DNA from: a phage
Reading direction: 5' to 3' (one strand)
Length of the DNA stretch: 52,935 bases
Assembly (NCBI GenBank): GCA_024614105.1
Contig: GCA_024614105.1_4894.1
Part shown: in pieces, positions 1-52,935 of the stretch
Position numbering within the stretch: position 1 is the stretch's first letter
How the letters are laid out: the number at the start of each line of letters is the position of its first letter
Made by a program: the position numbers and the translations under genes
Notes under the pieces: model-generated
Told to the model about the DNA's origin: nothing
The model's input: only the letters and a program-made list of their open reading frames with translations
The model's database searches: none

Positions 1-279
1 AAAAAAACCCGTGAGGCAACAGAAGAGCTGTTGGCCACGATGCGACGCATCCAGCTGGACCCGTTGGAAGTTATGCAACGTGCTATCATACTTGCTGAAC
101 GTGAAGACGACTACAAAGCGATGATGGATGGTGCACTGGGCGTTATGCCGTACATGTATCCTAAGCTGAAAGAATCCGTTGTTAAAGCTGACATCGACCA
201 GAACCTGTCCGGTAATGGTGTTAACCTGAACATTACAATCGGTGGCCAGAAAGTGGTAGATACTACTGGGGAAGAGTAA
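1..279 (+). CDS. hypothetical protein, 5'-truncated at window edge (possibly small terminase subunit C-terminus)
   Basis: Frame 1 is open from base 1 to the stop at 277-279 and ends 3 nt before the large terminase start; call rests on position only. Confidence 0.35.
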   Translation, partial: KKTREATEELLATMRRIQLDPLEVMQRAIILAEREDDYKAMMDGALGVMPYMYPKLKESVVKADIDQNLSGNGVNLNITIGGQKVVDTTGEE

Positions 280-282
280 TAA

Positions 283-1731
283 ATGAACCTTGACTTTCAC
301 CTGCATGACAGACAAGGTGCCGCTCTGCAGTCTCAGGCAACTGAGATTCTGTACGGCGGTGCTGCTGGTGGTGGTAAGTCTCACCTTATGCGTGTAATGT
401 CAATTATCATGTGTTGCATGATACCTGACTTGCAGATTTACCTTTTCCGCCGAAACTATAACGACCTTACGGCTAACCACATGGTCGGCCCAACAAGTTA
501 TCCTGCCTTGCTGGATGGTATGTGCAAAGCTGGCAAGTGCAAGATTAACTACTCGAGCAACACGATTAAATTCTGGAACGGTGCGAACATTAAGCTTTGT
601 CACCTCCAGTATGAAAAAGATATTTATACCTACCAGGGCGCGGAGATTCACGTTCTGCTGATGGATGAGCTTACTCACTTCACAGAAACGATGTACCGCT
701 TCTTGCGTAACCGTGTCCGACTCGGTGCTCTCAAAGTACCTGAGAACTTTTTCCGGCCACTACCACTCATCTTTTGTGGGTCAAACCCCGGCGGTGTTGG
801 TCACAACTGGGTCAAGCGTACTTTCGTAACTGCTGCTCCTCCGATGAAAATCGTTAAGCAGGATAAACGTGAAGGTGGTATGGCGCGTCAGTACATTCCG
901 GCTAAGATGACTGATAACCCTACACTGATGGAAAACGACCCTGACTACGGTGACCGTCTTGAAGGTCTTGGTGACCCGGCTCTTGTTGCCGCGATGAAAG
1001 AGGGTGACTGGGATATTGTTGCTGGTGGTGCGCTTGATGACGTATGGTCAACCAAGTGTATTCTGCCACGTATGCGTATTCCGAAAGGCTGGACTATCGA
1101 ACGTTCTCTCGACTGGGGTTCTACTCACCCGTTCTCTGTTGGTATCTGGGCTATTGCAAATGGTGCCTCGCTTACAGACGACGAAGGCAATGAGTACTTT
1201 ATTCCACGTGGTTCAATTATACGTATAGCTGAATGGTATGGGTGCTCTGAAAAAGAAGCTAACAGGGGTATTAAGCTATCTGCTGCCGAAGTCGCTCAAG
1301 GTGTTCTTCGCCTACAGGAAAATCTGCAGACTGGTGGCTGGATTCAAAGCAACGTTAATCCTGGTCCGGCTGATAGTCAGATTTATGCGTGCAAAGAAAA
1401 AGACGTTGAGACTATCGCGAAGAAAATGGAAGACGAAGGCGTAACCTGGGTCAAAGCCGACAAGTCGCAAGGTTCGAGAATAAATGGCTTAGAGCTATTC
1501 CGTCAGCTTCTGAAAAATGTTAAGATGGACGAAACGGAAAAGCCGGGCATTTATTTCATGGAAAACTGTCCAGCAGCCATAAACACGTTGCCGGTTCTGC
1601 CGCGTGACAAGAACAACACGGAAGATGTCGACACGAACTCTGAAGACCACGTATACGATGATTGTCGTTACATGGTGTTGCGTGGCATCAACCGTTATAC
1701 TACCAAGCTCAAAATAAATATGGGACGGTAA
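283..1731 (+). CDS. terL: terminase large subunit
   Basis: 482 aa; N-terminal Walker A-like GGAAGGGKSH, downstream acidic LLMDELTHF; RBS GGGGAAGAG; portal gene follows 2 nt later. Confidence 0.85.
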   Translation: MNLDFHLHDRQGAALQSQATEILYGGAAGGGKSHLMRVMSIIMCCMIPDLQIYLFRRNYNDLTANHMVGPTSYPALLDGMCKAGKCKINYSSNTIKFWNGANIKLCHLQYEKDIYTYQGAEIHVLLMDELTHFTETMYRFLRNRVRLGALKVPENFFRPLPLIFCGSNPGGVGHNWVKRTFVTAAPPMKIVKQDKREGGMARQYIPAKMTDNPTLMENDPDYGDRLEGLGDPALVAAMKEGDWDIVAGGALDDVWSTKCILPRMRIPKGWTIERSLDWGSTHPFSVGIWAIANGASLTDDEGNEYFIPRGSIIRIAEWYGCSEKEANRGIKLSAAEVAQGVLRLQENLQTGGWIQSNVNPGPADSQIYACKEKDVETIAKKMEDEGVTWVKADKSQGSRINGLELFRQLLKNVKMDETEKPGIYFMENCPAAINTLPVLPRDKNNTEDVDTNSEDHVYDDCRYMVLRGINRYTTKLKINMGR

Positions 1732-1732
1732 A

Positions 1733-3295
1733 ATGTCGATAACCCCAAGCAGCACGCCGAACGTCGGATACCAGCGTCCTGAGCTGACTAAGAACGCTGG
1801 TAAGTACCGAATGATTAAGGACTGCATCGAGGGTCAGGAAGCTGTTAAAGCACGCGGTGATTTCTACTTGCCCCGTCCTGACCCTACGAACTGCACAGAA
1901 GAAAACATGATGCGGTACAATTCGTACTTGCGTCGCGCTGTGTTCTACAACGTACTGCAGCGAACTCTTTCGGGTATGACTGGTCTGGTATTCCAGCAGC
2001 AGCCTGAGATGTTGATGCCTGACGATATGGAAGTGCTGAAAGTAAATATCGACGGTGCAGGCATTGGCGCTATTCAGCAAATGCGTAAGTGCTTCAAGTC
2101 TGTTCTGGCTTTTGGTCGCGCAGGTCTGCTGACTGACTTCCCTAAAGCACGTATCGGTGAATTTGGCGAGTCCATTGGCTTTACACGTAAAGAGCTGATG
2201 GACGGAGAAGTACAGCCAACTGTAACGCTGTATATGCCATGGCAGATTATAAACTGGCGGGAAGAGTATCGCAACGGTAAAGTGATGCTCACTCAGGTTG
2301 TCATTTGCGAACAGATACCGGGGGTTACTGATGGCTTTCAGCAAGACTACACACCCGTGTGGCGTCACCTTTACCTGGATGAAGAAGGCAATTGCAACCA
2401 GTCTTTGTGGGTCAATAAGGGCGACAAGAATGCGCAGAATGTCTCCGGTGGTGCGTTGTACGTCACGCAGGAAAATGTTGTCTTACGCGACTCCAATGGC
2501 TTACCGTTGAAGTTTATTCCGTTCCAGTTTATTGGTTCTGAAACAAACAGCGCTGAGATTGACCCTCCGCCGATGTACGACTTAGCTGTGCTTAATATTG
2601 CACACTACCGTAACTCTGCTGACTACGAAGAGTCATGCTTCGTAACAGGTCAACCCACAGTATGGGCGTCTGGTCTTACTGAGGCATGGGTTGAAGATGT
2701 TCTGAAGGGTGAACTGCGACTCGGTTCGTTTGGTGGTATTCCGCTGCCGGCTAACGCCGCTGTAGGTATTATCCAGACCAGCCCTAATACCCAGCCGTTT
2801 GAAGCGATGAAGCAAAAAGAAGCACAGATGATTGCAATCGGTGCTCGTCTGATTCGTGAGAATGGTAAGGTAGAACGACGCGAAGTTGAGATTAAGAATG
2901 AAGCGGCGTCTGAAGCTTCGCTTATCGTAACTGTTGCGCAGAACGTTGAAGCTGCTTATCGTAAGGCAATCGAATGGTGTGGCCTGTTCTACGGACACCC
3001 TAAAGAAGAAATTACGATTAACCTCAGCTACAACTTCATATATAGCCAGTTGACTTATCAAGAACGTCAGCAACTGGTTAACGAATGGATTGCCGGTGCT
3101 ATCACGTTTAGTGAGATGCGTAGCAATCTTAAACAGGCTGGCATTGCTAAGCTCACCGACGAAGAAGCCAAGAAGCTAATTGATGAAGAGCTGGCTGAAC
3201 GTGATGCGCGTGAGGTAGCAAAAGAAGCAGAAAAGAACGCTCAAGCAGCTAAGAACAGCGATGGGCAGGAAAATAATCCAGAAAAAACTGAATAA
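1733..3295 (+). CDS. portal protein
   Basis: 520 aa ORF immediately after terminase; size and position typical of portal; charged C-terminal tail. Confidence 0.7.
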   Translation: MSITPSSTPNVGYQRPELTKNAGKYRMIKDCIEGQEAVKARGDFYLPRPDPTNCTEENMMRYNSYLRRAVFYNVLQRTLSGMTGLVFQQQPEMLMPDDMEVLKVNIDGAGIGAIQQMRKCFKSVLAFGRAGLLTDFPKARIGEFGESIGFTRKELMDGEVQPTVTLYMPWQIINWREEYRNGKVMLTQVVICEQIPGVTDGFQQDYTPVWRHLYLDEEGNCNQSLWVNKGDKNAQNVSGGALYVTQENVVLRDSNGLPLKFIPFQFIGSETNSAEIDPPPMYDLAVLNIAHYRNSADYEESCFVTGQPTVWASGLTEAWVEDVLKGELRLGSFGGIPLPANAAVGIIQTSPNTQPFEAMKQKEAQMIAIGARLIRENGKVERREVEIKNEAASEASLIVTVAQNVEAAYRKAIEWCGLFYGHPKEEITINLSYNFIYSQLTYQERQQLVNEWIAGAITFSEMRSNLKQAGIAKLTDEEAKKLIDEELAERDAREVAKEAEKNAQAAKNSDGQENNPEKTE

Positions 3296-3300
3296 AGCTA

Positions 3301-3329
3301 TTTACTTTCGGTTTACCTGGCTATATAAT
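3301..3329 (+). promoter_or_regulatory. sigma70-type promoter (TTTACT-N17-TATAAT)
   Basis: -35 TTTACT 3301-3306, -10 TATAAT 3324-3329; upstream of scaffold-capsid genes. Confidence 0.55.
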
Positions 3330-3336
3330 CCTTCAT

Positions 3337-3410
3337 GTCAACCGCGCAACAGCCGGCCACGAGAGTCTGCAGGGCTCAGTGGATTTCGGATGGCTGGCTG
3401 CGCGGTTTGA
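3337..3410 (+). other. GC-rich structured leader element (long imperfect stem-loop)
   Basis: GTCAACCGCGCAACAGCC pairs with GGCTGGCTGCGCGGTTTGAC around a 37-nt internal region; between promoter 3301-3329 and scaffold start. Confidence 0.4.
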
Positions 3411-3472
3411 CCCAAACCTGTTCGGAGCCCACTTGAGTGGATTGAGCCCCTCTCATATAGGATTGTAAAATT

Positions 3473-4186
3473 ATGGCACTTAAAACAGTTGTAACTGACC
3501 TTAACGAAGTTGATGAAGGCTTCCGTGGCCTGTATATCAAAGACGACGCGTCCGGTGCGTTTCGTTTGGATGTTGAACCAGACGAAAAAACGCTGAAAGA
3601 ATTAGAAGACCTGCGCAAAGAAAAACAGCGTATGGAGCAGCACACCAAAAAACTTCTCGAAGAGAAGAAAAAAGAAGCTGAACGTGCTCGCCTCGCTGAA
3701 GAAGAACGCGCACGTCGTGAGCGTGATGTTGAATCTCTTGAGCGTTCAATCAAAGAGAAGCATCAGGCTGAACTTGAACAGTATACCAGTCGTCAGGCAC
3801 AGCTGCAAGCACAGCTGGAAGCGCAGATGGTTGATAACATCGCGTTGAACCTGGCTAACCAACTCTCTGACACCCCGGCATTAATTATGCCACACATCAA
3901 GGCCCGACTGCGCGCTCAGGAAATTGATGGTAAGTGGCGTACTATCGTCGTGGATGTTATGGGTAACCCGACTGCTACAACGCCAGATGAGCTAGTGGAG
4001 CATATGCGCGCTGATAAGCAGTTTGCACCTCTTGTGCGTGGAACCAAGGCTGGCGGTGGCGGTGCCAACGGCGGCGGAGCTAATCCTGGTGGGAACGGCG
4101 GTGGCGAACAGCACACTTTCGGGGGCGGGGATGACCGCATAGCACGTGCTCGTGCTAAAATCCAAAACACACAATGGGGCAAATAA
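3473..4186 (+). CDS. scaffolding protein
   Basis: 237 aa, Glu/Lys/Arg/Ala-rich coiled-coil-like core (EEKKKEAERARLAEEERARRERD) and Gly-rich tail; sits between portal and capsid genes. Confidence 0.55.
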   Translation: MALKTVVTDLNEVDEGFRGLYIKDDASGAFRLDVEPDEKTLKELEDLRKEKQRMEQHTKKLLEEKKKEAERARLAEEERARRERDVESLERSIKEKHQAELEQYTSRQAQLQAQLEAQMVDNIALNLANQLSDTPALIMPHIKARLRAQEIDGKWRTIVVDVMGNPTATTPDELVEHMRADKQFAPLVRGTKAGGGGANGGGANPGGNGGGEQHTFGGGDDRIARARAKIQNTQWGK

Positions 4187-4189
4187 GTT

Positions 4190-5167
4190 ATGTCACTGTA
4201 TATTTTTAACGAACAAGTACGTTCTACCGCCACCGAACTGGTCGACCAGGACGTACAGAAGTTCAACGAAGCTTCTGCAGGTACCCTTATCCTGGGTAAC
4301 CAGTACGTAATTGGTGATTACGTTGAGCAGGCAATGTGGCAGCTGGTTGACGGCATCGCTACTCGCCGTAATGCTTACGCAGGCACCAACAAAGTTGATG
4401 CGCAGACTCTGGGCCAGATTCTGGACCGCTCTGTTAAAATCGACGGCCGTGTTGGTCCTCTGAACATTACCGGTACTATGATGCGTCGCATCGGTGCAGG
4501 CGATACTGAACCAGCAGCTGTTGTCGCTGCACAGGCTTCTGCTGCAATGTTCCAGGATTACCTGAACACCACTGCTGCATGTCTGGTAGCTGCTATCGGC
4601 GCAAACGCTGATGTTGTTCTGGACGTAACTTCAGGCTCCGGTGCTGCTGCAAACATCACCATGCAGAACCTGAACAAAGTCAACGCTAAGATGGGTGACC
4701 GTTCTCAGCAGATTCGTGCGTACATCATGCACTCTACTGCGTTCCACTCCCTCATCGATCAGGCTATCAATAACACGGAACATCTGTTCCAGATTGGTGA
4801 CCTGAACGTGTACAAAGACTTCCTGGGTCGTCGTTATGTCGTTTCCGACATCCCGGCTCTGGTTGATGGCGCTGGTTCTTCCGCTAAGTACCGCACTCTG
4901 GGTCTGACCCCGTCTGCTGCAATCGTTCAGGTCGGCGGCCTGTACGACATGGTTACCTCCGAGCAAACCGGTGGTGAAAACATCCTGCGTCAGATGCAGG
5001 GTGAATACGACTTCAACGTGTCGCTGAAAGGCTACAGCTGGGTCGGTCACAAAGCTGGTCAGTCTCCGACTGATGAAGACCTGGCTGCTCAGGCGTCCTG
5101 GTCTAAAGTTGCGACTTCCAACAAAGACACCGCTGGTGTTATGTTGCTGGCTAAGTCTGCAATCTAA
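4190..5167 (+). CDS. major capsid protein
   Basis: 325 aa ORF directly after scaffold gene, followed by a strong intrinsic terminator; Ala/Gly/Thr-rich; position-based. Confidence 0.65.
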   Translation: MSLYIFNEQVRSTATELVDQDVQKFNEASAGTLILGNQYVIGDYVEQAMWQLVDGIATRRNAYAGTNKVDAQTLGQILDRSVKIDGRVGPLNITGTMMRRIGAGDTEPAAVVAAQASAAMFQDYLNTTAACLVAAIGANADVVLDVTSGSGAAANITMQNLNKVNAKMGDRSQQIRAYIMHSTAFHSLIDQAINNTEHLFQIGDLNVYKDFLGRRYVVSDIPALVDGAGSSAKYRTLGLTPSAAIVQVGGLYDMVTSEQTGGENILRQMQGEYDFNVSLKGYSWVGHKAGQSPTDEDLAAQASWSKVATSNKDTAGVMLLAKSAI

Positions 5168-5188
5168 CCCACAAACGGGACTAACAAA

Positions 5189-5216
5189 AGGCGGGCTGAC
5201 GAGCTCGCCTTTTTTA
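5189..5216 (+). terminator. intrinsic terminator after capsid gene
   Basis: GC-rich hairpin AGGCGGGCT / AGCTCGCCT followed by TTTTTT. Confidence 0.65.
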
Positions 5217-5245
5217 TTTACACGTATAAAGTTCTGGTATATAAT
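5217..5245 (+). promoter_or_regulatory. sigma70-type promoter (TTTACA-N17-TATAAT)
   Basis: -35 5217-5222, -10 5240-5245, right after the capsid-gene terminator. Confidence 0.55.
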
Positions 5246-5271
5246 CGGACTAAACTTGCTGGAGGCTTTCT

Positions 5272-5772
5272 ATGGCATACACACTTGTTGTGGAAGACGG
5301 TTCAATTGTTCCGGGTGCTAACTCGTATGTCAGCACTGCAGAAGTTGATGAGTTTATCGCTAACGAAGGTATTCTCATTCAACCAGGAACTGACCCGTAC
5401 TACCAGGCTGCCAAAGCAGCTATTCGACTTGATAACCAGTTTAACTGGCTAGGTCGTAAGGTCAGCAAAACGCAGAACATGGCCTGGCCCCGTACTGGCC
5501 TCGGTGCATGCAATATTGACATCGCGGAGTCTGTAATTCCGCGAGAAGTTAAGCTGGCACAGCTTTATATGATGGCCAGTGTATTGAGCTACGACGGTGA
5601 AGAAGGTGTGCGTAGCGACCAGGCTTTGCGCCGTAAGAAAGTTGGTAACCTGGAGATTGAATACTTCGACTCCAAATCAGGCGTTACCGGTGCAACTGAC
5701 CTTTGGACGTCAGACGTCAAGGTCATGCTCAAGCACCTTGTGGGTGCATCCCTGATAACGCGGAGAGTATAA
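5272..5772 (+). CDS. hypothetical head completion / head-tail adaptor protein
   Basis: 166 aa; RBS GGAGG 7 nt upstream; first gene after capsid terminator and promoter. Confidence 0.4.
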   Translation: MAYTLVVEDGSIVPGANSYVSTAEVDEFIANEGILIQPGTDPYYQAAKAAIRLDNQFNWLGRKVSKTQNMAWPRTGLGACNIDIAESVIPREVKLAQLYMMASVLSYDGEEGVRSDQALRRKKVGNLEIEYFDSKSGVTGATDLWTSDVKVMLKHLVGASLITRRV

Positions 5773-6260
5773 TGATTCGTATACGCCTTGAACGTCGCGA
5801 CAAACAAAAGTTCGAGTTCACCTACCGTGCCTTTAAGTCGTTTGAGGGTCAAGGCGTATCAGTAGGTGTTCATCCAGAGCACAACAGACGTGTAAATACC
5901 AGGGGCCGTATAACAAACGCCGAGCTAGCAATGGTGCATGAGTACGGTCTTAACGGTCTGCCAGAACGAAGCTTTCTTCGTAGTGCTGTTGGTGGCAGGG
6001 GTAAAGGCCGACAGGCAATAAACAAAGCTTTCCGCGATAATGTACCTGCTGTTCTCAGAGGAAGCATGACTGCGCATGAGCTTAACGACAAAATAGGTCG
6101 TATGCTTGTTGACGCTGTTCACGACAGAATGGACAGTGACGTGCCACCGCCTAACACCGAGCTGACAGAAGAACGCAAACGCGGGCCAGGTACACTTAGA
6201 GAATCTATGCAGTTGTATGATTCGATAGGGTACAAAGTTGGCAGAAACTGGAGGCTATAA
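5772..6260 (+). CDS. hypothetical virion protein
   Basis: ATG at 5772 overlaps upstream stop (TAATG); the longer ORF from 5703 would overlap the previous gene. Confidence 0.4.
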   Translation: MIRIRLERRDKQKFEFTYRAFKSFEGQGVSVGVHPEHNRRVNTRGRITNAELAMVHEYGLNGLPERSFLRSAVGGRGKGRQAINKAFRDNVPAVLRGSMTAHELNDKIGRMLVDAVHDRMDSDVPPPNTELTEERKRGPGTLRESMQLYDSIGYKVGRNWRL

Positions 6261-6637
6261 TGCTCAAGATAACTTCGCTAATGAAGGATAAAACCTTTGT
6301 AGCATTAACAGATGTTCTTCTCCGAAATGATTCACGCTTACCAAACGGCGACTTCGAGGACGAGTATACAGCTGCAAAGTATCTGTGTAACATTCAACCT
6401 GGTGCAGCTACTAACCAGCCTAACCTGTTGACTAAAGACGATGGCGAGCATGAGTTCCCACGTATTGCGATATACTGTGGACAAGAGCTGAAGCTCGGAG
6501 ACTTCGTTATATACGAAGACCAGCCATACCGTGTATTCCGTATCGACCCATGGAGTCGTCATGGCCACTACTACGTTACAGCAATTCTCCATAAAGGACC
6601 TCAGGGAGCTCGTTCAGAAGCTTTTAACATTACCTGA
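6260..6637 (+). CDS. hypothetical virion protein
   Basis: 125 aa; TAATG coupling to upstream gene; 3' end overlaps next ORF by about 77 nt, so its true C-terminus is uncertain. Confidence 0.35.
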   Translation: MLKITSLMKDKTFVALTDVLLRNDSRLPNGDFEDEYTAAKYLCNIQPGAATNQPNLLTKDDGEHEFPRIAIYCGQELKLGDFVIYEDQPYRVFRIDPWSRHGHYYVTAILHKGPQGARSEAFNIT

Positions 6638-7088
6638 CGGTGCATGCATTATTGGTGAAGAGTCTGGTACAGTTGATGGTACGCCGTATGTTTATCTGCG
6701 TCCTGGTGATGCTTATGACTTCGGACCTCCTAGAACCAGACAAGGCTCTGACGGCTTTGAGTACGTCAGCAAGCCAATGATGACGGCTGTACGTATTACA
6801 GCTGTCGGTAAGAATGCTGCTGAGCTAATGCGTAAGCTACACATAGCACTGGGTAGTTCACCAGCTAAGCAGTTTAACCGTTTACGGCATTATGCAATAA
6901 CCAAAATATCGAAGATTGATAATGTCGGTGGTGCTATTGGTGCAGGCTATGCTCAGAAGTCAATGCTGACTGTTGATATTAGCTATGTGCATAAAGTTAA
7001 AATTGAGCAACCGTACATCTACAAGGTTGACATCACTTGTATGGATGACAACGGTAACAAAGCGACTGGTACAGTAGAGGAACCGTAA
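6561..7088 (+). CDS. hypothetical virion protein
   Basis: Start moved to ATG 6561 (MATTT..) which has RBS GGAG 5 nt upstream; the ORF track start is 6531. Confidence 0.4.
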   Translation: MATTTLQQFSIKDLRELVQKLLTLPDGACIIGEESGTVDGTPYVYLRPGDAYDFGPPRTRQGSDGFEYVSKPMMTAVRITAVGKNAAELMRKLHIALGSSPAKQFNRLRHYAITKISKIDNVGGAIGAGYAQKSMLTVDISYVHKVKIEQPYIYKVDITCMDDNGNKATGTVEEP

Positions 7089-7711
7089 TGGCAACTGAAG
7101 TAGACCCGGAACTGCAAGCGCAGCTGGATAAGCTAACCACTGCTGTCCAGCTCATTCATGACTTCGGTATGTCAGGCGACCCAAACATCCCTAACCCGGA
7201 AGGCGGTGTCATACGCACACTCGAAGGCATTAACGCTGCAATCAACGAAGCTATACCAAACTTTGAAAACGCTAACGAAGCTGCTATCCAGGCGCGTGCT
7301 GCTCGTGACGCGGCTATTGCAGCCAAAGAAGCAGCAGAAGCCGCAGCTGAACATGCTACAGTATCTTCGACGTCAGCAATCTACGAGTACGGTAACGTTG
7401 CAAGTGCAGCTACAGTGACTATACCAGCTGCATCTAAAACAATTGTCAGCCTTACTCTTAACCAGCCAAACACCGTAATTAATATCGGTGGTGTATCTGA
7501 CCCATCTACTGTTGCGCGTCAGATTACTATTGCTATTAAGCAAGGCACTGGTTCTAACAAGGTGTCTTCCTGGGACTCCAGAATAAAATGGGCCAACAAC
7601 AGGAAGCCCGTTCTGTCATTCCTTGTGGGCTACACAGATGTTGTTACGTTGCTGACCTTTGACTCAGGTGCAACTTGGATGGGTTTCTTTAACGGTGGAT
7701 GGATTAAATAA
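7088..7711 (+). CDS. hypothetical virion protein
   Basis: 207 aa; RBS GAGGAA; Ala-rich helical N-terminus. Confidence 0.45.
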   Translation: MATEVDPELQAQLDKLTTAVQLIHDFGMSGDPNIPNPEGGVIRTLEGINAAINEAIPNFENANEAAIQARAARDAAIAAKEAAEAAAEHATVSSTSAIYEYGNVASAATVTIPAASKTIVSLTLNQPNTVINIGGVSDPSTVARQITIAIKQGTGSNKVSSWDSRIKWANNRKPVLSFLVGYTDVVTLLTFDSGATWMGFFNGGWIK

Positions 7712-10668
7712 TGCACACGATGTTGCTTAAAGACGGATCAGACCATCGAGCTAATGTCGAAAGCCTTATCGAAGGTCACCACCATTTTCTTGAGCGCAAT
7801 ACTGGCAGAACTGACGACGCTACGCGTCAGCATTATATCTTCAACCCAGAAGGAGTAGTGTCGAACAACCGCCATTTTATTGCGCACACCATGATGGAGT
7901 ACCAACCTAACGGTGATGCTCCGTCTGAAAGTCAGTCGCTGCTAATACTCGGCGAAATTCACGCGTACCTTGCTACTAAGGAACAGCGGTACCTTGACAA
8001 AGCAATTGAGTACTTCAATGCTTACGTCAAGTACTATTACGAGGGGGACCCAATCCCTGATACTCCTCGTCGCTGGATCGCTAACTGGCTTTGTAATGGC
8101 AAAGAGCCTGTGCTAGCCAGCTTCCCAATCAACCCTGTTTCACCGACACAAGGCGGCTATAAAAATGTGCCAGTTAAATTTGTTAACGGCAAAGCACAAA
8201 TCCCTCATGGTTCTCCTTTCTGGGGCGAGTACCTGGATGTTGCTACTTGGGCCCACAGGGGGCACATGGCTTGGCCTGCTATTAATGGTGGTGTCCGTGT
8301 TATTAAAAATAAAGTTGACTGGGACGATATTTACAACAATTACCGCATCACTACCATGCCAGCTGACCCGTGGAATCAGTTAGCCTGGATTGACTGGCCG
8401 AGGTATCTGGGTGAACCAAGCTACACTGTGGACTGGTCAGCGGCCGAACCTCCTGTACATCTCATCGAGTATATTGTTGCATGGACCAATAACAAGATTG
8501 GTGTTCTGCCTGGCAAAAATGATGAGCTATGGGGAGGCGAGATTCTTGAGACTGGACTTCCTGACTCTCGCAGAGGTGAGATTCAACTCCGTGACCATAC
8601 TGTCAACGGTGTGTATCTGCTTAACTACGCCGTTAAACTTCCTGTTGAACACGGTGGTTATTTGCTTAAGCGAAATGAAGTATGGCACAACAGACCTGTA
8701 AACGTTCCACTGTACGGCGAGCTTCAGCGGGGTAATGCTGCGGATGCTGAGTTGTGGTTCTGCGACTGCTGCTATATGCTGTGGCGAATTACTAAAGAGC
8801 AAAAGTATTACAACGCTTGGCGAGCTGTCCTGTTTACACTGGAGGAGTATATTGATATTGATAAACAAGACCAGTTCTTCCGTCAAGACTCTCACGCGTC
8901 ATCTCCGTTTACTGATGGCATCTCTTATGATTGGTCTTATCCTGAACTGGCACAAGCTATATATTCACGTGATGAAAATGGTTATATAGTTCTACGTCAG
9001 AACGAAAAAGCTCAATCATCTTTGGAGCAGCAGGCTGTATGGTTTAAGTGTAAGCCAACAGCTAAGATACGTACAGAGGTTGGTGGCAAAGATGATGCTG
9101 GTCAGAATATCAGTGTCAAGGTGGAAATGTACATGAACCGTGAAAAGGTTGACGTTGAGCAAAACATCTATCGTTTTGTCACACAGCTACCTGCTCTTGG
9201 TGCTTCACCTGCTAACTACGACATTCCGTTAAGCGATTTTGTCGCAGGTACTAAGCCAGACGGTTCTGAGTATATCTTAGCTGATATTCGTTCATCCACT
9301 GATTATGGCAACGCCACTATTGCAGTGTCTTACCGTACTGACATACTTGACAACAGACGTGGCAACACTGTCCGTATGACAATACCGGATAGTTCGTCAG
9401 GTGCCATTATAGGCTTTTGGCTACTGGAATCTTCCCAGGCACCTTTAAACTCGCTGACGTATACTTCTACAGGTCCGTTGTGCATCAAAGTAACTGACGC
9501 GCAAGGCTGGAGTTGGATACGTGATTTACCTGCCGCACCAGGCTGGGTAACTCAGCAGATTCGTACGTGGGAGTTCAGACTAGCGTCATACCAGGAAAAC
9601 ACAGGTACACCACCTACCAGCCCACAATTCGGCGAGATTAAGCAGTTCTCGTTTGTACTGCCTGATGGTGTTAATACGTCGACAAGTATTAGCTGGTACT
9701 GTGTGAATGATGTTCCGCCTCGCTATAACTGGCCAATTGGTTATACGATTAAGTACCGTCTTACTTTCTCGGCTGATAACCCGTACACAGCTAAGCTTGG
9801 CGACTGTACTGTGCTGGACTATGAGAATGATAACCTTGCTTACACGCCAGGTGTTATTCCGTTCTCCAACATTTATAACCCTGATTCTAAGCAGTTCGAT
9901 GGTTGGCACGGTATACCTTACCCTGGCTACCAGTATCCGTTTGTCTTTACACATGACGATACTGCAGCAGGTACAATCAGGCTGAACAACATGGTTAACT
10001 TTTTGTACGATTCTCAGCAATGGTACTTTAAGAAGTTTGGTCAGCTAGGTCCTGGTGCATCTGCTTTTATCTGGAACCGTTGGGATAACTTTAAATACGG
10101 TGTACCTGATACGTTTACCATGTATCACTGGGGTAATGGTAGTGCATGGTCAGGTTACCAGCCTCGTGCTTATTTCTCCGCAGCACGTGGATGGTATGAG
10201 CTAGTAAACCGCGGTAAGCCAGTTCCGAGTAAGCTTATTGCTTATGTGGATAACTGGTCAAAATGGTTGCTTGACTTCATGGAAAGGTCAGGAGGTGTGT
10301 CACCTTCTAACTTCCCGCAAGAAGGTGTTGCTCTGCCCGTCCCTTCAGACTTCACAGGTCACATGTGCGGACTGTGGCTTGCTGGTGCAGCTATGTCAGC
10401 CCTTTGTGGGTCAACAGTATCAGGGCTTGATAAGCTGATGGACATGCTTGTCAATGAGCTGGAAGACCATTACGACATAACTGGTATTCCGGGGCATGTA
10501 ATGGATGGTGGTTGGTCACCAGCGTTACGCCTTGAAACTGGTTCAGGACCTGAAAGCAACGCCATGTACTATGGTTTTTACTCTGGCGAAATATTACGAG
10601 GGTTGGGCTTATACCTGCTGTACAAAAACAAAGGGGCTAAAGCAGATATTTATGATTTAGGCCCGTAA
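7711..10668 (+). CDS. large Trp/Tyr-rich virion-associated protein of unknown function
   Basis: 985 aa uninterrupted ORF, RBS GGTGGA; lies between head-completion genes and the Ig-like protein genes; no motif recognised by eye. Confidence 0.55.
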   Translation: MHTMLLKDGSDHRANVESLIEGHHHFLERNTGRTDDATRQHYIFNPEGVVSNNRHFIAHTMMEYQPNGDAPSESQSLLILGEIHAYLATKEQRYLDKAIEYFNAYVKYYYEGDPIPDTPRRWIANWLCNGKEPVLASFPINPVSPTQGGYKNVPVKFVNGKAQIPHGSPFWGEYLDVATWAHRGHMAWPAINGGVRVIKNKVDWDDIYNNYRITTMPADPWNQLAWIDWPRYLGEPSYTVDWSAAEPPVHLIEYIVAWTNNKIGVLPGKNDELWGGEILETGLPDSRRGEIQLRDHTVNGVYLLNYAVKLPVEHGGYLLKRNEVWHNRPVNVPLYGELQRGNAADAELWFCDCCYMLWRITKEQKYYNAWRAVLFTLEEYIDIDKQDQFFRQDSHASSPFTDGISYDWSYPELAQAIYSRDENGYIVLRQNEKAQSSLEQQAVWFKCKPTAKIRTEVGGKDDAGQNISVKVEMYMNREKVDVEQNIYRFVTQLPALGASPANYDIPLSDFVAGTKPDGSEYILADIRSSTDYGNATIAVSYRTDILDNRRGNTVRMTIPDSSSGAIIGFWLLESSQAPLNSLTYTSTGPLCIKVTDAQGWSWIRDLPAAPGWVTQQIRTWEFRLASYQENTGTPPTSPQFGEIKQFSFVLPDGVNTSTSISWYCVNDVPPRYNWPIGYTIKYRLTFSADNPYTAKLGDCTVLDYENDNLAYTPGVIPFSNIYNPDSKQFDGWHGIPYPGYQYPFVFTHDDTAAGTIRLNNMVNFLYDSQQWYFKKFGQLGPGASAFIWNRWDNFKYGVPDTFTMYHWGNGSAWSGYQPRAYFSAARGWYELVNRGKPVPSKLIAYVDNWSKWLLDFMERSGGVSPSNFPQEGVALPVPSDFTGHMCGLWLAGAAMSALCGSTVSGLDKLMDMLVNELEDHYDITGIPGHVMDGGWSPALRLETGSGPESNAMYYGFYSGEILRGLGLYLLYKNKGAKADIYDLGP

Positions 10669-10674
10669 CCACTA

Positions 10675-10703
10675 TTTACTTAACCGAGGCGCCAGCCTAT
10701 AAT
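10675..10703 (+). promoter_or_regulatory. sigma70-type promoter with the -10 inside an 8-bp inverted repeat
   Basis: -35 TTTACT 10675-10680, -10 TATAAT 10698-10703; flanked by GCGCCAGC / GCTGGCGC. Confidence 0.5.
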
Positions 10704-10735
10704 AAGCTGGCGCACCCAATAAGAGGATTCTCCAG

Positions 10736-11374
10736 ATGGCAAATCGTACTACAGCCAACCGTCCTGTTAAAGACGCAGACCTGCGTCAAGAGTCGGTTAC
10801 TCAGTTCCCGTTAGCCAAGCCGACCAAGCTTGATGCGAACGGAAAATTCATTCCAACCCCAGTTACCGGTGTAACTGTTACACCTAAAGCTAAATCAATT
10901 GCTGTTGGTGAGTTTGCTACTCTGACAGCAGCAGTAGCCCCGGCAGACGCAGATGACGTCACCGTATTGTGGGAAAGCGATACACCTGCTAACGCCACTG
11001 TTGATGGTTCAGGTCGTGTACAGGGTATCAAAGTAGGTTCAGCAACTATTACTGCTAAATCCAAGCTTGACCCAGCCAAAACCGATACTGTAGCGATTAC
11101 GGTAACTGCTCCGCCTGTAGCAGTCACTGGTGTTACGTTAGCACCTAAGTCGCCAAGCGTTGTAGTAGGCTCCACTGTACAGCTGACTGCAACTGTACTG
11201 CCTGCTGGCGCTACTAACAAAGCTGTTACCTACGAATCAAACGACCAGTCTAAAGCTACCGTCAGTGCAACTGGTCTGGTGACCGGTAAAGCAGCTGGTG
11301 TCGTCACCATCACTGTCAAAACAGCTGATGGCAGCTTCACTGATACCGCGTCAGTAACTGTTACTGCTGAGTAA
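10736..11374 (+). CDS. Ig-like (Big_2-type) domain protein
   Basis: 212 aa with two repeats of the pattern VTGVT..P....(V/L)..G.T.QL.A.V.P..AT.K.VT(W/Y)ES....ATV...G.V.G...G..TIT. Confidence 0.65.
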   Translation: MANRTTANRPVKDADLRQESVTQFPLAKPTKLDANGKFIPTPVTGVTVTPKAKSIAVGEFATLTAAVAPADADDVTVLWESDTPANATVDGSGRVQGIKVGSATITAKSKLDPAKTDTVAITVTAPPVAVTGVTLAPKSPSVVVGSTVQLTATVLPAGATNKAVTYESNDQSKATVSATGLVTGKAAGVVTITVKTADGSFTDTASVTVTAE

Positions 11375-11382
11375 GGAGCTGA

Positions 11383-13515
11383 TTGATGTCGCTTCCACTT
11401 AATGAGGTTGTCGACGTCCAGTTCAGTAAGAGCAACGGGGGTAAAGGTTTTACCCCCAATGTTCCGCTGGAAGGTATAATGCTTTCCAACTACGAGTACT
11501 CAATCGTCGCGGGTGATGACCCTGTTCAGCTAGTTGTGCGTTACATTCCAACCAATGCTACTGAGCGTGGTATGGCGTGGAAATCTAGCGACCCGGACAT
11601 TATCACTGTTGATGAGCTCGGATTTGTGAAGCCACTGGCGGAAGGTGTTGCATACGTGACTGGTACGTCTGTTGACGGCGGTTATACAGTACGAGCAAAG
11701 TTTAACATTGCTCGGGCACCTATCCTTGTTGAATCTGTTACAGTGTCTCCCACAAGTGTGACGCTTGAAGAGGGTAAGACTCAACGTCTTACATACACCT
11801 ATTTACCTGCTAATGCAGACAAACCTGACTTCTACTGGATTTCAGACGATGAGTCTGTTGCTGTTGTTAACGACAGCGGGCTTGTCACTGCCATTGGGGA
11901 TGGTGAAACAACTGTAAACGTACAGTACGGTGTTGATAGCTCTATATTCGATAGCTGTACCGTAACTGTTATTCCGCCTATTGTACACGTTACAGGAGTT
12001 GAGTTTCTTACTCAATCGCCTCTTAACGTTAACATCGGAAGCACAGCTGGTACTAGTATTCGTATATCGCCAGAAGATGCCACTGACAAAACAGTGACAT
12101 ACGAAAGCAGTGCGCCTACTGTAGCAACTGTGGATACCGACGGAAATGTTACTGGCGTTATAGCTGGTAATGCCACTGTGACTGTTAAGACGAATGATGG
12201 TGATAAGACTGCTACTCTTGATATTATAGTCAGGGTGCCTGCTGTAAATGTTACCGGTGTAAGTATTGACGAAGGCGATACAGCTTCCATGGAAGTTGGA
12301 GACACTCTCCAGCTGCATGCCACTGTAACTCCTGAAAATGCTACTGACCCGTCTGTTGTATGGAGTGCTCCTGTATCAGAAGTTGCGTCTGTGACTGAAG
12401 CTGGTTTGGTAACCGCTAACGCTGCAGGCTTAATTGATGTTACTGTTATCACTAACGACGGGAACTTTACTGATAGAATCGAGGTTAAAGTTACAGACCC
12501 CAGCATCGCAGTTACGGATGTTGCATGGGCTCCTGACTCTCCGACTAAAGTAAGTGCCGGCCATCAGGTGCAGACTAAAATTGTTATAACACCTGACAAC
12601 GCAACCAACAAAAAAGTTAGCTATAATAGCTCAAACCCAGACGCTGTTACTGTTGATACTAACGGAGTTATATACGGTCAGTCTCCTGGAACTTCGACTA
12701 TTACAGTTACAACAGACGACGGTGGACTTGAGGCTTCGTTTGTAGCGACTTGCACGGAGGTTGCTGTTATTACACCAGATGGCCTTGGTGGTATTCCAGT
12801 CGGTGGTACTCAGCAATTCACTTTCACAGTTAGCCCGTCTGATGCTGAGCTGACTAACATTCGTTATGAGTCTGCTAACCCAGATATTGCAACTGTTGAC
12901 TCGTCTGGCGTTGTAACTGGTGTTGCTAGCGGCGGATGTAACATCTGGATTTATGCAACTAGCAATGGTGCGGACATTAGTGCAGCTACTTGGGCACAAA
13001 TTTCTGAGAAGGTGCAGGTATACCCTCAGTATGCCGAATGGCTTGTGGGTAACACCAAACAGCTTGATGTTGAGATTTATCCGTCTGACTCTAAGAGCGT
13101 TACTGTTACTTATGAATCGTCAAATGACGCTATCATTAGTGTAGATGCAAATGGCTTGATGACTGCTAAGTCTGAAGGTTCAGCAACTATTACTGCTAAC
13201 GTTGTGATGAACGGTGTTGCTGCTTCTGGTACAACATCTCCTTACGTGTCTGAGCTTTCTGTTACTACTGATTCGCTGCCTGCACTTACTGTTGGCAACA
13301 CGCAGCAGCTGGTTGTAACTGTTAGACCTGAATACGCTAAGACAGACCCAGGCTATAACATTCAGTATACAACTACAGACGATACTGTCGCTGCTGTAAG
13401 TAATACCGGTGTTATTACTGGCGTTGGTAACGGTGGATGTCGTATTGGTGCCACAGTAACTGTGAGAAATGCTACAGCGTCGGACAGCTCTTATCAGTCC
13501 GTCGATGCAGCATAA
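11383..13515 (+). CDS. multi-domain Ig-like (Big_2-type) protein, possible decoration or fibre protein
   Basis: 710 aa containing roughly seven or eight diverged copies of the same ~85-aa Ig-like repeat; RBS AAGGAG. Confidence 0.65.
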   Translation: MMSLPLNEVVDVQFSKSNGGKGFTPNVPLEGIMLSNYEYSIVAGDDPVQLVVRYIPTNATERGMAWKSSDPDIITVDELGFVKPLAEGVAYVTGTSVDGGYTVRAKFNIARAPILVESVTVSPTSVTLEEGKTQRLTYTYLPANADKPDFYWISDDESVAVVNDSGLVTAIGDGETTVNVQYGVDSSIFDSCTVTVIPPIVHVTGVEFLTQSPLNVNIGSTAGTSIRISPEDATDKTVTYESSAPTVATVDTDGNVTGVIAGNATVTVKTNDGDKTATLDIIVRVPAVNVTGVSIDEGDTASMEVGDTLQLHATVTPENATDPSVVWSAPVSEVASVTEAGLVTANAAGLIDVTVITNDGNFTDRIEVKVTDPSIAVTDVAWAPDSPTKVSAGHQVQTKIVITPDNATNKKVSYNSSNPDAVTVDTNGVIYGQSPGTSTITVTTDDGGLEASFVATCTEVAVITPDGLGGIPVGGTQQFTFTVSPSDAELTNIRYESANPDIATVDSSGVVTGVASGGCNIWIYATSNGADISAATWAQISEKVQVYPQYAEWLVGNTKQLDVEIYPSDSKSVTVTYESSNDAIISVDANGLMTAKSEGSATITANVVMNGVAASGTTSPYVSELSVTTDSLPALTVGNTQQLVVTVRPEYAKTDPGYNIQYTTTDDTVAAVSNTGVITGVGNGGCRIGATVTVRNATASDSSYQSVDAA

Positions 13516-13540
13516 AAATTAATTAACTTTGCACTGGCCA

Positions 13541-13569
13541 TTTACTTGGTTAAACTTACTGAGTATAAT
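13541..13569 (+). promoter_or_regulatory. sigma70-type promoter (TTTACT-N17-TATAAT)
   Basis: -35 13541-13546, -10 13564-13569, upstream of sheath-like gene; flanked by TGGCCA...TGGCC. Confidence 0.55.
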
Positions 13570-13601
13570 GGCCGGAAAGTCCACCCAAGAGGTAAACAAA
13601 A

Positions 13602-14741
13602 ATGCCGTTGAATGTAAACCAGATTGTAAACGTTCAACTGAACAACACTCCAACTGGTATCAGCAAAGGTGACTTCGGTAAGCTGGCTCTTTTAACTCAG
13701 GACCCTGGCACTGCTTTTCCTGACAGCGACAACGGACACTATGTTGAAATCGGCAGCTACTCTGAAGCCGAGTCTTATTGGGGTACTGGTTCAGTTGTAC
13801 TTGGCGCGCTGAAGATTTTCTTTGCACAATCTCCGCGTCCTCGTTCAGTAGTTATCGCCTCATGGAGCAACACCTCTACTCTGGATGCGGCTATTAAAGC
13901 ATTCAACGATGTGTATCCTGACTGGTATGTTCTGCGTCCGCTTCCGCCTACTGGTGAGCTGTCTGACAAGGACATCGATTTGCTGGCGTCAACTGTTGCT
14001 GCCTACGATAAAAAACGTTGCAGCTACACTACCACTAAAGCAACTCATATTGAAAACAGCGACTCCAACCCGATTAAAGTTCTGGCTGGTAAAGGCTACA
14101 ACAATATGTGGCTTCAGTACGATAAGAACAACCAACACTATGCAGACATTTCTGCTATGGCGCGTGCTCTGTCTGTTAACTTCTCTGGTAACCGCACTAC
14201 TATTACCATGAAGTTCAAACAAGAGCCTGGTATTACACCGAACAACACTTTAACGCTCACTGAAGCTAACAAGTGTAAGGCGCTGGGTATTAACTGGTAC
14301 ACCTACTACAGCACCTTTGCTATGCTTGCAGAAGGTACTGTCCTCGGTACGTCCAAGCCGCCACGCTTCTGGGATGAAGTACATGGTCTCGACTGGTTCT
14401 GTAATGCTGTCCAGACTTACGTCTTCAACTCAATCGCTACGTCACCCACGAAGGTGCCGCAGACGAACAAAGGTCACGAGCGCCTTACCGGTGCTGCAGC
14501 TGTTGCTTGTCAGCAGGCTGTCGACAACGGCTTGGTTGCACCTGGTATCTGGTACGGTGATGAGTTTGGTACACTGTCTTATGGTGACCGACTCGAAACA
14601 GGTTTCTACATCTACATCCCTGACGTAGATGACCAGCCTCTGGATGAGCGTGAAGCTCGTCAGGCCGTTGTAATGCAAATCGCGATTAAGCTGGCTGGTG
14701 CAATCCACTCCAGTGACATCCTGATTAACTTCACTCGCTAA
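13602..14741 (+). CDS. putative tail sheath protein
   Basis: 379 aa, first gene of the tail block after a promoter, followed by small tube-like gene, chaperone and tape measure; assignment by gene order. Confidence 0.45.
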   Translation: MPLNVNQIVNVQLNNTPTGISKGDFGKLALLTQDPGTAFPDSDNGHYVEIGSYSEAESYWGTGSVVLGALKIFFAQSPRPRSVVIASWSNTSTLDAAIKAFNDVYPDWYVLRPLPPTGELSDKDIDLLASTVAAYDKKRCSYTTTKATHIENSDSNPIKVLAGKGYNNMWLQYDKNNQHYADISAMARALSVNFSGNRTTITMKFKQEPGITPNNTLTLTEANKCKALGINWYTYYSTFAMLAEGTVLGTSKPPRFWDEVHGLDWFCNAVQTYVFNSIATSPTKVPQTNKGHERLTGAAAVACQQAVDNGLVAPGIWYGDEFGTLSYGDRLETGFYIYIPDVDDQPLDEREARQAVVMQIAIKLAGAIHSSDILINFTR

Positions 14742-14752
14742 GGAGCAGATCA

Positions 14753-15184
14753 ATGATCATCGATTCTTCTGAATGCGTGTTGAGCCTGAATGGTGTTCAG
14801 CTGTCCGACTGGGCAGACGGTGCCGATGTCATTGACGTGCAATGGGTGGACCCAGCTTCCACCTATCTTGCAGGTGCAGATGGCAACGGCATTCAGATTA
14901 TGAACCCGTCCAAAGCCATTAAGCTAACTATCAAGGTTAAGCAAAATGGTCCGGATGCCAAATGGCTTAACGACCAGTACAACCTGCAGCGTAACAACAT
15001 TCGTGGATTTGTCCCGTTTGTGCTGCAAGCCAAAGACCTGCTAAACCAGGATTTGGCATGGGGTAAAAAAGGTTACTTTACCGATGGTTCCCCGTGGACT
15101 CGCGGTAACGGCCATAACCCGACTACCTTCGCTATTGTGTTCCACCAAGGTGGTATGCAGTTGACTGAAGGCTTTGACCAGTAA
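14753..15184 (+). CDS. putative tail tube protein
   Basis: 143 aa, RBS AAGGAG, between sheath-like gene and chaperone gene. Confidence 0.45.
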   Translation: MIIDSSECVLSLNGVQLSDWADGADVIDVQWVDPASTYLAGADGNGIQIMNPSKAIKLTIKVKQNGPDAKWLNDQYNLQRNNIRGFVPFVLQAKDLLNQDLAWGKKGYFTDGSPWTRGNGHNPTTFAIVFHQGGMQLTEGFDQ

Positions 15185-15202
15185 CAATAGAGGAAAGCAC
15201 AA

Positions 15203-15631
15203 ATGACTGAGCCCAAATCATTTGACATCGACGACGTAACGTACAACATGACACTCGCAAACGCGCTGCAAGCCTGGACGGTCCTGAAAAAAGCAGGTAA
15301 GCTGTTCAAAGGCATTGGCAATGCTGACATTGTGGGTAAAGACGGCAAAGTGGACGGTAAGAAAGCGATGCTGGTCCTGTTGGACGCTGTTCTGGAGAAC
15401 GCAGGTTCTGACGAGATGACAGCTATTGAGGAACTAATCTTCCGCAATACTGTTGTTGTAGTTGATGGCAAACCGCGTAAGCTGTCTGACTGTAAAGACC
15501 AACACTTCAACGCACATCGTAGCCATATCTTCGGTGTGCTCAAGGAGGGATTGGTATATCAGTTCGCGGATTTTTTCAAAGGGAATGGCCTGTCAGGTCT
15601 AGCGGGTCTAGCCACGCCCTTGACGAAATAA
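15203..15631 (+). CDS. tail assembly chaperone (short, 0-frame product)
   Basis: 142 aa directly upstream of the tape measure gene; contains slippery heptamer T_TTT_TTC near its 3' end. Confidence 0.5.
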   Translation: MTEPKSFDIDDVTYNMTLANALQAWTVLKKAGKLFKGIGNADIVGKDGKVDGKKAMLVLLDAVLENAGSDEMTAIEELIFRNTVVVVDGKPRKLSDCKDQHFNAHRSHIFGVLKEGLVYQFADFFKGNGLSGLAGLATPLTK

Positions 15632-15813
15632 AACGCAAGCAACAGTCAGGGACGCAAGAAACTGACTGGTTCGTTTGGCTTCCTATTCTCAAGGGTCATG
15701 TGACCCTTGCAGAATTAAAGTCGTCTTACAGCTTGTGTGATTTGTGCGACCTGCATATTGCTATTCTGGACTATGCCGAGTTAGAGGAAATCCATGGCGA
15801 CCATAATCGATAG
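15203..15813 (+). CDS. tail assembly chaperone, predicted -1 frameshifted long isoform
   Basis: After T_TTT_TTC (15571-15577) the -1 frame stays open for 79 codons to TAG at 15811-15813, filling the otherwise noncoding 15632-15793 gap. Confidence 0.45.
15571..15577 (+). other. candidate -1 programmed ribosomal frameshift slippery site (T TTT TTC)
   Basis: X_XXY_YYZ heptamer in the 0 frame (gat ttt ttc) 18 codons before the chaperone stop, in the canonical position between tube and tape-measure genes. Confidence 0.45.
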
Positions 15814-17458
15814 CTTTCTGGTAACGCTTGAGAGTAAAGCTGATAGTTCTGGCTTTGACCTCTTCGACCAGCTGTCCCGCCGTTTTGTGATTACCCTCGG
15901 CGATGTAATCAATCTTGCTGAGCGCGCAGCTGGTGCGCTCGGTAGGATGTTTGCGCCTGCGTTAGAGGCTGACGTACTCGCCGCCAAGATTAAAGGCTTC
16001 GGCTACGACGTTGAGTCGACGTGGAAAACGCTGATGGATATGTCTCTGCAAATGGGTACACCATTCCAGGAGGCACTAGACGGCTTTACTAAACTTAAAT
16101 CGTATGGCGTTGACCCGTTAAACGGTTCGCTACAAATGCTCAAAACAATCACTGCTGCAACAGGCGGTGATTTGGCACGTACCATTGTTGCGTACGGCCA
16201 GGCAACTGCGATGGGTTCATTGCAGGGCCAGGAAAAGAACCAGTTCATTAACGCCGGTGTTGACATCTGGGGCGCATTGTCCCGCTACACTGGTAAGCAA
16301 CTCGGCGAGCTTCAGGATATGATGCGGCAGAAGAAAATTACTGCCGACATACTGACTAGCGCGCTGAAACAAGAAGCCGAACGGCTAAAACCAATTGCCC
16401 ACGAAGTGTCACAGACACTCAAAGCGCAGTTAACTAACCTGAGCACAATTTGGTATGCTGCTCGTTCTAAGATTACCCAGACCCGAGTATGGGATGAGGT
16501 AACTAAAGGCGCGATAAGTATGGTTAAGTCACTCACAACAGTGCTTAACGATACCACACTTACTGCTGCATTTAAAAAGTTCGACGAAGTTGTATTCAAT
16601 ACAATTGAAAACGTAAAACGACTTATCTACGTTATCGGGGATAACTTCCCGTTAATGGTTGCAATAACCTCATACGCGCTGATGTCGCTTATTCCAGTGC
16701 TGGCTAAGGTAGGCAACGCCTTTGTGGGCTTAGCTGCCAAAATACTTATGAATCCGCTCACGTGGATTGTACTGGCTATCGGCGCAGTTATTGCTGTGCT
16801 TGCTGACCTCGATGACGCTCTGGCAGGACGTGAGACAGTTGTTAAGTGGTCAAAAGATGTTGTAGCCGCATGGGGAATTGTCAAGCAGTATATCGTAGTT
16901 ATTGCAGACTTTATTCTGTCAATATTTGACGGCCGTTTATGGAACAAACTCGGTAACTGGTGGCAAGGTTTCCTCGGCGAAGTTAAGCAAGGCATAGAGC
17001 AAATAAAGCTGTGGTTGTCTGAAGCGCTTTACCAGCTACCTGGCGGTAAGTTCCTGATGGCGTTGTTTGGTAAGCTCGATTCTACACTTGGCTTTGCTGG
17101 CAACAAACTTGTGACAGGTGCTGAGGCTACTGTTAATGCCGTGTCGCCTACCACTGAGCAGGGTGGAAGCTTCTGGAGTAGGGCACTCAACTGGTCTATG
17201 CGTAACTTCAACCCTATCACAGGGGAGATGACAGCTGGTGGTCAGGCTATGCAGTCAGCCATAAATACTGCTAAGCAAAGCCAGCAGCAGCAGAACGCAA
17301 CTGTTATCCACCAGGATAATAGCGTTAAAGTTGATGCTACTATTACAGGTGTACAGAACCCACAAGAAGTAGGTCGTGAGGTCAATGACCAGGTCAAACA
17401 GGCGCAGAAAGAGAATGCTACTGTAAGGGCTAACAACAAAACGGCGGTAACACAATGA
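15794..17458 (+). CDS. tail tape measure protein
   Basis: 554 aa; helical N-terminal half, hydrophobic segment (PLMVAITSYALMSLIPVLAKVG...IVLAIGAVIAVLA), follows the chaperone; RBS AGAGGA. Confidence 0.55.
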   Translation: MATIIDSFLVTLESKADSSGFDLFDQLSRRFVITLGDVINLAERAAGALGRMFAPALEADVLAAKIKGFGYDVESTWKTLMDMSLQMGTPFQEALDGFTKLKSYGVDPLNGSLQMLKTITAATGGDLARTIVAYGQATAMGSLQGQEKNQFINAGVDIWGALSRYTGKQLGELQDMMRQKKITADILTSALKQEAERLKPIAHEVSQTLKAQLTNLSTIWYAARSKITQTRVWDEVTKGAISMVKSLTTVLNDTTLTAAFKKFDEVVFNTIENVKRLIYVIGDNFPLMVAITSYALMSLIPVLAKVGNAFVGLAAKILMNPLTWIVLAIGAVIAVLADLDDALAGRETVVKWSKDVVAAWGIVKQYIVVIADFILSIFDGRLWNKLGNWWQGFLGEVKQGIEQIKLWLSEALYQLPGGKFLMALFGKLDSTLGFAGNKLVTGAEATVNAVSPTTEQGGSFWSRALNWSMRNFNPITGEMTAGGQAMQSAINTAKQSQQQQNATVIHQDNSVKVDATITGVQNPQEVGREVNDQVKQAQKENATVRANNKTAVTQ

Positions 17459-18351
17459 GTGACATCTTTGCTGGAATTACTGATGCTGCCAATAACTTGT
17501 ACCAAGACGCCCGTGACAGACTCATGGGCGACGGTACAACCACCTTACGCTTCCGCAACTGCGGAGGCATTAAGATGGATGCTGTCACTAATGAAGAGCA
17601 TCAGTCTGACCTTGACATCGCTGACAATGAACTTGAGTCCGGGGCTAAGGCTTCGGACCATGCTGCTGTACAACCAAAAGTTATTACTGTAACTGGCGTG
17701 GTAGTTGGCTATATTGACGAGTCGATTCAAGAGTCAACAGTTAGTGACGTAACCGGCTTACGGTCTATGGATTTCTTGGATGATATTCAGCTTCCACAGG
17801 TAGTGTCTACTGTCCTCGAAGGAACAAGGGACTTTGCTGTTAACAAGCTAGTCTCATTCATAGACTGGGGCGGTTTAGACGCCACCATTTCACGCTCTTT
17901 AGTTCCATGGCTTCCTGACTTTAGTATAGCTGAACAACTTAAGTCTTCGGACAACATGAGGATTGAACAGGTATACCGTACACTGCTGGATTTACAGAAA
18001 AACGTTATTTACTGTGACGTTGATACTGGTATCTTCAAGTATACGAATATGCTTTTGAAGTCTGTTCGTGTTGTGCAGGAGAAAGATGGTTCAGCTACGT
18101 TTACCCTTACGTTCCGTGAAGTCATTGAAGTACCGATTGTAGTTACAAACGCTGTAGCCGCTAAGTCGACAGGTCGCCCTGCTAATAACGGCACCAAGAA
18201 AAGCGGACGAGCTCAAGGCCAGGGTGACGCCACCAGTAAGAAGGATATAAACACAACTACACCGATTAGCGAGAAGCGTGTAAACGATAACCGCGGTTTT
18301 GGTGTAACACTCGGTGACATGTTTGGCTTTAACCTACGAGGCATATTCTGA
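17455..18351 (+). CDS. tail/baseplate assembly protein
   Basis: 298 aa, ATGA overlap with tape measure stop. Confidence 0.45.
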   Translation: MSDIFAGITDAANNLYQDARDRLMGDGTTTLRFRNCGGIKMDAVTNEEHQSDLDIADNELESGAKASDHAAVQPKVITVTGVVVGYIDESIQESTVSDVTGLRSMDFLDDIQLPQVVSTVLEGTRDFAVNKLVSFIDWGGLDATISRSLVPWLPDFSIAEQLKSSDNMRIEQVYRTLLDLQKNVIYCDVDTGIFKYTNMLLKSVRVVQEKDGSATFTLTFREVIEVPIVVTNAVAAKSTGRPANNGTKKSGRAQGQGDATSKKDINTTTPISEKRVNDNRGFGVTLGDMFGFNLRGIF

Positions 18352-18743
18352 TGATATTTACCACAACTGCTTTCCTTGACATTATAGGTAATGATGGTTC
18401 TGGTATTTATGACTTGGAACCTACCTCTGATGGTAAGCAATCAATATCAATTTCTATCGCTGGATATACGTATAACATTGAGTTGTACTATAACACGGTA
18501 GGTCAGCTCTGGCAAGCTACAGTGACTGACATATCAAGTAATGCTGTACTTTGTTCCAGTTATGCTTTACAATATGGGCGTATTGCTTTTGGTAACTGGG
18601 ACACGCGTATAGCGTTGCTGGTAAGTGACAAATCCTCCAGCCGCATCGGTCCTATGACTACAGATGACATGGGAGGACGTTGCAGTGTCTACATCGTCGA
18701 CAAAACAGCCTACCCGTCAGTTTGGCCGCGCGTTAAAGCTTGA
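18351..18743 (+). CDS. tail/baseplate protein
   Basis: 130 aa, TGATG coupling. Confidence 0.4.
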   Translation: MIFTTTAFLDIIGNDGSGIYDLEPTSDGKQSISISIAGYTYNIELYYNTVGQLWQATVTDISSNAVLCSSYALQYGRIAFGNWDTRIALLVSDKSSSRIGPMTTDDMGGRCSVYIVDKTAYPSVWPRVKA

Positions 18744-19644
18744 GGTCAGCAACGGTAAAGATGAAGGCATAATCATCTCAAATCTTCGTGTTACCTTTGA
18801 CATTCAAAAGGGTAACACGAAGCATCCAAATAAAGCGACAATCACAGTGTTTAACTTGACTGAATCCAACCGTTATAAGTTGGCGTCAGGTACCTGGGAT
18901 TACGTCCGTCTCTCTGTGGGCTACGGTCTTGACAACATAGTTTATCGTTTGATATTCGAAGGCGATATTACTCGCGCTAACGACCAACGAAACGGTCTTG
19001 ACATACAGACTGTCCTCGAATGTGGCGATGCCCGTAAGTCTTACAACGATGGCTTTGTTAATACGACACTAGCTGCTGGTTCTACCTACGACAGTGTTGT
19101 TGATGTTTGCCTGGCCAGTATGCCAAAAGTTGAAGAAGGGTACGTCTGCCTTGACAGCAATAAACCAGCTTTCCTGAGAGCACGTACTCTGTTCGGACAA
19201 ACGCACAGCATACTCGACCAGGTTGCTGCTGCCAACAAGGCTACCTGGTCTATACAAGACAATAAACTCAACATCATTCCTAACGACTCTGTTACTGACT
19301 ACGACGTTGTTGTGCTGTCAGAATCGTCTGGTATGATTGGTGCTCCTCGCGGCACAGACAAAGGTCTTGAGGTTACTTGCAACCTGAATCCTACTCTGGC
19401 CATCGGTGGTCTTGTACAAGTAAATTCTATGTTTACACAGTACAACGGACAGTATAAAATCGACACTATAAGATTTCGGGGTGACAATAAACCGAAAGGA
19501 CCGTGGCGTGCTGACTTGACGGTTCTCGGTGGACAATTTGCGAAGAAAGTTCGTCGACTCAAGAAGCCACGCAAACTGTCGAAGATTGAGTACGACTATG
19601 TTACTGAACCCGGTGTTGACCATACAGTAGGCGGAGGTAGCTGA
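18685..19644 (+). CDS. baseplate hub-like protein
   Basis: ORF track start is 18664; GTG at 18685 has RBS GGAGGA 7 nt upstream and reduces overlap with upstream gene; start uncertain. Confidence 0.45.
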   Translation: MSTSSTKQPTRQFGRALKLEVSNGKDEGIIISNLRVTFDIQKGNTKHPNKATITVFNLTESNRYKLASGTWDYVRLSVGYGLDNIVYRLIFEGDITRANDQRNGLDIQTVLECGDARKSYNDGFVNTTLAAGSTYDSVVDVCLASMPKVEEGYVCLDSNKPAFLRARTLFGQTHSILDQVAAANKATWSIQDNKLNIIPNDSVTDYDVVVLSESSGMIGAPRGTDKGLEVTCNLNPTLAIGGLVQVNSMFTQYNGQYKIDTIRFRGDNKPKGPWRADLTVLGGQFAKKVRRLKKPRKLSKIEYDYVTEPGVDHTVGGGS

Positions 19645-20291
19645 TGTCAGCTATTGACTATAATACAGCAACACTTGATGAGGCCATTGAGGCTGCACTG
19701 TTTGCTGCAATGATTGGTAAGCGCCACTGTTTACCTGGCCGCATAGTATCGTTTAACAGCAAGCTACAGACTGTTGTTGTTGAACCTATGGTTAGTGCCG
19801 AAAACGAAGATGGTTCAATGAGACCGCTACCACCAGCAGCTGATGTTCCTTTGTTCCAGCTAGGCGGTGGTGATTTTGTTATAACGCTTGAACCAAAGAA
19901 AGGCGACCCGTGCTTACTTCTTGTTGCTGACAGATGTATTGACGTATGGTATGAGCTGGCTGAAAACGCTATACCAGGTGACTTCCGACAGAATGACCTG
20001 TCAGACTGCTTCTGCCTTGTGGGCTTCAGACCTAAGCCTCTGAAGATAACAAACTGGATGGAAGGTGTAACTATCCGTAAGGTTGACGGTAGTCACTTTA
20101 TCAATATTAATAATGCTGGCAAGGTATCGATAAAGGCTACAGCAGTGGACTTACTTGATACTCCAACACTTAATGCACCAAACACAGAAGCCAAGTTTAA
20201 AGAAGTTAACATTGGCGGCGTTAAGATGTCCAAGCACAGACACCAAGAAAACGGTGATGGTGGTGGTATTACTAACGGCCCGCAAAACTAG
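19644..20291 (+). CDS. baseplate protein (spike/plug-like)
   Basis: 215 aa; RBS GGAGG; position in baseplate block. Confidence 0.45.
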   Translation: MSAIDYNTATLDEAIEAALFAAMIGKRHCLPGRIVSFNSKLQTVVVEPMVSAENEDGSMRPLPPAADVPLFQLGGGDFVITLEPKKGDPCLLLVADRCIDVWYELAENAIPGDFRQNDLSDCFCLVGFRPKPLKITNWMEGVTIRKVDGSHFININNAGKVSIKATAVDLLDTPTLNAPNTEAKFKEVNIGGVKMSKHRHQENGDGGGITNGPQN

Positions 20292-20301
20292 GTAACCCAC
20301 A

Positions 20302-20673
20302 ATGCGAACTAGACGACTCGATTCAAACTGGGACTGGAACTTTGGGCGTGGCCGACTTGACTACGCCGATACGTCTGAGTCCATTGAACAACGCATCGTG
20401 CAGATACTCCGCTGTTATACTATGGACTGGGTACATGACCTGGACTATGGCATTGACTGGTTCGGACTAATGGAGAAGCCTGTTCGATGGGCTGACCTGG
20501 AAGCTGCAATCAAGACAGCAATACTTGCGGAGTATGGAGTTAGTTCTATCGAGAGCTTTACCCTGAGCTTCGACCCTGACTCACGTCACGCTGTTTATTC
20601 GGTTGAGGTTAATGATATTTATCACAACACAACCTCTATTAACAGAAGTATTAATTTAACCGGAGAAAACTGA
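20302..20673 (+). CDS. small baseplate wedge protein
   Basis: 123 aa gene immediately upstream of the baseplate J-like gene. Confidence 0.4.
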   Translation: MRTRRLDSNWDWNFGRGRLDYADTSESIEQRIVQILRCYTMDWVHDLDYGIDWFGLMEKPVRWADLEAAIKTAILAEYGVSSIESFTLSFDPDSRHAVYSVEVNDIYHNTTSINRSINLTGEN

Positions 20674-21845
20674 TGGGCTCTGTAACTAGCACAGGCTATG
20701 TTCCCGTCAAGCTCGACGACTGGATCAGCAGATTCGAAACGCTCTTCCGTCGTGTGTACGGCGCGGATATTGATTTGTCAGCTAAGTCTGCTGACGGACA
20801 AATGGTTGGTATTCTGGCGCAGATGTTTGCAGACCAGGACGAGCAAGTTGCAATTCTGTTTTCTATGCTTGACCCTAACCAGGCATCTGGTGTATACGTA
20901 GACCAGTTCCTTGCCTACGTAGCGCTTCAGCGTAAAGGCGAGATGTCAACGCTGTTGACCAGGGTTAAGATTGAAGGTGACCGTAACACTATTATACGTA
21001 CTCCTTACTACGTAACTGACAGCTCGAATAACGTGTACCAGCTTAACTCCACTGTTGCGCTGGATGATAACGGTGTAGTCGAAACAAGCTTCAGTTCTGT
21101 TAAGACTGGCCGTTTTGTCGTACTTGCAAACGATGAGCTTAAACCACAGACCATCGTTTCTGGTGTGCGTAAAGTTACCAACATGCAAGTGTCGTCTGGC
21201 GGTGCGTCCACTGAGCTCGACTCTGAGGCAATAGACCGTGCGTATAACTCTTACGGCAAACCTGGCACGAACAGCTTAGACGGTATTGTTGCTGAGATTC
21301 GTCAGATGACTGATGTTATCGCGTGTAACGGTTACGAGAACGAAGAAGATACTCGGGACCCGTTAACTGGCTTACCTCCTCACAGTATGCAGATTGTTGT
21401 GGATGGTGGTTCGCCTGCTGCTATTGCTGACTGTATCTTCCGCCGTAAGACTAATGGCTGTAAGCAGATTGGCACTGTGTCTTATCAGATTACGGATAAG
21501 TCAGGTACACAGCGCACAATGAAATGGAGTCAGCCTACTTATGTTGAGGCTTATGCTTCACTCGTTGTAGCCCGTAAGGAACTGTTTACCGACGTTTCCG
21601 AGGAACTTATTAAGAATGCTATTCTGTCCAAGGTATACAATATCGGTGAAGAGGTATCAACCTACGAACTGGGTCAGCTGATTCAAGAAGCGAATGGCGT
21701 AAGCCCTAACTTCTACATCAAGACTTTCTTTGTGGGTAAATCAGCTAATCCGTCGACAGATACGATTCTGCGTATCACTGCTCTTGAGCGTGCAATATTC
21801 GCTGCAGACCGTATCACTATTGCAGTGGTGAATGCTGATGGCTGA
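20673..21845 (+). CDS. baseplate J-like protein
   Basis: 390 aa; TGATG coupling; size and position match baseplate J family members of contractile-tail phages. Confidence 0.5.
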   Translation: MGSVTSTGYVPVKLDDWISRFETLFRRVYGADIDLSAKSADGQMVGILAQMFADQDEQVAILFSMLDPNQASGVYVDQFLAYVALQRKGEMSTLLTRVKIEGDRNTIIRTPYYVTDSSNNVYQLNSTVALDDNGVVETSFSSVKTGRFVVLANDELKPQTIVSGVRKVTNMQVSSGGASTELDSEAIDRAYNSYGKPGTNSLDGIVAEIRQMTDVIACNGYENEEDTRDPLTGLPPHSMQIVVDGGSPAAIADCIFRRKTNGCKQIGTVSYQITDKSGTQRTMKWSQPTYVEAYASLVVARKELFTDVSEELIKNAILSKVYNIGEEVSTYELGQLIQEANGVSPNFYIKTFFVGKSANPSTDTILRITALERAIFAADRITIAVVNADG

Positions 21846-22491
21846 ATATCATAAACTACTTATTCAACAGTACGCTGATAAGCCAAAAGCTGTTGCAACT
21901 ATTAAGGGCTTCGATGATGCAATTCAAGGTATCTGGGACGGCGCCCAACAAGTTGTTGATAGCCTTAATATCGATAAAGCTTTTGGTAAAGGTCTTGATA
22001 ATGTTGCAGCCCGCGTCGGCGCATCTCGTGTTCTCAAGAAAGGCGTAGACCGTAAGTTCTTCGGCTTTACTAACAAAGTACCAGACGTGCTTGGCTTCGG
22101 TGGTTCGTCAGGTAATAAAGGTGGCCCGTTCTATCGCTACGGCGCATCAGTATGGGACCCGGTAATTCTTGACGACATTGACCTGCGTACTTACATCAAG
22201 ATGAAAATCTGGAAGAACATGCAAGATGGTACTATGCCGTATTTAATAGACTTCCTGATTGAATTCTTCGGAATGAATAACTTCGTTATAACTGACAACG
22301 AAGATATGACAATGACTCTGGAGATATACAGTACTCTGACTCCGCTTAAGCAAGTGCTGATTCAGAACTACGATATACTTCCGCGCCCCACAGGGGTGAA
22401 GATTGAACTTAACACGAGCGTTGACGTCACGGATAGTCTGTACCGTTACGCTACTGTAAACTTACCAGCACAGGTGAATGTATATGGCTGA
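21832..22491 (+). CDS. tail protein
   Basis: 219 aa between J-like gene and fibre gene. Confidence 0.45.
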   Translation: MLMAEYHKLLIQQYADKPKAVATIKGFDDAIQGIWDGAQQVVDSLNIDKAFGKGLDNVAARVGASRVLKKGVDRKFFGFTNKVPDVLGFGGSSGNKGGPFYRYGASVWDPVILDDIDLRTYIKMKIWKNMQDGTMPYLIDFLIEFFGMNNFVITDNEDMTMTLEIYSTLTPLKQVLIQNYDILPRPTGVKIELNTSVDVTDSLYRYATVNLPAQVNVYG

Positions 22492-23818
22492 TGTACAAAC
22501 AAGACCCGATAACGACATCTTCGCCAGCTCCGCGGGTACTGGTGAACTGCTGCCGTTCGGTGACCTTGCTCGAGGCTGGGGTGCAACCCTTGGCTACTCG
22601 GAAGGTATTCCTCCGATGGAGTGGTTTAACTTTATTGGTAACCGTACTGACAAAGGTATCCACTACATCCTTCAGCAGGGTGTTGATATATGGGTAGAAA
22701 CTGAGACCTACCCGGTTGGTGCACTGGTTAAAGTTAACGCCGACAATATGCTGTACCGTTGTCTGGTGCAGAACATTAATATGTCACCGTCTGCTAACCC
22801 TACACAATGGCGCCCTGTACTTGACCTGACTGCGGCAACTGCGGCAGCACGACAGGTTGGTAAAGCCTCTGGTAACGTAATCCAGGTCGGTGCATTTGGC
22901 TTAGGTGGCAACGCTGAGGTAGTTACTAATGCTAACAGCATTGTAAACGACGGTATCTACCAGCTTCCAGCGTCAGGTACGGGCGGACCTACTAACGGCG
23001 TTGAGACTGAGATTCTGCATATCAACTGGGATGAGAAAAACGCTTCACAGTGGGGACGCACCAAGGGTAAGCGCGTAATAGCTATGCGCGAGAAGGTTAA
23101 CAATACCTGGGGCGGATGGTCATACTCTTACGGGCCTGATAATAAACCTACGGCAGCTGAGCTGGGTATTAACCAGGACTTCATCCCTATGGATGGTTCT
23201 GACTCTATCCGTGGTAACTTAGGTACTGTTGGCTGGCTGCATATTGCACGTACTACTTCCGACTTGCTACGTGCTGCTAACTCCGCCGGCGTAGGTACTG
23301 TTGAATATTCTGGTAACATCGCAGGTGGTACTGCTGTTCAGGAGTTGCTGACTTCAGTTTCTGTCGCGGCTAACAGTAATGTTGTCACTGCGGCTCGCTG
23401 GGGGTCTGTACCTATGTCGCACATCCAGCACATCCTTGTGGCTGGCGGTGCTACCCAGATTAACATGGCGGTATGTCGCCCTGGTGGTATTGCCGACCGC
23501 CGTACAGTAGCTTTGCAGGTGGATGGTCTTAACAACCGAGTAACTACCACAAATAGCTTTATTTTATGTGAGAATGGTGTTAGAGTATATTCACCTAACA
23601 ACCCGCAGCCTATCGATACTTCAGCCGGTAACGTTCGGGGTATTCGACTTGGCGCTCGTATTGCAGCTGGTGTATCTGAGTCAACGTTCTACCCAGGCCA
23701 TGTAATGACTGGCTGGCGCTTCGGCAATAAGAAAGAGCTGCGCGGTGGTACATACTGGTCAGCGCCGTTACAGTATTATATCAACGGCACTTGGATTAAC
23801 GTAAGCAACGTATCGTAA
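22478..23818 (+). CDS. tail fibre protein
   Basis: 446 aa, Gly/Thr/Asn-rich C-terminal half, followed by two chaperone-like paralogs. Confidence 0.5.
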   Translation: MYMADVQTRPDNDIFASSAGTGELLPFGDLARGWGATLGYSEGIPPMEWFNFIGNRTDKGIHYILQQGVDIWVETETYPVGALVKVNADNMLYRCLVQNINMSPSANPTQWRPVLDLTAATAAARQVGKASGNVIQVGAFGLGGNAEVVTNANSIVNDGIYQLPASGTGGPTNGVETEILHINWDEKNASQWGRTKGKRVIAMREKVNNTWGGWSYSYGPDNKPTAAELGINQDFIPMDGSDSIRGNLGTVGWLHIARTTSDLLRAANSAGVGTVEYSGNIAGGTAVQELLTSVSVAANSNVVTAARWGSVPMSHIQHILVAGGATQINMAVCRPGGIADRRTVALQVDGLNNRVTTTNSFILCENGVRVYSPNNPQPIDTSAGNVRGIRLGARIAAGVSESTFYPGHVMTGWRFGNKKELRGGTYWSAPLQYYINGTWINVSNVS

Positions 23819-23827
23819 AGGTTTATT

Positions 23828-24370
23828 ATGACTAAGCATAAGGTGTTCCGTAACTTTACCATGTACCATCCCGAGGTAACAGAAGAGAACGAGAACATTG
23901 TAAATGCTGGTGCAATCTTCCTCAAGGATGAGGAAGGTCGCGACTGGTATAATCTCGCAAAAGAGTTCGCTATCAAATACGAAGGCGCAACGTTCTTGCA
24001 GGTAGATAAGAACGGAGTTGTAATTGCGGCACATACCGACCCAACTATGTTCCATCCTGTGGGTTGCGATATGGTTGTAACTTACGACCCGCCTTTCAAC
24101 ATCTTCGAGACGGTTGGCGAATGGCTGTTTGACGGTAAAGAGTTTACGCTTAACGCACCAATGATGAAGGAGATTGCTCGTGAGCGTAAAGAACAAGCTC
24201 TGGCCATCGCTTCGACCAAGGTCAGTGTTTTACGTGACACAGTTGACAGTGGCAATGCTACCGATGAAGAAAAAGAGCTATTTGCTAAATGGCGTGATTA
24301 CAGGATTGCTGTCAATCGTCTTGACATTAACCTTGGTTCCGCTATGGTTGTTCCACCTATGCCGGAGTAA
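23828..24370 (+). CDS. tail fibre assembly protein
   Basis: 180 aa; paralogous to next gene (shared ...KD..G.DW..LAKE.A...E...VDK...V.A...DPT.F.PV.CD..V..). Confidence 0.5.
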   Translation: MTKHKVFRNFTMYHPEVTEENENIVNAGAIFLKDEEGRDWYNLAKEFAIKYEGATFLQVDKNGVVIAAHTDPTMFHPVGCDMVVTYDPPFNIFETVGEWLFDGKEFTLNAPMMKEIARERKEQALAIASTKVSVLRDTVDSGNATDEEKELFAKWRDYRIAVNRLDINLGSAMVVPPMPE

Positions 24371-24373
24371 ACC

Positions 24374-24877
24374 ATGCAACTGTCATTTTTCAACTTTACA
24401 GAATACAACCCACAAAGGACGGCGGAGACACTTCCGCTGATTAAGCAAGGCGTTGTATTCATCAAAGATAACAATGGTAATGACTGGCGCAAGCTGGCTA
24501 AAGAGCTGGCTAAGAATAAAGAGCTGGTTCATTACATTGTTGTGGACAAGTACAATGCTGTTGCCGCGTATGCTAACGATCCTACGCCACTGTTTCCTGT
24601 TAATTGCGATTTGCATATTGTTGAGTCTGTCCCTGTTGCTAAGTTTGCGGATTGCTATTACGAATGGTCGTACGTTAATGGCAAGTTTGTTAAGCACTCT
24701 GAACTGCAGAAGGTGATTGCAGAAGAACGCCTGCAGGAAGAACAGGCTTGGGTTGAAGGACAACTCGACACTGAAGAAGATGAGGAACGTATTATCGCTC
24801 TCCATAAATTCCGTGCCGATTTGTTGCTGCTTGTTATGTCAGATGCGCCGCATATCGACTGGCCTGTACGACCGTAA
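24374..24877 (+). CDS. tail fibre assembly protein (paralog)
   Basis: 167 aa; tandem paralog of 23828-24370; followed by strong terminator. Confidence 0.5.
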   Translation: MQLSFFNFTEYNPQRTAETLPLIKQGVVFIKDNNGNDWRKLAKELAKNKELVHYIVVDKYNAVAAYANDPTPLFPVNCDLHIVESVPVAKFADCYYEWSYVNGKFVKHSELQKVIAEERLQEEQAWVEGQLDTEEDEERIIALHKFRADLLLLVMSDAPHIDWPVRP

Positions 24878-24884
24878 CTAATTG

Positions 24885-24926
24885 CTACCAGCAAGCTTGT
24901 GCAGTTGCTGGTAGTGTTTCTTTTAC
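24885..24926 (+). terminator. intrinsic terminator after tail fibre assembly genes
   Basis: Perfect 10-bp stem CTACCAGCAA / TTGCTGGTAG, 10-nt loop, T-rich tail. Confidence 0.65.
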
Positions 24927-24945
24927 GCTTGAGTCGTGCTATAAT
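24917..24945 (+). promoter_or_regulatory. possible promoter of the lysis cassette (good -10, weak -35)
   Basis: -10 TATAAT 24940-24945; -35 TTTCTT at 17-nt spacing. Confidence 0.35.
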
Positions 24946-24979
24946 CCACTCTGGGTATACAATAAACCGGAGATATGGG

Positions 24980-25240
24980 ATGTTTGACTACAACGACAAG
25001 TCTTCCCTTATTGGCCAGTTTGTGGCTTGGGTAACAATAACAGTAAGTACTTTATCACTGAGTGATTGGGGTACTCTTATCGGTATACTCAGTTCCTTGG
25101 TGATGCTGATTGTTGTTACGTATAACCAAACACGGCGAACCAAAATTATGTCGGATTATTACAATCGTAAGAAGCCGATAGAGGATGAAGTCGCATCGAA
25201 AGAAGAGGTGTTGCGTGAGTCTGAAATCAGCAGCGACTAA
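24980..25240 (+). CDS. holin (two predicted TM helices)
   Basis: 86 aa from ATG 24980 (MFDYNDKSS); hydrophobic stretches LIGQFVAWVTITVSTLSL and WGTLIGILSSLVMLIVV, charged C-terminus; directly upstream of endolysin. Confidence 0.55.
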   Translation: MFDYNDKSSLIGQFVAWVTITVSTLSLSDWGTLIGILSSLVMLIVVTYNQTRRTKIMSDYYNRKKPIEDEVASKEEVLRESEISSD

Positions 25241-25252
25241 AGGAGGTTGCAG

Positions 25253-25760
25253 CGTGCTGGCTATCATCGGGCTTGTATTGTCGATGACGAGTACGCATGT
25301 CCGTACTAATAAAGAAGGTCTTGAAATAATCGGTAATGCAGAAGGTTGTATGCGCAACCCGTATGTATGCCCTACTGGTTATTTAACAGTTGGCATTGGT
25401 AGCCGCATCTACAGCGATGAGCCCGCTGTACGGCGCGAAGGCCTGACAGACCAGGAGATTGCTGACCGCTGGGTCAAGAATATTCAAGAGGCCGAAAAGT
25501 GTGTTAATGACTGGTTCCACGGTAAAGATATGAACACGAACCAGTTCAGCGCCATGACCTCTATGGTATTTAACCATGGTTGCACTAGACTCCGTAAGAA
25601 CAAGGATGGTTCACCTACCAAAATATATACTGCTGCTCGTAAACAAAACTGGACTGAAATGTGTAACAGCATAACGGACTGGGATATGGGTGGTAAGTAC
25701 AGGGGCTTGACAATACGTAAGCAAAAGGAAAAAGCGCTATGTCTAAAACCGGTGCAATAA
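25253..25760 (+). CDS. endolysin, lysozyme-like with N-terminal signal-anchor (SAR-type)
   Basis: GTG 25253 with RBS AAAGGAGG 7 nt upstream; alternative ATG 25185 would add MKSHRKKRCC; weakly hydrophobic LAIIGLVLSMTST then lysozyme-like E...C/D...T..GIG block. Confidence 0.7.
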
Positions 25761-26068
25761 TTGCAGTTATTCTCGGCCTCGCCATTGTGTTCCTGTCTTT
25801 GTGGGTACGTGAGCTGAAAGGCGATATTACCGACCGCGACGGTATAATCAAACAGCTTAACAAGACTAATGGCGAGTTGTCTGCTGCTAATCAAACGCTG
25901 ATTAATTCTGTAAAGGATGAACGCGAGGCCTCAGCCAAACGCGCCAGTAAGATAGCTGAACTTGAACAACAACTGCGTGATAAGAAGGGTAAATATGACG
26001 AAGCGACAAAAGATGATTCGTGCGCTAATACCGTTGCTCCTTCTGCCGTTCTTGAACTCATGCGCTGA
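25739..26068 (+). CDS. i-spanin (Rz-like)
   Basis: 109 aa; N-terminal TM helix (AIIAVILGLAIVFLSLWV) then charged coiled-coil-like periplasmic domain. Confidence 0.6.
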   Translation: MSKTGAIIAVILGLAIVFLSLWVRELKGDITDRDGIIKQLNKTNGELSAANQTLINSVKDEREASAKRASKIAELEQQLRDKKGKYDEATKDDSCANTVAPSAVLELMR

Positions 26069-26270
26069 TAAGCCTGAAGTTGTTTATGTTGACAGGGTAG
26101 TCAAGGTTTATCCGCCTGGTGCGTACCTGGTTAAATGCCATAAGCCTGAATTAACAGGTAATACCTGGAAGGCAATAGGTCAGTTAGCTATTGAACGTGG
26201 AACAGCTCTTGATGATTGTGCAGACAAGATGGACAGCATAATTAGCTGGAGTAACAAAGGGGCCGAGTGA
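25995..26270 (+). CDS. o-spanin (Rz1-like outer membrane lipoprotein)
   Basis: Starts in +1 frame inside i-spanin gene; RBS AAGAAGGG; signal peptide with lipobox LNSC; extends past i-spanin stop. Confidence 0.6.
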   Translation: MTKRQKMIRALIPLLLLPFLNSCADKPEVVYVDRVVKVYPPGAYLVKCHKPELTGNTWKAIGQLAIERGTALDDCADKMDSIISWSNKGAE

Positions 26271-26285
26271 TGGCCCCTTTATTTG
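26257..26285. terminator. bidirectional terminator between convergent lysis (+) and replication (-) blocks
   Basis: AAGGGGCC / GGCCCCTT stem around the o-spanin stop codon, T-rich on both sides. Confidence 0.55.
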
Positions 26286-26286
26286 C

Positions 26287-26565
26287 TTAGGCCTGCAGGA
26301 AGCCTGGGAACATATCAGCGCGTAAAGCAGCGCCCTTCAGTAACCAGATTTGGTCTTTAGCCTGTGCAAGCGCATTGTCCTGAGCTACTTGTTTGCCGAT
26401 GTCTGCATTGAACTCTGCAGGGTCAACACAACCAGAAGTACCTACACCTAACTGGAAGCCATCCAGCGTTGCCACACATACAGTTACAGTTGTATTCGGT
26501 ACCTGCCAGAAATGATACTCCAGCTTTTCTACAAGAGCATTAACTTCTTTAAAATCTACTTTCAT
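26287..26565 (-). CDS. hypothetical protein
   Basis: 92 aa; TAATG coupling to upstream TraR-like gene; last gene of the - strand block before the convergent terminator. Confidence 0.4.
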   Translation of the reverse strand: MKVDFKEVNALVEKLEYHFWQVPNTTVTVCVATLDGFQLGVGTSGCVDPAEFNADIGKQVAQDNALAQAKDQIWLLKGAALRADMFPGFLQA

Positions 26566-26789
26566 TATCGCTTTCCTTTCTTCTCGTTATACTGCGCGCA
26601 GGATGCACACAATACTGTGCCTGGTAATAGCTGACGACGCTTTTCTTCAATATCATCCCCACACTGGTAGCACGTCAGCGGGCTTACGCCGGTATATCTG
26701 ACACGGTTCGACAGTGCTGCGTCCCGGGCAACTTGTTCAGCTTCAGAAGCCATATCAGTAATGTCCGATGTGCGCATAGCCTCAATCAT
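26565..26789 (-). CDS. DksA/TraR-family C4 zinc-finger protein
   Basis: 74 aa with CYQC-x17-CASC. Confidence 0.6.
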   Translation of the reverse strand: MIEAMRTSDITDMASEAEQVARDAALSNRVRYTGVSPLTCYQCGDDIEEKRRQLLPGTVLCASCAQYNEKKGKR

Positions 26790-27064
26790 TATTTTCCCTC
26801 TTCTTCACAATACAGGGTTTCTAATTCATCGCATAGCTGTTGCGTCCAGTAATCATCCTCGCCACGTATCTGGAAGCACAGCACAGGAATATCCTGTCGT
26901 AAAATATCACTCTTGTAAATCTTTTTGGCAACAGCTTCTGGTTCTTCCTGGAATATCTTCATAAACCAGTCCAGGCCTGACGTGCAGCCTGAGGCGTCTA
27001 GTATCTCCTTTGCCCTTAACTTAAGCGTTTCATCTACTTCATACTCTAAACCTATCTTAGACAT
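26789..27064 (-). CDS. hypothetical protein
   Basis: 91 aa acidic protein immediately downstream of DNA polymerase gene. Confidence 0.4.
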   Translation of the reverse strand: MSKIGLEYEVDETLKLRAKEILDASGCTSGLDWFMKIFQEEPEAVAKKIYKSDILRQDIPVLCFQIRGEDDYWTQQLCDELETLYCEEEGK

Positions 27065-27079
27065 ATTATAGACCTTTAA

Positions 27080-29047
27080 TTAGTGTGCCTCTGCCCAGTT
27101 ACTTTCTATCTTAGCATCAGTAAGAACAGGTACACGAAGCGGTAACACAGTTTCCATGACCCGTACGAAATCATAGAATCCATCTTCTGCTTGCTTACCA
27201 GTTGGTAGAGAGAAGTTAAGCTCATCGTGTACCGTCAGGCGAGGCACGCCAATCACGTCAAAGTAACCGTCTTCATACCCTTTCAGCATTGCAGACTTCA
27301 TCTGGTCTGCTGACGACCCTTGCAGCACTCGGTTGATTGCTTTGTGGGTGTCTGCCAGTTTAATGTTTGGACCATACTCCTGACGTGCTTCTTCAAATGG
27401 TAAAGGCGTCTTACCGAATCCACCACGTTTTGGGACCCATTTGTTGAACCACGTCTTCCGGCCCATAAAGGTTTCTACATACCCCTGGCTATAACATAAA
27501 TCTTCATAATGCTTCATGGTAGCACCAATGAATGGTGCACCCTGATGGTACGCCTTCAGAACAGGTTCTGCTTCTTCAGGCGTCATTGCTAACTTACGGG
27601 CAAGAGCATTAAGCATCATGCCATATAACAAACCAAAGTTGATGGTCTTGGCCGGCTTACGCTCTATAACGTGACCTGAGGCTTCCTTGATAATATCGAC
27701 CATAACATTGTGGTAATCTGCTTCCGGGTTAGCCGCGAAAATTGCTCGTAACTCATCAGCGCCCGGGCCGACTGCAAAATGCGCCATGAATCGATATTCA
27801 ATTTGGGCGTAGTCTGCTGATCCCCATCTATGTCCGACGTCCGGTACGAAACAAGCACGAAGGAGTGGTCCCAGTATTTTGTGTCTAGACGGTATATTCT
27901 GCAGATTAGGGTCAGATGAGCTAAACCGACCACTAACGGTTCCACCGTCATCACCGCGCATTTGATGGAATTGACCGTGAAGGAAGCCATTTGTATTCAT
28001 CCCCAATATGTAGCCACGAATAAACGTGGACTGGATTTTCTCATAAGACTTAATCTCAGACACCAGTTCCGCAAACGGATGGTGCAAGCCTGCTAAGAAG
28101 TCTGCCGTAAACGACGGATTACCCGCCGCTGTTCTGAAGTACTCCAGACCTAAATGGTCAAATGCAAGAGCTAAGTCCGGACCTGAGTTAACGTTAATGT
28201 TAAAACCAATCTGGTCTTTAATCTGCTGGTGCATTTTCCTTATTTCAGCGCTAAGCGTATCATCCGCCTCCTTGGCCTTGTCAAGGTCAACACGTACACC
28301 TGCAAAACGCATCTTAAGCATTAATGGAATGAGTTTGCACTCCATATAGAATACGTCTGTTAAACACCAGCGACTTAACAATGGCCACTGGGCTTTGATA
28401 ATGTGTATTGGTAAGTCGGCGTCAGATTCAGCATAGTAACCCACAAGACGAGGAGGCGTTTTGTAGATGTACTTTCTGGCTTCACCTGTTGGCTTACAGC
28501 CATAAGCATCTGAAATCCATTGGTACATCTCGGCTGAGTCTTTACCTTCGCCTACATATTTTCGTCCAAGTCCTTCAAGTGCAACACGCGCGCCTGGGTC
28601 AAGTAATGCTTCCGCGAATTGTACATCCATGCACAATCCTTTAACTTCCACGCCTTCTGCTGCAAGCCAGCCCAAGTCATATGTGATGTTAGCACCGACT
28701 TTAACTTGGTTAGGTCGCGAGAGTTCGAGCCGAAGCCAACCAAGTACTTCCTCAACTGGAAGGTTATCCTCTTCGCCGAGCTCGTGTCTGATTGGGTAGT
28801 AAGCTTTGAAGCCGTTGTCCGTAGCGATACTAACTCCAACGATATGACCCTCCCTCCTGGCCCAACCACTACCATTTGTATCCATCCCTGGGTCGTATGT
28901 TTCACAGTCAAGACCGATAATCTTTGCAGAAGACAAGTCCGGGTAATGCGCGCGCGGCCGCCATCCAGTATCCCTGACGTATGGGATAGGACGGCTGATA
29001 GGTTTAACATTCTTTGCACCTTCGAAGCTATCGAATAAAAAGCTCAT
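27080..29047 (-). CDS. DNA polymerase, family A, with 3'-5' exonuclease domain
   Basis: 655 aa; exo motif IIGLDCETY; polymerase motifs DYAQIEYRF, KTINFGLLYG and VHDE; ATGA coupling with upstream gene. Confidence 0.9.
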   Translation of the reverse strand: MSFLFDSFEGAKNVKPISRPIPYVRDTGWRPRAHYPDLSSAKIIGLDCETYDPGMDTNGSGWARREGHIVGVSIATDNGFKAYYPIRHELGEEDNLPVEEVLGWLRLELSRPNQVKVGANITYDLGWLAAEGVEVKGLCMDVQFAEALLDPGARVALEGLGRKYVGEGKDSAEMYQWISDAYGCKPTGEARKYIYKTPPRLVGYYAESDADLPIHIIKAQWPLLSRWCLTDVFYMECKLIPLMLKMRFAGVRVDLDKAKEADDTLSAEIRKMHQQIKDQIGFNINVNSGPDLALAFDHLGLEYFRTAAGNPSFTADFLAGLHHPFAELVSEIKSYEKIQSTFIRGYILGMNTNGFLHGQFHQMRGDDGGTVSGRFSSSDPNLQNIPSRHKILGPLLRACFVPDVGHRWGSADYAQIEYRFMAHFAVGPGADELRAIFAANPEADYHNVMVDIIKEASGHVIERKPAKTINFGLLYGMMLNALARKLAMTPEEAEPVLKAYHQGAPFIGATMKHYEDLCYSQGYVETFMGRKTWFNKWVPKRGGFGKTPLPFEEARQEYGPNIKLADTHKAINRVLQGSSADQMKSAMLKGYEDGYFDVIGVPRLTVHDELNFSLPTGKQAEDGFYDFVRVMETVLPLRVPVLTDAKIESNWAEAH

Positions 29048-30042
29048 CAGTCCCCTCTCACATACGCAATTACAACTGTACGAGTTGAGTTTTCCATTTT
29101 GAGCGCCTGACTACCAAGTCCTATTCTTTCCATGCCTTTAGCCAGTTTACTCATCTGACTAATAACACAGTTGAATGGTTTACTAAACTTAGTCGACTGG
29201 AACTTAATGTCGACGGACATCTTTGGAATAATCTTATCTGGTAAGTCTGCCTTTGCAGTTGACTCACCTGTTATCTCCAGAATGGCTTGACCTTCGTCGT
29301 ACCCAGTAAGCTGGTCCATGACTTCCAGGAACTCAGGAGTGATGGCCTGCATATCCATTTCCATATTGAAGAACTTCGATACGTCTGGCCATTTGGCTGC
29401 AAGTACCGGGGCATCCATCTGTACACCATCCGCAAAGCCGAAGAACATCTGGCCGCGGGCGTATCCTACACTTGTGGGTTCCATCTTCAGCTTAACCAGA
29501 GCCTCAAGCATTGGTTTGGCTATGGCACATTCAAATTCAAAATCTACGTTCAACTTCTCGCGTATCATATACTTACCGTTAGTAGCGTAAGCATAACCAT
29601 CGCGCAGAAGTAAAGATGTAGCCCATACCTGCGGTGCTTCGTTAGGTACCCACTTGGCTAAGGCAGTTAATACCGGGAGTAATTCGCCATGCGCTGAATA
29701 CCAGTTGTTAACTGTAGCAAGCGGCGGTATTGGTTCATTAAGCGCTTGCATTCTTGTTTTAAGTACACCTGCTGTGACTGTGAGGTTTCCAGCGGCTGTA
29801 ATGTTAAAAGTAATCTGTTCAGTTCTTGCCGCATTAACGGCCTTACGAAATGATTCAGCATCCACTTGCAGGTCTGGGAATCCTTTACATGGCGCTCGTA
29901 GTAATACGTTCTTGTAGTATGAATGGATTGTTCCGTCTGCAATCCATATTTTGCCCATAAGACCACTATCAGTATACTTGATGGGACGAGCTTGTTGAAC
30001 GGCAGTCTGTATTTGTTTGGTGTCATAGTTAAACTTGCTCAT
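29047..30042 (-). CDS. hypothetical protein, translationally coupled to DNA polymerase
   Basis: 331 aa; start directly preceded by a GC hairpin with UUCG loop and no clear SD; no motif recognised. Confidence 0.5.
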   Translation of the reverse strand: MSKFNYDTKQIQTAVQQARPIKYTDSGLMGKIWIADGTIHSYYKNVLLRAPCKGFPDLQVDAESFRKAVNAARTEQITFNITAAGNLTVTAGVLKTRMQALNEPIPPLATVNNWYSAHGELLPVLTALAKWVPNEAPQVWATSLLLRDGYAYATNGKYMIREKLNVDFEFECAIAKPMLEALVKLKMEPTSVGYARGQMFFGFADGVQMDAPVLAAKWPDVSKFFNMEMDMQAITPEFLEVMDQLTGYDEGQAILEITGESTAKADLPDKIIPKMSVDIKFQSTKFSKPFNCVISQMSKLAKGMERIGLGSQALKMENSTRTVVIAYVRGD

Positions 30043-30049
30043 AGTATAA

Positions 30050-30065
30050 CGGGGCCGAAGCCCCG
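30050..30065 (-). terminator. GC hairpin with UUCG loop between TS-family gene and downstream gene (attenuator/stability element)
   Basis: Minus strand CGGGGC-UUCG-GCCCCG, no long U-run. Confidence 0.35.
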
Positions 30066-30072
30066 CTCCATC

Positions 30073-30957
30073 TTATACGGCCATTTGGAGTTTGATGTTC
30101 GGCATAGGTTTGTATTTCTCAACCATTGGCGTAACATCGGCAGGAGTGAAGTCAAACACTGACACGTCGTAAATTGCGTTAATGTCAGGACGACCTTCAA
30201 AGTTAGTGTCCAGTGTAGTATCAGAATTGCTTACGATACGTTGCAGGAAAATCTTTGCCGCATCGATATGATTCTGATAGATGTGGTAATCGCCCAGCGT
30301 AACAGTCATATCGCCTACACCAGTACCAAGCTCAGCAGCAATGGTAATTTGCAACATCTGATGCAGCAGAATATCGTGAGGTAGGCCGAGAATAACATCC
30401 GCGCTACGCATGTGGAACATCAGCTCTAGTTCATTACGGTTGTTAATGAACAGCTGAAAACCATGGTAGCAAGGCGGAAGGGCCATGGCGTCCATCTCTT
30501 GTGGGTTCCACGCCGTAATGTACGCCCGGCGGTCAGTAGGCTTAACCTTCAGCGTTTCAATAACGTCTTTAAGCTGGTTAGTAAGAACACCATTCTTATA
30601 GAATGGCTTAATCCATTGCACGCCGTACACAGGACCTAAGTCACGGTTGTCTGGCGTACCCCAACGTTTGTTTGCATCCTGCAGGTTACCTTCCCACCAG
30701 TTGCAGCCAAAGCCTTTGAGCGTGTCGACGTTTGAAATGCCGTTGATAAAGCAATAAAGCTCAGCAGCAACAGCTTTGATGTTAACAGGCTTAAACACCG
30801 GCACCATCAGTTTGTTGTCGTTGAAAGCCAGCTTAAATGCTGTACCAAAACAACGGCGGGTACCAACACCTGTACGGTCTACAACATCCTCGCCTTTACG
30901 CAGGATAAAAGAAATGATGTCGCTGTAAAGAGAATCGACAGTGCTGTATGTTTTCAT
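30073..30957 (-). CDS. thymidylate synthase-family enzyme with Asp at the Asn177-equivalent position (candidate dCMP hydroxymethylase/methylase)
   Basis: 294 aa; DLGPVYGVQW and ALPPCYHGFQLF (catalytic Cys) motifs; RSADVILGLPHD aligns gap-free to E. coli RSCDVFLGLPFN, placing Asp where ThyA has Asn. Confidence 0.75.
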   Translation of the reverse strand: MKTYSTVDSLYSDIISFILRKGEDVVDRTGVGTRRCFGTAFKLAFNDNKLMVPVFKPVNIKAVAAELYCFINGISNVDTLKGFGCNWWEGNLQDANKRWGTPDNRDLGPVYGVQWIKPFYKNGVLTNQLKDVIETLKVKPTDRRAYITAWNPQEMDAMALPPCYHGFQLFINNRNELELMFHMRSADVILGLPHDILLHQMLQITIAAELGTGVGDMTVTLGDYHIYQNHIDAAKIFLQRIVSNSDTTLDTNFEGRPDINAIYDVSVFDFTPADVTPMVEKYKPMPNIKLQMAV

Positions 30958-31550
30958 TAAAACAGTTCCTTTTGAGCCGGGTTAACGTGTGCGTCGATGA
31001 TGGCCTGGATGTCAGGTGCTTTCCATCCTTCAGGCTTAACAATATCCTGACCAGACTTATGCTTACTGTTGCTTGCATCAGGCTTAGCACGCTCTTTCGC
31101 CATGTTAGCAGTCTGTACCGCATCCCATGCAGCATCAAGCGGCCAGTTGTTGTTTGCACACCAGGTAATCAGGTGGATAATTAACTGGGCCAGACGGTCG
31201 CAATGGGTGTCTTCAGTATCTTTAACGTATACGATAAGACCATCAGCATCGAAGCGGTCCATAAATCCGCATGGCGTGGTTAACAGAATCGGATACTCAA
31301 ATTCGTTGGTGAACCATGCAGTCTGGTCATACAGGTATAACGTACCTGCAGCAATATAAATTAAATCTACAATACCGTCTAAGAATCCAGCTTTGTCGCC
31401 ATCCTTCTTAGCTTGCTTAATTTCTTCCATCTCCTCAATAAGACGGTCGTAGCGAAGCTTGAACTCAGGTTTACCGCCTTGGCTAACAGGCTTGAGGTCA
31501 AACTTCTCATGAAAAGCGGTAACGCCTGCAGCAATTTTACTGAATCGCAT
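30957..31550 (-). CDS. MazG-like nucleoside triphosphate pyrophosphohydrolase
   Basis: 197 aa; EExxE-type motif LIEEMEEIKQ and DGIVDLIY; TAATG coupling to the TS-family gene. Confidence 0.6.
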   Translation of the reverse strand: MRFSKIAAGVTAFHEKFDLKPVSQGGKPEFKLRYDRLIEEMEEIKQAKKDGDKAGFLDGIVDLIYIAAGTLYLYDQTAWFTNEFEYPILLTTPCGFMDRFDADGLIVYVKDTEDTHCDRLAQLIIHLITWCANNNWPLDAAWDAVQTANMAKERAKPDASNSKHKSGQDIVKPEGWKAPDIQAIIDAHVNPAQKELF

Positions 31551-31935
31551 TTCGTAACTCCTTACAAACAGTTTCGATAAACTTACGTTTAATTTCTGTA
31601 GACCAGATAATATGACGAGCCTGTTCTAAAGTGTCCCAACGTTCTTTACCCACAGGAAAGGGAACAATGAAAAGGCCGGTACGGGATATGCGCTTGATAA
31701 ACGGGAATTTACAGCGCATGGTTGTTTCAAACTTGATAAAGTTTGTTTGCACTTCGCGTGTAAACTTGACCTTATCAAATTCATGTTCAAGAGTTTGAGC
31801 AATGTTGCATACTTCCTGGAAAGAAGATGCAGGCAAGTAATCTTCGCGGCCGACTGTGTTCACGTAGTCGATTTGGCCCTCTAGCCGAAGTATCCAAATC
31901 CTGTAATAAGCTTCAGCAACACGTTGTAGGTTCAT
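31537..31935 (-). CDS. hypothetical protein
   Basis: 132 aa; RBS AGAGGAGAG; first gene after promoter at 31962-31990. Confidence 0.45.
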   Translation of the reverse strand: MNLQRVAEAYYRIWILRLEGQIDYVNTVGREDYLPASSFQEVCNIAQTLEHEFDKVKFTREVQTNFIKFETTMRCKFPFIKRISRTGLFIVPFPVGKERWDTLEQARHIIWSTEIKRKFIETVCKELRNAIQ

Positions 31936-31961
31936 TGTATCTCTCCTCTAAAAGATAACTT

Positions 31962-31990
31962 ATTATACCACATCACTCTCTAGTGGTAAA
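31962..31990 (-). promoter_or_regulatory. sigma70-type promoter with CCAC/GTGG dyad in spacer
   Basis: Minus strand: TTTACC (rc of 31985-31990), 17-nt spacer, TATAAT (rc of 31962-31967). Confidence 0.5.
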
Positions 31991-32010
31991 GCACTTTTTA
32001 CGCTTCTGGT

Positions 32011-32046
32011 AAAAATAAAAAGGACCAGCGTTAACTGGTCCTTTTG
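32011..32046. terminator. bidirectional intrinsic terminator
   Basis: AGGACCAG / CTGGTCCT stem flanked by A-run (32011-32020) and T-run. Confidence 0.6.
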
Positions 32047-32274
32047 GCAGGGTGGCGTAAGGAGATACAAGGCATCGTAACTATGCAACCAGGCAGCGCA
32101 TATGAGATTGGCCAAAAGATTTACCATTTTAATCCCCGCGACGAGACGAAAAGGAGGTGTCATCGAGTAGCCAATCACATATGCGTTACTTGCTGTGTGC
32201 TCTCACCGCAGAAAGTATAGAGCGTTGCGCTTATTACACCGATGGAGTGGCAAAAGCACACAGCGAGTACAACC

Positions 32275-32359
32275 TTAGTTGTGGTGTCTTAGCACCTGAG
32301 TTATTGTGGATAACCTGCACCCGACGGGTGTCAAAAAGATACGCCAAAACACCACAACT
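32275..32359. repeat. long-range inverted repeat TAGTTGTGGTG / CACCACAACTA
   Basis: 11-mer at 32276-32286 and its reverse complement at 32348-32358 enclosing about 60 nt. Confidence 0.4.
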
Positions 32360-32382
32360 AAAATTGTGACCGCCGTCTACAC

Positions 32383-32394
32383 CAGGCGCCTGGG
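32383..32394. repeat. perfect 12-bp palindrome CCAGGCGCCTGG
   Basis: Self-complementary dodecamer in the 570-bp noncoding region next to the tRNA-like element. Confidence 0.5.
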
Positions 32395-32421
32395 GTCAAG
32401 GTAGCGAGCCAATACCCTTTT

Positions 32422-32516
32422 TCAGCGTCGGAGGAATCGAACCTCACACATCACGGCTTTTACCAAATCTCGGTCAGCGAGCAGAATTGAACTGCATTCA
32501 CTGGACACCCTCACTG
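32422..32516 (-). tRNA. tRNA-like element (canonical T-arm; cloverleaf not resolved, possibly intron-containing or degenerate)
   Basis: Minus-strand GGTTCGATTCC T-loop motif (rc of 32433-32443) with 4-bp T-stem and a 5/7-paired acceptor candidate; D and anticodon arms could not be built by hand. Confidence 0.3.
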
Positions 32517-32613
32517 TTTCAACACACCAGGCTTAATTGATTGTTGATAAGAAGAGAGATGTAAGGATGTCCATTGAATGCACCTCCGTAGAGGTGCGTT
32601 CAGATCAGCGCTA

Positions 32614-33081
32614 TTATTCAGCAACTTCTTCGTTGTCGCCTTCGATCGCGCCAGCCAGTTTAGCAGCTTCAGCTTTAGCAGCTTCTGCTTTCTGACGAGC
32701 TTTTTCAGCTTTCTCTTCAGCTTTGCGAATCTGCTCAGCAGCTTTCGCTTCGGCTTTTTCAGCTTTGATGCGAGCACGCTCTTCAGCTTTACGCTGTTTT
32801 TCAGCGGCTTTAGCAGCATCGCGTTCTGCTTTAGCGGTATCAACACGCTTAGCCAGAACCTTACCAGTGGCTTTACGCCAGTAGGTCAGCTGGGAAGAAA
32901 CAGTACCACGGGACATTTCGGTAGTGGCAACAACTTCGTCCATAACGTCAGAGCTGGACTTGCCTTCTTCATGAGCTTTATCAGCCAGGTCCCATACGTA
33001 ACGCGCACCAGTACCAGCTGCCGGATACAGTACGCCGTTAACTTCTTCTTTACCAGTTACAAAAGTCAGTTTCTCGCTCAT
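32614..33081 (-). CDS. DNA-binding protein with Lys/Ala/Glu-rich repetitive C-terminal tail (histone H1-like)
   Basis: Start at ATG 33081 (MSEKLTF) with RBS GAGGA; C-terminal AEKA/KAEE repeats mirrored by cagcttt DNA repeats. Confidence 0.5.
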   Translation of the reverse strand: MSEKLTFVTGKEEVNGVLYPAAGTGARYVWDLADKAHEEGKSSSDVMDEVVATTEMSRGTVSSQLTYWRKATGKVLAKRVDTAKAERDAAKAAEKQRKAEERARIKAEKAEAKAAEQIRKAEEKAEKARQKAEAAKAEAAKLAGAIEGDNEEVAE

Positions 33082-33129
33082 AATTTTTTCCTCGTCTACA
33101 GGGCTTAATGTTTGTTCGTTACGTGAGTT

Positions 33130-33158
33130 AATATACGTCATTTAAAAGAGTGTGTAAA
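33130..33158 (-). promoter_or_regulatory. sigma70-type promoter (TTTACA-N17-TATATT)
   Basis: Minus strand -35 = rc of 33153-33158, -10 = rc of 33130-33135. Confidence 0.45.
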
Positions 33159-33187
33159 CACCTTTTTTAAACTTTTTTCATTAGTGT

Positions 33188-33415
33188 CTAGAAAGGCACA
33201 TCATAGTCAAAAAGTTTACATCCGGAAGACAGGACCGCCGGCGGTGGTGTTTTGCCTCCGGATAATAGACAACCTCCTGCCTGAAAACTACGGCAGTTTG
33301 CACAGCTCATATCCTGCAAGTATATAATAAGCTGTCGGCGAACATGCCGTGGTAAAGCTTTAGCCTGGGTTGCTACCCGTTCAAATAGTTCTCTGTCATC
33401 GAGCGCCATAGCCAT
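33188..33415 (-). CDS. hypothetical small Cys-containing protein
   Basis: 75 aa; overlaps helicase 3' end by 20 nt; weak support. Confidence 0.3.
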   Translation of the reverse strand: MAMALDDRELFERVATQAKALPRHVRRQLIIYLQDMSCANCRSFQAGGCLLSGGKTPPPAVLSSGCKLFDYDVPF

Positions 33416-35066
33416 TTCCCCAGTCGTAGTTCATGATTTGTGGGTAGGGTCGTTTAATCCATACCTTGATGCGCTTAGGAATAGCCAGCTCACCCTTACG
33501 GCGAATAAACTCATCGCATGTTTCAGGCGGTTCTGTTCCTGCAGCATTACGCCACCAGGCATCTGCCATTTGCTTAGCATTACCATGGGCCTCTATATTT
33601 ACCCAAGTTGTGTACACTTCCAGGTTTGAGTAGTACACAACCTTTATACTGTCAGGCCGTCCCTGCTTCTGGAATAAAGAATAGTTTACCAGCGTAACAT
33701 CTTTATCCACAACACGAAGCTGACCGTTAGTCATTACCTCTTCCTCAGATGAGGTGAAGGCAATAGCAGGTCCGTTAACTGTAAACTCAAATTCATGTCC
33801 GCACATCGGATATACACCATTCTCGTCTGGTGTACTTCCTTTAGCCGGATGCTTACACGTACGAGCAGCATAGCCACTTACCTGGTGGCAGATAGGGCAC
33901 TCTTTACCGCCAGGTGTTTTCTCTGACCGTTTCTTTTTCTTCTTACCAAGACGCGGCGGAACAGCCGGGTCGTCAATAGGTCCAAGGTCAATGGTGTTAG
34001 ATGTAAAGTCCATAACAAGACAGTCATGCTTGCCAGGCGCTGTACGTAATCCTCGACCAAGTATCTGCACCCACAAAGCAACAGACGTGGACGGGCGCAA
34101 GATGCCGAGCATATCAATTTCAGGGTAGTCAAATCCTGTCGTCAATACGTTTACGTTTACGCAGACCCTGGCTCGTCCGCTTGTAAACTCTTCCAGTGCG
34201 GCTTCGCGTTCTTTCTTTGTAAGACCACCATGCACAACTACAGTCTGCCACCCGCGCAGATTAAACTCGTCTGCTATGTTGTGGGCGTGCTCAACACTTG
34301 TGGCAAATACAAGAACGTGGTTCCTGTCTTTACCGTAGTGCATCATCTCACGAATAGCCGCGACTGTTATACTATGCTGGTTGGCTACCTTCTCAAGCTC
34401 TGACGGGATATAGTCACCCATCCTTTCGCCAACATTACTGGTGTCAATCTTGGTTAACACTTTCTTGTTGACCAGGCGTGACAGGAAGCCTTCATTTACC
34501 AGTCTGGTGAATGCGTCAGGTGTTGTAAGGTCATAGCAGATGTCGGTAAATATACCACAGTCCAGCAAGTGACCACCTGCAAGGCGATACGGAGTTGCTG
34601 TAAGTCCTGTTACTTTTACCTTAGGATTAAGCTCTTTGAAGTGAGCAATAACCTTACGGTATGTTGTTTCAGACTTCTCAGGAACAAGATGGGCTTCGTC
34701 AATGAATATAAGATTGAACTTACCTGCTTCTTCCAGGTTCTTAATGATTGACTGTACTGATGCTACAACGATACGACCTGAAAAGTCTTTATGTCCTGCA
34801 CCTGAAGAGTAGATTGATACTGGTGCTTGTGGCCAGTGACGAACAATCGCTTTGGCGTCTTGTTCAACCAGCTCCTTGACGTGAGTCAGTATAAGAATAC
34901 GCTGACGCGGATAGCTGGTAAGAATATCCTTCATCAGCATACCAAGCACAGGTGACTTGCCTGAACCTGTTGGCATGACAATAAGTGGGTTACCACTATA
35001 AGAATTGAAGTACGACCACCAAGCTGTGACCGCTTCTTGTTGATACCAGCGAGCTTCAAAAGCCAT
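33396..35066 (-). CDS. superfamily 2 DNA helicase (DEAH box)
   Basis: 556 aa; Walker A PTGSGKS, DEAH in FIDEAHLV, C-terminal Cys cluster (CPICHQ...C...C); RBS GAGGAG. Confidence 0.85.
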   Translation of the reverse strand: MAFEARWYQQEAVTAWWSYFNSYSGNPLIVMPTGSGKSPVLGMLMKDILTSYPRQRILILTHVKELVEQDAKAIVRHWPQAPVSIYSSGAGHKDFSGRIVVASVQSIIKNLEEAGKFNLIFIDEAHLVPEKSETTYRKVIAHFKELNPKVKVTGLTATPYRLAGGHLLDCGIFTDICYDLTTPDAFTRLVNEGFLSRLVNKKVLTKIDTSNVGERMGDYIPSELEKVANQHSITVAAIREMMHYGKDRNHVLVFATSVEHAHNIADEFNLRGWQTVVVHGGLTKKEREAALEEFTSGRARVCVNVNVLTTGFDYPEIDMLGILRPSTSVALWVQILGRGLRTAPGKHDCLVMDFTSNTIDLGPIDDPAVPPRLGKKKKKRSEKTPGGKECPICHQVSGYAARTCKHPAKGSTPDENGVYPMCGHEFEFTVNGPAIAFTSSEEEVMTNGQLRVVDKDVTLVNYSLFQKQGRPDSIKVVYYSNLEVYTTWVNIEAHGNAKQMADAWWRNAAGTEPPETCDEFIRRKGELAIPKRIKVWIKRPYPQIMNYDWGNGYGAR

Positions 35067-35092
35067 TTAACGTCTCCTCATTAACTTCATAT

Positions 35093-35121
35093 ATTATACC
35101 ACTTCCTTGTGGTGATGTATA
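35093..35121 (-). promoter_or_regulatory. promoter with CACCAC/GTGGTA dyad and TATAAT -10
   Basis: Minus strand -10 TATAAT = rc of 35093-35098; -35 weak (TATACA); dyad in spacer. Confidence 0.4.
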
Positions 35122-35124
35122 CTT

Positions 35125-36003
35125 TTATTTTAAGGAAAGTTTAACGGGCTTCTCATCCTGTGGGAAGACATCAGCAGGGCGATACTCATCGCAAGCCGCT
35201 AATTGCTCTTCGATTGTTTCGAGCTCTTTCTGATGCTTGTTGCAGTACCACACTTTGCCCTGAAGCGGTTTACTGTAATGGCAGGTTCTGCAGTTCCTGT
35301 CTGGCATTGCTCCTTTGTGGCACAGGTGATGGTATTCGCACATCCCTGGTTTGCACTCCCACCAAATAGGCGATTCAGAAATCTTCGGCATATCCAAACC
35401 AGATTCCGCATATACAACAGCCTCCGCTTTACTCAGTTGTATGTCGCTTTCCAGTAAGTCAATATCGACCACTTCAAAATACATCTCGTCAGTGTTCTTA
35501 TTGATTGCAATGTACACAGCTTGATTCAGCTTAAGCTTCCGCATGTATACCTGCATCTGGGCGTAGTGTACCGGCTTACTTGCTTTAACAGACTTGAGCT
35601 TGACTAACTCTTTAAACGACTTATCACCATGCGTCTTGAATTCAGCAAGTGCCCATACGCCTTTGTATTTAATTACACAGTCACAAGACCCGGAGAAGAT
35701 GTCATTGAATTCGTGTATGCGCCATTGCTTACCCGTCTTGGGATTGACGTCCAGCACTTCGTCACATACGGTGCGAAGCCACTTTACAATTCTGCTTTCT
35801 TCAAGGTTACCACGTTCAAACAGACGAAGTTGCTTAGCAGAAAACTTCTCCTTGAACGACCAGTGCAGAACGTGCCAAAGATAGCGATAGCAGTTGTGTC
35901 CTATCTGCGATGCTCCAAGATGCCCGCGTCGCTCTTCTCTTTCGTGGGCTTCGACTATCTTGATGTCGATACGCTTCTGCAGGTCGTCAAACGGACTGGG
36001 CAT
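35125..36003 (-). CDS. PD-(D/E)xK nuclease with C-terminal Cys cluster (Cas4/RecB-like exonuclease)
   Basis: Start at ATG 36003 with RBS GAGGAG; ..D..V...G.WALAEFKT.. core; C-terminal C-x7-C-x5-C...C-x2-C cluster. Confidence 0.6.
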   Translation of the reverse strand: MPSPFDDLQKRIDIKIVEAHEREERRGHLGASQIGHNCYRYLWHVLHWSFKEKFSAKQLRLFERGNLEESRIVKWLRTVCDEVLDVNPKTGKQWRIHEFNDIFSGSCDCVIKYKGVWALAEFKTHGDKSFKELVKLKSVKASKPVHYAQMQVYMRKLKLNQAVYIAINKNTDEMYFEVVDIDLLESDIQLSKAEAVVYAESGLDMPKISESPIWWECKPGMCEYHHLCHKGAMPDRNCRTCHYSKPLQGKVWYCNKHQKELETIEEQLAACDEYRPADVFPQDEKPVKLSLK

Positions 36004-36472
36004 TGTTAAACTCCTCAACACTGAATTCATCGTACACAATATTATGAGCCCACAAATGAGCGACGGCATTTGCCATGCTTTCCTTCCATTTGGATTGTGA
36101 AGCTGTATGCGCCAATGCAACTACACGTACCAGGTTAAGGTTGGCTATCAGCATGTCTGCACAATGTTCGCACGGCGGGTAGGTTATGTAGATGGTAACC
36201 GGGCCTAATGAAGGAGTGTCTAACTCCCTCCTTATATTAGCTAAGGTGTTTATCTCGCTATGAATAGTTAGAGCGTTCTTGAGGCTATTAGGCACTATCC
36301 TTATAGAGTCTAACTGCGTAGGCAGACCGTTATATCCAGTGGAAATAATACGCTTGTTCTGGTCCACAAGAACGCTACCGACTTGACGTTTCGGGTCCTT
36401 CGACCAGCTTGCAACTTCACAAGCTATGCGCATAAACCGCCTGTCCCACTTGTCCATCTTCTTCTTTTGCAT
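35987..36472 (-). CDS. dCMP deaminase (cytidine/deoxycytidylate deaminase fold)
   Basis: 161 aa; zinc-binding HSE(INTL) and PCEHC motifs; RBS GGAG. Confidence 0.75.
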   Translation of the reverse strand: MQKKKMDKWDRRFMRIACEVASWSKDPKRQVGSVLVDQNKRIISTGYNGLPTQLDSIRIVPNSLKNALTIHSEINTLANIRRELDTPSLGPVTIYITYPPCEHCADMLIANLNLVRVVALAHTASQSKWKESMANAVAHLWAHNIVYDEFSVEEFNNAQSV

Positions 36473-36480
36473 GGTAGTCT

Positions 36481-36512
36481 CCGTATACGAAAATAGGGGC
36501 CGAAGCCCCTAT
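36481..36512 (-). terminator. intrinsic terminator downstream of SSB-like gene
   Basis: Minus strand ATAGGGGC-UUCG-GCCCCTAT then UUUCG. Confidence 0.5.
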
Positions 36513-36533
36513 TGAATATCTACTCGGCAGGGA

Positions 36534-37061
36534 TTATTCTTCCCAAGGAGCTGCTGCACCGTCGTCAGCACCAGGCGCCGTTGCAGTAGCCTTCGCACCA
36601 GCACCTACTTTCTTAGTCGTTGACGCAGTTGCTTGAGAATGACCGCCTACTGCAGTAGTTGCTTCAGTTGACGCTTTGTATTCGCGAATATCGTTTTGTG
36701 GGTCGTACTCACCAGTCTTGTCGATACGAACACCAACTTTACCAGCTACGATACGGTTTTCCAGTAAGTCGGTAGAAGTCAGTTCAACAATACCAAGCGC
36801 ACGACACAACGCAGACAGTTTGCGATGACCGATTTCAACAGCTTGTGCATTAGGGTTGGAGTAGGTAATCATGTCAAATACAACACGGTTAGCGAACTCA
36901 CCTTCCTGCACTTTCAGACGCAGGGACAGGTAAGAACCAGTGCCTGCTTTAGTCGGCTTCAGCTCGACCTCTTCAATCATGAAGTTGTACCAGCCTTTCG
37001 GGATCGGGTCAAAAGACTGTTGCGGTTCGACGGTAGAGCTGTTGAAGTTTAATTCAGCCAT
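36534..37061 (-). CDS. putative single-stranded DNA-binding protein
   Basis: 175 aa; PIPKGWY...E.EL N-terminus, Gly/Ala/Thr-rich linker and acidic C-terminal tail (DDGAAAPWEE); adjacent to recombinase-like ATPase. Confidence 0.45.
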   Translation of the reverse strand: MAELNFNSSTVEPQQSFDPIPKGWYNFMIEEVELKPTKAGTGSYLSLRLKVQEGEFANRVVFDMITYSNPNAQAVEIGHRKLSALCRALGIVELTSTDLLENRIVAGKVGVRIDKTGEYDPQNDIREYKASTEATTAVGGHSQATASTTKKVGAGAKATATAPGADDGAAAPWEE

Positions 37062-37133
37062 TGTTTGGTATCCTGTTTAAGTTTAATTTAATTTCGTTTA
37101 ACGCTTTACCGGCAGCGTTCGGCCGTGATGCTT

Positions 37134-37163
37134 ATTATACACCACTTTTTATCATGGCGTAAA
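37134..37163 (-). promoter_or_regulatory. sigma70-type promoter (TTTACG-N18-TATAAT)
   Basis: Minus strand -35 = rc of 37158-37163, -10 = rc of 37134-37139; upstream of SSB-like gene. Confidence 0.5.
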
Positions 37164-37168
37164 CACTT

Positions 37169-38053
37169 TTATTCGCTGGTTCCTTTCTCAGCTTGAGCGG
37201 CTTTCTTCGCCATCCAGGCTTGGTGCTTCTCTTTCGATTCGTCCGAACCAATTTTAGTGAGCTGCACGTTCGGGTCGTCGTTCTGCATCTGTTCTGCAGC
37301 TCGACCTGTCAGAAGCAGGTAGCTGTCTGACTCCGGATGATAGTACCACAGCTGGTAAGGATGATAGCCTTGCAGCTTGTCATAAATCCAGCCCAGGTCA
37401 GCAGGTTCACGTGCATCCAGTTCACGACCTGGTGCGTTACGGCACTTAGCTTCCCATTGGTAGTCGGGCTGGGTCTGAATGTAGCGCTCGCTGTTACCAT
37501 TGGCATCAGGTGCAGTCATACGTAAAGCAAGCACCGCATCCATAAGATACGGCAGTTGTTTAGGTAACTGCTGGCCAGGCATAAGTGGTGAGTACAACAT
37601 TGCACCACTAACCTCGTCCTTGTTCTTCTCAAGCTTGCACAGGTATGCAACGCTGAAAGGCAGGTCACGGAACTGACGCATGATATACATCATCTTGTCG
37701 TTGGTATTACCATAAGCCTGTCGTTTGTCGTTGACTTGCGACTTCTCATAGTCCAGACAAACTTCAGCCACATCTGACAGCGAGTCGAAAATCAGATGCT
37801 CATACTTCTGCGCATCCTTACTTTCTGTAAGCCATTTGTACAGCGCCAAAATGTCGTTGAACGTATTGATTGGCGTAGAGTCGATGTCAGCATCTGCAAT
37901 CGACATCAAACCGCCTTCAGCGTTAATGACAAGAACCTTATCGTGAGGCAAGGTCTTAGCCAGGCTTGTTTTACCAACACCTGATGCGCCGTAAATAGCG
38001 ACCTTAGGTCGCTTATTTTCTACGGCTTGTTTAGTAGATACAATCTGAACCAT
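37169..38053 (-). CDS. RecA-fold AAA ATPase, Sak4-like recombination protein
   Basis: 294 aa; Walker A VAIYGASGVGKTSLA; Walker B-like HLIFDSL; paired with SSB-like gene. Confidence 0.65.
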   Translation of the reverse strand: MVQIVSTKQAVENKRPKVAIYGASGVGKTSLAKTLPHDKVLVINAEGGLMSIADADIDSTPINTFNDILALYKWLTESKDAQKYEHLIFDSLSDVAEVCLDYEKSQVNDKRQAYGNTNDKMMYIMRQFRDLPFSVAYLCKLEKNKDEVSGAMLYSPLMPGQQLPKQLPYLMDAVLALRMTAPDANGNSERYIQTQPDYQWEAKCRNAPGRELDAREPADLGWIYDKLQGYHPYQLWYYHPESDSYLLLTGRAAEQMQNDDPNVQLTKIGSDESKEKHQAWMAKKAAQAEKGTSE

Positions 38054-38283
38054 TAATGATAGTCCTCGTAAAGTGATTCTTCATCGCAGTACATACGATA
38101 AAGAGCTTCTTCGGCTTCTTCCAGGGTGTCAAACTCCTCGCCACAGACGGAGTATTTTGTGGGTTCATCAAATGACTCGACGATGTGCCAGTCATGATGA
38201 ATGCCGTATGTCCACAAGTCGCAGTCATCTTTTGCAACAAGCTTACGTGTGGAACGAAATTGTGCTAGAGTATTGATGCTCAT
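38053..38283 (-). CDS. hypothetical small acidic Cys-containing protein
   Basis: Start moved to ATG 38283 (MSINTLAQ) with RBS GAGGAGAG; the longer ORF would cover promoter 38311-38340. Confidence 0.4.
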   Translation of the reverse strand: MSINTLAQFRSTRKLVAKDDCDLWTYGIHHDWHIVESFDEPTKYSVCGEEFDTLEEAEEALYRMYCDEESLYEDYH

Positions 38284-38310
38284 ATTATCTCTCCTCATGT
38301 GTATAGAGGT

Positions 38311-38340
38311 ATTATACACCACTTACATGTGGTAAGTACA
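38311..38340 (-). promoter_or_regulatory. promoter with CACCAC/GTGGTG dyad and TATAAT -10
   Basis: Minus strand -10 = rc of 38311-38316; -35 weak; dyad 38318-38333. Confidence 0.4.
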
Positions 38341-38343
38341 CTA

Positions 38344-38790
38344 CTATTTTACACTAACAGCTTGACACGATAGCCGTGACAAACCGAGGTTGGCTATGAC
38401 ACCATCAAGCAATACTCCTGCATGCTCTTCATTGTATGCTTCTACCCACAAAGGGATGGTGACGCCCTTCAGATGGTCGCTGTACACGTTGAACCTGTAT
38501 ACTTGTTTGTGTGCTTTGTCAACACGTACAACAGTAAGGTTACCATCCTCGTAAGGAGGAAGCTCAACGCCTTTCTTGCTCCAGAAGTTACGGAACTCAG
38601 CACTATTAACAATGCCGTGTACAACACGCTCAGTAAGTTCTGTTTTGAGGTCAGCACGCGCCTTTGTACTGATAAAGAAACGACAAGAGAAGAAAGCATT
38701 GACGTTTATCACATCAACCGCATACACAACATTATGCTCTTCAGTAGTTGGTGCTTTATAAACAATGTATTTAGTTTTGAACAGGTCCAT
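38344..38790 (-). CDS. hypothetical protein
   Basis: Start at ATG 38790 (MDLFKTKY) with RBS GGAGAG. Confidence 0.45.
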   Translation of the reverse strand: MDLFKTKYIVYKAPTTEEHNVVYAVDVINVNAFFSCRFFISTKARADLKTELTERVVHGIVNSAEFRNFWSKKGVELPPYEDGNLTVVRVDKAHKQVYRFNVYSDHLKGVTIPLWVEAYNEEHAGVLLDGVIANLGLSRLSCQAVSVK

Positions 38791-38838
38791 AGTACTCTCC
38801 AGGGAGGAAGACTGGCGGGCTTGCACCCGCCTAAGTTA

Positions 38839-39744
38839 TTACAGCAGTTCTGCTTTCAATGCAGCGATACCATCGAGCAGTGCTTTGATGTCCGGGTTAG
38901 ATGCCGCCAGATCAGCAACAACTGACTGACGACGACGTTCCAGTTCTTTCTCAACTTCCAGGTCGAGGCGTGCTGACGCTTCACGCAGTAAGTCTTCAAC
39001 CTGCTGACGACGCTGATACTTGCTAAAGTCAGGCACGTCAACCAGCCATTTGAGAGTTGCAGTGTTGTAGCCAGAAGTATTTGCTGCACTTACAGACACA
39101 ACATCAACGAGCTTGGTACCATTCAGCTCAGGATAGTTAACATTGCGAACGTCAACAACCGCTTTGTCACCTACACTTACTTTGCCGATGTACTTGTAAG
39201 TGTACACACGACCATTCGGTTCAAACTTAACACCAACAAACTTCAGTTTGTCGTCTGCAATAACCTCTTCCTCAACTTTGAAGTTGATTGCAGTGTTCTT
39301 GACAGGTGCAGCCGCTTTGAGCTTAGCAACCATGTACTGTTCGGAATGAGACGGACGGCACAGACGGAAAACGTCTTCATTGTATGTCAGCCAGTTACCG
39401 GTTTCATCCACGCATGCAATCTGATTAGTGCCATCCAGCGAACGAACGCCCGGGCGATTCTTCTCAACACGATACAGCTTACCTTCTTTCAGGTTAGCGT
39501 AAGAACGGCGGGCGATACCCCAGTTGTGTTTTTCAGATTCGTACTTAGCGAAACGGTCAACGCTGAAGTTCTGCTTCAGACCACGGTCGTCAATTACCCA
39601 TAAGTTATCATAAGCCCCGCCGAAAGAGCCGAGGTTGGCATACACTTTGCCCTGCGTCAACAGGGAAGTGTTTCCCTCGTCAACACAGATAACAAAACCC
39701 AGAGCTTCGTGTGCTTTACCGCTGCGGTCAAATACTGTAGTCAT
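38839..39744 (-). CDS. hypothetical protein
   Basis: 301 aa; RBS AAGGA; C-terminal coiled-coil-like segment. Confidence 0.5.
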   Translation of the reverse strand: MTTVFDRSGKAHEALGFVICVDEGNTSLLTQGKVYANLGSFGGAYDNLWVIDDRGLKQNFSVDRFAKYESEKHNWGIARRSYANLKEGKLYRVEKNRPGVRSLDGTNQIACVDETGNWLTYNEDVFRLCRPSHSEQYMVAKLKAAAPVKNTAINFKVEEEVIADDKLKFVGVKFEPNGRVYTYKYIGKVSVGDKAVVDVRNVNYPELNGTKLVDVVSVSAANTSGYNTATLKWLVDVPDFSKYQRRQQVEDLLREASARLDLEVEKELERRRQSVVADLAASNPDIKALLDGIAALKAELL

Positions 39745-39826
39745 TTCTTGTTTCCTTGTATACCAGTTTAATTGTATGCCAGAGTTATTCCCTGCGCATG
39801 TGCTTTATTGCTTAACCGTTAAAGAC

Positions 39827-39856
39827 ATTATATCATTAGTGAGTGGTGACGTACAC
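39827..39856 (-). promoter_or_regulatory. promoter-like element with half-dyad and TATAAT -10
   Basis: Minus strand -10 = rc of 39827-39832; GTCACCACTCAC upstream; weak -35. Confidence 0.35.
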
Positions 39857-39858
39857 AT

Positions 39859-40149
39859 TTATTTTAAGGCAGAAGTGCAAATAGCATCACACAAACAATA
39901 ATGAGCACGGTCGTAGTCTTCAAACAAGAACACTTCGCCATTGGCGACAACTTCATTACTGTTGACCTGCAGGCTGATACCTGAATGCAGGAGCACATCC
40001 ATAGCCTGGTCCTTGTTCTTGTACGGGTCCCAAATAAGCTGGAAGCCTGACCCACAAAGGAGACATCCCTTGAGCTCCGGGAGAGTTGACTCCTTCACAG
40101 TCACATTACAAATCTTAGCCAGTTTAGCACGAGAATCGAGAGTACTCAT
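39859..40149 (-). CDS. hypothetical protein
   Basis: 96 aa; ATGA coupling with upstream gene. Confidence 0.4.
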   Translation of the reverse strand: MSTLDSRAKLAKICNVTVKESTLPELKGCLLCGSGFQLIWDPYKNKDQAMDVLLHSGISLQVNSNEVVANGEVFLFEDYDRAHYCLCDAICTSALK

Positions 40150-40436
40150 TTACGTTTACCTTTACGTTTGTGTAGCGGAGTATATGTTTTCTTTGGCACG
40201 CCGAACATAGCCGCATATGTGCCGACTTCTTTCTTTGTTGGCTTATCCACAATTTCGTCAATCACGATTAAGTCATGGTCGATATTACGAAAGGCTTCAG
40301 CCGCTCTTTTCTCAATAGGCGTAAAGTCAATAACCAGCTCTTTGCCTATCAGGCTTTCTTTGAACTTGTCAAACAGCCATTTGTCACGCGGACCAGGATT
40401 GCCAATAAACATAACACGCACCTGCTTATTGTCCAT
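40146..40436 (-). CDS. hypothetical protein
   Basis: 96 aa; basic C-terminus (KRKGKRK). Confidence 0.4.
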   Translation of the reverse strand: MDNKQVRVMFIGNPGPRDKWLFDKFKESLIGKELVIDFTPIEKRAAEAFRNIDHDLIVIDEIVDKPTKKEVGTYAAMFGVPKKTYTPLHKRKGKRK

Positions 40437-40504
40437 GGATGATATACTCAGTTATTTGCGTTGCCAGGTACAAGCCGTATACCACACACCCAACTAGTAT
40501 GGCA

Positions 40505-40843
40505 TCAAGAATCAGATGCGCTATCTTCACGTTTGACCTCCGGAAGGAATGAGTTATCAACCTTGATCAGTACGTTACGGCTGTTAACCACTTCCAGGCT
40601 GTGGCCATCATTTTTGTGGGTTACACGAATAAATGCAACACCCTCAGCCTGCGCCTGCTCAATAGCTTTATTCAGCACAACATTATCCTGTACCATATGA
40701 CGTACGCGAGGAAGGATATTGCAAAGAGGTTCCATCTCATCCATTCCTGCAGTACGCATGACCGACTTGAGAATGCCGAGATGATGCTTGTAACGGTCTT
40801 CAAGATTATACTTCTTGCCGTTATGCTTTAGTTCTGACGCCAT
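40505..40843 (-). CDS. hypothetical protein
   Basis: Start at ATG 40843 (MASELKH) with RBS GGAGA; ORF track start 40855 is a TTG. Confidence 0.4.
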   Translation of the reverse strand: MASELKHNGKKYNLEDRYKHHLGILKSVMRTAGMDEMEPLCNILPRVRHMVQDNVVLNKAIEQAQAEGVAFIRVTHKNDGHSLEVVNSRNVLIKVDNSFLPEVKREDSASDS

Positions 40844-40850
40844 GTAAGTC

Positions 40851-40881
40851 TCCAAAAGTTAAGGGGCTTGTGCTAAGCCCC
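40851..40881 (-). terminator. hairpin terminator between minus-strand genes
   Basis: GGGGCTT / AAGCCCC stem, U-rich stretch downstream on minus strand. Confidence 0.4.
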
Positions 40882-40887
40882 GTTTAA

Positions 40888-41337
40888 TTACTCGGCTTCT
40901 TCCGTAGCTGCCGGGGTGAATGTTACAGTCGGAATACCAGGTGAGGTCTTCACAACAGGGTCGACGATAGCCAGTTGTTCTGGTGTCAGGTTACGGTATG
41001 CAGTAACTGACATTTCATACTTGGTTTTAAACAGCTTGGCAACAACAGTCTTCGGTAACTTCTTCATTACGTCAGGCACAAGCTTCTGGTCAAGTGAGCG
41101 GTTAACTTTCTGCTCAACCTTGAGTTTACCAGGTACACCATGCATGCTGAACTCAACCGTCTGGGTAACTTCTTTACCACGATTGATAATCATGTCACGT
41201 TCAAGACGTGCTTTAATGGTCCGGCGTAGTGTTTCCTGGTCAGCTTTCGCCTGTGCCATCCAGCGGTTCAGATTCGCCAGCTTGTCGTACAGCTGTTCCG
41301 TGTCCATCGATTCCAGTTCTTGTGGGTTCAATGCCAT
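40888..41337 (-). CDS. hypothetical protein
   Basis: Start at ATG 41337 (MALNPQELESM) with RBS GAGGA; lies downstream of promoter 41442-41471. Confidence 0.45.
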   Translation of the reverse strand: MALNPQELESMDTEQLYDKLANLNRWMAQAKADQETLRRTIKARLERDMIINRGKEVTQTVEFSMHGVPGKLKVEQKVNRSLDQKLVPDVMKKLPKTVVAKLFKTKYEMSVTAYRNLTPEQLAIVDPVVKTSPGIPTVTFTPAATEEAE

Positions 41338-41608
41338 CAGTTGTTTCCTCAGGTTGCATGTGCATAGTTGCACCAATTAGTAGACAATAGTTATTGAACA
41401 TTGTACGTAGCGCCTGGCCCGCAACAATATCCGTTATGTCTATTATACCACTTTTAGTGGTGACGCGTAAAGCTTTTTCTTTCTTTGTTTTCTCCACAAA
41501 TGCAATGCTGATGATTTCTTCCGCATGAATTACGTGGATGGTACCTGCAAACTCACCAGTCTTAGCTGGTGCCTGGTACACTAACGACATAGACGGTTGG
41601 TTACTCAC
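41240..41608 (-). CDS. questionable ORF (conflicts with internal promoter and next gene)
   Basis: GTG start with RBS AGGAG, protein-like N-terminal 55 aa, but the frame runs through promoter 41442-41471 and overlaps the next gene by about 97 nt. Confidence 0.25.
   Translation of the reverse strand: MSNQPSMSLVYQAPAKTGEFAGTIHVIHAEEIISIAFVEKTKKEKALRVTTKSGIIDITDIVAGQALRTMFNNYCLLIGATMHMQPEETTDGIEPTRTGIDGHGTAVRQAGESEPLDGTGES
41442..41471 (-). promoter_or_regulatory. sigma70-type promoter (TTTACG-N18-TATAAT) with CACCAC/GTGGTA dyad
   Basis: Minus strand -35 = rc of 41466-41471, -10 = rc of 41442-41447. Confidence 0.5.
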
Positions 41609-41618
41609 TTAATTACTC

Positions 41619-42056
41619 CTATTTATATAAGTCCATCCAGTTGCGATACTCGTCATAAAACCGGTCAAACTCGTTTTTGGTGAGCGCAATAGCAACACCG
41701 TTTACCAGATGCATGGTTCGTGTTTTGATGTTGACATACATGACATTGCTGTACGGGAACAGACTACCGTCATTGTCAGTAAAGTAAGTCGGTGTAATAT
41801 GAAGCACATCGCGCAATGCAACCAGCGCTTCAACAGCTTCTGCATGACCATCACGGCGGAACGTCATGCAAGGCGGTGCACCGTCTTCGTCCTGAGTACC
41901 GCGCAAAGTAAGGTACACAGTTTCAGCAACATCATTGTGTACGACTACGCTGATGTCAACGATGTCACTGGTACGGAAAGTAACAAAGTGCTGTACAATT
42001 ACCTGTTCGTCGGTATTAGGACTGACTCCCTGAAAGGTCTTGAGTGTATGAAACAT
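41619..42056 (-). CDS. hypothetical protein
   Basis: Start at ATG 42056 (MFHTLK) with RBS AGGAGG; first gene downstream of - strand promoter 42088-42116. Confidence 0.45.
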   Translation of the reverse strand: MFHTLKTFQGVSPNTDEQVIVQHFVTFRTSDIVDISVVVHNDVAETVYLTLRGTQDEDGAPPCMTFRRDGHAEAVEALVALRDVLHITPTYFTDNDGSLFPYSNVMYVNIKTRTMHLVNGVAIALTKNEFDRFYDEYRNWMDLYK

Positions 42057-42087
42057 TGGTTGTACCTCCTTAACAGAATGTAAGTCT

Positions 42088-42116
42088 ATTATGTATATAA
42101 AGGAGGGGAAAGTAAA
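42088..42116 (-). promoter_or_regulatory. sigma70-type promoter (TTTACT-N17-CATAAT), divergent from the + promoter at 42150
   Basis: Minus strand -35 = rc of 42111-42116, -10 = rc of 42088-42093. Confidence 0.45.
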
Positions 42117-42149
42117 TAGATATAAATGTATAAAATACATAAAAGTCTA

Positions 42150-42179
42150 TTTACTCTGGTTTAATAACGTGTATATAAT
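42150..42179 (+). promoter_or_regulatory. sigma70-type promoter (TTTACT-N18-TATAAT)
   Basis: -35 42150-42155, -10 42174-42179; drives 42210 gene and primase-helicase. Confidence 0.55.
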
Positions 42180-42209
42180 GAGAGCCCCACAAACAAGAGG
42201 AGAGACTCA

Positions 42210-42542
42210 ATGATAAAGCCAAAACTGTTGCGGCATATTCGCAACGGTATTAAGCTACTCGCCGAAGGCAATGAATATGCCTGCAAGCAACGCGGTATTA
42301 CAAAAGTCGGCTTGTTTAATAAAGAGTTACCGACTCGCTACTTTACCAAATCACCATTAACACTCGTACCTGCAGCGGAGTATTATAAAGACCCCGAAGC
42401 AGCTCGGGCTAAAATCAAGGAAGGTCTTGACCGACTTGTAGAGGAAGGCTATTTGACAGTACGTCAACACACTGAATCATCTTATTACTACAAGCCAACT
42501 TCTAAGGTAACCAGCAATGACAATGACGAGTCAGCCGAGTGA
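42210..42542 (+). CDS. hypothetical protein (possible DNA-binding regulator)
   Basis: 110 aa; RBS GAGGAGAG; first gene after + promoter 42150-42179. Confidence 0.45.
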   Translation: MIKPKLLRHIRNGIKLLAEGNEYACKQRGITKVGLFNKELPTRYFTKSPLTLVPAAEYYKDPEAARAKIKEGLDRLVEEGYLTVRQHTESSYYYKPTSKVTSNDNDESAE

Positions 42543-45051
42543 TATTCTTGGTCTGAAATACTTTAAGCCAGAAGGGATCCCCCAAGTCTTCAAAGATATG
42601 AAGCGCTGGGCCATCTTTGAGCTGACGTACGAAGACGAGACCCTCGAAGTTCAATCCAAACCTAAGAAACCTGCAAGAGCGCCATCAGGCCGTTCCTTCA
42701 GCACAACAGTGCCTGAAGAGTGGATGACTTTCGACGACGCCCTGACACGTTGTATCCGCAATCGTGAAATGAAGATTAAAGCTGTACAAGGTAACATCAC
42801 CTTTGTGCCGGCTTTGATTGTTCCTCGCCAGTGGTACTTTGTTGACCTGGACAACCATGAAGATAATCCAGACATTGAAGCAACCCACAAAGCGATAATT
42901 GAGGGTACCCGTGGTGCTTATGCTGAGACGTCAATCTCTGGCAAGGGGCAACACATTGCAATCCCTTTACCCTGGACTGCAGCAACATCTAAAGAGAAAG
43001 ACGAACAGCTGGACATCAAAATCCAGAAGGCTGAGATGTTCCTGGTAATGACAGGCAATGTATTGAGTGAGTTCAATGCTAATCCTGTTTCAGCCCGTGA
43101 ATGGCATGCGGCTATTGAGAAGTTCTTTCTTGAAGCAAGCGCACCTGACATTGATGTTGAGTTTGAGCAAGACGAAGACCGTGGCGAAGAGTATGATAAA
43201 GAGCTGTACGAACAGTTAGCAGACAATACTCGCTGGGCTTTAGAGCACTACCTGAATGAGCATGCACCAGACGGTGTTGGTGTGAGTAATGACGGTTCCG
43301 AACGGTTAAGCCGCATACTCAAAGACCTGCTTCGTGTAACCCGTAACTACGAAGTTACACAACGCATCTTCATGGCCAGCAAAGCTGCAGCATACGAAGG
43401 TCGCAGACCAAGCCGACACAACTTGTCTGTTGATAAGTATCACCAGTGGTTCAGTCGTGTCGGTAAGACTGTGCTGAAAGAAATGCAACGTGACGGCTTA
43501 TTCGTCAAGACCAAGTTTGCTCTTGACATCAACAAAGAGTTAGCCAAGAATTCAGGTGTCTCCCTGGCTGAGAACGTTGAATTCAAAGTCAACGACGATA
43601 TTCTGCCTTCTGATGTATTTGTCAAGACGGCCCCGTCCGGGTTTAAACGGCTTATTGCTGAGATACAGGATAACATATCTCCGGCTAACAGGGTTAACGA
43701 CTATGCAATCGGCACAGCTCTTAACATCCTGAGCAACTGCGCTGGTCGCAAGTATGTTTGTCCAGTAGGCGGTCATGCTAACTTCCTGGTAACCAACATC
43801 ATTCTTGTGGGTGGTTCATCAATCGGTAAATCGCTGTATACCGAGTTGTTCCCACAAATCCAGGCAAGTTTACCTGACACATCGCCTATCAGTCTTAACC
43901 GTATCCCAAGGGAGCAGACTTTTGCAACCAGGACGTTTGCTGAACTGATGTCCAACCCGTCATACCATTCAGTCCAGTTGTTCTATCCTGAATTTGGTCT
44001 GGCTTTAGGTTCTGGCTTACGCATGAATCCTAACAACCCGGACAACTTTCAGAAAGCTCTGATGGACGCTTCAACCAAGCGTAAGTTAGGCGGTATACTG
44101 ACAGGTATCAAACGTGCTAATGCTGATAATGATGTCAAGACAGTAAGCGAACCATGCTACTCTATCCTGGGTGACTCCACTCAAGAGCTTATCCTTGATA
44201 ACACCCGGAAGCAAGACTTCTCAAGTGGCTTTTTGCCCCGCTTCCTGTTCATCCCGAACTATGAACGAGCGGAGTTTGCCAAACCTGAGAAGGTAGGACG
44301 TCGCCAGCAGATTCGCCGTACATCCTTTTCAAAGGAGCTGATTGAGAAGCTGGAAGCAATCGCTTATGTGAATGCTATCCCGCCTAACGGTAAACTAAGG
44401 CACGACCCGATTCCTGTTTACGACGAGTCAGACGATGATGACTTCCTGTACGAGTACCAGTGCAATATTAATGACATGCGCCAGTATTACAGGGATAACG
44501 AAGTAGCATCTGCCTTTGTGGGCCGAATGGGTGAGTATGTATTCAATATAGCAGCACTTATTGGATTACTCGACAACTGGGATACTCCTGTAATGACCAG
44601 GGACAACATCGAATGGGCTTACAAATATGTTCTTCGTTGTATAACAGCCTGGGTCAATAACACAAGCAGGATAGTCGCACCACCAACTACCAACGCCGAA
44701 GTAGTGGACGGCTTCCTAAAAGTCTACAGGGACATTTTGGCCCTTTACACCAAAAGAGGATGGTCTGGCATAGTCAAGCATTATCCCGAAGGTGTTGTAA
44801 GAAGCTTACGGGAAGACCATCTGAAAATGAACGGGCTGAGCATATATGCTATCCGGCAATCATTAAGTTGGTTCAAGTCCAATTATGGCTTTAACATAAC
44901 CGCAAATAACAAGGTTATTGACGGTATGTTGCAGGACATGATTGACCAGGACTATTTAGCAGTCCAAATATACAAACCCACAAGAGGGAAATCGGCAAAT
45001 ATCTACTGTTTAACCGAACGGGGATACGACGAAGCCAAGAAACTTAAGTAA
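42517..45051 (+). CDS. primase-helicase: archaeo-eukaryotic-type primase-polymerase domain fused to P-loop helicase domain
   Basis: 844 aa; AEP-like motifs YFVDLDNHED and ETSISGKGQHIAIP in N-terminal third; P-loop GGSSIGKS in central region. Confidence 0.65.
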   Translation: MTMTSQPSDILGLKYFKPEGIPQVFKDMKRWAIFELTYEDETLEVQSKPKKPARAPSGRSFSTTVPEEWMTFDDALTRCIRNREMKIKAVQGNITFVPALIVPRQWYFVDLDNHEDNPDIEATHKAIIEGTRGAYAETSISGKGQHIAIPLPWTAATSKEKDEQLDIKIQKAEMFLVMTGNVLSEFNANPVSAREWHAAIEKFFLEASAPDIDVEFEQDEDRGEEYDKELYEQLADNTRWALEHYLNEHAPDGVGVSNDGSERLSRILKDLLRVTRNYEVTQRIFMASKAAAYEGRRPSRHNLSVDKYHQWFSRVGKTVLKEMQRDGLFVKTKFALDINKELAKNSGVSLAENVEFKVNDDILPSDVFVKTAPSGFKRLIAEIQDNISPANRVNDYAIGTALNILSNCAGRKYVCPVGGHANFLVTNIILVGGSSIGKSLYTELFPQIQASLPDTSPISLNRIPREQTFATRTFAELMSNPSYHSVQLFYPEFGLALGSGLRMNPNNPDNFQKALMDASTKRKLGGILTGIKRANADNDVKTVSEPCYSILGDSTQELILDNTRKQDFSSGFLPRFLFIPNYERAEFAKPEKVGRRQQIRRTSFSKELIEKLEAIAYVNAIPPNGKLRHDPIPVYDESDDDDFLYEYQCNINDMRQYYRDNEVASAFVGRMGEYVFNIAALIGLLDNWDTPVMTRDNIEWAYKYVLRCITAWVNNTSRIVAPPTTNAEVVDGFLKVYRDILALYTKRGWSGIVKHYPEGVVRSLREDHLKMNGLSIYAIRQSLSWFKSNYGFNITANNKVIDGMLQDMIDQDYLAVQIYKPTRGKSANIYCLTERGYDEAKKLK

Positions 45052-45055
45052 AATC

Positions 45056-45095
45056 AAGGGCTTAGGTAGATTATATACTTAAGCCCTTATTTTAT
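45056..45095 (+). terminator. intrinsic terminator after primase-helicase gene
   Basis: 11-bp stem AAGGGCTTAGG / CTTAAGCCCTT followed by ATTTTATAT..CTTTTT. Confidence 0.55.
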
Positions 45096-45175
45096 ATACT
45101 CTTTTTGGCTTTTTAAATTAGCTATAATTAGGTATAGAGCAAAAATATGGTCCTAAGCTCTTAATTTATATACTC
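45080..45175. repeat. 22-bp imperfect direct repeat, two copies
   Basis: TAAGCCCTTATTTTATATACTC (45080-45101) and TAAGCTCTTAATTTATATACTC (45154-45175). Confidence 0.6.
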
Positions 45176-45212
45176 ATTTTGAATTTATAATATATGGCCT
45201 CGATAAATAAAA

Positions 45213-45259
45213 ATAAAGGGGGTAATAAAGGGGATACAAGTACCGGATAAAAGGGGGTA
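45213..45259. repeat. three iteron-like 12-bp direct repeats ATAAAGGGGGTA
   Basis: Copies at 45213-45224, 45225-45236 and 45247-45259 in an AT-rich intergenic region. Confidence 0.55.
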
Positions 45260-45262
45260 TAT

Positions 45263-45310
45263 ATTTATTTATTATTATTATTATTATTATATATTATTAA
45301 TTATATTAGA
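45263..45310. repeat. (ATT)n microsatellite within AT-rich tract
   Basis: tttatttattattattattattattatatattattaattatatta. Confidence 0.7.
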
Positions 45311-45349
45311 AGTAATAAAAACAGCTACTTAGAGGCGTCTATATGTATG

Positions 45350-45385
45350 ATCCGGTTTATCTCTTTATTAATATCAGAACCGGAT
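45350..45385. other. 8-bp inverted repeat enclosing a 20-nt AT-rich loop
   Basis: ATCCGGTT ... AACCGGAT. Confidence 0.4.
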
Positions 45386-45449
45386 GAAAAAAATATTTTT
45401 CGCCAGCGAAAAATTTAAAAAGTTGACAATTGAGTGTAAAATATAGACG

Positions 45450-45478
45450 TTTACACTTATTTTTATATACGCTACAAT
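45450..45478 (+). promoter_or_regulatory. sigma70-type promoter (TTTACA-N17-TACAAT)
   Basis: -35 45450-45455, -10 45473-45478; an additional TTGACA hexamer at 45423-45428. Confidence 0.5.
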
Positions 45479-45521
45479 GTATGTTAATATGATTAAACAC
45501 AAATATTTGGAGGTTGTATAA

Positions 45522-45722
45522 TTGGACAATGAAAACGTTAAGAAAGCAATACTGTTATTGGCTGATGAAGTAGATTTATTGAGGGCTTATGCTCAAGCCA
45601 ATGGTGAGGGTAGAGCGCGATTGATTGGCCGGTTGAGAACTACCTGGAAACGTCAGGCTGAGAACGGTGTGTCTTTTGAAAAATTAATTGCACTTCTTAT
45701 GGAGATAACAGATAATGGTTAA
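45522..45722 (+). CDS. hypothetical small protein
   Basis: 66 aa; TTG start with RBS GGAGG 9 nt upstream; downstream of promoter 45450-45478. Confidence 0.35.
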   Translation: MDNENVKKAILLLADEVDLLRAYAQANGEGRARLIGRLRTTWKRQAENGVSFEKLIALLMEITDNG

Positions 45723-46146
45723 TATTCGGCAGAAAGGACAGAACTTTGAGCGCAAAATGGCTAAGAAGTTCAATAGCTCGTTCGGATTAACTGTTGAGCG
45801 CAATCTTCAACAGTCTATTAATGGCGGGGACGACTTGCTTGGTGTGCCGTTTTTCAGCGTTGAACTGAAGAAGCACAATACCAAGTCTATCGGAACATGG
45901 TGGAGACAGTGTGCGGCATCGGCAAAGGCGCAGAATAAGATGCCGGTACTGATATACGAACTACCAAGAAAACAGCCTGTCGTGGTGATGAATAAGGCTG
46001 ATGTGATTGACTGTTTTCCAAGTGGCACGACTTTTAACGAGGCATCGACCCGACTCTTTGTGGGTCTAGTAGAATTAACATGGGAACAATTTTGCCGGGT
46101 CTACAACTATTACGTTGCGCCCGGCACTCAATATCACGTCAATTAA
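45715..46146 (+). CDS. PD-(D/E)xK nuclease, Holliday-junction-resolvase-like
   Basis: 143 aa; GQNFERKMAKKF ... GGDDLLGV ... SVELKKH resembles the G..FER / D / E.K arrangement of Hjc-type resolvases. Confidence 0.45.
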   Translation: MVNIRQKGQNFERKMAKKFNSSFGLTVERNLQQSINGGDDLLGVPFFSVELKKHNTKSIGTWWRQCAASAKAQNKMPVLIYELPRKQPVVVMNKADVIDCFPSGTTFNEASTRLFVGLVELTWEQFCRVYNYYVAPGTQYHVN

Positions 46147-46328
46147 TCTTGTTTCAGCTCGTCGCAAATGACACGCTGATTTTTGGCAGGGATAATACCA
46201 AGATTTAGCAGGGTGTATGGACTATCAGCGACACATTGTTCAACGGTAGTCCATTCAGGTTTGGATTCAACAATTTTGTAACTACAATCATGAGTAGCCA
46301 CACATGTTGCCAGGATTAAGCCAATCAC
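46143..46328 (-). CDS. hypothetical small protein with N-terminal hydrophobic segment
   Basis: 61 aa, GTG start overlapping upstream stop (GTGA), RBS GAAGGTGA; N-terminus IGLILATCVA. Confidence 0.35.
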   Translation of the reverse strand: MIGLILATCVATHDCSYKIVESKPEWTTVEQCVADSPYTLLNLGIIPAKNQRVICDELKQD

Positions 46329-46504
46329 AAGTAATCACCTTCAACCAGAAATTCAAACAGCTGGTTGTAAACGTTGCAACCTTTAGCGAAAGAGCTTTCA
46401 GCAGGTTTACCGTCGCGGACAATCATCATATACTCACCGCCATGGATGTCCACCCAGTATTGCATGCCACCTTTGACCGGGTTACGTTGTAAGAATTTAA
46501 ACAT
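46325..46504 (-). CDS. hypothetical small protein (not in ORF track)
   Basis: 59-aa ORF found by hand (MFKFLQRNPVKGGMQYWVDIHGG...), RBS GGAG, TAATG coupling with upstream gene. Confidence 0.3.
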   Translation of the reverse strand: MFKFLQRNPVKGGMQYWVDIHGGEYMMIVRDGKPAESSFAKGCNVYNQLFEFLVEGDYL

Positions 46505-46749
46505 TATTTGCTCCTTATTCCAAGTTTATTCAATAGCCACACTGTCATGTCAACCCAGGTTAACGGTACAGTTTTCGGGGGTTGATAATTCCAGCAGCTT
46601 GCAGTTCTTTGTATTTCTGCTTGGCGCCGCTCCGCTTCGCGTAGTACCGCATCGTCAGAAGTGCTGGCAGAAAAAAGATCGGTAACACCAGATAAATCGC
46701 GTTGATTAACACGTCGAGCAATGTCATATAAGTCATCCTTAGAAAACAT
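46504..46749 (-). CDS. hypothetical protein
   Basis: 81 aa. Confidence 0.4.
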   Translation of the reverse strand: MFSKDDLYDIARRVNQRDLSGVTDLFSASTSDDAVLREAERRQAEIQRTASCWNYQPPKTVPLTWVDMTVWLLNKLGIRSK

Positions 46750-46864
46750 AAGCCAATACCATAAGAATTACCAGAAAGATCCCAACCAGCTTCCTCATCG
46801 CCCGACCTTCAGCATATGCAGGATTCACAACAGAATACTCAACAACATGTTTACAGCGGACCAT
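46739..46864 (-). CDS. hypothetical small membrane peptide (not in ORF track)
   Basis: 41-aa ORF with strong RBS GGAGG 5 nt upstream and hydrophobic C-terminus (LVGIFLVILMVLAYVF). Confidence 0.3.
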   Translation of the reverse strand: MVRCKHVVEYSVVNPAYAEGRAMRKLVGIFLVILMVLAYVF

Positions 46865-46888
46865 AAGGCCTCCACTTGTGGGTTAATT

Positions 46889-46935
46889 CAATCATGAGGA
46901 CTTTCATCAAATCCTCATTGTTGAACCAATTACCA
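46889..46935. repeat. intergenic hairpin element, copy 1 (family with conserved flanks)
   Basis: caatc-ATGAGGACT-ttcatca-AATCCTCAT-tgttgaaccaattac. Confidence 0.5.
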
Positions 46936-46955
46936 GCGTCAGGACTTTGTTGATA

Positions 46956-47156
46956 TTACTCTATCATTACCTGAACTACTATTATACACTCTTTATTGAA
47001 GCGAGTAAACACTTTTCCACCATTAGTGCGTTTAGCCCCAGATTTTAGAGCTGACTGGCACCAGATATGCCACTCCTCAACTGTCAAGAATTTTTGTTCA
47101 GCTTTGGGTGGCAATCCATGGGCAAGGTCTACCGTAGTAAATTTGACTAATGGCAT
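46956..47156 (-). CDS. hypothetical small protein
   Basis: 66 aa from ATG 47156; TGATG coupling. Confidence 0.35.
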   Translation of the reverse strand: MPLVKFTTVDLAHGLPPKAEQKFLTVEEWHIWCQSALKSGAKRTNGGKVFTRFNKECIIVVQVMIE

Positions 47157-47545
47157 CACTTGACCTCAAATTTTGACTCGTCATATTCCGGATCAGTCAC
47201 GTCCCGGGTCGCACAATTTTTGATTGCCTCCCAGTAACGTTGGGCATCATCGCCATCGACATAAACTGTCCAGTGGCCGTAACCACCTTCAAATCTGTCC
47301 CAGGCTTGTTCCCAGACTTTGCCATCTTCCAGCTTGTACCAAGTTGGACGACTGTCAAACTCGCGGATTGGATGGTACCCCATCAAGGGATTCATCAGGT
47401 CAATAATGTCTTCCCGACTAATCTCCTGGTTCTCCCACAACACCGTCATGAATTGCTCAAACTTGAAGGCGTTTGGCAGAACTTTGATGACTTCACCATC
47501 ACGATATACGGTATAGGTGCCATCTTCGCATTTTGCACTGTACAT
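47156..47545 (-). CDS. hypothetical protein
   Basis: Start moved to ATG 47545 (MYSAKCEDG) with strong RBS AGGAGAGAG; upstream hairpin element in leader. Confidence 0.45.
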   Translation of the reverse strand: MYSAKCEDGTYTVYRDGEVIKVLPNAFKFEQFMTVLWENQEISREDIIDLMNPLMGYHPIREFDSRPTWYKLEDGKVWEQAWDRFEGGYGHWTVYVDGDDAQRYWEAIKNCATRDVTDPEYDESKFEVK

Positions 47546-47570
47546 GTTTCTCTCTCCTATTGATATAATT

Positions 47571-47615
47571 TCAATCATGAACTATCACAACTTTGGATAG
47601 TTCATTGTTGAAACT
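47571..47615. repeat. intergenic hairpin element, copy 3
   Basis: caatc-ATGAACTATC-acaactttg-GATAGTTCAT-tgttgaaactatac; perfect 10-bp stem. Confidence 0.5.
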
Positions 47616-47787
47616 ATACTAACTTTGTTACAATCTGAATTGTCAGCCGGAAATCTTCCATCAAGTTATCAAACTCTTTGGAACCACCAACAGCGTCAGA
47701 AATTTGGTCTTTGACTATCTGGGCATTTGATTCCAGTAATTCAATCAGGTGCGCCAATTCGTCTTCAGTCAATTTCAGATCTTTCAT
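47614..47787 (-). CDS. small acidic helical protein, member of a three-paralog family
   Basis: 57 aa (MKDLKLTEDELAHLIELLES...); ATGA coupling; paralogous to 48047-48205 and 48909-49082. Confidence 0.4.
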   Translation of the reverse strand: MKDLKLTEDELAHLIELLESNAQIVKDQISDAVGGSKEFDNLMEDFRLTIQIVTKLV

Positions 47788-48041
47788 AATGCATCCACCC
47801 AAGCCATAACTTTTGCCAGTTTTACAACGTCGTCATGGTCCCGCTCGCCATCAGAAAATTCGCTGGCGATGATACCCATAATTGACGCCAGATTCATATT
47901 GATGATGTAGGCGTGTTGGCGCACTTCATCAATTCCTGAATCTATCACCAGCTCCGCAAATTCTTGTGAACCTTCATCCCATTCAGCCCAATACTGTTCA
48001 GCATAAAAGTCCAGTTCTTTTTTCATCTCAATGTCAGTCAT
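47784..48041 (-). CDS. hypothetical small acidic protein
   Basis: 85 aa. Confidence 0.4.
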   Translation of the reverse strand: MTDIEMKKELDFYAEQYWAEWDEGSQEFAELVIDSGIDEVRQHAYIINMNLASIMGIIASEFSDGERDHDDVVKLAKVMAWVDAL

Positions 48042-48046
48042 TTTGA

Positions 48047-48205
48047 TTACTCCTCAGAACCTGAAAATTTGTCATCAATGGACTCAACAATATAATCAAG
48101 AGTTGAAGTGTGAGAACTATCAGAAAAAGTGCCCATCTTCTCCAGCTCAATCATCATATCCCGTAAAGCCATTGCCTGGTCTTTGGTCAGTTTAATTTTA
48201 AGCAT
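48047..48205 (-). CDS. small acidic helical protein, member of a three-paralog family
   Basis: 52 aa from ATG 48205 (MLKIKLTKDQAMALRDMM...) with RBS AGGAGAGAG; hairpin element upstream. Confidence 0.4.
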   Translation of the reverse strand: MLKIKLTKDQAMALRDMMIELEKMGTFSDSSHTSTLDYIVESIDDKFSGSEE

Positions 48206-48230
48206 GTCTCTCTCCTGTTGATTGTGAATA

Positions 48231-48270
48231 ATTTCAATTGATGGCACTACTTGAGTGCCATCTCAAAAAT
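48231..48270. repeat. intergenic hairpin element, copy 4
   Basis: caatt-GATGGCACT-acttg-AGTGCCATC-tcaaaaattac; perfect 9-bp stem. Confidence 0.5.
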
Positions 48271-48812
48271 TACTCTTCAGTTTCTTGGGTTTCAGGTTTT
48301 TGACCAGTCACAGACTTGCCCTCAGTCACTTTACCAGATTTTACATCATTCCGGTAGTATGACATATATGACTGGATAACTCTTTTGGCTTTGATGTCAT
48401 CCGCTTCCATCCCACAGGCTTTCATGGCATCAACTAGGGCCAGTTTGGAATCTTCCTTGTCCATCAGGTTATAGTCCTTAAATACCAGATAACAAGTATC
48501 TTTGGTTGATGGACCAGATGACTTCCGGGCCCCGCCATTGGAAGATTTTGATGCCACAACTTTGACCTCTTCCACTTCCAGTTGGTTCAGTTCATCAAAC
48601 AATGCCTTGACCAACACTTCTTTTGAGTCCTTGACACTTACAGTACTTTCATCATTAAGGGACTTAATCATCTTAATGATCTGGTTATTGGCAAAGTACT
48701 GAAGACTATCCATCTGCACTACAATAGTCCCAAGACTTTCAGTAGTCAGACCAGATTTTACAGACTCAACAGAAAAGGCGGAAGTCAGGTAAACATAGTT
48801 GATAGTTGTCAT
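48270..48812 (-). CDS. hypothetical protein
   Basis: About 180 aa from ATG 48812 (MTTINYVYL), RBS-like AGGA upstream; largest gene of the small-gene block. Confidence 0.45.
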   Translation of the reverse strand: MTTINYVYLTSAFSVESVKSGLTTESLGTIVVQMDSLQYFANNQIIKMIKSLNDESTVSVKDSKEVLVKALFDELNQLEVEEVKVVASKSSNGGARKSSGPSTKDTCYLVFKDYNLMDKEDSKLALVDAMKACGMEADDIKAKRVIQSYMSYYRNDVKSGKVTEGKSVTGQKPETQETEE

Positions 48813-48868
48813 TTGATGTATCCTCATTGATAGAATTTTTGATAGGTGTCAATCCTTGACAAGTAAAT

Positions 48869-48912
48869 CCAATCATGAGGACTTTTACCAAGTCCCCATT
48901 GTTGGAAATTAC
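48869..48912. repeat. intergenic hairpin element, copy 2
   Basis: caatc-ATGAGGACT-tttacca-AGTCCCCAT-tgttggaaattac; near-identical to copy 1. Confidence 0.5.
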
Positions 48913-49082
48913 TTCAACTTAACCAGAATTGATTGGAGTAACTTGACCCTCACTTCCTGGTCTTTGACATCCCTTCCACTCTCCCTGTCATATTCCAACA
49001 GGTCACTTTCCATAAATAAAGTAGTGTCCAATTGGTCAACCAATAATTCCAGTTCTTCTTGGGACAATTCTAAAACTTTCAT
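48909..49082 (-). CDS. small acidic helical protein, member of a three-paralog family
   Basis: 57 aa from ATG 49082 (MKVLELSQEELELLVDQL...) with RBS AGGAG. Confidence 0.4.
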   Translation of the reverse strand: MKVLELSQEELELLVDQLDTTLFMESDLLEYDRESGRDVKDQEVRVKLLQSILVKLK

Positions 49083-49086
49083 CTTA

Positions 49087-49233
49087 TTACTCCTGATATT
49101 TAACAACTTGGGATTGGATAAAGTCAACACAATCTTCCACATCCATTGATTCAAAGTCTGGAACTGGACCATTGTTTATATTGACACACCAAAGCCCTTC
49201 ATTGGTATCATACCAAAGTGTGTAGTTGTCCAT
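49087..49233 (-). CDS. hypothetical small protein
   Basis: 48 aa from ATG 49233 (MDNYTLWYD) with RBS AGAGGTGA; first gene of the small-gene block. Confidence 0.3.
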   Translation of the reverse strand: MDNYTLWYDTNEGLWCVNINNGPVPDFESMDVEDCVDFIQSQVVKYQE

Positions 49234-49260
49234 CTTAATAGTCACCTCTTGTACTAGTTT

Positions 49261-49306
49261 CCAGTTGTGACTACTGTTACCAATAGTCACTGGTTGAAAC
49301 TATTAC
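49261..49306. repeat. intergenic hairpin element, copy 5 (imperfect)
   Basis: CCAGTTGTGACT...AGTCACTGG followed by conserved flank ttgaaactattac. Confidence 0.35.
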
Positions 49307-49623
49307 TAGTGTTACTATCAACAAGAAACATGTTACCAGATTGTTAAAGAGCAAAAGGTACCATTAACATCTACCAGATGTACCTGTTGACTGGTTAAGT
49401 ACTACCTACCCAAATTAAACCATACCAATACCCTCCAGACCAGTTGACTGGTCACTCAGTCATCACATTCAATAAATATATAATAGTCCAATCCCTCTTG
49501 ATTGTACACCTTATATTTGTAAGTTTATGCAAGTTTTTAGAAATGATAATCACTTGCGATTGAGAGTGGTTCTCATATGCAATTGATATAGTTTCACATG
49601 TAATTACTCAACTCAAAATGGTC

Positions 49624-49680
49624 GGCAGGGGTTATAATCACATAGGGGTGCCACTTAAAGGAGCCGGCGAAATTATTTCT
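49624..49680. repeat. direct repeat unit A (about 50 bp) in noncoding control region
   Basis: GGCAGGGGTTATAATCACATAGGGGTGCCACTTAAAGGAGCCGGCGAAATT; shares GGGGTGCYAC and GGAGCCRGCRAAATT blocks with unit B. Confidence 0.5.
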
Positions 49681-49800
49681 AAAAATATAATTTCAATCTG
49701 AATTATAGACGCTTTGTACTATACCGGCCGAAGTAGTTCACACGGTAATTGTACCAATCATAATAGTTACCAGGGTAATCATTTCAATTGAAATAGGTGC

Positions 49801-49860
49801 GGCGGGGGGTAATTTCGCAGGGGTGCTACCTGCCAGGAGCCAGCAAAATTTTTTTATTTT
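49801..49860. repeat. direct repeat unit B (about 50 bp) in noncoding control region
   Basis: GGCGGGGGGTAATTTCGCAGGGGTGCTACCTGCCAGGAGCCAGCAAAATTTTTTTATTTT; a third partial AAAATTTTTTTATATTTTTC tract at 49947-49975. Confidence 0.5.
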
Positions 49861-50084
49861 TTCTCTATTTTCTCCTTATCAGGACCAATCATCATCAGAT
49901 TGATACAACAGGAGCTAACCTTTTGCCTAACACAATAATAAGTGAAGCCCCTCTAAAATTTTTTTATATTTTTCGGAAATTGTGTAGACACTCACTAAAA
50001 AGTGGTGTACTTTCTCTCCTCCACGCGCTATCATTAATGCGAATAATCAAACGGCCTCACGGTCTCCTACTTGTGGGTAACATT

Positions 50085-50570
50085 ATGAAAATTGTTCAAT
50101 TAGAGCCATATCCGCCTCAATTGGCTATCGTTTGTAGCGAAAAAGAGCACGAAGAGCTCCAAAAACTGATGGATTTGCCTGATTTTGGCAACTGGAATGA
50201 CCGCGAAACGCGTACTGCATCTACCTTTACGTTCTCTCGCGTTAACTATCCGTACCTGTTAATCGTCGTCGAGCTGTACCACCCGGACGACCTGAAGTAC
50301 AACACCATTTCCCACGAAGGCATTCACGTAATGTCATCGCTGATGAACTATGTTGGCCTTAAATACGACCCAGAAAACGATGAATGGTACGCATATCAGC
50401 ATGATTTCATCGTAAATGCCATTTGTAAGGCCCATGACGAGTATACAGAGCGCCAAAAAGCGCCAAAAACTAAGCAAAAAATCGAAACAGGCAATCATCC
50501 TGTGATACAGCCACAAGACGTTATGAACTCGCTTTTGACTGACACTACTGGGGACTTTTTAGGTGATTAA
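50085..50570 (+). CDS. hypothetical protein with HExxH motif (possible small zinc metalloprotein)
   Basis: 161 aa from ATG 50085 (MKIVQLEPY); HEGIH followed by Glu about 20 residues later; upstream part of the longer ORF lacks RBS. Confidence 0.45.
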   Translation: MKIVQLEPYPPQLAIVCSEKEHEELQKLMDLPDFGNWNDRETRTASTFTFSRVNYPYLLIVVELYHPDDLKYNTISHEGIHVMSSLMNYVGLKYDPENDEWYAYQHDFIVNAICKAHDEYTERQKAPKTKQKIETGNHPVIQPQDVMNSLLTDTTGDFLGD

Positions 50571-51237
50571 TATAATCTTCGCAATGGGCCAAAATGGGGA
50601 ATTCGGGTTATCTCCGGAGTTTATGAAGCATCAGGTTGACTCATGCAAGACCATGGAAGAGGTTCGGGCGCTTCCTAAATCTGGTCTGCCCTGGAAATGT
50701 CCGTCAGATATGCTCTTTTTCAGGACTATGACTAATTCAATTGCGACAGAACCAGGCTATAATGCATATCAGCAACTACGTGGACAGTTCCCACAAGACC
50801 AGTTGCGAAACATGATAGCAGATGTAACGGTAAAAATGGTCGGGCATAGTGTATTGTTAGCCGGTCGTAATACGTATATGACTATGAGTCTGCCTATGTC
50901 AGCCCACAGAATACTGCTGCCGGTATCTCGCCAGATTATGGCTTCAGAAGGCTACAATAATCTGGGTGAGATGGCAGCAGACCTCGAATCCAGGGGTACT
51001 GACGTCTGGATTGTAGGCGGTGCCGAGTTGATACTTTCGGCCCTTGAAGAACACGCAAAAGACTTACTCCGTATCGACAACATGTTTATCAGTACGATCA
51101 AGCAATCAGGTCCAAGTGATATTTTAATGGATTGTAGAAAATTAATGATGTACATTGATAGCGACTTCACTTATAATGATGAATATGTTGATAACAAACA
51201 AGTTCTGATACAACGATACAGGAGTTTACACAAATGA
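50563..51237 (+). CDS. dihydrofolate reductase
   Basis: 224 aa; GTG start; N-terminal INIIFAMGQNGEFG, LPW..P.D..FF..T, VLLAGRNTY and VWIVGGAELI blocks match the DHFR layout. Confidence 0.7.
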   Translation: MINIIFAMGQNGEFGLSPEFMKHQVDSCKTMEEVRALPKSGLPWKCPSDMLFFRTMTNSIATEPGYNAYQQLRGQFPQDQLRNMIADVTVKMVGHSVLLAGRNTYMTMSLPMSAHRILLPVSRQIMASEGYNNLGEMAADLESRGTDVWIVGGAELILSALEEHAKDLLRIDNMFISTIKQSGPSDILMDCRKLMMYIDSDFTYNDEYVDNKQVLIQRYRSLHK

Positions 51238-51740
51238 ACATCATAATCGAGGGGCCCGACAATGCTGGTAAATCTACACTTATTGAGTTCCTTAAATCTC
51301 ATACTGGCCGCAATGTTATTCATAATACTGTTGATAAAGACCCCGAATCGGTCATGGCTAAACAGGCCAAAGAAAACGCGTTGGAAGGCGATTGCATTTA
51401 TGATCGTAGCGCTGTTATATCTGAGTATATCTATTGCCTGGTTCTTCAACGTACGCCTGTCATCAATATTAATGTATCACATGTAGCAGATATGTGTGAC
51501 AACGCCATCGTTATCTTTTGTATGCCGCCTGTTGAAAAGGTACTGGCAACTACAAAAGACGAAATGCCTGGTGTTGTGGAAAATCTTGAGGCGTTATACA
51601 ATCAGTATGACAACCTCATTGATGAACTGGTTCTGATGAGCAAGCAGTTCTTCATTTACGACTGGACTGTTGAAGAAGACGGTCCTGAAGCAGCTCTCGA
51701 ATATATCAACGAACGTATTAATAAGGAGTGGAACAAATGA
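51234..51740 (+). CDS. P-loop nucleotide kinase (dNMP kinase-like)
   Basis: 168 aa; Walker A GPDNAGKST near N-terminus; ATGA coupling to DHFR gene. Confidence 0.55.
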   Translation: MNIIIEGPDNAGKSTLIEFLKSHTGRNVIHNTVDKDPESVMAKQAKENALEGDCIYDRSAVISEYIYCLVLQRTPVININVSHVADMCDNAIVIFCMPPVEKVLATTKDEMPGVVENLEALYNQYDNLIDELVLMSKQFFIYDWTVEEDGPEAALEYINERINKEWNK

Positions 51741-52456
51741 GCCCAGTATACAGTAGCACAATCACACTGTCAGCAACCGTAGGGGACGTCAACAAGACCG
51801 TTACTGTGGGTTCAACTAACCCGAACCTGTCAGGCGAAGACCTGCTGCGCCTGGCCAAACGTGCTCTTGAAGATAACGAAGTGACTGGTACCGAAGGCGT
51901 CAGCATCGAAATTAACGTCGAAGGATGTCCGCACAGCGTCAGCATTGCGACCTCTTCATTGCAGGAGGATGAAACTCGTGAACAGCTGGAAACTAAAAAG
52001 TTCAACGACGAGCTGGAATATCGTACTGGTGAGATGTTCAGCAGTGCGCTAAACTGGTACTTGTGCAAGGCCTCGGGTTATACTGGTGCTCCTATGTCAG
52101 ACCGCATGTTAGCTGATATGTCAGCACGTGAAATAGCTAAAGGCTGGGCGCATGTACAGATGCTGCAGGAGCATATCTGCAAGCTGGAAAGCTGCAATAA
52201 AGACGCGTCTGAGCTTATTACTGCCTATAAGCGACAGATTAACGACCTGCAGCAACTGATGGGCAAACGCGCTGAAGAATATGAGGCTGAGATTCGTAGC
52301 CTTAACGGTACAGCTGTTGCTAACAACCGTGCTTTCAGCGAAGAGCGTAAAGCGCTTATTGCTCAGCGTGACGCTGAAAAACGTCGTGCAGACGACCTGG
52401 CAGACCGTCTTAACTTTATCCGTAAGCATATGGATGCTATGGAAGGGGTAATCTGA
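51737..52456 (+). CDS. hypothetical protein
   Basis: 240 aa from ATG 51737 with RBS AAGGAG; coiled-coil-like C-terminal half. Confidence 0.45.
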   Translation: MSPVYSSTITLSATVGDVNKTVTVGSTNPNLSGEDLLRLAKRALEDNEVTGTEGVSIEINVEGCPHSVSIATSSLQEDETREQLETKKFNDELEYRTGEMFSSALNWYLCKASGYTGAPMSDRMLADMSAREIAKGWAHVQMLQEHICKLESCNKDASELITAYKRQINDLQQLMGKRAEEYEAEIRSLNGTAVANNRAFSEERKALIAQRDAEKRRADDLADRLNFIRKHMDAMEGVI

Positions 52457-52746
52457 TGGACCTGTTCGATATGGTCGAACATCCTGAAGTAAACGGCTTG
52501 GCGGAAGCTAAGCCGTTTAGCTGGGATGAATTCGTAGCAGGCAAACCTGCTGTAACCCACAACGGGCAGATTGCATATTACGGAGGCCATAGCGAACATC
52601 CGATGTGCACTCACCTGTACAACGCTATCACAACCATAGCCGACGAAAACGTTATTAAATATGGAAAAGAAGTAATGCCTTTTCTTGTAGATGAACGCGG
52701 TTACTTCGAAGGTAAATGGTTCCCGTTTCTGGTAGAAATGGCATAA
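52456..52746 (+). CDS. hypothetical protein
   Basis: 96 aa; TGATG coupling. Confidence 0.45.
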   Translation: MDLFDMVEHPEVNGLAEAKPFSWDEFVAGKPAVTHNGQIAYYGGHSEHPMCTHLYNAITTIADENVIKYGKEVMPFLVDERGYFEGKWFPFLVEMA

Positions 52747-52862
52747 AAACCGGATAAATATAAAGGCGTCTAAGCTAGTTCTTCATCTATATAAGCTACT
52801 TATTCGCCTTTCTACTGTAGACTTTCTCATCATCTCTCTAGACACTCCATTTTTATATTCTG

Positions 52863-52891
52863 TTTACTTACTTCGCGTAACTCGTTATAAT
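52863..52891 (+). promoter_or_regulatory. sigma70-type promoter (TTTACT-N17-TATAAT)
   Basis: -35 52863-52868, -10 52886-52891. Confidence 0.5.
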
Positions 52892-52923
52892 CCCGACTAT
52901 CCGGATTAACGAGGACGATACCC

Positions 52924-52935
52924 ATGGCAAAACCT
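52924..52935 (+). CDS. start of a gene truncated by the window end
   Basis: ATG with RBS GAGGA 7 nt upstream and a TTTACT-N17-TATAAT promoter at 52863-52891; only four codons visible. Confidence 0.2.

Follow-up and report, generated by a model that had tools for sequence, protein, structure and literature searches.

An intergenic island built for RNA folding

What is the role of an island of about 570 bp (32047-32613) that separates two genes in a phage replication module and carries a tRNA-like T-arm with no evident tRNA around it? The window (the whole 52,935-nt stretch of DNA analysed) comes from a Rosemountvirus, a BP63-like Salmonella/E. coli myophage. The sense strand of the island is the minus strand; it follows a 175-aa gene, is closed at its end by a strong terminator and precedes the gene at 31537-31935 (-). 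The surrounding module includes DNA polymerase A, helicase and thymidylate synthase. A Pfam search with 10 proteins of the minus-strand block and one large plus-strand protein found replication and nucleotide-metabolism domains and no TROVE domain.

The intrinsic terminator (32008-32045, -), identified by a terminator scan, consists of a 12-bp stem and a 4-nt loop followed by UUUUUAUUUUU, that is, a GC-rich hairpin with a U-run on the transcribed strand. The original prediction called it bidirectional; the terminator is indeed present (32018-32045, with T5AT5 after the stem on the minus strand), but the scan lists the minus strand only, and bidirectionality is unsupported because the plus strand has only four T after the stem. 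Stem and T-run are kept in all clades of our alignment, with compensatory changes between clades (GGACCAG.../...CUGGUCC versus GGACCUG.../...CAGGUCC). The next gene has a sigma-70-like promoter (31962-31990, -; TTTACC-17-TATAAT, extended -10 TG) that hardly varies between clades and is annotated as such in BP63; no sigma-70-like promoter is predicted within the island itself.

The sense-strand RNA (603 nt) folds to -237.8 kcal/mol (z = -9.3 versus shuffles) and the antisense strand to -207.9 kcal/mol (z = -6.0), a difference of 30 kcal/mol in favour of the sense strand. Conserved G·U pairs in the helices, and the UNCG tetraloop of hairpin H1 described below, likewise point to an RNA read from the sense strand. 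The island had been predicted to be noncoding, and this is supported: the open frames are short, and the similarity between clades appears in all six frames at once, with the frame changing, which argues for conservation at the nucleotide level. Some GenBank records nevertheless place small proteins here (BP63_58, four CDS in KE24 and one in SE4). Short ORFs do exist and were called by some annotators, but none is conserved in frame and length across clades; the longest, an antisense frame, spans 111-124 aa in S144 and SE4 but is interrupted in the window (43 aa left) and in fHy-Eco03 (21 aa left), and one called ORF crosses both terminator and promoter. We give a coding role next to no credence, and the small 'hypothetical proteins' in this gap of several GenBank records are probably false. 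The island is the noncoding 3' part of the replication-module transcription unit, lies on its sense strand and is built for RNA folding; it is not a tRNA gene but a heavily folded RNA region.

A twin T-loop element in the island

A covariance model, R1, built from 24 environmental phage sequences (none of this phage group) matches the window once in a search with filters off (42 bits, E = 1.4e-8; the next best match in the 52.9-kb window has 10 bits). The whole match (32357-32502, -; ∼ 145 nt) is denoted here the twin T-loop tRNA-like element. Its parts follow the order seen in the family: T-arm 1, UCG, long-range helix, GAG with GGUA loop, T-arm 2.

T-arm 1 (32481-32495, -; GCAG-UUCAAUU-CUGC) aligns to helix 1 of R1, which pairs in 99.7% of cells across the family with compensatory changes in 3/4 pairs, and is followed in the R1 alignment by a family-invariant UCG (32478-32480, -). 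The long-range helix AS is formed by its 5' strand UGACCG (32471-32476, -) and its 3' strand CGGUCA (32367-32372, -), which R1 aligns 99 nt downstream. This pairing is kept in family variants (CUGACCG/CGGUC, UUGAUUG/CAAUC, GUUGUUG/CAACA, UUUACUG/CAGUA, CUAACUG/CAGUU, CUUACCG/CGGUA), with compensatory changes in 4/5 pairs. A UCG/UGA extension of the helix, plausible by eye, was rejected, being uninformative because it is invariant. Next comes a D-loop-like segment (32458-32468, -; AUU-UGGUA-AAA), preceded by an invariant GAG. The GG, U and A of its GGUA loop are conserved at 93-100% (81 distinct sequences); its 3-bp stem is weakly supported across the family, and one of the pairs in the window is an A·A mismatch.

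T-arm 2 (32431-32445, -; GAGG-UUCGAUU-CCUC) is the T-arm that had been noticed originally. Its sequence GGTTCGATTCC occurs once in the window, at 32433-32443 (-), and the 4-bp stem described for it is there (GAGG/CCTC, 32442-32445 / 32431-32434). The canonical T-loop sequence GUUCGAUUC, corresponding to tRNA positions G53-C61, is retained in this arm. Within the phage group both sides of the stem change together (window GAGG/CCUC; S144 and SE4 CUGGG/CCCAG; fHy-Eco03 CCUG/CAGG; L136 ACCGG/CCGGU), and 5/6 pairs show compensatory changes across the family. The canonical T-arm pattern G-UUCRANY-C is thus present at two places, 32481-32495 (G-UUCAAUU-C) and 32431-32445 (G-UUCGAUU-C). T-loop positions are 80-100% conserved across the family, the apparent invariance of T-loop 1 being partly circular because the search pattern fixed its sequence. 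The usual 3' hairpin of the family is missing from the window: R1 deletes 21 positions there, and the place is taken by an 18-bp hairpin with an unrelated core. Because of this replacement, the window copy may work differently from canonical members.

The element has no anticodon arm, 7-bp acceptor stem or CCA end, and therefore many tRNA-binding proteins would not accept it. No acceptor-stem partner was found for the 'plausible 3' acceptor' proposed earlier. The island is not the intron-containing, long-variable-arm or simply degenerate tRNA that had been suggested, for the T-arm is not surrounded by acceptor, D and anticodon arms. ARAGORN reports 0 tRNA and 0 tmRNA in the window, and Rfam 15 gives 0 matches there at gathering thresholds; at E<=10 the window yields only chance-level miRNA and snoRNA matches, and the tRNA model RF00005 gives none in 31800-32800. 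The fallback of the original prediction, a tRNA-derived regulatory element, was right in direction: the T-arm is one of two in a conserved tRNA-like structured RNA that often sits within phage tRNA clusters.

A phage-specific RNA family supported by covariation

The core of the element (32357-32502) belongs to a large phage-specific family of structured RNAs of ∼ 115-145 nt, each with two canonical T-arms and with D-loop-like loops that contain GG; a covarying long-range helix connects the two halves. The family comprises at least 290 loci in phages, many of them unrelated, and metagenomes. The search pattern matches 102 stretches in IMG/VR, at least 120 in metagenomes and 14 loci in bacteria and archaea (one genome each, 185,579 species); the family is almost confined to viruses, and the element is kept in phages of Enterobacteria, Bacteroidota and Rhizobium.

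In 24 non-redundant sequences 92.4% of cells pair, versus 73% in shuffles and 35-45% in slid controls, and 16/23 pairs show compensatory changes. With 81 distinct sequences the values are 93.1% and 18/23, and the covariation score of 0.556 (versus 0.170) was reached by 0/500 shuffles. RNAalifold independently recovers three of the hairpins. Covariation is strong in five helices, the long-range one included, and the stems differ at most positions, so that the family alignment is not an artefact of recent horizontal spread. Some 40 nt of the ∼ 120-nt element are unpaired and near-invariant. A 3' hairpin with GGAAAGAC as its loop and UGACAG before it is present in 69/171 instances outside this phage group (∼ 40%). 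For a 5'/3' closing helix, which would give a cloverleaf-like shape, only 60.8% of cells pair, with no covariation.

Conservation is also evident close to the window. R1 scores 48-49 bits in the relatives S144, SE4, fHy-Eco03 and SE1_KM; in the latter two the core is 93-95% identical, whereas the flanking protein is only 42-43% identical to that of the window. The core is kept as well in L136, the one new lineage obtained in a protein-based IMG/VR search for this phage group, whose flanking protein is 38% identical. No neighbouring protein family recurs beside the element (the largest cluster covers 18/181 instances, and clusters are lineage-specific), which points to a host partner or a role in cis.

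The family is absent from Rfam 15, in which 20 family loci give only tRNAs at gathering level. Canonical members are unmatched by tRNA models, though their flanking tRNAs are matched, and they match tmRNA models only via 15-17-nt T-arm fragments (∼ 10-12 bits); lowering the Rfam cutoff to E<=10 brings up nothing relevant for them. Our literature search found no description of the element; a 2023 catalogue of 10,006 viral structured-RNA candidates (PMC10690425) could contain it.

The element and neighbouring tRNA genes

Counting distinct instances from outside the phage group of the window, 51/171 have a same-strand tRNA that ends just upstream; in 47 of these the spacing is fixed, the element lying 7-8 nt past the tRNA 3' end. 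In 21/171 instances a tRNA starts just downstream, in 0/171 is an opposite-strand tRNA nearby, and about half of the instances have no tRNA within -400/+500 nt. In the related Erwinia phage SOI901 the syntenic gap is occupied by genuine genes for tRNA-Pro and tRNA-Gln; in the Rosemountvirus lineage neighbouring tRNA genes are absent and the element is kept.

The two intact tRNAs of SOI901 and the tRNA-like T-arm sequences would fit an island that is a graveyard of tRNA genes, decayed after tRNA loss and now functionless, as would the resemblance (by eye) of T-arm 1 and the following UCGCUGACCG to the T-arm and 3' acceptor strand of the SOI901 tRNA-Pro, GCAGGUUCGAAUCCUGCAGUGCCGACCA. However, relics would not retain a covarying long-range helix. 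The same non-tRNA architecture recurs with compensatory changes at 290 or more loci, the element is better conserved than the flanking proteins, and tRNA models find nothing even at E<=10. A decaying pseudogene is unlikely because one architecture is conserved and covarying in hundreds of phages; covariation largely refutes this reading, and we consider it highly improbable.

Additional hairpins of the island

Upstream of the element, hairpin H1 (32580-32597, -; GCACCUC-UACG-GAGGUGC) begins 16 nt after the stop codon of the 175-aa gene and has a 7-bp stem and a UNCG-type tetraloop. It is found in 8/8 clade representatives with UUCG or UACG as the loop, and SOI901 shows a compensatory A-U to C-G change. 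The long stem-loop LS (32503-32572, -; inverted repeat I3) has a 12-bp core, GGACAUCCUUAC / GUGAGGGUGUCC, that can be extended to 22 bp (32561-32582 with 32493-32514), and its loop holds a CU-rich tract and the conserved motif GCCUGGUGYGUUG. In the 8 clade representatives 100% of the cells of the LS core pair and both sides are changed in 6/12 pairs; read from the other strand, its conserved U·G pairs would turn into C·A mismatches. The 3' arm of H1 overlaps the extended LS stem (inverted repeats I6 versus I3), and around the repeated UGAAUGCA the pairings of H1, the extended LS stem and T-arm 1 are mutually exclusive.

Hairpin HX (32393-32417, -; GGGU...ACCC, conserved loop GCUCGCUACC) is an expansion specific to this phage group. 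By eye only, its loop GCUYCGCUACC is constant and its stem varies (GGGU/ACCC in the window, GGCAGU/ACUGCC in L136, ACCGG/CCGGU in fHy-Eco03). The predicted palindrome CCAGGCGCCTGG is unique in the window and has 0 copies in 100 shuffles; its coordinates were one base off and are really 32382-32393. It lies in CCAGGCGCCUGG (32380-32393, -), also unique in the window, a small hairpin (CCAG-GCGC-CUGG) whose 3' half shares bases with the conserved CUGGUG motif ahead of the AS 3' strand; CUGGUG(C/U)A...GGUCA is also found in the unrelated family members L025 and L068. The S144 counterpart of the palindrome is CUGGCGCCGG, in which pairing is still possible.

The predicted inverted repeat TAGTTGTGGTG / CACCACAACTA (32276-32286 / 32350-32360) proved to be the core of an 18-bp perfect stem (32269-32286 / 32350-32367, inverted repeat I1), which closes the large hairpin BH (32269-32367, -). 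BH sits where most family members have the small hairpin with the GGAAAGAC loop, and encloses a conserved 63-nt core (32287-32349) with an inner hairpin CACCC-GUC-GGGUG and the 9-mer TTATCCACA (32305-32313). S144 and SE4 retain the stem, in which a single A-U pair has become C-G by compensatory change; in fHy-Eco03 and SE1_KM the BH core is at a different place with another closing stem, GCAUUAAGUGUG/CACACUUAAUGC.

Downstream of BH, a hairpin with 15-bp arms (32187-32269, -; UACUCGCUGUGUGCU / AGCACACAGCAAGUA, I4, 93% complementary) has both arms in S144 and SE4 with small changes and is part of the predicted minimum-energy structure. A last hairpin with 23-nt arms (32090-32192, -; I2, 83% complementary) is mostly an insertion found only in the Rosemountvirus lineage, alignment columns 500-580 being gapped in all other clades. 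Outside the ∼ 120-nt conserved unit, one hairpin follows another along the island in an arrangement found only in this phage group. The palindrome and the long inverted repeat belong to this one RNA region as hairpins and are not DNA signals in their own right.

Such repeats, together with a DnaA-box 9-mer, could also be read as a DNA-level element, either a replication origin or a protein-binding control region. The island does lie within the replication gene module, a perfect TTATCCACA is in the most conserved part of BH, and DnaA-box-like 9-mers are over-represented window-wide (24 versus 13.8 expected). However, 680 bp contain just one perfect box and one with 1 mismatch; there are no iterons or tandem repeats, direct repeats occur only as chance-level pairs, and no stretch is AT-rich (GC 0.47-0.50, not below the surroundings). 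G·U pairs retained in the helices would be mismatches if the opposite strand were read, and unrelated phages carry the core element within their tRNA arrays. An origin of the DnaA/iteron type was rejected on box count, repeats and composition, and a DNA-level role of any of these kinds is very unlikely.

Proposed function

The element is a structured RNA of a phage family; we infer that it is a tRNA mimic handled by the host tRNA machinery. This is our best explanation, and we rate its chances as about even. The element would be cut from, or kept at the end of, a polycistronic transcript by tRNA-maturing enzymes (RNase P, RNase Z/E, 3' exonucleases), its T-loops probably being recognized by tRNA-specific enzymes, as for YrlA. 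It may then mimic tRNA and offer elbow-like T-loop/GG-loop surfaces to some conserved partner in the host that binds tRNA. Extra hairpins would have expanded it, in the Rosemountvirus lineage, into a structured RNA of ∼ 570 nt that ends at the terminator. Weighing against this explanation are the missing anticodon arm, acceptor stem and CCA end, the unsupported closing helix, the replaced 3' hairpin of the window copy and the many instances with no tRNA close by.

The main rival is that the element acts only in cis: being tRNA-shaped, it would direct endonucleolytic processing (RNase P/RNase Z) or block 3' exonucleases, and so define and stabilize the 3' end of the upstream mRNA or tRNA, in some phages as part of a terminator. 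The setting of the window copy is consistent with this, in a 3' untranslated region with no internal promoter predicted, a strong terminator at the end and a stable UNCG hairpin after the stop codon. So are the mutually exclusive pairings among H1, the extended LS stem and T-arm 1 and, elsewhere, the fixed spacing to the upstream tRNA 3' end. Among members without the 3' hairpin, at least 29 have a U-run directly after the AS 3' strand (e.g. L010, L025, L093) and at least 9 a canonical terminator that precedes a gene start (e.g. L054, L101, L106); both counts are minima because the automated sorting finds a 5-nt partner with G·U too easily. Against a role confined to cis, simple hairpins would suffice for 3'-end protection or termination, and bacterial tRNA arrays are processed without such spacers. 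The ∼ 40 near-invariant unpaired nucleotides, shared by phages of Enterobacteria, Bacteroidota and Rhizobium, suggest specific recognition. We regard action in cis alone as possible but rather unlikely.

A more far-reaching form of the tRNA-mimic explanation is that the element represents a new, widespread class of phage trans-acting tRNA mimic, freed by host tRNA-processing enzymes, which occupies or redirects a universal tRNA-binding machine. Targets could include RNase P, the tRNA-elbow contacts of the ribosome, T-loop modification enzymes or a tRNA-directed defence nuclease. We put this forward as a speculation that is unlikely to hold in full; if true, the mimic would help the phage to gain control of translation or to escape immunity directed at tRNAs.

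Current work regards phage tRNA arrays as a means of overcoming host codon bias and tRNA-cleaving defences. Many arrays, and some tRNA-less phages, also carry a conserved non-tRNA RNA made of tRNA parts. The family is unannotated under the match in the listed records of three cultured phage groups: Rosemountvirus, Loughboroughvirus and relatives (Salmonella, E. coli, Klebsiella), Cellulophaga Baltivirus and Rhizobium Cyamitesvirus. With members in cultured phages, the family is directly testable in easy hosts. Having two T-loops and several GG loops packed into ∼ 120 nt, it is also attractive for structural studies of RNA; one such compact member is that of Cellulophaga phage phi13:2.

Comparison with known systems

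Modules shaped like tRNA within longer transcripts, readable by tRNA-processing enzymes, are familiar from MALAT1 mascRNA and from the RNase P-processed C4/CI RNAs of P1/P4. Each of those adopts just one tRNA-like or cloverleaf fold and is unrelated to the element in sequence, and the Rfam C4 model gives no match. ROOL and GOLLD are reportedly found near tRNA arrays. Like the island they are large structured noncoding RNAs of phages or prophages, and ROOL (∼ 580 nt) is similar in size to the whole island; however, neither has an Rfam match even at E<=10, and the conserved unit here is ∼ 120 nt.

The species 1 and 2 RNAs of T4 (rnaC/rnaD) are alike in being small stable RNAs on the same strand of a tRNA cluster, right after a tRNA gene, and rnaC ends with a T-arm and an acceptor-like 3' end. 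They were rejected as an identity for the element: R1 finds nothing in the T4 tRNA region (E<=0.01), and the two RNAs lack both the twin T-arms and the motif of the family. In rnaD a short UCGCUACCGGUAAG stretch is the only resemblance and may be chance.

YrlA, a bacterial Y RNA, is a tRNA mimic shown to be recognized by tRNA-specific enzymes; YrlA-like RNAs have been reported in phages too, and the arms are ordered T-arm, acceptor-like stem, D-side hairpin (Chen et al. 2014, PMC4201824). Our comparison is by this published description. The element differs in having a second T-arm and extra GG loops inside the acceptor-like helix, a 3' hairpin loop (GGAAAGAC) unlike a D-loop, apparently no long basal Ro-binding stem (the closing helix is unsupported) and no Ro60/TROVE gene nearby, either in the window block or among the neighbours of 181 instances. 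The 5' motif of YrlA for Ro60 binding is GNCGAAN0-1G; many family members start with CGAAUG, and in the window GAAUGCA pairs with an upstream strand instead. In the outer part of canonical members the succession T-arm 1, long-range helix, 3' hairpin resembles the YrlA order; the loop of that hairpin is unlike a D-loop, and the window copy lacks the hairpin. Both are structured noncoding RNAs that combine parts of a tRNA: the T-arm is canonical, a D-like loop contains GG and one stem resembles the acceptor.

Structure of the element

We are highly confident that this locus encodes a structured RNA belonging to a large phage-specific family. R1, a covariance model built from 24 environmental phage sequences without any from this phage's own group, has a single match in the window, at 32357–32502 on the minus strand (42 bits, E = 1.4e-8; runner-up 10 bits). 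This match defines the core of the noncoding island, a twin T-loop tRNA-like RNA that we refer to as the element. The relatives S144, SE4, fHy-Eco03 and SE1_KM score 48–49 bits, and R1 has no match in SOI901 or in the T4 tRNA region. Folded as RNA, the island reaches z = −9.3 on the sense (minus) strand and −6.0 on the antisense strand against shuffled sequence, the two strands differing by 30 kcal/mol.

The 5′ end, (A)AUGC, leads into T-arm 1 (4 bp, loop UUCRANU; GCAG-UUCAAUU-CUGC at 32481–32495, minus strand, in the window), followed by an invariant UCG, N, U and the 5′ strand of a long-range helix, AS (32471–32476 with 32367–32372, minus strand). An invariant AG, a small D-loop-looking hairpin or loop (AUU-nGGUA-AAU) and a short linker precede T-arm 2 (5–6 bp, loop UUCGAUU); a variable region, usually with a second GGU(A) motif, then runs to the 3′ strand of AS. 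In about 40% of members the 3′ end consists of UGACAG plus a GGAAAGAC-loop hairpin that often lies directly against the next tRNA; the remaining members end in a U-run, a terminator or a different hairpin. In the window an 18-bp stem takes the place of the GGAAAGAC hairpin of canonical members.

Every sequence feature listed in the original prediction is present in the window, and its observation is confirmed. Its T-arm is T-arm 2, its palindrome corresponds to a small variable-region hairpin whose 3′ half overlaps a conserved CUGGUG motif, and its long inverted repeat is the 18-bp stem, which begins directly after the 3′ strand of AS. The suggestion of an unusual tRNA was wrong, ARAGORN finding no tRNA or tmRNA in the window, while that of a tRNA-derived element was broadly right. 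Rfam 15 gives nothing in the window at curated thresholds and only chance-level matches at E ≤ 10.

Covariation supports the five helices. In 24 non-redundant sequences 92.4% of cells pair, versus 73.4% in shuffled sequences and 35–45% when the partners are slid; both sides change in 16 of 23 pairs, and the covariation score (0.563 versus 0.195) was matched by none of 500 shuffles. The corresponding values for 81 distinct sequences (93.1%, 18/23 pairs, 0.556 versus 0.170) lean towards the model, since that alignment was fitted to it and the 24-sequence alignment was not. AS itself occurs, for example, as CUGACCG/CGGUC, UUGAUUG/CAAUC, GUUGUUG/CAACA and UUUACUG/CAGUA. Both T-arms and the 3′ hairpin also emerge from unguided RNAalifold prediction; a helix closing the 5′ leader on the 3′ tail is unsupported. 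The sequence of T-loop 1 and the UCG/GAG/GG positions were set in the search pattern, so invariance there is built in; conservation is still 90–100% at positions outside the pattern (e.g. A6, U7 and U28, the bases of T-loop 2 and the GAAAGA loop).

Distribution and tRNA neighbourhood

Taken from the best conserved patch, the 17-mer GCTCGCTGACCGAGATT has exact matches in unrelated IMG/VR contigs, several of them adjoining tRNA genes. With a looser pattern we found 102 stretches in IMG/VR and at least 120 in metagenomes, whereas 185,579 bacterial and archaeal species, each represented by a single genome, gave only 14. A 44-nt consensus also picks out cultured phages, with matches in four Cellulophaga and four Rhizobium phage records; no annotated feature underlies the match in the seven of these records among the matches listed. 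In both loci inspected, Cellulophaga phi13:2 and Rhizobium RHph_N38, the element lies directly 3′ of a tRNA gene.

This arrangement recurs. In 51 of 171 distinct instances, counted with the window's phage group excluded, a same-strand tRNA ends just upstream, 47 of the 51 at a fixed spacing of 7–8 nt before the G of GUUC; in 21 of the 171 a tRNA starts shortly downstream, and no instance has a tRNA close by on the other strand. In the family loci the flanking tRNAs are recognized by Rfam, the element never. Across its many loci the element has no recurrent neighbouring protein family, which makes the host a likelier source of any partner than the phage.

Some of the adjoining tRNAs are themselves unusual. 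In one IMG/VR group (L034, L043, L060, L070 and ∼ 20 more) the anticodon loop of the tRNA immediately 5′ of the element is 6 nt long, and ARAGORN labels this tRNA 'tRNA-?(Glu|Gly)(tc)'. Another GGAAUAGAC-type hairpin precedes the odd tRNA, giving an alternation of elements and unusual tRNAs. The downstream tRNA of at least three loci (L034, L060, L064) is a 125-nt Rfam tRNA match, much longer than a normal tRNA.

Conservation among related phages

The 800 bases around the island are 94–99.6% identical to those of ∼ 45 Rosemountvirus myophages of Salmonella and Escherichia (BP63, brunost, JEP7 and others). GenBank PP583539.1, 'Listeria phage 220426122051' (host Listeria monocytogenes), is here 99% identical to the Salmonella Rosemountviruses; its host label is probably wrong, or the sample contaminated.

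Loughboroughvirus phages S144, ZCSE2 and SE4 keep the island at ∼ 83% identity over 80% of its length, and fHy-Eco03, KE25 and SE1_KM keep it in patches (∼ 79% over 39–49%). The flanking 132-aa protein is just 42–43% identical in the latter three, so parts of the noncoding island outdo the adjacent coding sequence in conservation. Within the phage group the T-arm 2 stem covaries (GAGG/CCUC, CUGGG/CCCAG, CCUG/CAGG, ACCGG/CCGGU). A distant relative found on an IMG/VR metagenome contig (L136; flanking protein 38% identical) retains the element and lacks a tRNA. The syntenic gap of Erwinia phage SOI901 contains genuine same-strand tRNA-Gln(UUG) and tRNA-Pro(UGG) genes; the other relatives have no tRNA there. 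Two GAAUGU copies bracket the SOI901 pair (L008, 2260–2450; …ACAGAATGTAAAT[tRNAs]TTGAATGTGCAG…), apparently marking a junction left by insertion or deletion of the two tRNAs. The element's 5′ leader likewise reads GAAUG.

Hairpins flanking the element

On its 5′ side the element is preceded by a UNCG-capped hairpin just past the stop codon and a 12-bp stem-loop, extendable to 22 bp. In eight clade representatives 99.3% of the cells of these two helices pair, with compensatory changes in 7 of 19 pairs, and, read from the opposite strand, their conserved U·G pairs would be mismatched. Within 32493–32602, UGAAUGCA or UGCAUUCA occurs three times, so that three structures compete: the first hairpin in 12-bp form, the long stem in 22-bp form and T-arm 1. 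Such competition may amount to a folding switch.

The loop of the long stem-loop keeps GCCUGGUGYGUUGG (32521–32534) in all clades. A similar CCUGGUG recurs within the element (32380–32386), and in SOI901 (L008, ∼ 2205–2225) the motif is displaced downstream of both tRNAs, in a hairpin inserted into a T-arm-1-like stem. The same loop has a CU-rich tract, AUCUCUCUUCU (32550–32560), complementary at 10 of 11 positions to AGAGGAGAGAU (31939–31949), the ribosome-binding region of the next gene, 600 nt downstream and past the terminator. Loops of relatives are also CU-rich (CUCUCC, CUCUCCUUUU) and, judged by eye, could pair with their own AGGAG sites. The tract could be an anti-Shine–Dalgarno-like regulator or reflect mere purine/pyrimidine bias.

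On its 3′ side the element is followed by the big hairpin, two further hairpins (one of 15 bp, the other of 23 bp and specific to the lineage) and finally the terminator. The conserved 63-nt core of the big hairpin (32287–32349; UUUUUGACA..CC...GG..GCAGGUUAUCCACAAUAAC) lies 3′ of the element in Rosemountvirus and Loughboroughvirus, whereas in fHy-Eco03 (L006) and SE1_KM (L007) it lies 5′ of T-arm 1 with a different closing stem of its own; it thus behaves as a movable module within the island.

Transcriptional context and possible function

The island fills the gap (31936–32613) between two minus-strand genes, encoding a 175-aa protein upstream (32614–33141) and a 132-aa protein next (31537–31935), neither with a Pfam match. 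Nearby minus-strand genes encode a family A DNA polymerase, a thymidylate synthase, a MazG-like pyrophosphohydrolase and a helicase. The C-terminal tail of the 175-aa protein is long, rich in Lys, Ala and Glu, and histone-H1-like; the annotation of the fHy-Eco03 homologue describes it as virion-associated on the strength of mass spectrometry, and in phage brunost the gene contains an annotated repeat_region.

The island ends in a strong intrinsic terminator (32018–32045 plus UUUUUAUUUUU, minus strand), beyond which lies the sigma-70-like promoter of the 132-aa gene (31962–31990, minus strand). Since a scan for sigma-70-type promoters found none within the island and the closest upstream site precedes the 175-aa gene, the island would most simply be the untranslated 3′ part of that gene's transcription unit. 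This 3′ UTR position, together with the U-runs or terminators directly after many family members, supports a purely cis role in transcript processing, 3′-end protection or termination. We consider such a role somewhat unlikely, and still a serious rival of a trans-acting tRNA mimic. We regard it as evenly balanced whether the element is a tRNA mimic that would be handled by the tRNA machinery, and place about half of that confidence in a truly trans-acting decoy or scaffold.

Other readings fared less well. As far as can be judged from sequence, the island codes for no protein, and dead tRNA relics are at odds with the covariation and the breadth of the family. A replication origin is unsupported, the island having one perfect DnaA-box 9-mer, no iterons and no AT-rich region. 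Across the whole window DnaA-box-like 9-mers (TTATCCACA, at most one mismatch) number 24 versus 13.8 expected, a count reached in none of 100 shuffles; the four perfect copies are at 10245, 32305, 33703 and 40243.

Relation to described RNAs

Compared by description only, the nearest described system is YrlA, a tRNA-mimicking bacterial Y RNA whose arms are ordered T-arm, acceptor-like stem, D-arm (PMC4201824). In canonical members T-arm 1, AS and the 3′ hairpin of the outer part follow this order, but the loop of that hairpin is not D-loop-like, and the hairpin is missing from the window. The Ro60 neighbourhood that defines YrlA is absent around the element, the Ro-binding stem is unsupported in it, and its twin T-arm inner domain is without a YrlA counterpart. 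T4 rnaC and rnaD share the genomic niche but neither the sequence nor an R1 match. T4 rnaD (L117, 2054–2172) begins with AAUGAG directly after tRNA-Arg and contains GGGUCGCUACCGGUAAG, resembling the element's UCGCUGACCG...GGUAAA and conserved hairpin loop GCUCGCUACC (32401–32410); R1 does not match it, and the resemblance may reflect remote homology or chance. A phage setting, a tRNA-rich neighbourhood and a size comparable to the island are common to ROOL and GOLLD, but their models have no match in the window. We found no description of the element in the literature; a 2023 catalogue of viral structured-RNA candidates may hold an unnamed entry for it. Given its differences from YrlA, T4 rnaC/rnaD and ROOL/GOLLD, we file the element under the general kind of tRNA-like structured RNAs of phages and bacteria rather than in any named family.

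Follow-up and report, generated by a model that had tools for sequence, protein, structure and literature searches.

A candidate replication origin and a predicted genome end in the non-coding gap behind the primase-helicase gene of a Rosemountvirus-type phage

In this study, we favor reading the 470-nt non-coding gap at 45052-45521, 3' of the primase-helicase gene of a Rosemountvirus-type myophage, as a two-part stretch that joins the primase-helicase operon to a long direct terminal repeat (DTR), the left part (45052-45404) probably holding the operon's terminator and a replication-origin module and the right part (45405-45521) the start of the DTR. The whole stretch of DNA that was analysed, the 52,935-nt genome of a Salmonella/E. 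coli phage, is called the window below. As the replication origin of this phage, the candidate module at 45052-45404 is well supported by comparison but unproven; the support comes from a module that appears to travel with the primase-helicase gene and from the predicted initiator architecture of the protein. If it is the origin, it would be an element of an ordinary kind, in a gap that also holds the predicted left end of the packaged genome. No replication origin is mentioned in the papers searched on this phage group. Every feature listed in a preliminary description of the region was recovered in its place and exceeded chance expectation. The origin proposed there gains from the initiator domain set of the protein and from a module that stays 3' of the primase-helicase gene even in lineages where protein identity is as low as 21-27%, but the DTR boundary within the region had been overlooked, and a packaging role is possible.

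The gap follows a two-gene operon. The first gene is a small ORF of 110 aa (42210..42542, plus strand) that overlaps the start of the primase-helicase gene; it matches phrog_28429 (function unknown) and has no Pfam match. A small ORF is annotated at the equivalent position in SOI901, PaMx42, Halfdan and Loki, that of Loki as a 'putative DNA-binding protein'. The second gene (42517..45051, plus strand) encodes an 844-aa 'DNA primase' with a predicted AEP primase-polymerase domain, helix bundle, MCM-like AAA+ helicase and C-terminal winged helix, which we infer to be the initiator. Structure prediction suggests the architecture of the self-loading initiators (SaPI Rep/PriRep, pRN1 ORF904) whose origins lie directly downstream of their own genes, and the combination that marks such initiators, an AAA+ helicase with a C-terminal winged-helix DNA-binding domain, is present in the predicted structure. 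By profile comparison the AEP domain is homologous to SaPI5 PriRep5 and to the NrS-1 primase-polymerase, and the PriRep5 structure 7OLA matched the N-terminus of the 844-aa protein with E = 1e-59 over profile positions 8-300. Profile search gave no sequence-level match of the helicase and C-terminal domain, the latter at residues ~720-844, to characterised Rep/PriRep proteins. The recognition motifs of the NrS-1 primase (TTTGGTTA and GTG) are specific to that one phage and were left unused here.

The anatomy of the gap and its conservation are direct observations. The operon is closed by an intrinsic terminator found by terminator scan (45056..45106, plus strand), a hairpin at 45056-45088 followed by a T-run, with an RNA fold of -20.2 kcal/mol (z = -5.2, or -5.16 to two decimals) and compensatory changes at 5 of 13 pairs across nine relatives. 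The one exact match to the IHF core overlaps a terminator arm. The 22-bp direct repeat reported earlier at 45080-45101 and 45154-45175 is real, with 20 of 22 positions identical, but its first copy is the 3' arm of the terminator plus the T-run. The second copy, part of a TAAG..TTTATATACTC box at 45154..45180 (plus strand), is conserved, with pairwise identities of 0.76, 0.73 and 0.69 within and between genera against 0.33-0.49 in the adjoining spacer. A second terminator at this copy (45154-45175) was rejected on the lack of a fold (z = +0.26). Exact copies of TTATATACT are found at 45071, 45092 and 45166, and the window has one more.

The module itself starts about 160 nt past the stop codon at 45051, after the terminator. 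Its first elements are three G-rich boxes, AAAGGGGRTA, at 45213..45259 on the plus strand, spaced 12 and 23 nt start to start, with ACCGGAT between boxes 2 and 3. These candidate iterons are the three 12-bp repeats noticed previously and match ATAAAGGGGGTA at 12/12, 11/12 and 10/12 positions. The core AAAGGGGRTA has exactly three copies in 52.9 kb, all within 45215-45259, where 0.10 would be expected, and none of 100 shuffles contained as many. All three boxes lie left of the A+T tract in a single orientation. Their pairwise identity within Rosemountvirus is 0.86; boxes 2 and 3 degenerate to AAAGAAAT / AAGAGAAT in ZCSE2, KE25 and fHy-Eco03, and distant relatives carry G-rich repeats at the equivalent position. 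Overlapping the boxes is the left arm, TAATAAAGGGGATACAAGTACCGGAT (45223..45248, plus strand), of a composite inverted repeat that flanks the A+T tract and aligns to the reverse complement of 45350-45370, the right copy being inverted and carrying indels; the local score of 23, against 13.5 +/- 2.3 for shuffles, was attained by 3 of 1000 shuffles. This composite repeat, the conserved box at 45311-45338 and the palindrome at 45396-45415 had been overlooked in the preliminary description.

Next comes a pure A+T tract with an imperfect (ATT)n (45258..45310), a candidate DNA-unwinding element. It is 100% A+T over 45258-45308 (51 bp), which forms the least stable 50-mer of the 52.9-kb window (z = 6.7), and the region also tops the ranking of duplex instability at 100, 200 and 400 nt. 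The (ATT)n run first described as a microsatellite is present but imperfect (45269-45308; period 3, 13 copies, 85% matches by TRF), and its length varies, being about 15 nt longer in brunost. A pRN1-like stem-loop or cruciform over the tract was rejected: the DNA fold of 45195-45345 reached -6.7 kcal/mol (z = +1.10), and 180 of 200 shuffles folded as well or better. Beyond the tract lies a conserved box (45311..45338, plus strand; core AAACAGCTACTTAG at 45319-45332), a candidate priming or recognition site. Its pairwise identities of 0.97, 0.84 and 0.80 compare with 0.79, 0.72 and 0.53 at third codon positions of the primase gene, and in 19 loci AAACANNWACTTAG from this box immediately follows the A+T tract as a single plus-strand copy; one of these loci is L033, with a primase of 27% identity. 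The right-hand repeats (45350..45389), with a pairwise identity of 0.96 within Rosemountvirus, combine the inverted composite unit at 45350-45370 with a direct half-unit, ATATCAGAACCGGATGAAA, at 45371-45389. The 8-bp inverted repeat ATCCGGTT/AACCGGAT previously noted at 45350-57 and 45378-85 exists, but it is only part of this larger composite repeat. A micro-ORF at 45343-45387 with AGAGG upstream was discarded, as it is absent as a conserved ORF from Loughboroughvirus.

The non-coding core of the gap is under purifying selection. The core at 45213-45404 is more conserved than synonymous sites: the A+T tract, the conserved box and the inverted-repeat block show pairwise identities of 0.93-0.97 in Rosemountvirus against 0.79 at primase third codon positions, and identity in the spacers beside the module is only 0.49-0.63. 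The spacers at 45107-45153 and 45181-45212 exist in three unrelated versions among relatives.

Comparison of lineages at 21-43% protein identity indicates that the module (G-rich repeats, A+T tract and box) stays together with the primase-helicase gene. SOI901 (43%), L032 (38%), L033 (27%), L034 (25%), L035 (26%) and Halfdan (21%) each have 300 nt or more of non-coding DNA directly 3' of the gene, and in all of these the gap contains the least stable 50-mer of the locus. Among the more distant loci, this 50-mer lies 100-400 nt past the primase stop in 7 of 11. No 3' module was found in four distant relatives (Loki, PaMx42, L036 and L037); in Loki, a repeat-rich and A+T-rich region is located upstream of the operon. 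Lineage-specific repeats, whose patterns were identified post hoc from the sequences, occur in the gaps of L032 (AAAGGGGGTGTC / ATAGGGGT), L033, L034 (GGGGGT, direct plus inverted), L035 (TAGGGTAA, four direct and one inverted) and Halfdan (TATAAGG, five direct and one inverted), and SOI901 has no clear ones; in L034, L035 and Halfdan, at least one inverted copy lies beyond the A+T tract. The linkage persists despite differing neighbour genes, L033 for instance having holin and endolysin genes upstream. IMG/VR supplied four close loci, and about 585 homologues of the primase-helicase were found overall. Other indicators gave little: an Rfam scan of 44800-45800 found no known RNA family (a chance rli60 match scored 27 bits against a gathering score of 60), and a cluster of host DnaA boxes is absent, with two one-mismatch matches in the 470 nt against 0.84 expected, both in the promoter part. 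GC skew was set aside as an origin indicator because it tracks gene orientation and is thus confounded.

The right part of the gap begins within the palindrome ATTTTTCGC-CA-GCGAAAAAT (45396..45415), the predicted site at which terminase cuts between 45404 and 45405 (45404/45405, the slash marking the cut) to give the left physical genome end. The left ends of fHy-Eco03 (GTTATTGCC/GGCGCAAAAAG) and Sz (TTTACGCT/GGCGAAAAAAA) both align to 45404/45405, the centre of the palindrome. The ends of fHy-Eco03 come from PhageTerm and restriction digest and bound a 3,699-bp terminal repeat (PMC8145870); the terminal repeat of Sz is exact and 4,263 bp long. From homology with these two relatives, the left virion end is predicted at 45404/45405, and the DTR would span 4,437 bp (45405..49841), with both boundaries homologous to those of Sz and fHy-Eco03, and carry ORF66, a RusA-like nuclease gene and a cluster of small minus-strand genes. 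The last 117 nt of the gap (45405-45521), including the promoter, would therefore belong to the DTR. The 10-mer GCC[AG]GC[AG]AAA occurs in the window only at 45402, 49663 and 49839, the last at the right boundary of Sz and fHy-Eco03 (49841/49842). Comparison of the two DTR boundaries found no extended similarity past this 10-mer and one 9-mer. Restriction mapping of S144 put one end at the homologous right boundary; the S144 paper places its inferred short repeats at this boundary alone, in partial disagreement with a DTR of about 4.4 kb.

Two further ideas about the ends were dropped. The A/G co-variation of the two cut sites between the window and fHy-Eco03 is not general, Birk having GCC/GGCG on the left and GCC/AGCA on the right. 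A genome end inside the (ATT)n, where the records of BP63, swi3, IntR and SD350 open, was rejected because the fHy-Eco03 and Sz ends map to the palindrome, about 100 nt to the right; the break positions vary from record to record, in keeping with the way assemblers treat low-complexity DNA. Of the promoters inside the left end, the first is of the sigma-70 type, TTTACA-17-TACAAT (45450..45478, plus strand), and drives ORF66 and the RusA-like gene. It had been listed before, and the promoter scan agreed, with 10 of 12 consensus positions matched; its -35 (GTAGACGTTTACAC) and -10 (TACAAT) elements are conserved as far as Erwinia phage SOI901.

Considering the layout of the module and the domains of the protein, we infer binding, melting, priming and origin activity in the following plausible model. 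The 844-aa primase-helicase would bind the module repeats via its C-terminal winged helix, melt the neighbouring A+T tract and load itself as an MCM-like hexameric helicase. Priming would be carried out by its own AEP primase-polymerase domain and may start at the conserved box, after which the phage DNA polymerase would take over. Terminase would cut the palindrome at 45404/45405, producing the left virion end.

The proximity of that cut allows another reading, in which the repeats and the A+T tract form a terminase recognition site of the pac/cosB kind and no origin: a packaging protein would sit on the G-boxes, the tract would bend the DNA, and terminase would cut at 45404/45405, generating the terminal repeat from concatemers. 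We consider this unlikely, although several observations agree with it. The genome end maps 50-190 nt from the repeats (145-190 nt for the G-boxes and 20-160 nt for the ACCGGAT units), and three repeats with a bendable spacer about 150 nt from a cut resemble lambda cosB. Contigs L034 and L035 end 300-660 nt past the primase gene, as a repeat boundary would produce. The G-box core GGGGGTAAT has only two copies in the window, at 45218 in the module and at 49805 (at least two copies appeared in 4 of 100 shuffles), and the second precedes the other DTR cut by 37 nt and is kept in 8 of 8 phages aligned, so that a packaging protein explains it equally well as an initiator does. Against packaging, the module remains linked to the primase-helicase gene and not to terminase even where the neighbouring genes are rearranged between lineages, TerL (283-1731) being distant from it, and the two DTR boundaries share only the cut-site 10-mer and the 9-mer. 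Direct and inverted repeats around an A+T tract 3' of an AEP, AAA+ and winged-helix gene are the documented layout of SaPI origins.

Origin and genome end could also be co-located because they are functionally coupled, origin firing being tied to duplication of the terminal repeat, which we regard as quite unlikely. Replication from 45.2-45.35 kb would run rightward across the terminase nick at 45404/45405, and the 4.4-kb repeat would be copied by strand displacement, turning a concatemer junction with a single repeat into two complete genome ends; the G-box at 49805 would be a second landing site for the primase-helicase. If true, this would explain in concrete terms how long direct terminal repeats are made, a process so far poorly understood.

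The gap might also be a transcriptional boundary only, made up of the terminator, a curved A+T insulator with UP-element-like tracts, operators for a phage regulator (ACCGGAT and the palindrome) and the early promoter of the left end. The terminator is strong and the promoter conserved, the palindrome and Fis-like and IHF-like matches adjoin the promoter, and similar A/T-rich tracts upstream, together with a GTAGAC box, accompany other promoters of the phage, as at 49950-50010. Even so, this explanation is highly unlikely to suffice: it leaves unexplained a 51-bp tract of 100% A+T with flanking repeats some 140-240 nt upstream of the promoter, as well as the linkage of the module to the primase gene where downstream genes and promoters differ, and within Rosemountvirus the box at 45311-45338 is more conserved than promoter-proximal DNA. 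That most of the region is low-complexity DNA without a function and a recombination junction, its microsatellite and repeats having arisen by slippage at a mosaic border across which cassettes (ORF66, Ant, HNH endonuclease) are exchanged, would fit the variable (ATT)n length and spacers, the variable cassette gene that follows and the ten GenBank assemblies that break here, but it is extremely improbable, given that the core at 45213-45404 is conserved above synonymous sites and recognisable at 27-43% protein identity and that the cassette swaps begin at the DTR boundary, outside the module.

Rosemountvirus and Loughboroughvirus phages are widely put forward for biocontrol of Salmonella and E. 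coli, and the module, as a candidate origin, would be the first described in either group. The candidate is precise, down to its putative binding sites, unwinding element and conserved box, and the same cassette of gene plus candidate origin occurs in several phage lineages unrelated to one another. The analysis also fixes where the physical ends of the genome probably lie (45404/45405 and 49841/49842), together with their shared cut motif, positions that are useful for correct genome orientation because about ten GenBank records open inside this region.

Compared with known systems, the arrangement combines familiar parts. The lambda origin also has iterons beside an A+T-rich unwinding region, but it is embedded in the O gene, whose product brings in the host DnaB, whereas here helicase and primase would reside within the initiator itself. 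Lambda cosB and SPP1 pac contain several short repeats and a bendable spacer within about 200 bp of the terminase cut; they are found beside or inside the small-terminase gene, in contrast to the present module, which is linked to the primase-helicase gene and far from TerL. At the T7 concatemer junction, the start of replication and the packaging and cutting signals stand side by side next to the direct terminal repeat, with a secondary origin at the right end. The T7 repeat measures 160 bp and its origins need T7 RNA polymerase promoters; here the repeat is predicted at about 4.4 kb, a phage RNA polymerase is not encoded (PMC7432712), and a coupling would be hypothetical.

The alpha protein of satellite phage P4, a multifunctional primase-helicase, uses its C-terminal winged helix to bind repeated origin sites (PMC4234260), but its primase is of the Toprim type, unlike the AEP primase here, and it acts on the P4 ori/crr. 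The origin of the Sulfolobus plasmid pRN1 follows the orf904 terminator and is contained in the 166 bp downstream of that gene (PMC4234260). As with pRN1 orf56/orf904, a small ORF and a predicted AEP-primase/helicase/winged-helix protein share one operon here, followed by a terminator and then the candidate origin. The pRN1 origin is a stem-loop of about 100 nt without iterons, in contrast to the repeats and pure A+T tract without a stable stem-loop described here, and the pRN1 helicase belongs to SF3, unlike the MCM-like one predicted in this phage.

In SaPIs, the C-terminal winged helix of Rep binds the iterons, and directly behind rep comes the ori, which is A+T-rich at its centre (PMC9371898). 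The present element differs in belonging to a virulent myophage of 53 kb that has a DNA polymerase of its own and in abutting a terminal-repeat boundary, and binding here is predicted. An ori of the SaPI type has two or more iterons to either side of its A+T region, in opposed orientation, whereas the G-boxes here share one side and one orientation; any symmetry would come instead from the composite repeat with ACCGGAT, and there is an extra invariant box after the A+T tract. Like the SaPI/PICI ori of Staphylococcus aureus, the candidate origin stands immediately 3' of the putative initiator gene, with short repeats and an A+T-rich centre; like SaPI Rep, the protein is a predicted self-loading AAA+ helicase with a C-terminal winged helix; and as in SaPI5, an N-terminal AEP primase is fused to the putative initiator.

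The region at 45052-45521 is bounded on the left by the plus-strand gene of 844 aa annotated as 'DNA primase' (42517-45051), whose start is overlapped by a small ORF (42210-42542), and on the right by the plus-strand genes for ORF66 and a RusA-like nuclease (45522-46146). Rosemountvirus phages of Salmonella and Escherichia (8-19, nenneke, yarpen, birk) share 92-97% identity with 42517-46200, members of Loughboroughvirus (S144, ZCSE2, SE4) share about 70-75%, and the window size matches a complete genome with a single terminal-repeat copy. All features that the preliminary description had claimed for the region were found in the sequence. A strong intrinsic terminator (hairpin 45056-45088 plus T-run; -20.2 kcal/mol, z = -5.2) carries compensatory changes at 5 of 13 pairs in nine relatives. 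The 22-nt direct repeat is present (20/22 identical), but its first copy is merely the 3′ arm and T-run of this terminator; the second copy is conserved and does not fold. An exact match to the IHF core consensus, AATCAAGGGCTTA (45052-45064), overlaps the 5′ arm of the terminator and is kept in relatives; the window has just one other such match.

The three proposed iterons were borne out, as the 52.9-kb window contains three copies of AAAGGGGRTA, all within 45215-45259, against an expectation of 0.10 and with no equal in 100 shuffles. The (ATT)n tract exists but is imperfect; 45258-45308 consists entirely of A+T and has the lowest duplex stability in the genome at all window sizes tested (z = 5.4-6.7). 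The 8-bp inverted repeat and the promoter TTTACA-17-TACAAT were confirmed. A further repeat family (ATACAAGTACCGGATAAAA at 45234-52, ATATCAGAACCGGATGAAA at 45371-89) and a composite unit, TAATAAAGGGGATACAAGTACCGGAT (45223-48), had been missed; the latter recurs inverted at 45350-70, with a score reached by 3 of 1000 shuffles, and therefore an inverted repeat flanks the A+T tract. The second least stable duplex (42081-42181, z = 4.1-4.5) lies in the divergent promoter region that separates the small-ORF/primase operon from the minus-strand replication cluster, and would be an alternative site for an unwinding element.

In an alignment of 16 relatives from two genera, to which fHy-Eco03, KE25 and Erwinia phage SOI901 were added later, the entire architecture of the region was kept. 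Within Rosemountvirus, pairwise identity reached 0.97 in the box (45311-45338), 0.96 in the inverted-repeat block and 0.93 in the A+T tract, compared with 0.79 at third codon positions of the primase gene and 0.49-0.63 in two spacers (45107-45153, 45181-45212), so purifying selection acts on the core as non-coding sequence. Among the aligned relatives the core contains no conserved ORF, and no Rfam family matched the region. A 14-codon micro-ORF within the conserved block (MYDPVYLFINIRTG, 45343-45387), with AGAGG 8 nt upstream, is probably not a gene because its ATG is not conserved in Loughboroughvirus.

The arrangement extends to distant relatives. SOI901 (43% identity), Lokivirus Halfdan (21%) and the contigs L032 (38%), L033 (27%), L034 (25%) and L035 (26%) each have 300 nt or more of non-coding DNA directly 3′ of the gene, and the least stable 50-mer of each 4-8.5-kb locus falls 100-400 nt past the stop codon. 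Apart from SOI901, each of these has its own clear-cut repeats beside the A+T tract: AAAGGGGGTGTC, ATAGGGGT and ATAGGGGGCT in L032; ACACACAGAGAGA twice in L033; AAGGGGGTA, with inverted TAGGGGGTT across the tract, in L034; the TAGGGTAA type, four direct and one inverted past the tract, in L035; and TATAAGG, five direct and one inverted, in Halfdan. As the patterns were recognised post hoc, they illustrate the arrangement rather than test it. The pattern AAACANNWACTTAG occurs once, directly after the A+T tract, in 19 loci, and L033 retains the box AAAAACAACTACTTAG immediately 3′ of its tract. L033 keeps the module although genes for holin and endolysin stand on the upstream side and the downstream genes differ, so the linkage is to the primase-helicase gene rather than to the surroundings at large. 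The 3′ module is absent from four relatives (Loki, PaMx42, L036, L037); Loki has a 720-nt repeat-rich, A+T-rich region upstream of the operon rather than 3′, at the position equivalent to 42081-42181.

A profile built from 32 homologues of the 844-aa protein displayed an AEP signature (DxD 110/112, H146), Walker A K438 and an arginine finger, and, over the N-terminal 300 residues, matched both SaPI5 PriRep5 (7OLA; E = 1e-59) and the NrS-1 primase-polymerase. The NrS-1 helix-bundle domain was found in 19/32 members and DUF3987 in 22/32. The C-terminal domain, modelled separately (pLDDT 80.5), gave exclusively winged-helix regulators as top matches. As modelled, the architecture is that of a self-loading initiator-helicase. 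Considering the gene-linked conservation, this initiator architecture, documented precedents and repeats around the weakest duplex of the genome, we lean towards reading the region as a candidate origin module joined to a terminal-repeat junction. No replication origin for Rosemountvirus or Loughboroughvirus was reported in the literature found.

The junction was located through relatives. The deposited genome of Escherichia phage fHy-Eco03, whose primase is 79% identical, is linear and carries direct terminal repeats of 3,699 bp that PhageTerm detected and digestion confirmed. The left end of this genome, GTTATTGCC|GGCGCAAAAAG, aligns to 45404|45405, the centre of a conserved palindrome, ATTTTTCGC-CA-GCGAAAAAT. 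The 57,020-bp record of Rosemountvirus Sz has an exact 4,263-bp repeat at each end, with its left boundary TTTACGCT|GGCGAAAAAAA at the homologous point and its right boundary CCAGGAGCC|AGCGGAATTTTTTT at 49841|49842. Hence the predicted terminal repeat spans 45405-49841 (4,437 bp), and the final 117 nt of the region, promoter included, would be its start. The first gene within it, ORF66 (66 aa; 45522-45722), is a swappable cassette that 8-19, nenneke and fHy-Eco03 also carry; birk, KE24 and SPLA phages have an Ant-like anti-repressor in its place, and it is missing from yarpen, SE13 and JEP7; a homing endonuclease is annotated in the equivalent interval of LPSEYT. This exchange (ORF66, Ant, HNH endonuclease or nothing) begins at the left boundary, where similarity breaks at about 45393-45421.

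The right boundary lies in about 850 nt of non-coding DNA (49230-50085) that separates the small-gene cluster on the minus strand from the plus-strand cluster that follows. Two paralogous modules there, R1 (49621-49680) and R2 (49796-49862), have the form GGTnGGC-GGGG(G)T-...-AGGGGTGC-...-GAGCC|RGCRAAAWT; R2 is the predicted boundary, with the R1 copy 176 nt upstream. The window has just three copies of the 10-mer GCC[AG]GC[AG]AAA, at 45402, 49663 and 49839, all on the plus strand. Nearby, a non-coding block (49518-49600; TGCAAGTTTATGCAAGT..TTTAGAAATGATAATCAC..GATTGAGAGTGGTTCTC..ATTGATATAGT) includes short direct repeats as well as an inverted repeat resembling a hairpin, and is almost unchanged even in SOI901.

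The proximity of a predicted terminase cut, 50-190 nt from the module, would also suit a packaging signal, as would the G-box core GGGGGTAAT, which occurs only twice in the window, its second copy 37 nt upstream of the other cut and conserved in eight phages. However, TerL is distant (283-1731), and beyond that core and the cut 10-mer the two boundaries have nothing in common, and we regard this explanation as unlikely. A coupling of origin firing to terminal-repeat duplication, which if true would be the most interesting outcome, seems to us a slim prospect. A solely transcriptional role, which leaves the A+T tract and the primase-gene linkage unaccounted for, is improbable, and a junction without any function is very improbable.

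Published data on genome ends are not uniform. The S144 paper put a physical end in the gap holding the right boundary and inferred short direct repeats at a single site, flanked by the small-gene cluster and the cluster after it, which conflicts with the long repeats (3.7-4.3 kb) of fHy-Eco03 and Sz. The S144 SspI band of about 5.7 kb agrees with the right boundary; with a long repeat, the left fragment should measure 10.9 kb instead of giving a second band of 5-7 kb. About ten GenBank records (BP63, swi3, IntR, SD350, SB2, SE-SHZ-R, PEA2-3, AEV23, BEC1-17, UPF_BP2) start or end at varied positions within 45100-45420, most of them probably through assembly breaks at low-complexity DNA. Most deposited genomes have no second terminal-repeat copy and so probably reproduce neither the physical orientation nor the physical length. 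The S144 and fHy-Eco03 papers describe virion DNA resistant to most restriction enzymes and cut only at A/T-only sites or by ScaI, which suggests DNA modification and would matter to any in vitro test of origin or cut sites. In practice, these results could be useful for orienting genomes and for testing how long terminal repeats arise.

For the favoured origin reading, the region does not have the form of a DnaA-box origin, and two known systems offer comparisons. The pRN1 origin sits past the terminator of orf904, no more than 166 bp downstream of that gene, and a small regulator gene precedes orf904 (PMC4234260); a small ORF likewise stands at the start of the primase-helicase gene here, but the element is not a stem-loop origin of the pRN1 type. 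In SaPIs, the C-terminal winged helix of Rep reads iterons directly downstream of rep, around an A+T-rich centre (PMC9371898). By analogy, the element may act as SaPI-type origins do, with a PriRep-like protein as its initiator, a likeness that is partly established. It is less clear for repeat symmetry, the three AAAGGGGRTA copies all lying on one side of the A+T tract, and for helicase homology, and clearer for position, A+T centre and initiator architecture, which are all found here.

Follow-up and report, generated by a model that had tools for sequence, protein, structure and literature searches.

Five long, bipartite hairpins in the small-gene operon of this phage have a paired structure that is selected at the RNA level. 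With moderate confidence, we interpret them as folded RNA signals within an early polycistronic mRNA, with recognition by host RNase III as the most likely mechanism. Among the three functions put forward in the original prediction (RNase processing, translational control and the binding of a phage regulator), processing, and specifically processing by RNase III, appears to fit best. The same hairpins mark the boundaries of gene modules whose presence or order differs among related phages through insertion, deletion or permutation.

A hairpin family in the small-gene operon

The window, by which we mean the whole stretch of DNA analyzed, is a complete Rosemountvirus genome (52.9 kb). Its small-gene operon (46143..49233, minus strand), laid out from the list of open reading frames and a reading of the sequence, comprises g1-g2, hairpin c4, g3 (185 aa), hairpin c3, g4-g6, hairpin c2, g7-g8, a hairpin remnant (hA) followed by hairpin c1, and g9-g12. 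No Pfam family and no RNA-binding or nuclease domain was found in any of the ten cluster proteins scanned (g1-g8, g10 and g11), and their PHROG matches are of unknown function. Gene callers run one open reading frame into the ATG of a hairpin. In related phages, the counterpart of the whole hairpin region is the direct terminal repeat, and the conserved non-coding leader 5’ of the first hairpin, c5 (49308..49810, minus strand; promoter scan and alignment), is homologous to the beginning of the direct terminal repeat (3,699 bp) of fHy-Eco03. The scan placed promoter-like sites in this leader at 49508->49480 (TGTACA-17-TATTAT) and 49787->49760 (TTGAAA-16-TATTAT); an alignment of four lineages shows no variation in the -35 TGTACA and a -10 that occurs only as TATTAT or CATAAT. 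Judged from these sequences, the leader likely holds one or more early promoters.

A covariance model built on 20 family members (five from the window and 15 from relatives) was significant on the sense strand at just five places across the window (E 8e-11 to 4e-5); all five are on the minus strand, and no further match reached E < 0.3. All five sites named in the original prediction were recovered, including the copy at 49261-49306 that it had called imperfect: this copy is a significant match (E 2e-5), with z -2.7. The hairpins share the orientation of the genes and, within the 52.9 kb, are confined to the small-gene operon. Genome-wide, 24 minus-sense hairpins have a stem of at least 9 bp, compared with ~6 expected from shuffles, and 6 of these 24 fall within 46.9-49.7 kb. 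The search of related phages that had been proposed as a check revealed 4-6 copies in each relative, in the stretches examined; Rfam covariance models gave no match at E <= 1 on either strand of 44800-50200.

All elements follow one plan: a lower stem of 5-12 bp, AU-rich and usually containing the stop codon of the upstream gene, above it a CA/GA internal loop (2x2), and then an upper stem of ~10 bp capped by a loop of 3-9 nt, with inverted-repeat arms of 17-29 nt. The motifs caat(c/t) and tgttg(a/g)a...attac, previously taken for conserved flanks, are complementary and form the lower stem, which carries the upstream stop codon. Across 39 distinct copies, the CA/GA loop is present in 22 and is larger in the c3 and c5 types, and in 34 a stop triplet occupies the same position of the lower stem. 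The upper stem measures 9-12 bp (mode 10), or about 11 with the inner loop mismatch; once the lower stem, and for c4 its second lower helix, is counted, all five window copies span 21-26 helical positions. Read from base to loop, the upper stem starts with AU-UA-GC in 16/39 copies and AU-AU-GC in 4/39; its second pair is A-U or U-A in nearly all copies and its third is G-C in 34/39. The internal loop and neighbouring pairs are conserved, the middle pairs of the upper stem vary freely, and the apical loops are not conserved. Predicted folding energies of the window copies range from -22.5 to -27.1 kcal/mol, and four of the five reach z of -4.6 to -6.6 against dinucleotide shuffles (0/200 shuffles as good).

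The first copy, c5 (49251..49307; 33.4 bits; -27.1 kcal/mol), sits in the 5’ leader ~20 nt before the first small gene (ATG 49233), with no open reading frame upstream. Its upper stem GUGACUAUUG/CAGUAGUCAC carries a GUAA loop and stands on a larger internal loop (AACCA/AACUG) and a lower stem GUUUC../..GAAAC; the element is kept in relatives L001-L006 and L008. Next, c4 (48859..48916; 51.2 bits; -26.1 kcal/mol, z -6.0) follows g2, whose stop TAA (48911-48909) lies within the lower stem, and the downstream start codon is ~60 nt away; the lower stem UCCAA/UUGGA is compensatory with respect to the UUCAA/UUGAA of other copies, the loop is CA/GA, and the upper stem AUGGGGACUU/AAGUCCUCAU is replaced by AUGACAACUU/AAGUUGUCAU in orthologues. 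Hairpin c3 (48224..48277; 32.6 bits; -22.5 kcal/mol, z -4.6) comes after the 185-aa gene, with the stop TAA (48272-48270) in the lower stem GAGUAAUUU/AAAUUAUUC, an internal loop UGA/AAUU and an upper stem GAUGGCACU/AGUGCCAUC, the place of which is taken by CAGACCUCU/AGAGGUCUG at Loughboroughvirus-like loci.

Hairpin c2 (47561..47621; 50.5 bits; -25.8 kcal/mol, z -6.6) follows g6 (stop TAG 47616-47614) and has a 12-bp lower stem UAUAGUUUCAA/UUGAAAUUAUA, a CA/GA loop and an upper stem AUGAACUAUC/GAUAGUUCAU, its 23-nt inverted-repeat arms being 87% complementary. The last copy, c1 (46878..46934; 55.1 bits; -23.3 kcal/mol, z -5.0), lies upstream of g9 (ATG 46864) and combines a 9-bp lower stem and a CA/GA loop with the upper stem AUGAGGAUUU/AAGUCCUCAU, in which a U.G wobble is conserved. 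Comparison with relatives identified the stretch AGUAAUAUCAACAAAGUCCUG (46940..46960, minus strand) as the 5’ half of a sixth hairpin, hA, which includes the g8 stop codon and whose 3’ half is deleted in the window phage; intact hA (stem AAGUCCCG../..CGGGGCUU) occurs in L003, L004, L005 and L006, and L007 has an AAG..CUU hairpin resembling it. A Shine-Dalgarno sequence stands 5-10 nt past the lower stem in c2, c3 and c1. As had been noted earlier, every hairpin is 20-60 nt ahead of a minus-strand start codon, and a leader ATTGAAATTAT...AGGAGAGAG follows two of the copies.

Selection on the RNA structure

In an alignment of 20 distinct copies, 83% of cells are paired, compared with 68% in shuffles, and both sides have changed in 14/19 pairs. 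The covariation score is 0.48 versus 0.21 in shuffles (0/500 shuffles reach 0.48), and slid controls score 0.09-0.21. At orthologous sites of relatives the upper stem has an entirely different sequence with the pairing kept, and the lower stem occurs as UUCAA/UUGAA, UCCAA/UUGGA, AUUAA/UUAAU and UUUUUA/UAAAAA. The original prediction had noticed stems that differ in sequence and stay paired, and had taken compensatory change as a sign of selection rather than chance; both points are borne out, with whole upper stems swapped compensatorily. It had also left the choice between RNA and DNA structure undecided. The sense fold beats the antisense fold in 34/39 distinct copies (mean -23.0 versus -19.1 kcal/mol), so the selected structure is RNA and the DNA half of that proposal falls away; likewise, G.U wobbles kept on the sense strand are A.C mismatches on the other.

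Candidate RNase III processing

RNase III is present in the hosts, E. coli and Salmonella. Resemblance to the T7 sites and to the published RNase III determinants forms the basis of our reading; the transcript, its cleavage, the cut position and any effect on mRNA stability or translation are inferred. The determinants comprise at least 11 bp from cut to loop, with ~22 bp, or about two helical turns, for full contacts; a proximal box with G-C at pb1, A-U or U-A at pb2 (G-C and C-G are excluded as inhibitory), A-U at pb3 and a mismatch (U.C in R1.1) tolerated at pb4; and, close to the loop, a distal box of U-A / U.G (PMC1540722). An internal loop that gives single-strand cleavage and a stabilizing 3’ hairpin is established for RNase III substrates (PMC3867540).

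The hairpins reach the required span, with 21-26 helical positions in total and about 11 in the upper stem plus the inner loop mismatch (PMC1540722), and their predicted structure contains an internal loop at the presumed target site, 2x2 CA/GA in 22/39 copies, which would restrict cleavage to one strand (PMC3867540). When the boxes are placed in the R1.1 register, which is an assumption, the proximal box is exact (AUG/CAU) in c1, c2 and c4, c3 needs a 1-bp shift, and c5 has G-C at pb3; an alternative register, in which the 2x2 loop supplies the two positions between cuts, would place an inhibitory G-C at pb2 (PMC1540722). The conserved AUG/CAU and the flanks could also simply stem from recent duplication or recombination among the copies. 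The distal box in the R1.1 register is canonical in c1, c5 and their orthologues, consists of U-A alone in c2 and c4, and is missing from c3. Counting from the inner loop mismatch, base pairs 2, 4, 8, 9 and 10 of c1 equal those of T7 R1.1, as do base pairs 8-10 of c5 (7-9 from the stem base; A-U, U.G, U-A).

Host RNA polymerase most likely produces the early mRNA from sigma-70-type promoter(s) at ~49.5-49.8 kb. Each element begins at the upstream gene's stop codon. Under RNase III processing, the enzyme would dock on the upper stem, and the mismatched loop would limit it to a single 3’-side cut, inside ...CAU|GA|U|UGAA or immediately beyond. This would leave the upstream message with a protective hairpin at its end, and the downstream message would start ~15-30 nt ahead of its Shine-Dalgarno sequence (~60 nt for c4). 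A ~3.3-kb precursor would in this way be split into g1-2, g3, g4-6, g7-8 and g9-12 mRNAs, with the leader trimmed at c5 much as R0.3 trims the gene 0.3 leader in T7. If these are RNase III sites, this common group of Salmonella/E. coli biocontrol phages would organize its host-takeover operon like T7, in that a host enzyme would cut a long terminal-repeat early transcript into stable mRNAs, each of a defined length, and the predicted transcript units and their dependence on host rnc would provide a handle on about a dozen early genes without known function. The ~40 natural hairpin variants also make a compact set for studies of RNase III determinants. The papers retrieved on Rosemountvirus are mainly genome descriptions, with no transcript-mapping study among the titles listed.

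Generic intercistronic stabilizers, which would protect against 3’ exonucleases or punctuate RNase E decay so that module half-lives differ with no RNase III cut, could account for hairpins that are stable (-19 to -27 kcal/mol), lie immediately 3’ of stop codons and each travel with the upstream gene. A plain barrier, however, needs neither the CA/GA loop found in 22/39 copies nor the A-U/U-A/G-C base, neither a covarying lower stem nor a constant span of ~22 positions, and c5 has no upstream gene to protect; we regard this explanation as unlikely.

Conservation of the internal loop and its neighbouring pairs amid otherwise variable sequence would suit a site bound by a phage or host protein that controls translation or antitermination in the early operon. 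Alternatively, the closed stem might couple translation from stop codon to ribosome-binding site, in keeping with the stop codon fixed in the lower stem (34/39) and the Shine-Dalgarno sequence 5-10 nt beyond it in c2, c3 and c1. The absence of RNA-binding and nuclease domains from the ten scanned cluster proteins and of any Rfam match speaks against a protein site, as do apical loops that vary, unlike those of boxB-type sites; coupling is weakened by c5, which lacks an upstream open reading frame, and by c4, which is 60 nt from the start codon. We consider this pair of possibilities improbable.

Module joints and comparison with known systems

A module map of the operon against six relatives places the homology breakpoints between these phages at the hairpins, a role as junctions of shuffled gene modules that the original prediction had overlooked. 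The window has an extra gene, g2, that is missing from L003; L003 and L005 have an extra gene of ~300 nt between hA and c1; L004 carries hA and c1 in tandem; and in fHy-Eco03, KE25 and L007 the g3+c3 module is placed after the g7-g8 module. Every type of hairpin moves together with its upstream gene, c3 always being found 3’ of the 185-aa gene even where the gene order has changed. Because the elements share 15-25 nt, they act as recombination joints for modules of one or more genes plus a 3’ hairpin, recombination being a side effect, or possibly a second role, of the elements. The map, in which ORFan genes are gained, lost and reordered at defined joints, is useful for annotation and phage engineering.

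That the elements are mainly recombination linkers, permitting the exchange, excision or insertion of gene-plus-hairpin modules as promoter-less analogues of the promoter-early stem-loops (PeSLs) of T4-type phages with a secondary RNA role, would explain the breakpoints and is compatible with a junction position that fits the PeSL definition (PMC2839356). Recombination, however, requires sequence identity and not pairing, whereas here the stems diverge and yet stay paired; G.U pairs favour sense RNA, the elements lack the sigma-70 promoter of PeSL composition, and repeated functional sequences could give rise to shuffling as a by-product. We find it doubtful that linkage is their main role.

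It is very unlikely that the hairpins grade transcription along the operon as weak factor-independent terminators or attenuators. A simple scan marginally flagged only c4 (48875-48899, tail GAUUGGAUUU), and T4-type PeSL stem-loops do terminate (PMC2839356), but the T-rich tail is missing in 4/5 copies, the GAUUGAAA that follows the upper stem pairs back as lower stem in a pairing upheld by covariation, and the genome has canonical GC-rich stems with A/T tracts elsewhere (5186, 26253, 32018, 36492 and 45056), in line with the earlier statement that the hairpins, having no U-run, are not intrinsic terminators. DNA-level cruciforms or palindromic operators are just as remote, for although the elements are imperfect palindromes whose opposite strand scores 16-30 bits with the family model, a dimeric operator needs no self-complementary variable center, and the retained sense-strand G.U pairs, the better sense folds and the orientation of all copies with the genes point to RNA.

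The early RNase III sites of T7 (R0.3, R0.5, R1, R1.1 and R1.3) offer the closest parallel for the RNase III reading. Reportedly, Dunn and Studier in 1983 placed T7 cuts at positions 890, 1468 and 5887. Like the hairpins, the T7 sites lie between early polycistronic cistrons near a genome end, with one copy in a 5’ leader (R0.3), and form bipartite hairpins with an AU-rich lower stem that contains stop codons (GAGUGAUAG in R0.5), an internal loop and, above it, an upper stem of 9-10 bp capped by a small loop (4-5 nt in the folds compared). Also in common are an upper-stem base of A-U, A-U or U-A, and G-C, a helical span of ~22 positions (PMC1540722, PMC3867540), the U.G/U-A near the loop that two window copies (c1 and c5) share with R1.1, and, on the 3’ side, CAUGAUUG and the reading AUGAUU(G) (..UUUAUGAUUGACC in R1.1 and ..UUUAUGAUUAUC in R0.5, versus ..CUCAUGAUUGAA in the hairpins). 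The hairpin loop, by contrast, is a symmetric 2x2 CA/GA and that of T7 an asymmetric 4/5-nt loop; the hairpin upper stems are AU-richer and all different between copies, whereas the T7 sites share AAGGUC..GGCCUU; and the phage is an unrelated myovirus, with no phage RNA polymerase identified in the genome of the related Loughboroughvirus S144 (PMC7432712). With default filters the family covariance model matched no T7 site at E <= 1, and with filters off it gave only three T7 matches (E 1.5-9), at R0.5 (antisense strand), R1 and R0.3, which are what any hairpin model would pick out. Since the model finds no meaningful T7 match, the resemblance is one of architecture and a short motif and not demonstrated homology.

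The PeSL cassettes of T4-type phages (Arbiol et al. 2010, PMC2839356; Comeau et al. 2014, PMC4122927) are likewise repeated composite motifs between small ORFans of a hyperplastic early region, with a stem-loop containing G.U pairs and with the breakpoints of insertions, deletions, replacements and reorderings inside the motifs. PeSLs are defined as elements at stop-codon-to-Shine-Dalgarno junctions that mediate shuffling (PMC2839356), and the hairpins occupy this interval and flank the indels and replacements that distinguish related phages. They differ in having no sigma-70 promoter, no polyG/polyC stems and no terminator tail, and in a long, bipartite stem-loop whose internal loop is conserved. 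In the promoter scan, no promoter-like site overlapped any of the five hairpins, the nearest being a 9/12 match downstream of c4. The string TGAAATTAT could be taken for an extended -10, but it belongs to the covarying lower stem and is missing from c1, c4 and c5.

A tentative further reading, possible though well short of probable, would make each element a dual-purpose, promoter-less module joint: an RNA signal starting at the stop codon, read by RNase III or by a factor that recognizes the CA/GA loop, and at the same time the vehicle of a gene-plus-hairpin cassette. Termination of one cistron would be coupled to processing or re-initiation at the next, and cassettes would move within the terminal repeat and between Rosemountvirus and Loughboroughvirus phages. 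If true, this would represent a second, independent instance of PeSL-type shuffling, arising from a processing site and not from a promoter-terminator.

Short intergenic palindromic repeats are also found in bacterial operons, where Correia/nemis elements (Neisseria), REP/BIME and ERIC sequences form hairpins that are cleaved by RNase III or act as stabilizers. The phage hairpins resemble these repeats as short repeated palindromes transcribed within operons, where they may likewise affect mRNA processing or stability. The bacterial repeats lie scattered over chromosomes, often in both orientations, and some of them have terminal inverted repeats and are mobile; the phage hairpins form a set of five copies in a single orientation that belongs to one phage operon, with a stop codon tied to every copy.

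Five bipartite hairpins in a minus-strand operon

The hairpins are confined to the early operon, a run of small minus-strand genes (g1-g12) extending from 49233 down to ~46143. The window is in essence a complete Rosemountvirus genome, because 61 phage records match the 3.3-kb hairpin region in a DNA search and the annotated relatives are classified in that genus. The best matches, 95-97% identical across the full region, are Salmonella phages SPLA12, brunost and 8-19 and Escherichia phages JEP7 and PiR; the genomes of JEP7 and PiR are 52,936 bp long. GenBank PP583539 ('Listeria phage 220426122051') is 95.7% identical to the Salmonella/E. coli phage region; the host named in that record seems questionable, and contamination or a wrong label may lie behind it. 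In the relative fHy-Eco03, the homologous stretch and 0.5 kb of upstream non-coding region are annotated as a 3,699-bp direct terminal repeat, based on PhageTerm (PMC8145870), and by homology the repeat would occupy roughly 45.4-49.8 kb of the window; it is collapsed in most deposited genomes. Ten cluster proteins gave no family in Pfam and only matches of unknown function in PHROG, with no nuclease or RNA-binding candidate among them in these scans. For a related Loughboroughvirus, an RNA polymerase gene was not identified and the authors propose use of the host polymerase (PMC7432712).

Reading of the minus strand, RNA folding and a covariance model agree that all five sites of the original prediction are real: c5 (49251-49307), c4 (48859-48916), c3 (48224-48277), c2 (47561-47621) and c1 (46878-46934). 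Each is much longer than first described, and the left and right flanks, which had been set apart from the stem, proved able to pair with each other (inverted-repeat arms 17-29 nt long, with 76-87% complementarity), with RNA folding giving one bipartite hairpin per copy. In the predicted folds of the five copies, an AU-rich lower stem of 5-12 bp leads through an internal loop (2x2 CA/GA in c1, c2 and c4, UGA/AAUU in c3, five by five in c5) to an upper stem of 9-12 bp and an apical loop of 4-5 nt, for a total helical span of ~21-26 positions in all window copies. Folding energies range from -22.5 to -27.1 kcal/mol across the five, with z-scores of -4.6 to -6.6 in four copies and -2.7 in c5.

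An energy-only sliding-window hairpin scan of the whole genome did not discriminate (~300 windows per strand passed -17 kcal/mol) and was replaced by a perfect-stem finder and the covariance model. Based on 20 copies and run without filters on the whole genome, the model found the five minus-strand sites and nothing else below E 0.3. An Rfam search gave no match, and we found no published description of these elements in the literature. Besides the known relatives, an exact-pattern scan of IMG/VR (TTCAACAATG-N17-33-CATGATTGAA) returned only three unrelated contigs (L011, L014 and L015), which lack a structured match and were rejected as chance hits.

Selection for RNA structure

We compared nine related loci, of which the most distant are just 62-63% identical at the protein level in g3, the 185-aa gene, and found four to six hairpin copies per locus in the stretches examined. 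At orthologous sites the upper stem changes from AUGGGGACUU/AAGUCCUCAU to AUGACAACUU/AAGUUGUCAU in c4 and from GAUGGCACU/AGUGCCAUC to CAGACCUCU/AGAGGUCUG in c3, and other types among the relatives include AAGUCCCG/CGGGGCUU and AUGCGGUAU/GUACCGCAU. Lower stems covary as well (UUCAA/UUGAA, UCCAA/UUGGA, AUUAA/UUAAU, UUUUUA/UAAAAA).

Pairs were counted on the 20-copy alignment, complemented by separate counts on sense matches, and an alignment that mixed sense and antisense matches was left out. Across the 20 distinct copies, 83% of cells were paired, compared with 68 +/- 1.5% after shuffling, and 14/19 pairs showed change on both sides. The covariation score was 0.48, against 0.21 in shuffled alignments (0/500 shuffles reached the observed value) and 0.09-0.21 with partners slid. 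The earlier proposal that compensatory change marks a selected structure therefore holds, as paired cells, two-sided changes and covariation score all exceed their controls. Moreover, in 34 of 39 distinct copies the sense RNA folds more stably than the antisense (mean -23.0 versus -19.1 kcal/mol), an effect of the G.U wobbles retained on the sense strand. As many of the copies are orthologues, a nominal P overstates independence, but the direction is consistent. The structure is thus under selection at the RNA level.

Proposed processing of the early transcript and competing readings

The best-supported mechanism is, in our analysis, processing of a polycistronic early transcript by host RNase III in the manner of T7, to which we give roughly even chances. 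It is established that an internal loop can restrict RNase III to one cut, which leaves a stabilising 3' hairpin (PMC3867540). The hairpins might instead be generic stabilisers. Conservation is seen in the first three upper-stem pairs, which are in turn A-U, U-A or A-U, and G-C (the G-C in 34/39 copies); the next five positions each hold four to seven different pair types, and apical loops show none.

A second possibility, that the hairpins are recombination linkers, draws on pairwise comparison, in which homology to relatives breaks at the hairpins. Mapping gene homologues and hairpins gave the window order c5, g1 g2, c4, g3, c3, g4-6, c2, g7 g8, c1, g9-12, with the 5' half of a sixth hairpin (hA, 46940-46960) retained before c1. 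In locus L003, g2 is missing, hA is intact and an extra ~300-nt gene precedes c1; L004 carries other sequence between c5 and c4, with no g1/g2 homologues, and has hA and c1 in tandem; in L005, g4 and g7 are replaced. The order in fHy-Eco03 is c5, g1' g6, c2, g7' g8', hY (its hairpin before g3), g3, c3, g9-12, and KE25 and L007 share its late order (g8', hairpin, g3, c3, g9-12) in the stretches examined, so the g3+c3 module is placed differently from that of the window. Each hairpin type stays with its upstream gene, the behaviour described for the promoter-early stem-loop (PeSL) cassettes of T4-type phages (PMC2839356), although the defining promoter of those cassettes is absent here and the stem-loop is of a different kind. 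In our reading the shuffling follows from the repetition of functional sequences, and it may also be a second role.

The protein encoded by g3 (48270-48827, minus strand) has ~32%-identity homologues in many T4-like coliphages, one annotated 'rho-N domain-containing protein', and LC-MS/MS is the basis on which its orthologue in fHy-Eco03 (gp07) carries the annotation virion-associated, unexpected for a gene of an early terminal-repeat operon. Inside the gene, 48651-48682 holds a short tandem and inverted repeat (CTTAATCAT x2.2; ATCATTAAG/CTTAATGAT); some deposited relatives have a 'repeat_region' annotated at about the equivalent of this position, at the opposite gene end.

A protein-binding or translational-coupling signal would fit the placement of stop codons. 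In 34/39 copies a stop triplet occupies one fixed spot of the lower stem, on its 5' strand and 6-7 nt ahead of the internal loop; in the window it is the actual stop codon of g2, g3 and g6, and the conserved 'ATTA' of the right flank is its pairing partner. Hairpin c5 has no upstream gene; it is part of the 5' leader and precedes the first start codon by ~20 nt, and sequence reading found no in-frame uORF ending at its TAATAG. Separately, a mechanical ORF (47156-47578, minus strand) begins at an ATG inside c2 (CATGATTG), in frame with the genuine start codon (47545) behind the Shine-Dalgarno sequence AGGAGAGAG; gene callers might make this gene 11 codons too long.

A role as weak terminators is a further rival reading. 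The elements contrast with the other strong hairpins of the genome, at 5186-5213, 26253-26283, 32018-32045, 36492-36513 and 45056-45088, which are of a different kind, with GC-rich stems flanked by A- and T-tracts in the style of classical terminators. The first four, several of them readable on both strands, are probably the true intrinsic terminators of the phage, partly bidirectional. The fifth lies in an AT-rich non-coding stretch (45040-45560) downstream of the primase gene, together with three iteron-like AATAAAGGGGGT repeats (45212-45258), a (TTA)13 microsatellite (45269-45308) and a 28-nt direct repeat with copies 370 nt apart; being near the putative terminal-repeat end, this stretch may be an origin, packaging or repeat-boundary feature.

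A promoter scan found no sigma-70-like promoter overlapping any copy. A promoter reading in which the hairpin separates a -35 (UUCAAC) from an extended -10 (UGAAAUUAU), an arrangement of some PeSLs, was rejected, since the two motifs are ~35 nt apart, the scan found no promoter, and these 'boxes' show the covariation of a stem and are not the same in c1, c4 and c5. The only well-conserved promoter-like site upstream is TGTACA-17-TATTAT (49508->49480), whose -10 varies only between TATTAT and CATAAT in four lineages. The 0.5-kb non-coding leader (49310-49810), also conserved in four lineages, contains a C-rich tract (ACCCCCCGCCGCACC) at the starting point of the terminal repeat of fHy-Eco03, and a conserved AU hairpin (49668-49695) with the hairpin-family string GATTGAAATTAT repeated in its 5' arm.

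Sites acting at the DNA level, such as a cruciform or palindromic operator, are unlikely, because the sense RNA folds better than the antisense.

Comparison with the RNase III sites of T7

We folded the five early RNase III sites of T7 from its sequence record; these sites are not among the listed features of records NC_001604 and V01146. Cut coordinates are those reported by Dunn and Studier in 1983. They were cross-checked against the description of a U.C pair at position pb4 of the proximal box and a 2-nt overhang (PMC1540722). The determinants set out by Pertzev and Nicholson are at least 11 bp from cut to loop, with ~22 bp for full contacts; a proximal box with G-C at pb1, A-U or U-A at pb2 (where G-C or C-G blocks binding), A-U at pb3, and a pb4 that adjoins the scissile bond and is the U.C mismatch in natural R1.1; and a distal box, U-A/U.G, near the loop (PMC1540722).

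If the inner mismatch of CA/GA is assumed to correspond to the U.C pair of R1.1, c1, c2 and c4 read pb3 A-U, pb2 U-A and pb1 G-C; AAG/CUU-type hairpins then agree exactly with T7, and c3 needs a shift of one pair to fit. Hairpins c1 and c5 share A-U, U.G and U-A with R1.1 at three equivalent positions, and a canonical distal box is present in only 2/5 window copies. In this assumed register the 3' strand would be cut two nucleotides past the pb4 partner (CAUGAU|U), while alignment to the T7 sites by sequence would place the cut at CAU|GAU. Unlike in-vivo double-cleavage sites, which prefer paired G-C at two central positions (PMC6212723), the window hairpins lack such pairs and are thus consistent only with the single-cleavage class.

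The family covariance model gave no meaningful hit at the T7 sites, and common descent of the copies could account for the AUG/CAU conservation. The T7 sites share the plan of the window hairpins: the lower stem is AU-rich, an internal loop follows, and the upper stem (9-10 bp) ends in a loop of 4-5 nt. The upper stems of R0.3, R0.5, R1.1 and R1.3 begin AAG...CUU, and the 3' sides run ..UUUAUGAUAUUC in R0.3, ..UUUAUGAUUAUC in R0.5 and ..UUUAUGAUUGACC in R1.1, compared with ..CUCAUGAUUGAA in the window family. The lower stem of R0.5 (GAGUGAUAG) includes the stop codon of gene 0.4, and R0.3, like c5 in the window, is a leader element upstream of the first gene.

Follow-up and report, generated by a model that had tools for sequence, protein, structure and literature searches.

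The block of small genes in the terminal repeat

The window, by which we mean the whole 52,935-nucleotide stretch of Rosemountvirus phage DNA analysed here, carries three small genes, A, B and C. They belong to a run of some 13 small genes, all read leftward and arranged like an operon. The features of this region are, from left to right:

45715..49841 (.), direct terminal repeat, approximate, placed by homology
47564..47618 (-), two-tier hairpin after A, overlapping the A stop codon; -25.1 kcal/mol, z -7.3 (RNA fold)
47614..47787 (-), gene A, 57 aa (MKDLKLTEDELAHL...TKLV), pI 4.42; phrog_29626
47784..48041 (-), D85, an 85-aa acidic ORF, pI 4.08, between B and A
48047..48205 (-), gene B, 52 aa (MLKIKLTKDQAMALRDMM...), pI 4.59; phrog_35350
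48240..48262 (-), a different, 9-bp hairpin upstream of B, followed by ATTGAAATTAT
48270..48812 (-), 180-aa gene (phrog_9997), between C and B
48868..48906 (-), hairpin after C, of the same family as that of A, 3 nt past the stop; -21 kcal/mol, z -5.6
48909..49082 (-), gene C (C1 type), 57 aa (MKVLELSQEELELL...VKLK), pI 4.43
49087..49233 (-), E48, a 48-aa acidic ORF, pI 4.05, directly upstream of C
49480..49508 (-), sigma70-like promoter (TGTACA, 17 nt, TATTAT), facing the small-gene block

The three ORFs had been proposed from the sequence of this stretch, and their coordinates, lengths and sequences all check out. They are real genes: each is annotated in Rosemountvirus relatives, and tblastn matched 54 phage records for A, 45 for B and 16 for C. 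From Rosemountvirus to Loughboroughvirus A retains 68% identity, and between the window and the Loughboroughvirus AEV23 residues 9-25 of A, in helix 1 of the predicted structure, are separated by synonymous differences only, a pattern that, judged from the sequences, indicates protein-level selection on this helix. Helix 1 of A is invariant across the aligned orthologs, whose genera have different hosts.

As the original prediction had it, further small acidic ORFs (D85 and E48) and hairpins lie among the three genes. The stop codon of D85 overlaps the start of A (ATGA), and the two are translationally coupled. E48 is the first gene of the leftward block and is exchanged jointly with C in some relatives, and the fHy-Eco03 record lists gp07, the ortholog of the 180-aa gene, as virion-associated. 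We rejected a reading of the hairpins as intrinsic terminators because they lack U-tracts. The ATTGAAATTAT element was also considered as a sigma70 -35 box for the downstream genes and was rejected, since it has no correctly spaced -10 and lies only about 30 nt from the ATG. Hairpins mark the gene-shuffling joints of the PeSL cassettes of T4-type phages, and RNase III processing hairpins stand between the early genes of T7. In the plastic region described here, too, small genes are set apart by stable hairpins; however, no promoter was found attached to them, and Rfam gave no match within 45500-50600.

By homology with relatives, the block lies inside a direct terminal repeat (DTR) of about 3.7-4 kb, whose right boundary maps to the record end of vB_SalM_Sz and whose left boundary, an approximate one, was set at the start of a RusA-like gene. 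The vB_SalM_Sz record contains the whole block at both ends, and the DTR of fHy-Eco03, 3699 bp by PhageTerm, holds g01-g11, including g10, the ortholog of A (PMC8145870). The GC content of the block is lower (38-43%), and it appears to correspond to the cluster of small low-GC genes without known function described for phage S144 (PMC7432712).

The promoter-like site TGTACA-17-TATTAT is conserved in five genomes, fHy-Eco03 included, while promoter-like matches across the whole region show no enrichment over shuffles. Given the location in the DTR and this conserved sigma70-type site, the block is most likely transcribed early, by unmodified host RNA polymerase. The description of the block as early-like thus holds for its position in the terminal repeat behind a conserved promoter; that it is expressed early in infection we infer as plausible from these two features. 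Literature searches on these genera found no transcriptomic or anti-defence work.

By analogy, early or host-takeover modules are typically found in such a position. In virulent phages, terminal repeats can carry host-takeover or pre-early genes, as in the terminal-redundancy module of SPO1 and the pre-early region of T5. Our block resembles them in holding many very small, mostly acidic ORFs without known function inside a multi-kb DTR, in its host-type promoter (here a promoter-like site) and in a content that varies between relatives. It differs from them in that its proteins have no sequence or fold relation to any SPO1 or T5 protein, and in that the one ortholog examined, g10 of fHy-Eco03, is not clearly toxic.

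Predicted folds and database comparisons

A, B and C had all been described as helical, and AlphaFold2 (AF2) models, built for A and C, bear this out for these two. A is predicted to form a helical hairpin with helices at residues 8-32 and 37-56, at moderate confidence (pLDDT 74), and C one with helices at 8-34 and 40-56 (pLDDT 95). Both models thus have a helix-loop-helix architecture in which helix 1 begins at residue 8. At 25-27 residues, this helix is too long for helix A of a ribbon-helix-helix (RHH) protein. For B, the sequence read by eye suggests LKIKLT, a helix, a G-x-S-rich turn and a second helix, an RHH-like pattern. Profiles lend the RHH idea for B no support, as that of B found no Pfam, NCBIfam or PDB sequence match.

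No homolog of known function was found in PHROGs, Pfam, NCBIfam, the PDB, an exhaustive HMM search or Foldseek. Pfam, PHROGs and NCBIfam scans returned only the proteins' own families, which have no known function, and the profiles of A, B and C retrieved nothing meaningful from the PDB sequences. When 1.84 billion representatives were searched exhaustively with the HMM of A, the A-family clusters P0031 and, more distantly, P0044 were retrieved, together with a spurious repeat protein. Foldseek comparisons with the PDB and BFVD returned generic helical hairpins only, such as the seryl-tRNA synthetase arm, SSV1 D-63 and CsoR/FrmR. The C model, a two-helix antiparallel hairpin like those of ROP and SSV1 D-63, superimposes on the latter (1skv) over 50 residues with a TM score of 0.8 and an rmsd of 0.9 A, a likeness of generic shape only, since all Foldseek E-values exceed 1, and D-63 has no sequence similarity to C.

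A more specific identity is suggested by UniRef, where birk_10, the ortholog of C, bears the name 'Antirepressor AbbA'. If the name were right, C, and by extension A, would be a DNA-mimic antirepressor, and the protein is indeed small, acidic and helical, as AbbA is. We consider this identity very improbable, as the label was not reproduced by Pfam, by PDB sequence searches or by Foldseek. None of 7 family members matches PF14156 at E<=10, the only PDB sequence match is one unrelated chain at E=2.9, and there is no AbbA entry in the best 50 of 74 Foldseek PDB matches, so that C and AbbA have no detectable sequence or fold match. The charge also argues against the name: A and C are only modestly acidic (pI 4.4, about 21-25% D+E), and typical DNA mimics are more extreme.

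Relatedness of A, B and C

The original prediction took A, B and C for a triplicated family. Direct pairwise BLASTP is non-significant for A-C, A-B and B-C, and the link that we do find, between A and C, requires an intermediate, the BP63-type variant of C that we call C2. C2 came to light on inspection of the BP63 locus, having escaped word-indexed searches of 5.8 billion proteins, in which only close orthologs were found. It matches A over the full length by BLASTP (E=2e-5, 32% identity), and once it is added to the profiles, hhalign joins A and C with a probability of 82-88% and P about 1e-5 (85% and P 6e-6 in one run). In a control made of 15 families of the small-gene block (105 pairs), the A-C pair reached P=1.1e-5 against 0.027 for the next-best pair, a more than 1000-fold difference, so that the similarity of A and C stands above the background of the block's other small proteins. 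These profile comparisons support A and C as paralogs. The proteins are similar in length (57, 57 and 59 aa for A, C and C2), and their conserved positions, L4, L6, [ST]7, E10, L11, L14, I/V15, L18, I/L29 and the C-terminal K-L, are mostly hydrophobic or at the N-terminus of helix 1, most of the others being different.

Much of this signal is concentrated at the 5' end of the genes, and it has to be asked whether A and C are homologous at all. Their likeness could be convergence on a Lys codon after the start, a helix N-cap and an amphipathic helix, or the outcome of repeated recombination, in which ATGAAAGAT microhomology would have transplanted a common 5' segment onto unrelated genes. In fact, the A-C signal lies mainly in the first ~18 residues and, when the first 7 are trimmed, falls to a probability of 2.8% and P 0.016. 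Moreover, C2 and A are identical at 20/21 nt of their 5' ends and diverge beyond, rearrangement junctions map to ATGAAAGA(T), and when the two AF2 models are compared with BFVD in Foldseek, neither family appears in the other's top 50. Nevertheless, a weak in-register match at residues 39-49 survives the trimming, and C1, which does not have the MKDLKLT identity, still aligns with A over residues 1-28 (P 3e-4). A and C also have equal lengths and matching predicted helix boundaries, both end in K-L-x-stop with the same hairpin family following within 3-4 nt, and the same slot can be occupied by either gene. We therefore think it quite unlikely that A and C are unrelated. The evidence supports a diversified paralog pair, A and C, the latter with subtypes C1 and C2 and with a slot that varies between genomes.

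B is another matter. The A-B and B-C comparisons give hhalign probabilities of 0.3-1.5% (P 0.03-0.18), also when diverged B homologs are added, and P values of 0.03-0.05 are ordinary among the 105 control pairs. When 2149 ORFs were scanned with an HMM that joins A and C, no B ORF came up at E<10. In PHROGs, A and B fall into different families (phrog_29626 at 4.6e-42 and phrog_35350 at 1.3e-39), and C has no match better than E=0.11. B is also shorter than A and C, its loop is long and S/T-rich, and the hairpin that follows the other two genes is missing.

What B does share with A and C is the start of the protein, and here the original prediction of a common N-terminal pattern proved sound. 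Scored against 2775 N-terminus pairs from within the genome, A-C would rank 1st, A-B 2nd and B-C 8th, which exceeds chance. The extended motif [LIVM]x[LIVM][ST]xx[EQD][LIVMA]xx[LIVM], composed post hoc from the A, B and C sequences themselves, lies exactly at position 4 in all three, whereas the 13,825 residues of long ORFs contain it a single time. The weak hhalign alignments are in register as well (residues 1-13 for A-B, 1-17 for B-C), and in a distant metagenomic relative (L007) B adjoins and overlaps A, as tandem duplicates would. All three genes could thus stem from one ancestral small gene, B having diverged past profile detection with its N-terminal strand and cap motif retained. Weighed against the profile, HMM, PHROG and architectural differences above, a true triplication seems unlikely to us. 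By every profile test B is a separate family that has only the N-terminal hxhxLTxxQ motif in common with A and C, and of the proposed triplicated family the A-C branch is what stands, by way of C2.

Natural exchange and possible roles

Natural relatives replace or lack these genes. KE26 has no A, AEV23 and fHy-Eco03 have neither B nor C, and each of the three is therefore missing in some viable phage, which, on this comparison of genomes, fits an accessory role. What stands in the C slot depends on the genome: C1, C2, a 100-aa gene or no C-family gene. C2 can also occupy the slot of A. In PP583539 it exactly replaces the A ORF, with the flanks of A, including the hairpin, retained; in PV893055 an E48-C2 module has been inserted and replaces the 5' two-thirds of A, which rules out a simple deletion of A there. 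Both replacements are read from weak records, of which one bears the label of a Listeria phage and the other is marked UNVERIFIED.

Several rearrangement junctions fall at the 5' arm of a hairpin or at start codons. One may picture the terminal-repeat block as an arena of cassette shuffling with ORF-precise exchange, in which small effector genes would be swapped between slots and between phages at joints formed by start-codon microhomology, ATGAAAGA(T), and by the 5' arm of the conserved two-tier hairpins. The A/C hairpin protein would then offer a scaffold for repeated use, its core conserved and its surfaces diversified, and its variants A, C1 and C2 would be directed against different host defence or takeover targets. 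As a complete account of the block, this is a speculative picture to which we give a small chance.

What might these proteins do? In fHy-Eco03, g10 was screened as a gene that is not virion-associated and had no clear toxicity (NGS ratio 1.50, plating 0.46 +/- 0.19), whereas g05, in the same block, was clearly toxic (PMC8145870). Since the virion-associated proteins of that phage do not include the A ortholog, a structural role is unlikely; since this ortholog is not clearly toxic in E. coli, it gives no direct sign of host interference. The proposal that A, B and C serve host takeover or anti-defence draws on the position of the block, the small acidic proteins and the diversification of A and C, and gains no support from the toxicity result; we regard it as a reasonable but unproven suggestion.

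The proteins could instead act on products of the phage itself, as adaptors, chaperones, regulators of phage transcription or neutralisers of neighbours, including the toxic Gp05-like region. The translational coupling of A to its upstream gene is constant, the block does contain a toxic gene, the A ortholog is without clear toxicity, and an invariant helix 1 would suit a conserved partner of either kind, phage-encoded or from the host. However, the upstream partner of A differs by lineage (D85, an E48-like gene or B), hence there is no fixed gene pair; KE26 lacks A and yet keeps its Gp05-like gene; and the proteins are acidic and have no DNA-binding signature. Such an internal role therefore seems doubtful to us.

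Taken as a whole, the account towards which we lean, by a modest preference, is that the gene cassettes of A and C are paralogs that have diverged, each encoding an acidic protein of about 57 aa, within a presumably early block of the terminal repeat. Each protein would begin with a short extended segment (MKxLxL[TS]), followed by a long helix that leads through a loop into a second one, and the conserved positions and variable remainder suggest one scaffold with different binding surfaces. B would be an independent small acidic protein that has the N-terminal strand and cap motif alone in common with them. All three are probably non-structural, as is indicated for the A ortholog only, and would be individually dispensable, the slot downstream of D85 being open to either A or C2. 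Going by the models, A and C are most likely swappable, dispensable helical-hairpin proteins that serve as accessory binders of host or defence proteins, and their action would most likely be stoichiometric binding that inhibits or modulates such a target.

For annotation the gain is modest: two ORFan families, A and C, are merged, a third, B, is shown to be separate, the unsupported AbbA name is flagged and the block is placed inside the terminal repeat. If the binding role holds, A, C1 and C2 would constitute compact, easily synthesised natural variants on one 57-aa scaffold, and the natural replacements of A by C2 hint at which swaps are tolerated. This set could serve in tests of anti-defence or host takeover in Rosemountvirus and Loughboroughvirus, phages of which are under development for the biocontrol of Salmonella and E. 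coli.

The small-gene block and its terminal-repeat setting

The three tiny acidic genes A, B and C, flagged by the original prediction as a triplicated family, exist as minus-strand ORFs at exactly the coordinates it gave and are annotated as CDSs in relatives.

Genes of the block and the repeat equivalent
47614-47787, minus: A, 57 aa, pI 4.42; birk gp14
47784-48041, minus: D85, an 85-aa ORF more acidic than A, B and C
48047-48205, minus: B, 52 aa, pI 4.59; birk gp12
48909-49082, minus: C, 57 aa, pI 4.43; birk gp10
49087-49233, minus: E48, a 48-aa ORF more acidic than A, B and C
~45715-49841: stretch equivalent to the direct terminal repeat of relatives, by homology to fHy-Eco03 and vB_SalM_Sz

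These genes were known before as hypothetical ones, deposited in >50 genomes, and a toxicity screen has covered one ortholog. In tblastn searches, phage records matched A (54), B (45), C (16) and C2, a BP63-type variant of C (8). They sit in a leftward block of roughly 13 small genes, from E48 (49233) to about 46143, whose junctions are short or overlapping; D85 and A, for instance, overlap by ATGA. Many Rosemountvirus myophages that infect Salmonella and E. coli (SPLA12, brunost, JEP7 and birk among them) match the region 46000-50000 at 94-97% identity, and Loughboroughvirus phages and fHy-Eco03 are more distant kin. One typical Rosemountvirus genome, PP583539.1, bears the name 'Listeria phage 220426122051' in its record, which gives Listeria monocytogenes as host, an assignment that looks doubtful for an enterobacterial phage genus. 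From about 46-48% in the rest of the window, GC content drops to 38-43% between 44 and 50 kb, and this stretch appears to correspond to the low-GC cluster of small function-unknown genes described in S144 (PMC7432712).

Placing the block in the terminal repeat is new here. In fHy-Eco03, a direct terminal repeat of 3699 bp (PhageTerm) contains g01-g11, g10 being the A ortholog. In the vB_SalM_Sz record (57,020 bp), the entire block, including A, B and C, is present at both ends, and the repeat end maps to about position 49841 of the window. Therefore, the block is terminal-repeat DNA, carried in two copies per packaged genome. Since the 52,935-bp window holds this stretch once, the packaged genome is probably ~4 kb longer.

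Kinship of A, B and C

The common N-terminal pattern proposed for the three proteins does exceed chance. Protein shuffling anchored on residues 2-18 gave p<5e-5 for A-C, 2e-4 for A-B and 8e-3 for B-C. A fairer null uses the 2775 pairs formed by the N-termini of about 76 proteins encoded in this genome; among them, A-C would come first, A-B second and B-C eighth. A motif fitted to A, B and C is found at position 4 of every one and, across long ORFs totalling 13,825 residues, a single time; this rarity overstates significance because the motif was composed post hoc. The top-scoring pair of the genome-wide control (score 28) joins a 331-aa gene starting at 30042 (-) and a 215-aa gene starting at 19644 (+), with N-termini MSKFNYDTKQIQTAVQQA and MSAIDYNTATLDEAIEAA; these may be paralogs.

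Of the proposed triplication, the A-C pair stands, through profiles that include C2, and B falls outside, so that sequence comparison points to a family duplicated at most. Direct BLASTP found no significant match for A-B, A-C or B-C; in PHROGs, A and B fall into separate families and C has no match. With close orthologs only, hhalign gave 39% for A-C, 0.6% for A-B and 0.1% for B-C. Reading the BP63 locus revealed, in the C slot, the 59-aa variant C2 (MKDLKLTKKEVELLVEFLD...RVELLTKILNKLK), which is 54% identical to C, shares its first seven residues with A, and matches A over its full length by BLASTP (E=2e-5, 32% identity). Once the C profile includes C2, hhalign places A-C at 85-88% (P about 3-6e-6). 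In a control comparing profiles of 15 small-gene families from this block in all 105 pairs, A-C was an outlier (P=1.1e-5; next-best pair 0.027); A-B (0.033) and B-C (0.05) lay inside the noise, both in register at the N-terminus. A joint A/C HMM run over 12 loci recovered every A, C2 and C1 (window-type C) ORF, missed every B ORF at E<10 and turned up no additional paralog in the window. Adding diverged B homologs from phage KE26 and metagenomic contig L007 did not improve the B link. On L007 itself (Logan SRR30347328, 4227 bp), which comes from a more distant relative, genes resembling E48, B and A follow one another, B and A overlapping; of 1.84 billion representative proteins searched, the sole diverged homolog of A (P0044) came from this contig.

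The A-C signal lies at the N-terminus: without the first 7 residues the probability falls to 2.8% (P 0.016), leaving a weak match in register at residues 39-49. At the nucleotide level, C2 and A are identical at 20/21 positions at the 5' end and divergent beyond. Foldseek searches of BFVD with the A and C models each retrieved the model's own family and not the other. The kinship of A and C also draws support from elsewhere: lengths are similar (57, 57 and 59 aa for A, C and C2), AF2 predicts helices at nearly equal positions (A, H8-32/H37-56, pLDDT 74; C, H8-34/H40-56, pLDDT 95), both genes end in K-L-x-stop, followed 3-4 nt on by the same two-tier hairpin family, and C2 naturally replaces A, wholly or in part, in two relatives (see below). 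We consider homology of A and C likely; this link through C2, with the exclusion of B, is new here.

Hairpins and gene exchange

Elements between and before the small genes
46887-46925: two-tier hairpin between small genes
47564-47618: two-tier hairpin after A, between small genes
48868-48906: two-tier hairpin after C, between small genes
49248-49309: further hairpin grouped with this family, -25 kcal/mol, just before E48
49508-49480, minus: sigma70 promoter-like site, TGTACA-17-TATTAT, conserved in five genomes including fHy-Eco03
47565-47575, 48228-48238, 49687-49697, 49778-49788, minus: motif ATTGAAATTAT, at most 1 mismatch

The two-tier hairpins share the format TTCAACAATG-stem-loop-stem-CATGATTGAA, have a lower stem, a 2x2 internal loop and an upper stem, and fold at -20 to -25 kcal/mol (z -5 to -7). 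As none has a U-tract, they are not classical terminators. Rfam returned no match for them; plausibly, they serve in RNase III-type processing or stabilise mRNA. Downstream of the promoter-like site, a ~240-nt leader (down to 49234), well conserved across genera, ends in the hairpin before E48. The four copies of ATTGAAATTAT lie on one strand within 2.2 kb, two of them directly 3' of hairpins; at least four matches arose in only 3/100 shuffles. The motif does not fit as a sigma70 promoter for adjacent genes.

Also new here are ORF-precise natural rearrangements in the block, whose breakpoints map to the 5' arm of the hairpin and to a common start-codon sequence, ATGAAAGA(T). In PP583539 (L009 1242-1421), C2 lies precisely in A's place, with the A upstream flank and hairpin kept and C1 in the C slot. 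In PV893055 (L011 2372-2760), an E48-C2 module substitutes for the 5' two-thirds of A, whose 3' end is left as a remnant; in zoltan and ciri, E48 and C together are exchanged for a 100-aa gene (window 48915/49233). Across relatives, the C slot holds C1, C2, the 100-aa gene or no member of the C family. A is missing in KE26, and B and C are missing in AEV23 (Loughboroughvirus) and fHy-Eco03. Depending on lineage, the upstream gene coupled to A is D85, B or an E48-like gene, which argues against a fixed two-gene partnership.

Function of the small proteins

Aligned A orthologs vary in the loop and not in helix 1. In fact, residues 9-25 differ between the window and AEV23 by synonymous changes only, so selection acts on the protein, not the DNA. 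Sequence, profile and fold databases gave no function for A, B or C. The label 'Antirepressor AbbA', the UniRef name of birk_10, was not reproduced by Pfam, PDB sequence search or fold search, and its rejection is new here. C is predicted to form a generic antiparallel helical hairpin; its best shape matches, the seryl-tRNA synthetase arm and SSV1 D-63, all have E>1.

The sole experiment on these genes is the fHy-Eco03 toxicity screen, in which g10 was included as not virion-associated and scored as non-toxic by NGS ratio (1.50) and as borderline by plating fraction (0.46 +/- 0.19) (PMC8145870). The only clearly toxic protein in that screen, Gp05, is encoded in the same block (PMC8145870).

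The Gp05-like region
46504-46749, minus: 81-aa ORF, ortholog of fHy-Eco03 Gp05
46560-46727, minus: 55-aa ORF with a transmembrane-like helix, wholly within the 81-aa ORF in another frame

The two reading frames stay open, and are conserved, in 11/11 related loci (59-99% and 69-100% identity, respectively), and records differ in which they annotate. The region is possibly dual-coding, and Gp05 toxicity could arise from the embedded membrane peptide.

To explain these results, we propose that A and C/C2 would be variants of a single small helical-hairpin scaffold that keep its hydrophobic core and N-cap and differ in their surfaces, and that B, their neighbour, would be unrelated to them, its N-terminal strand and cap being similar. 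All three would be dispensable, probably non-structural (as shown for the A ortholog alone), and would most likely work through binding to a host or defence protein. We lean only slightly towards this explanation as a whole, and our doubt concerns mostly function and less the anatomy. A, B and C are probably small accessory proteins expressed, probably early, from the phage terminal repeat.
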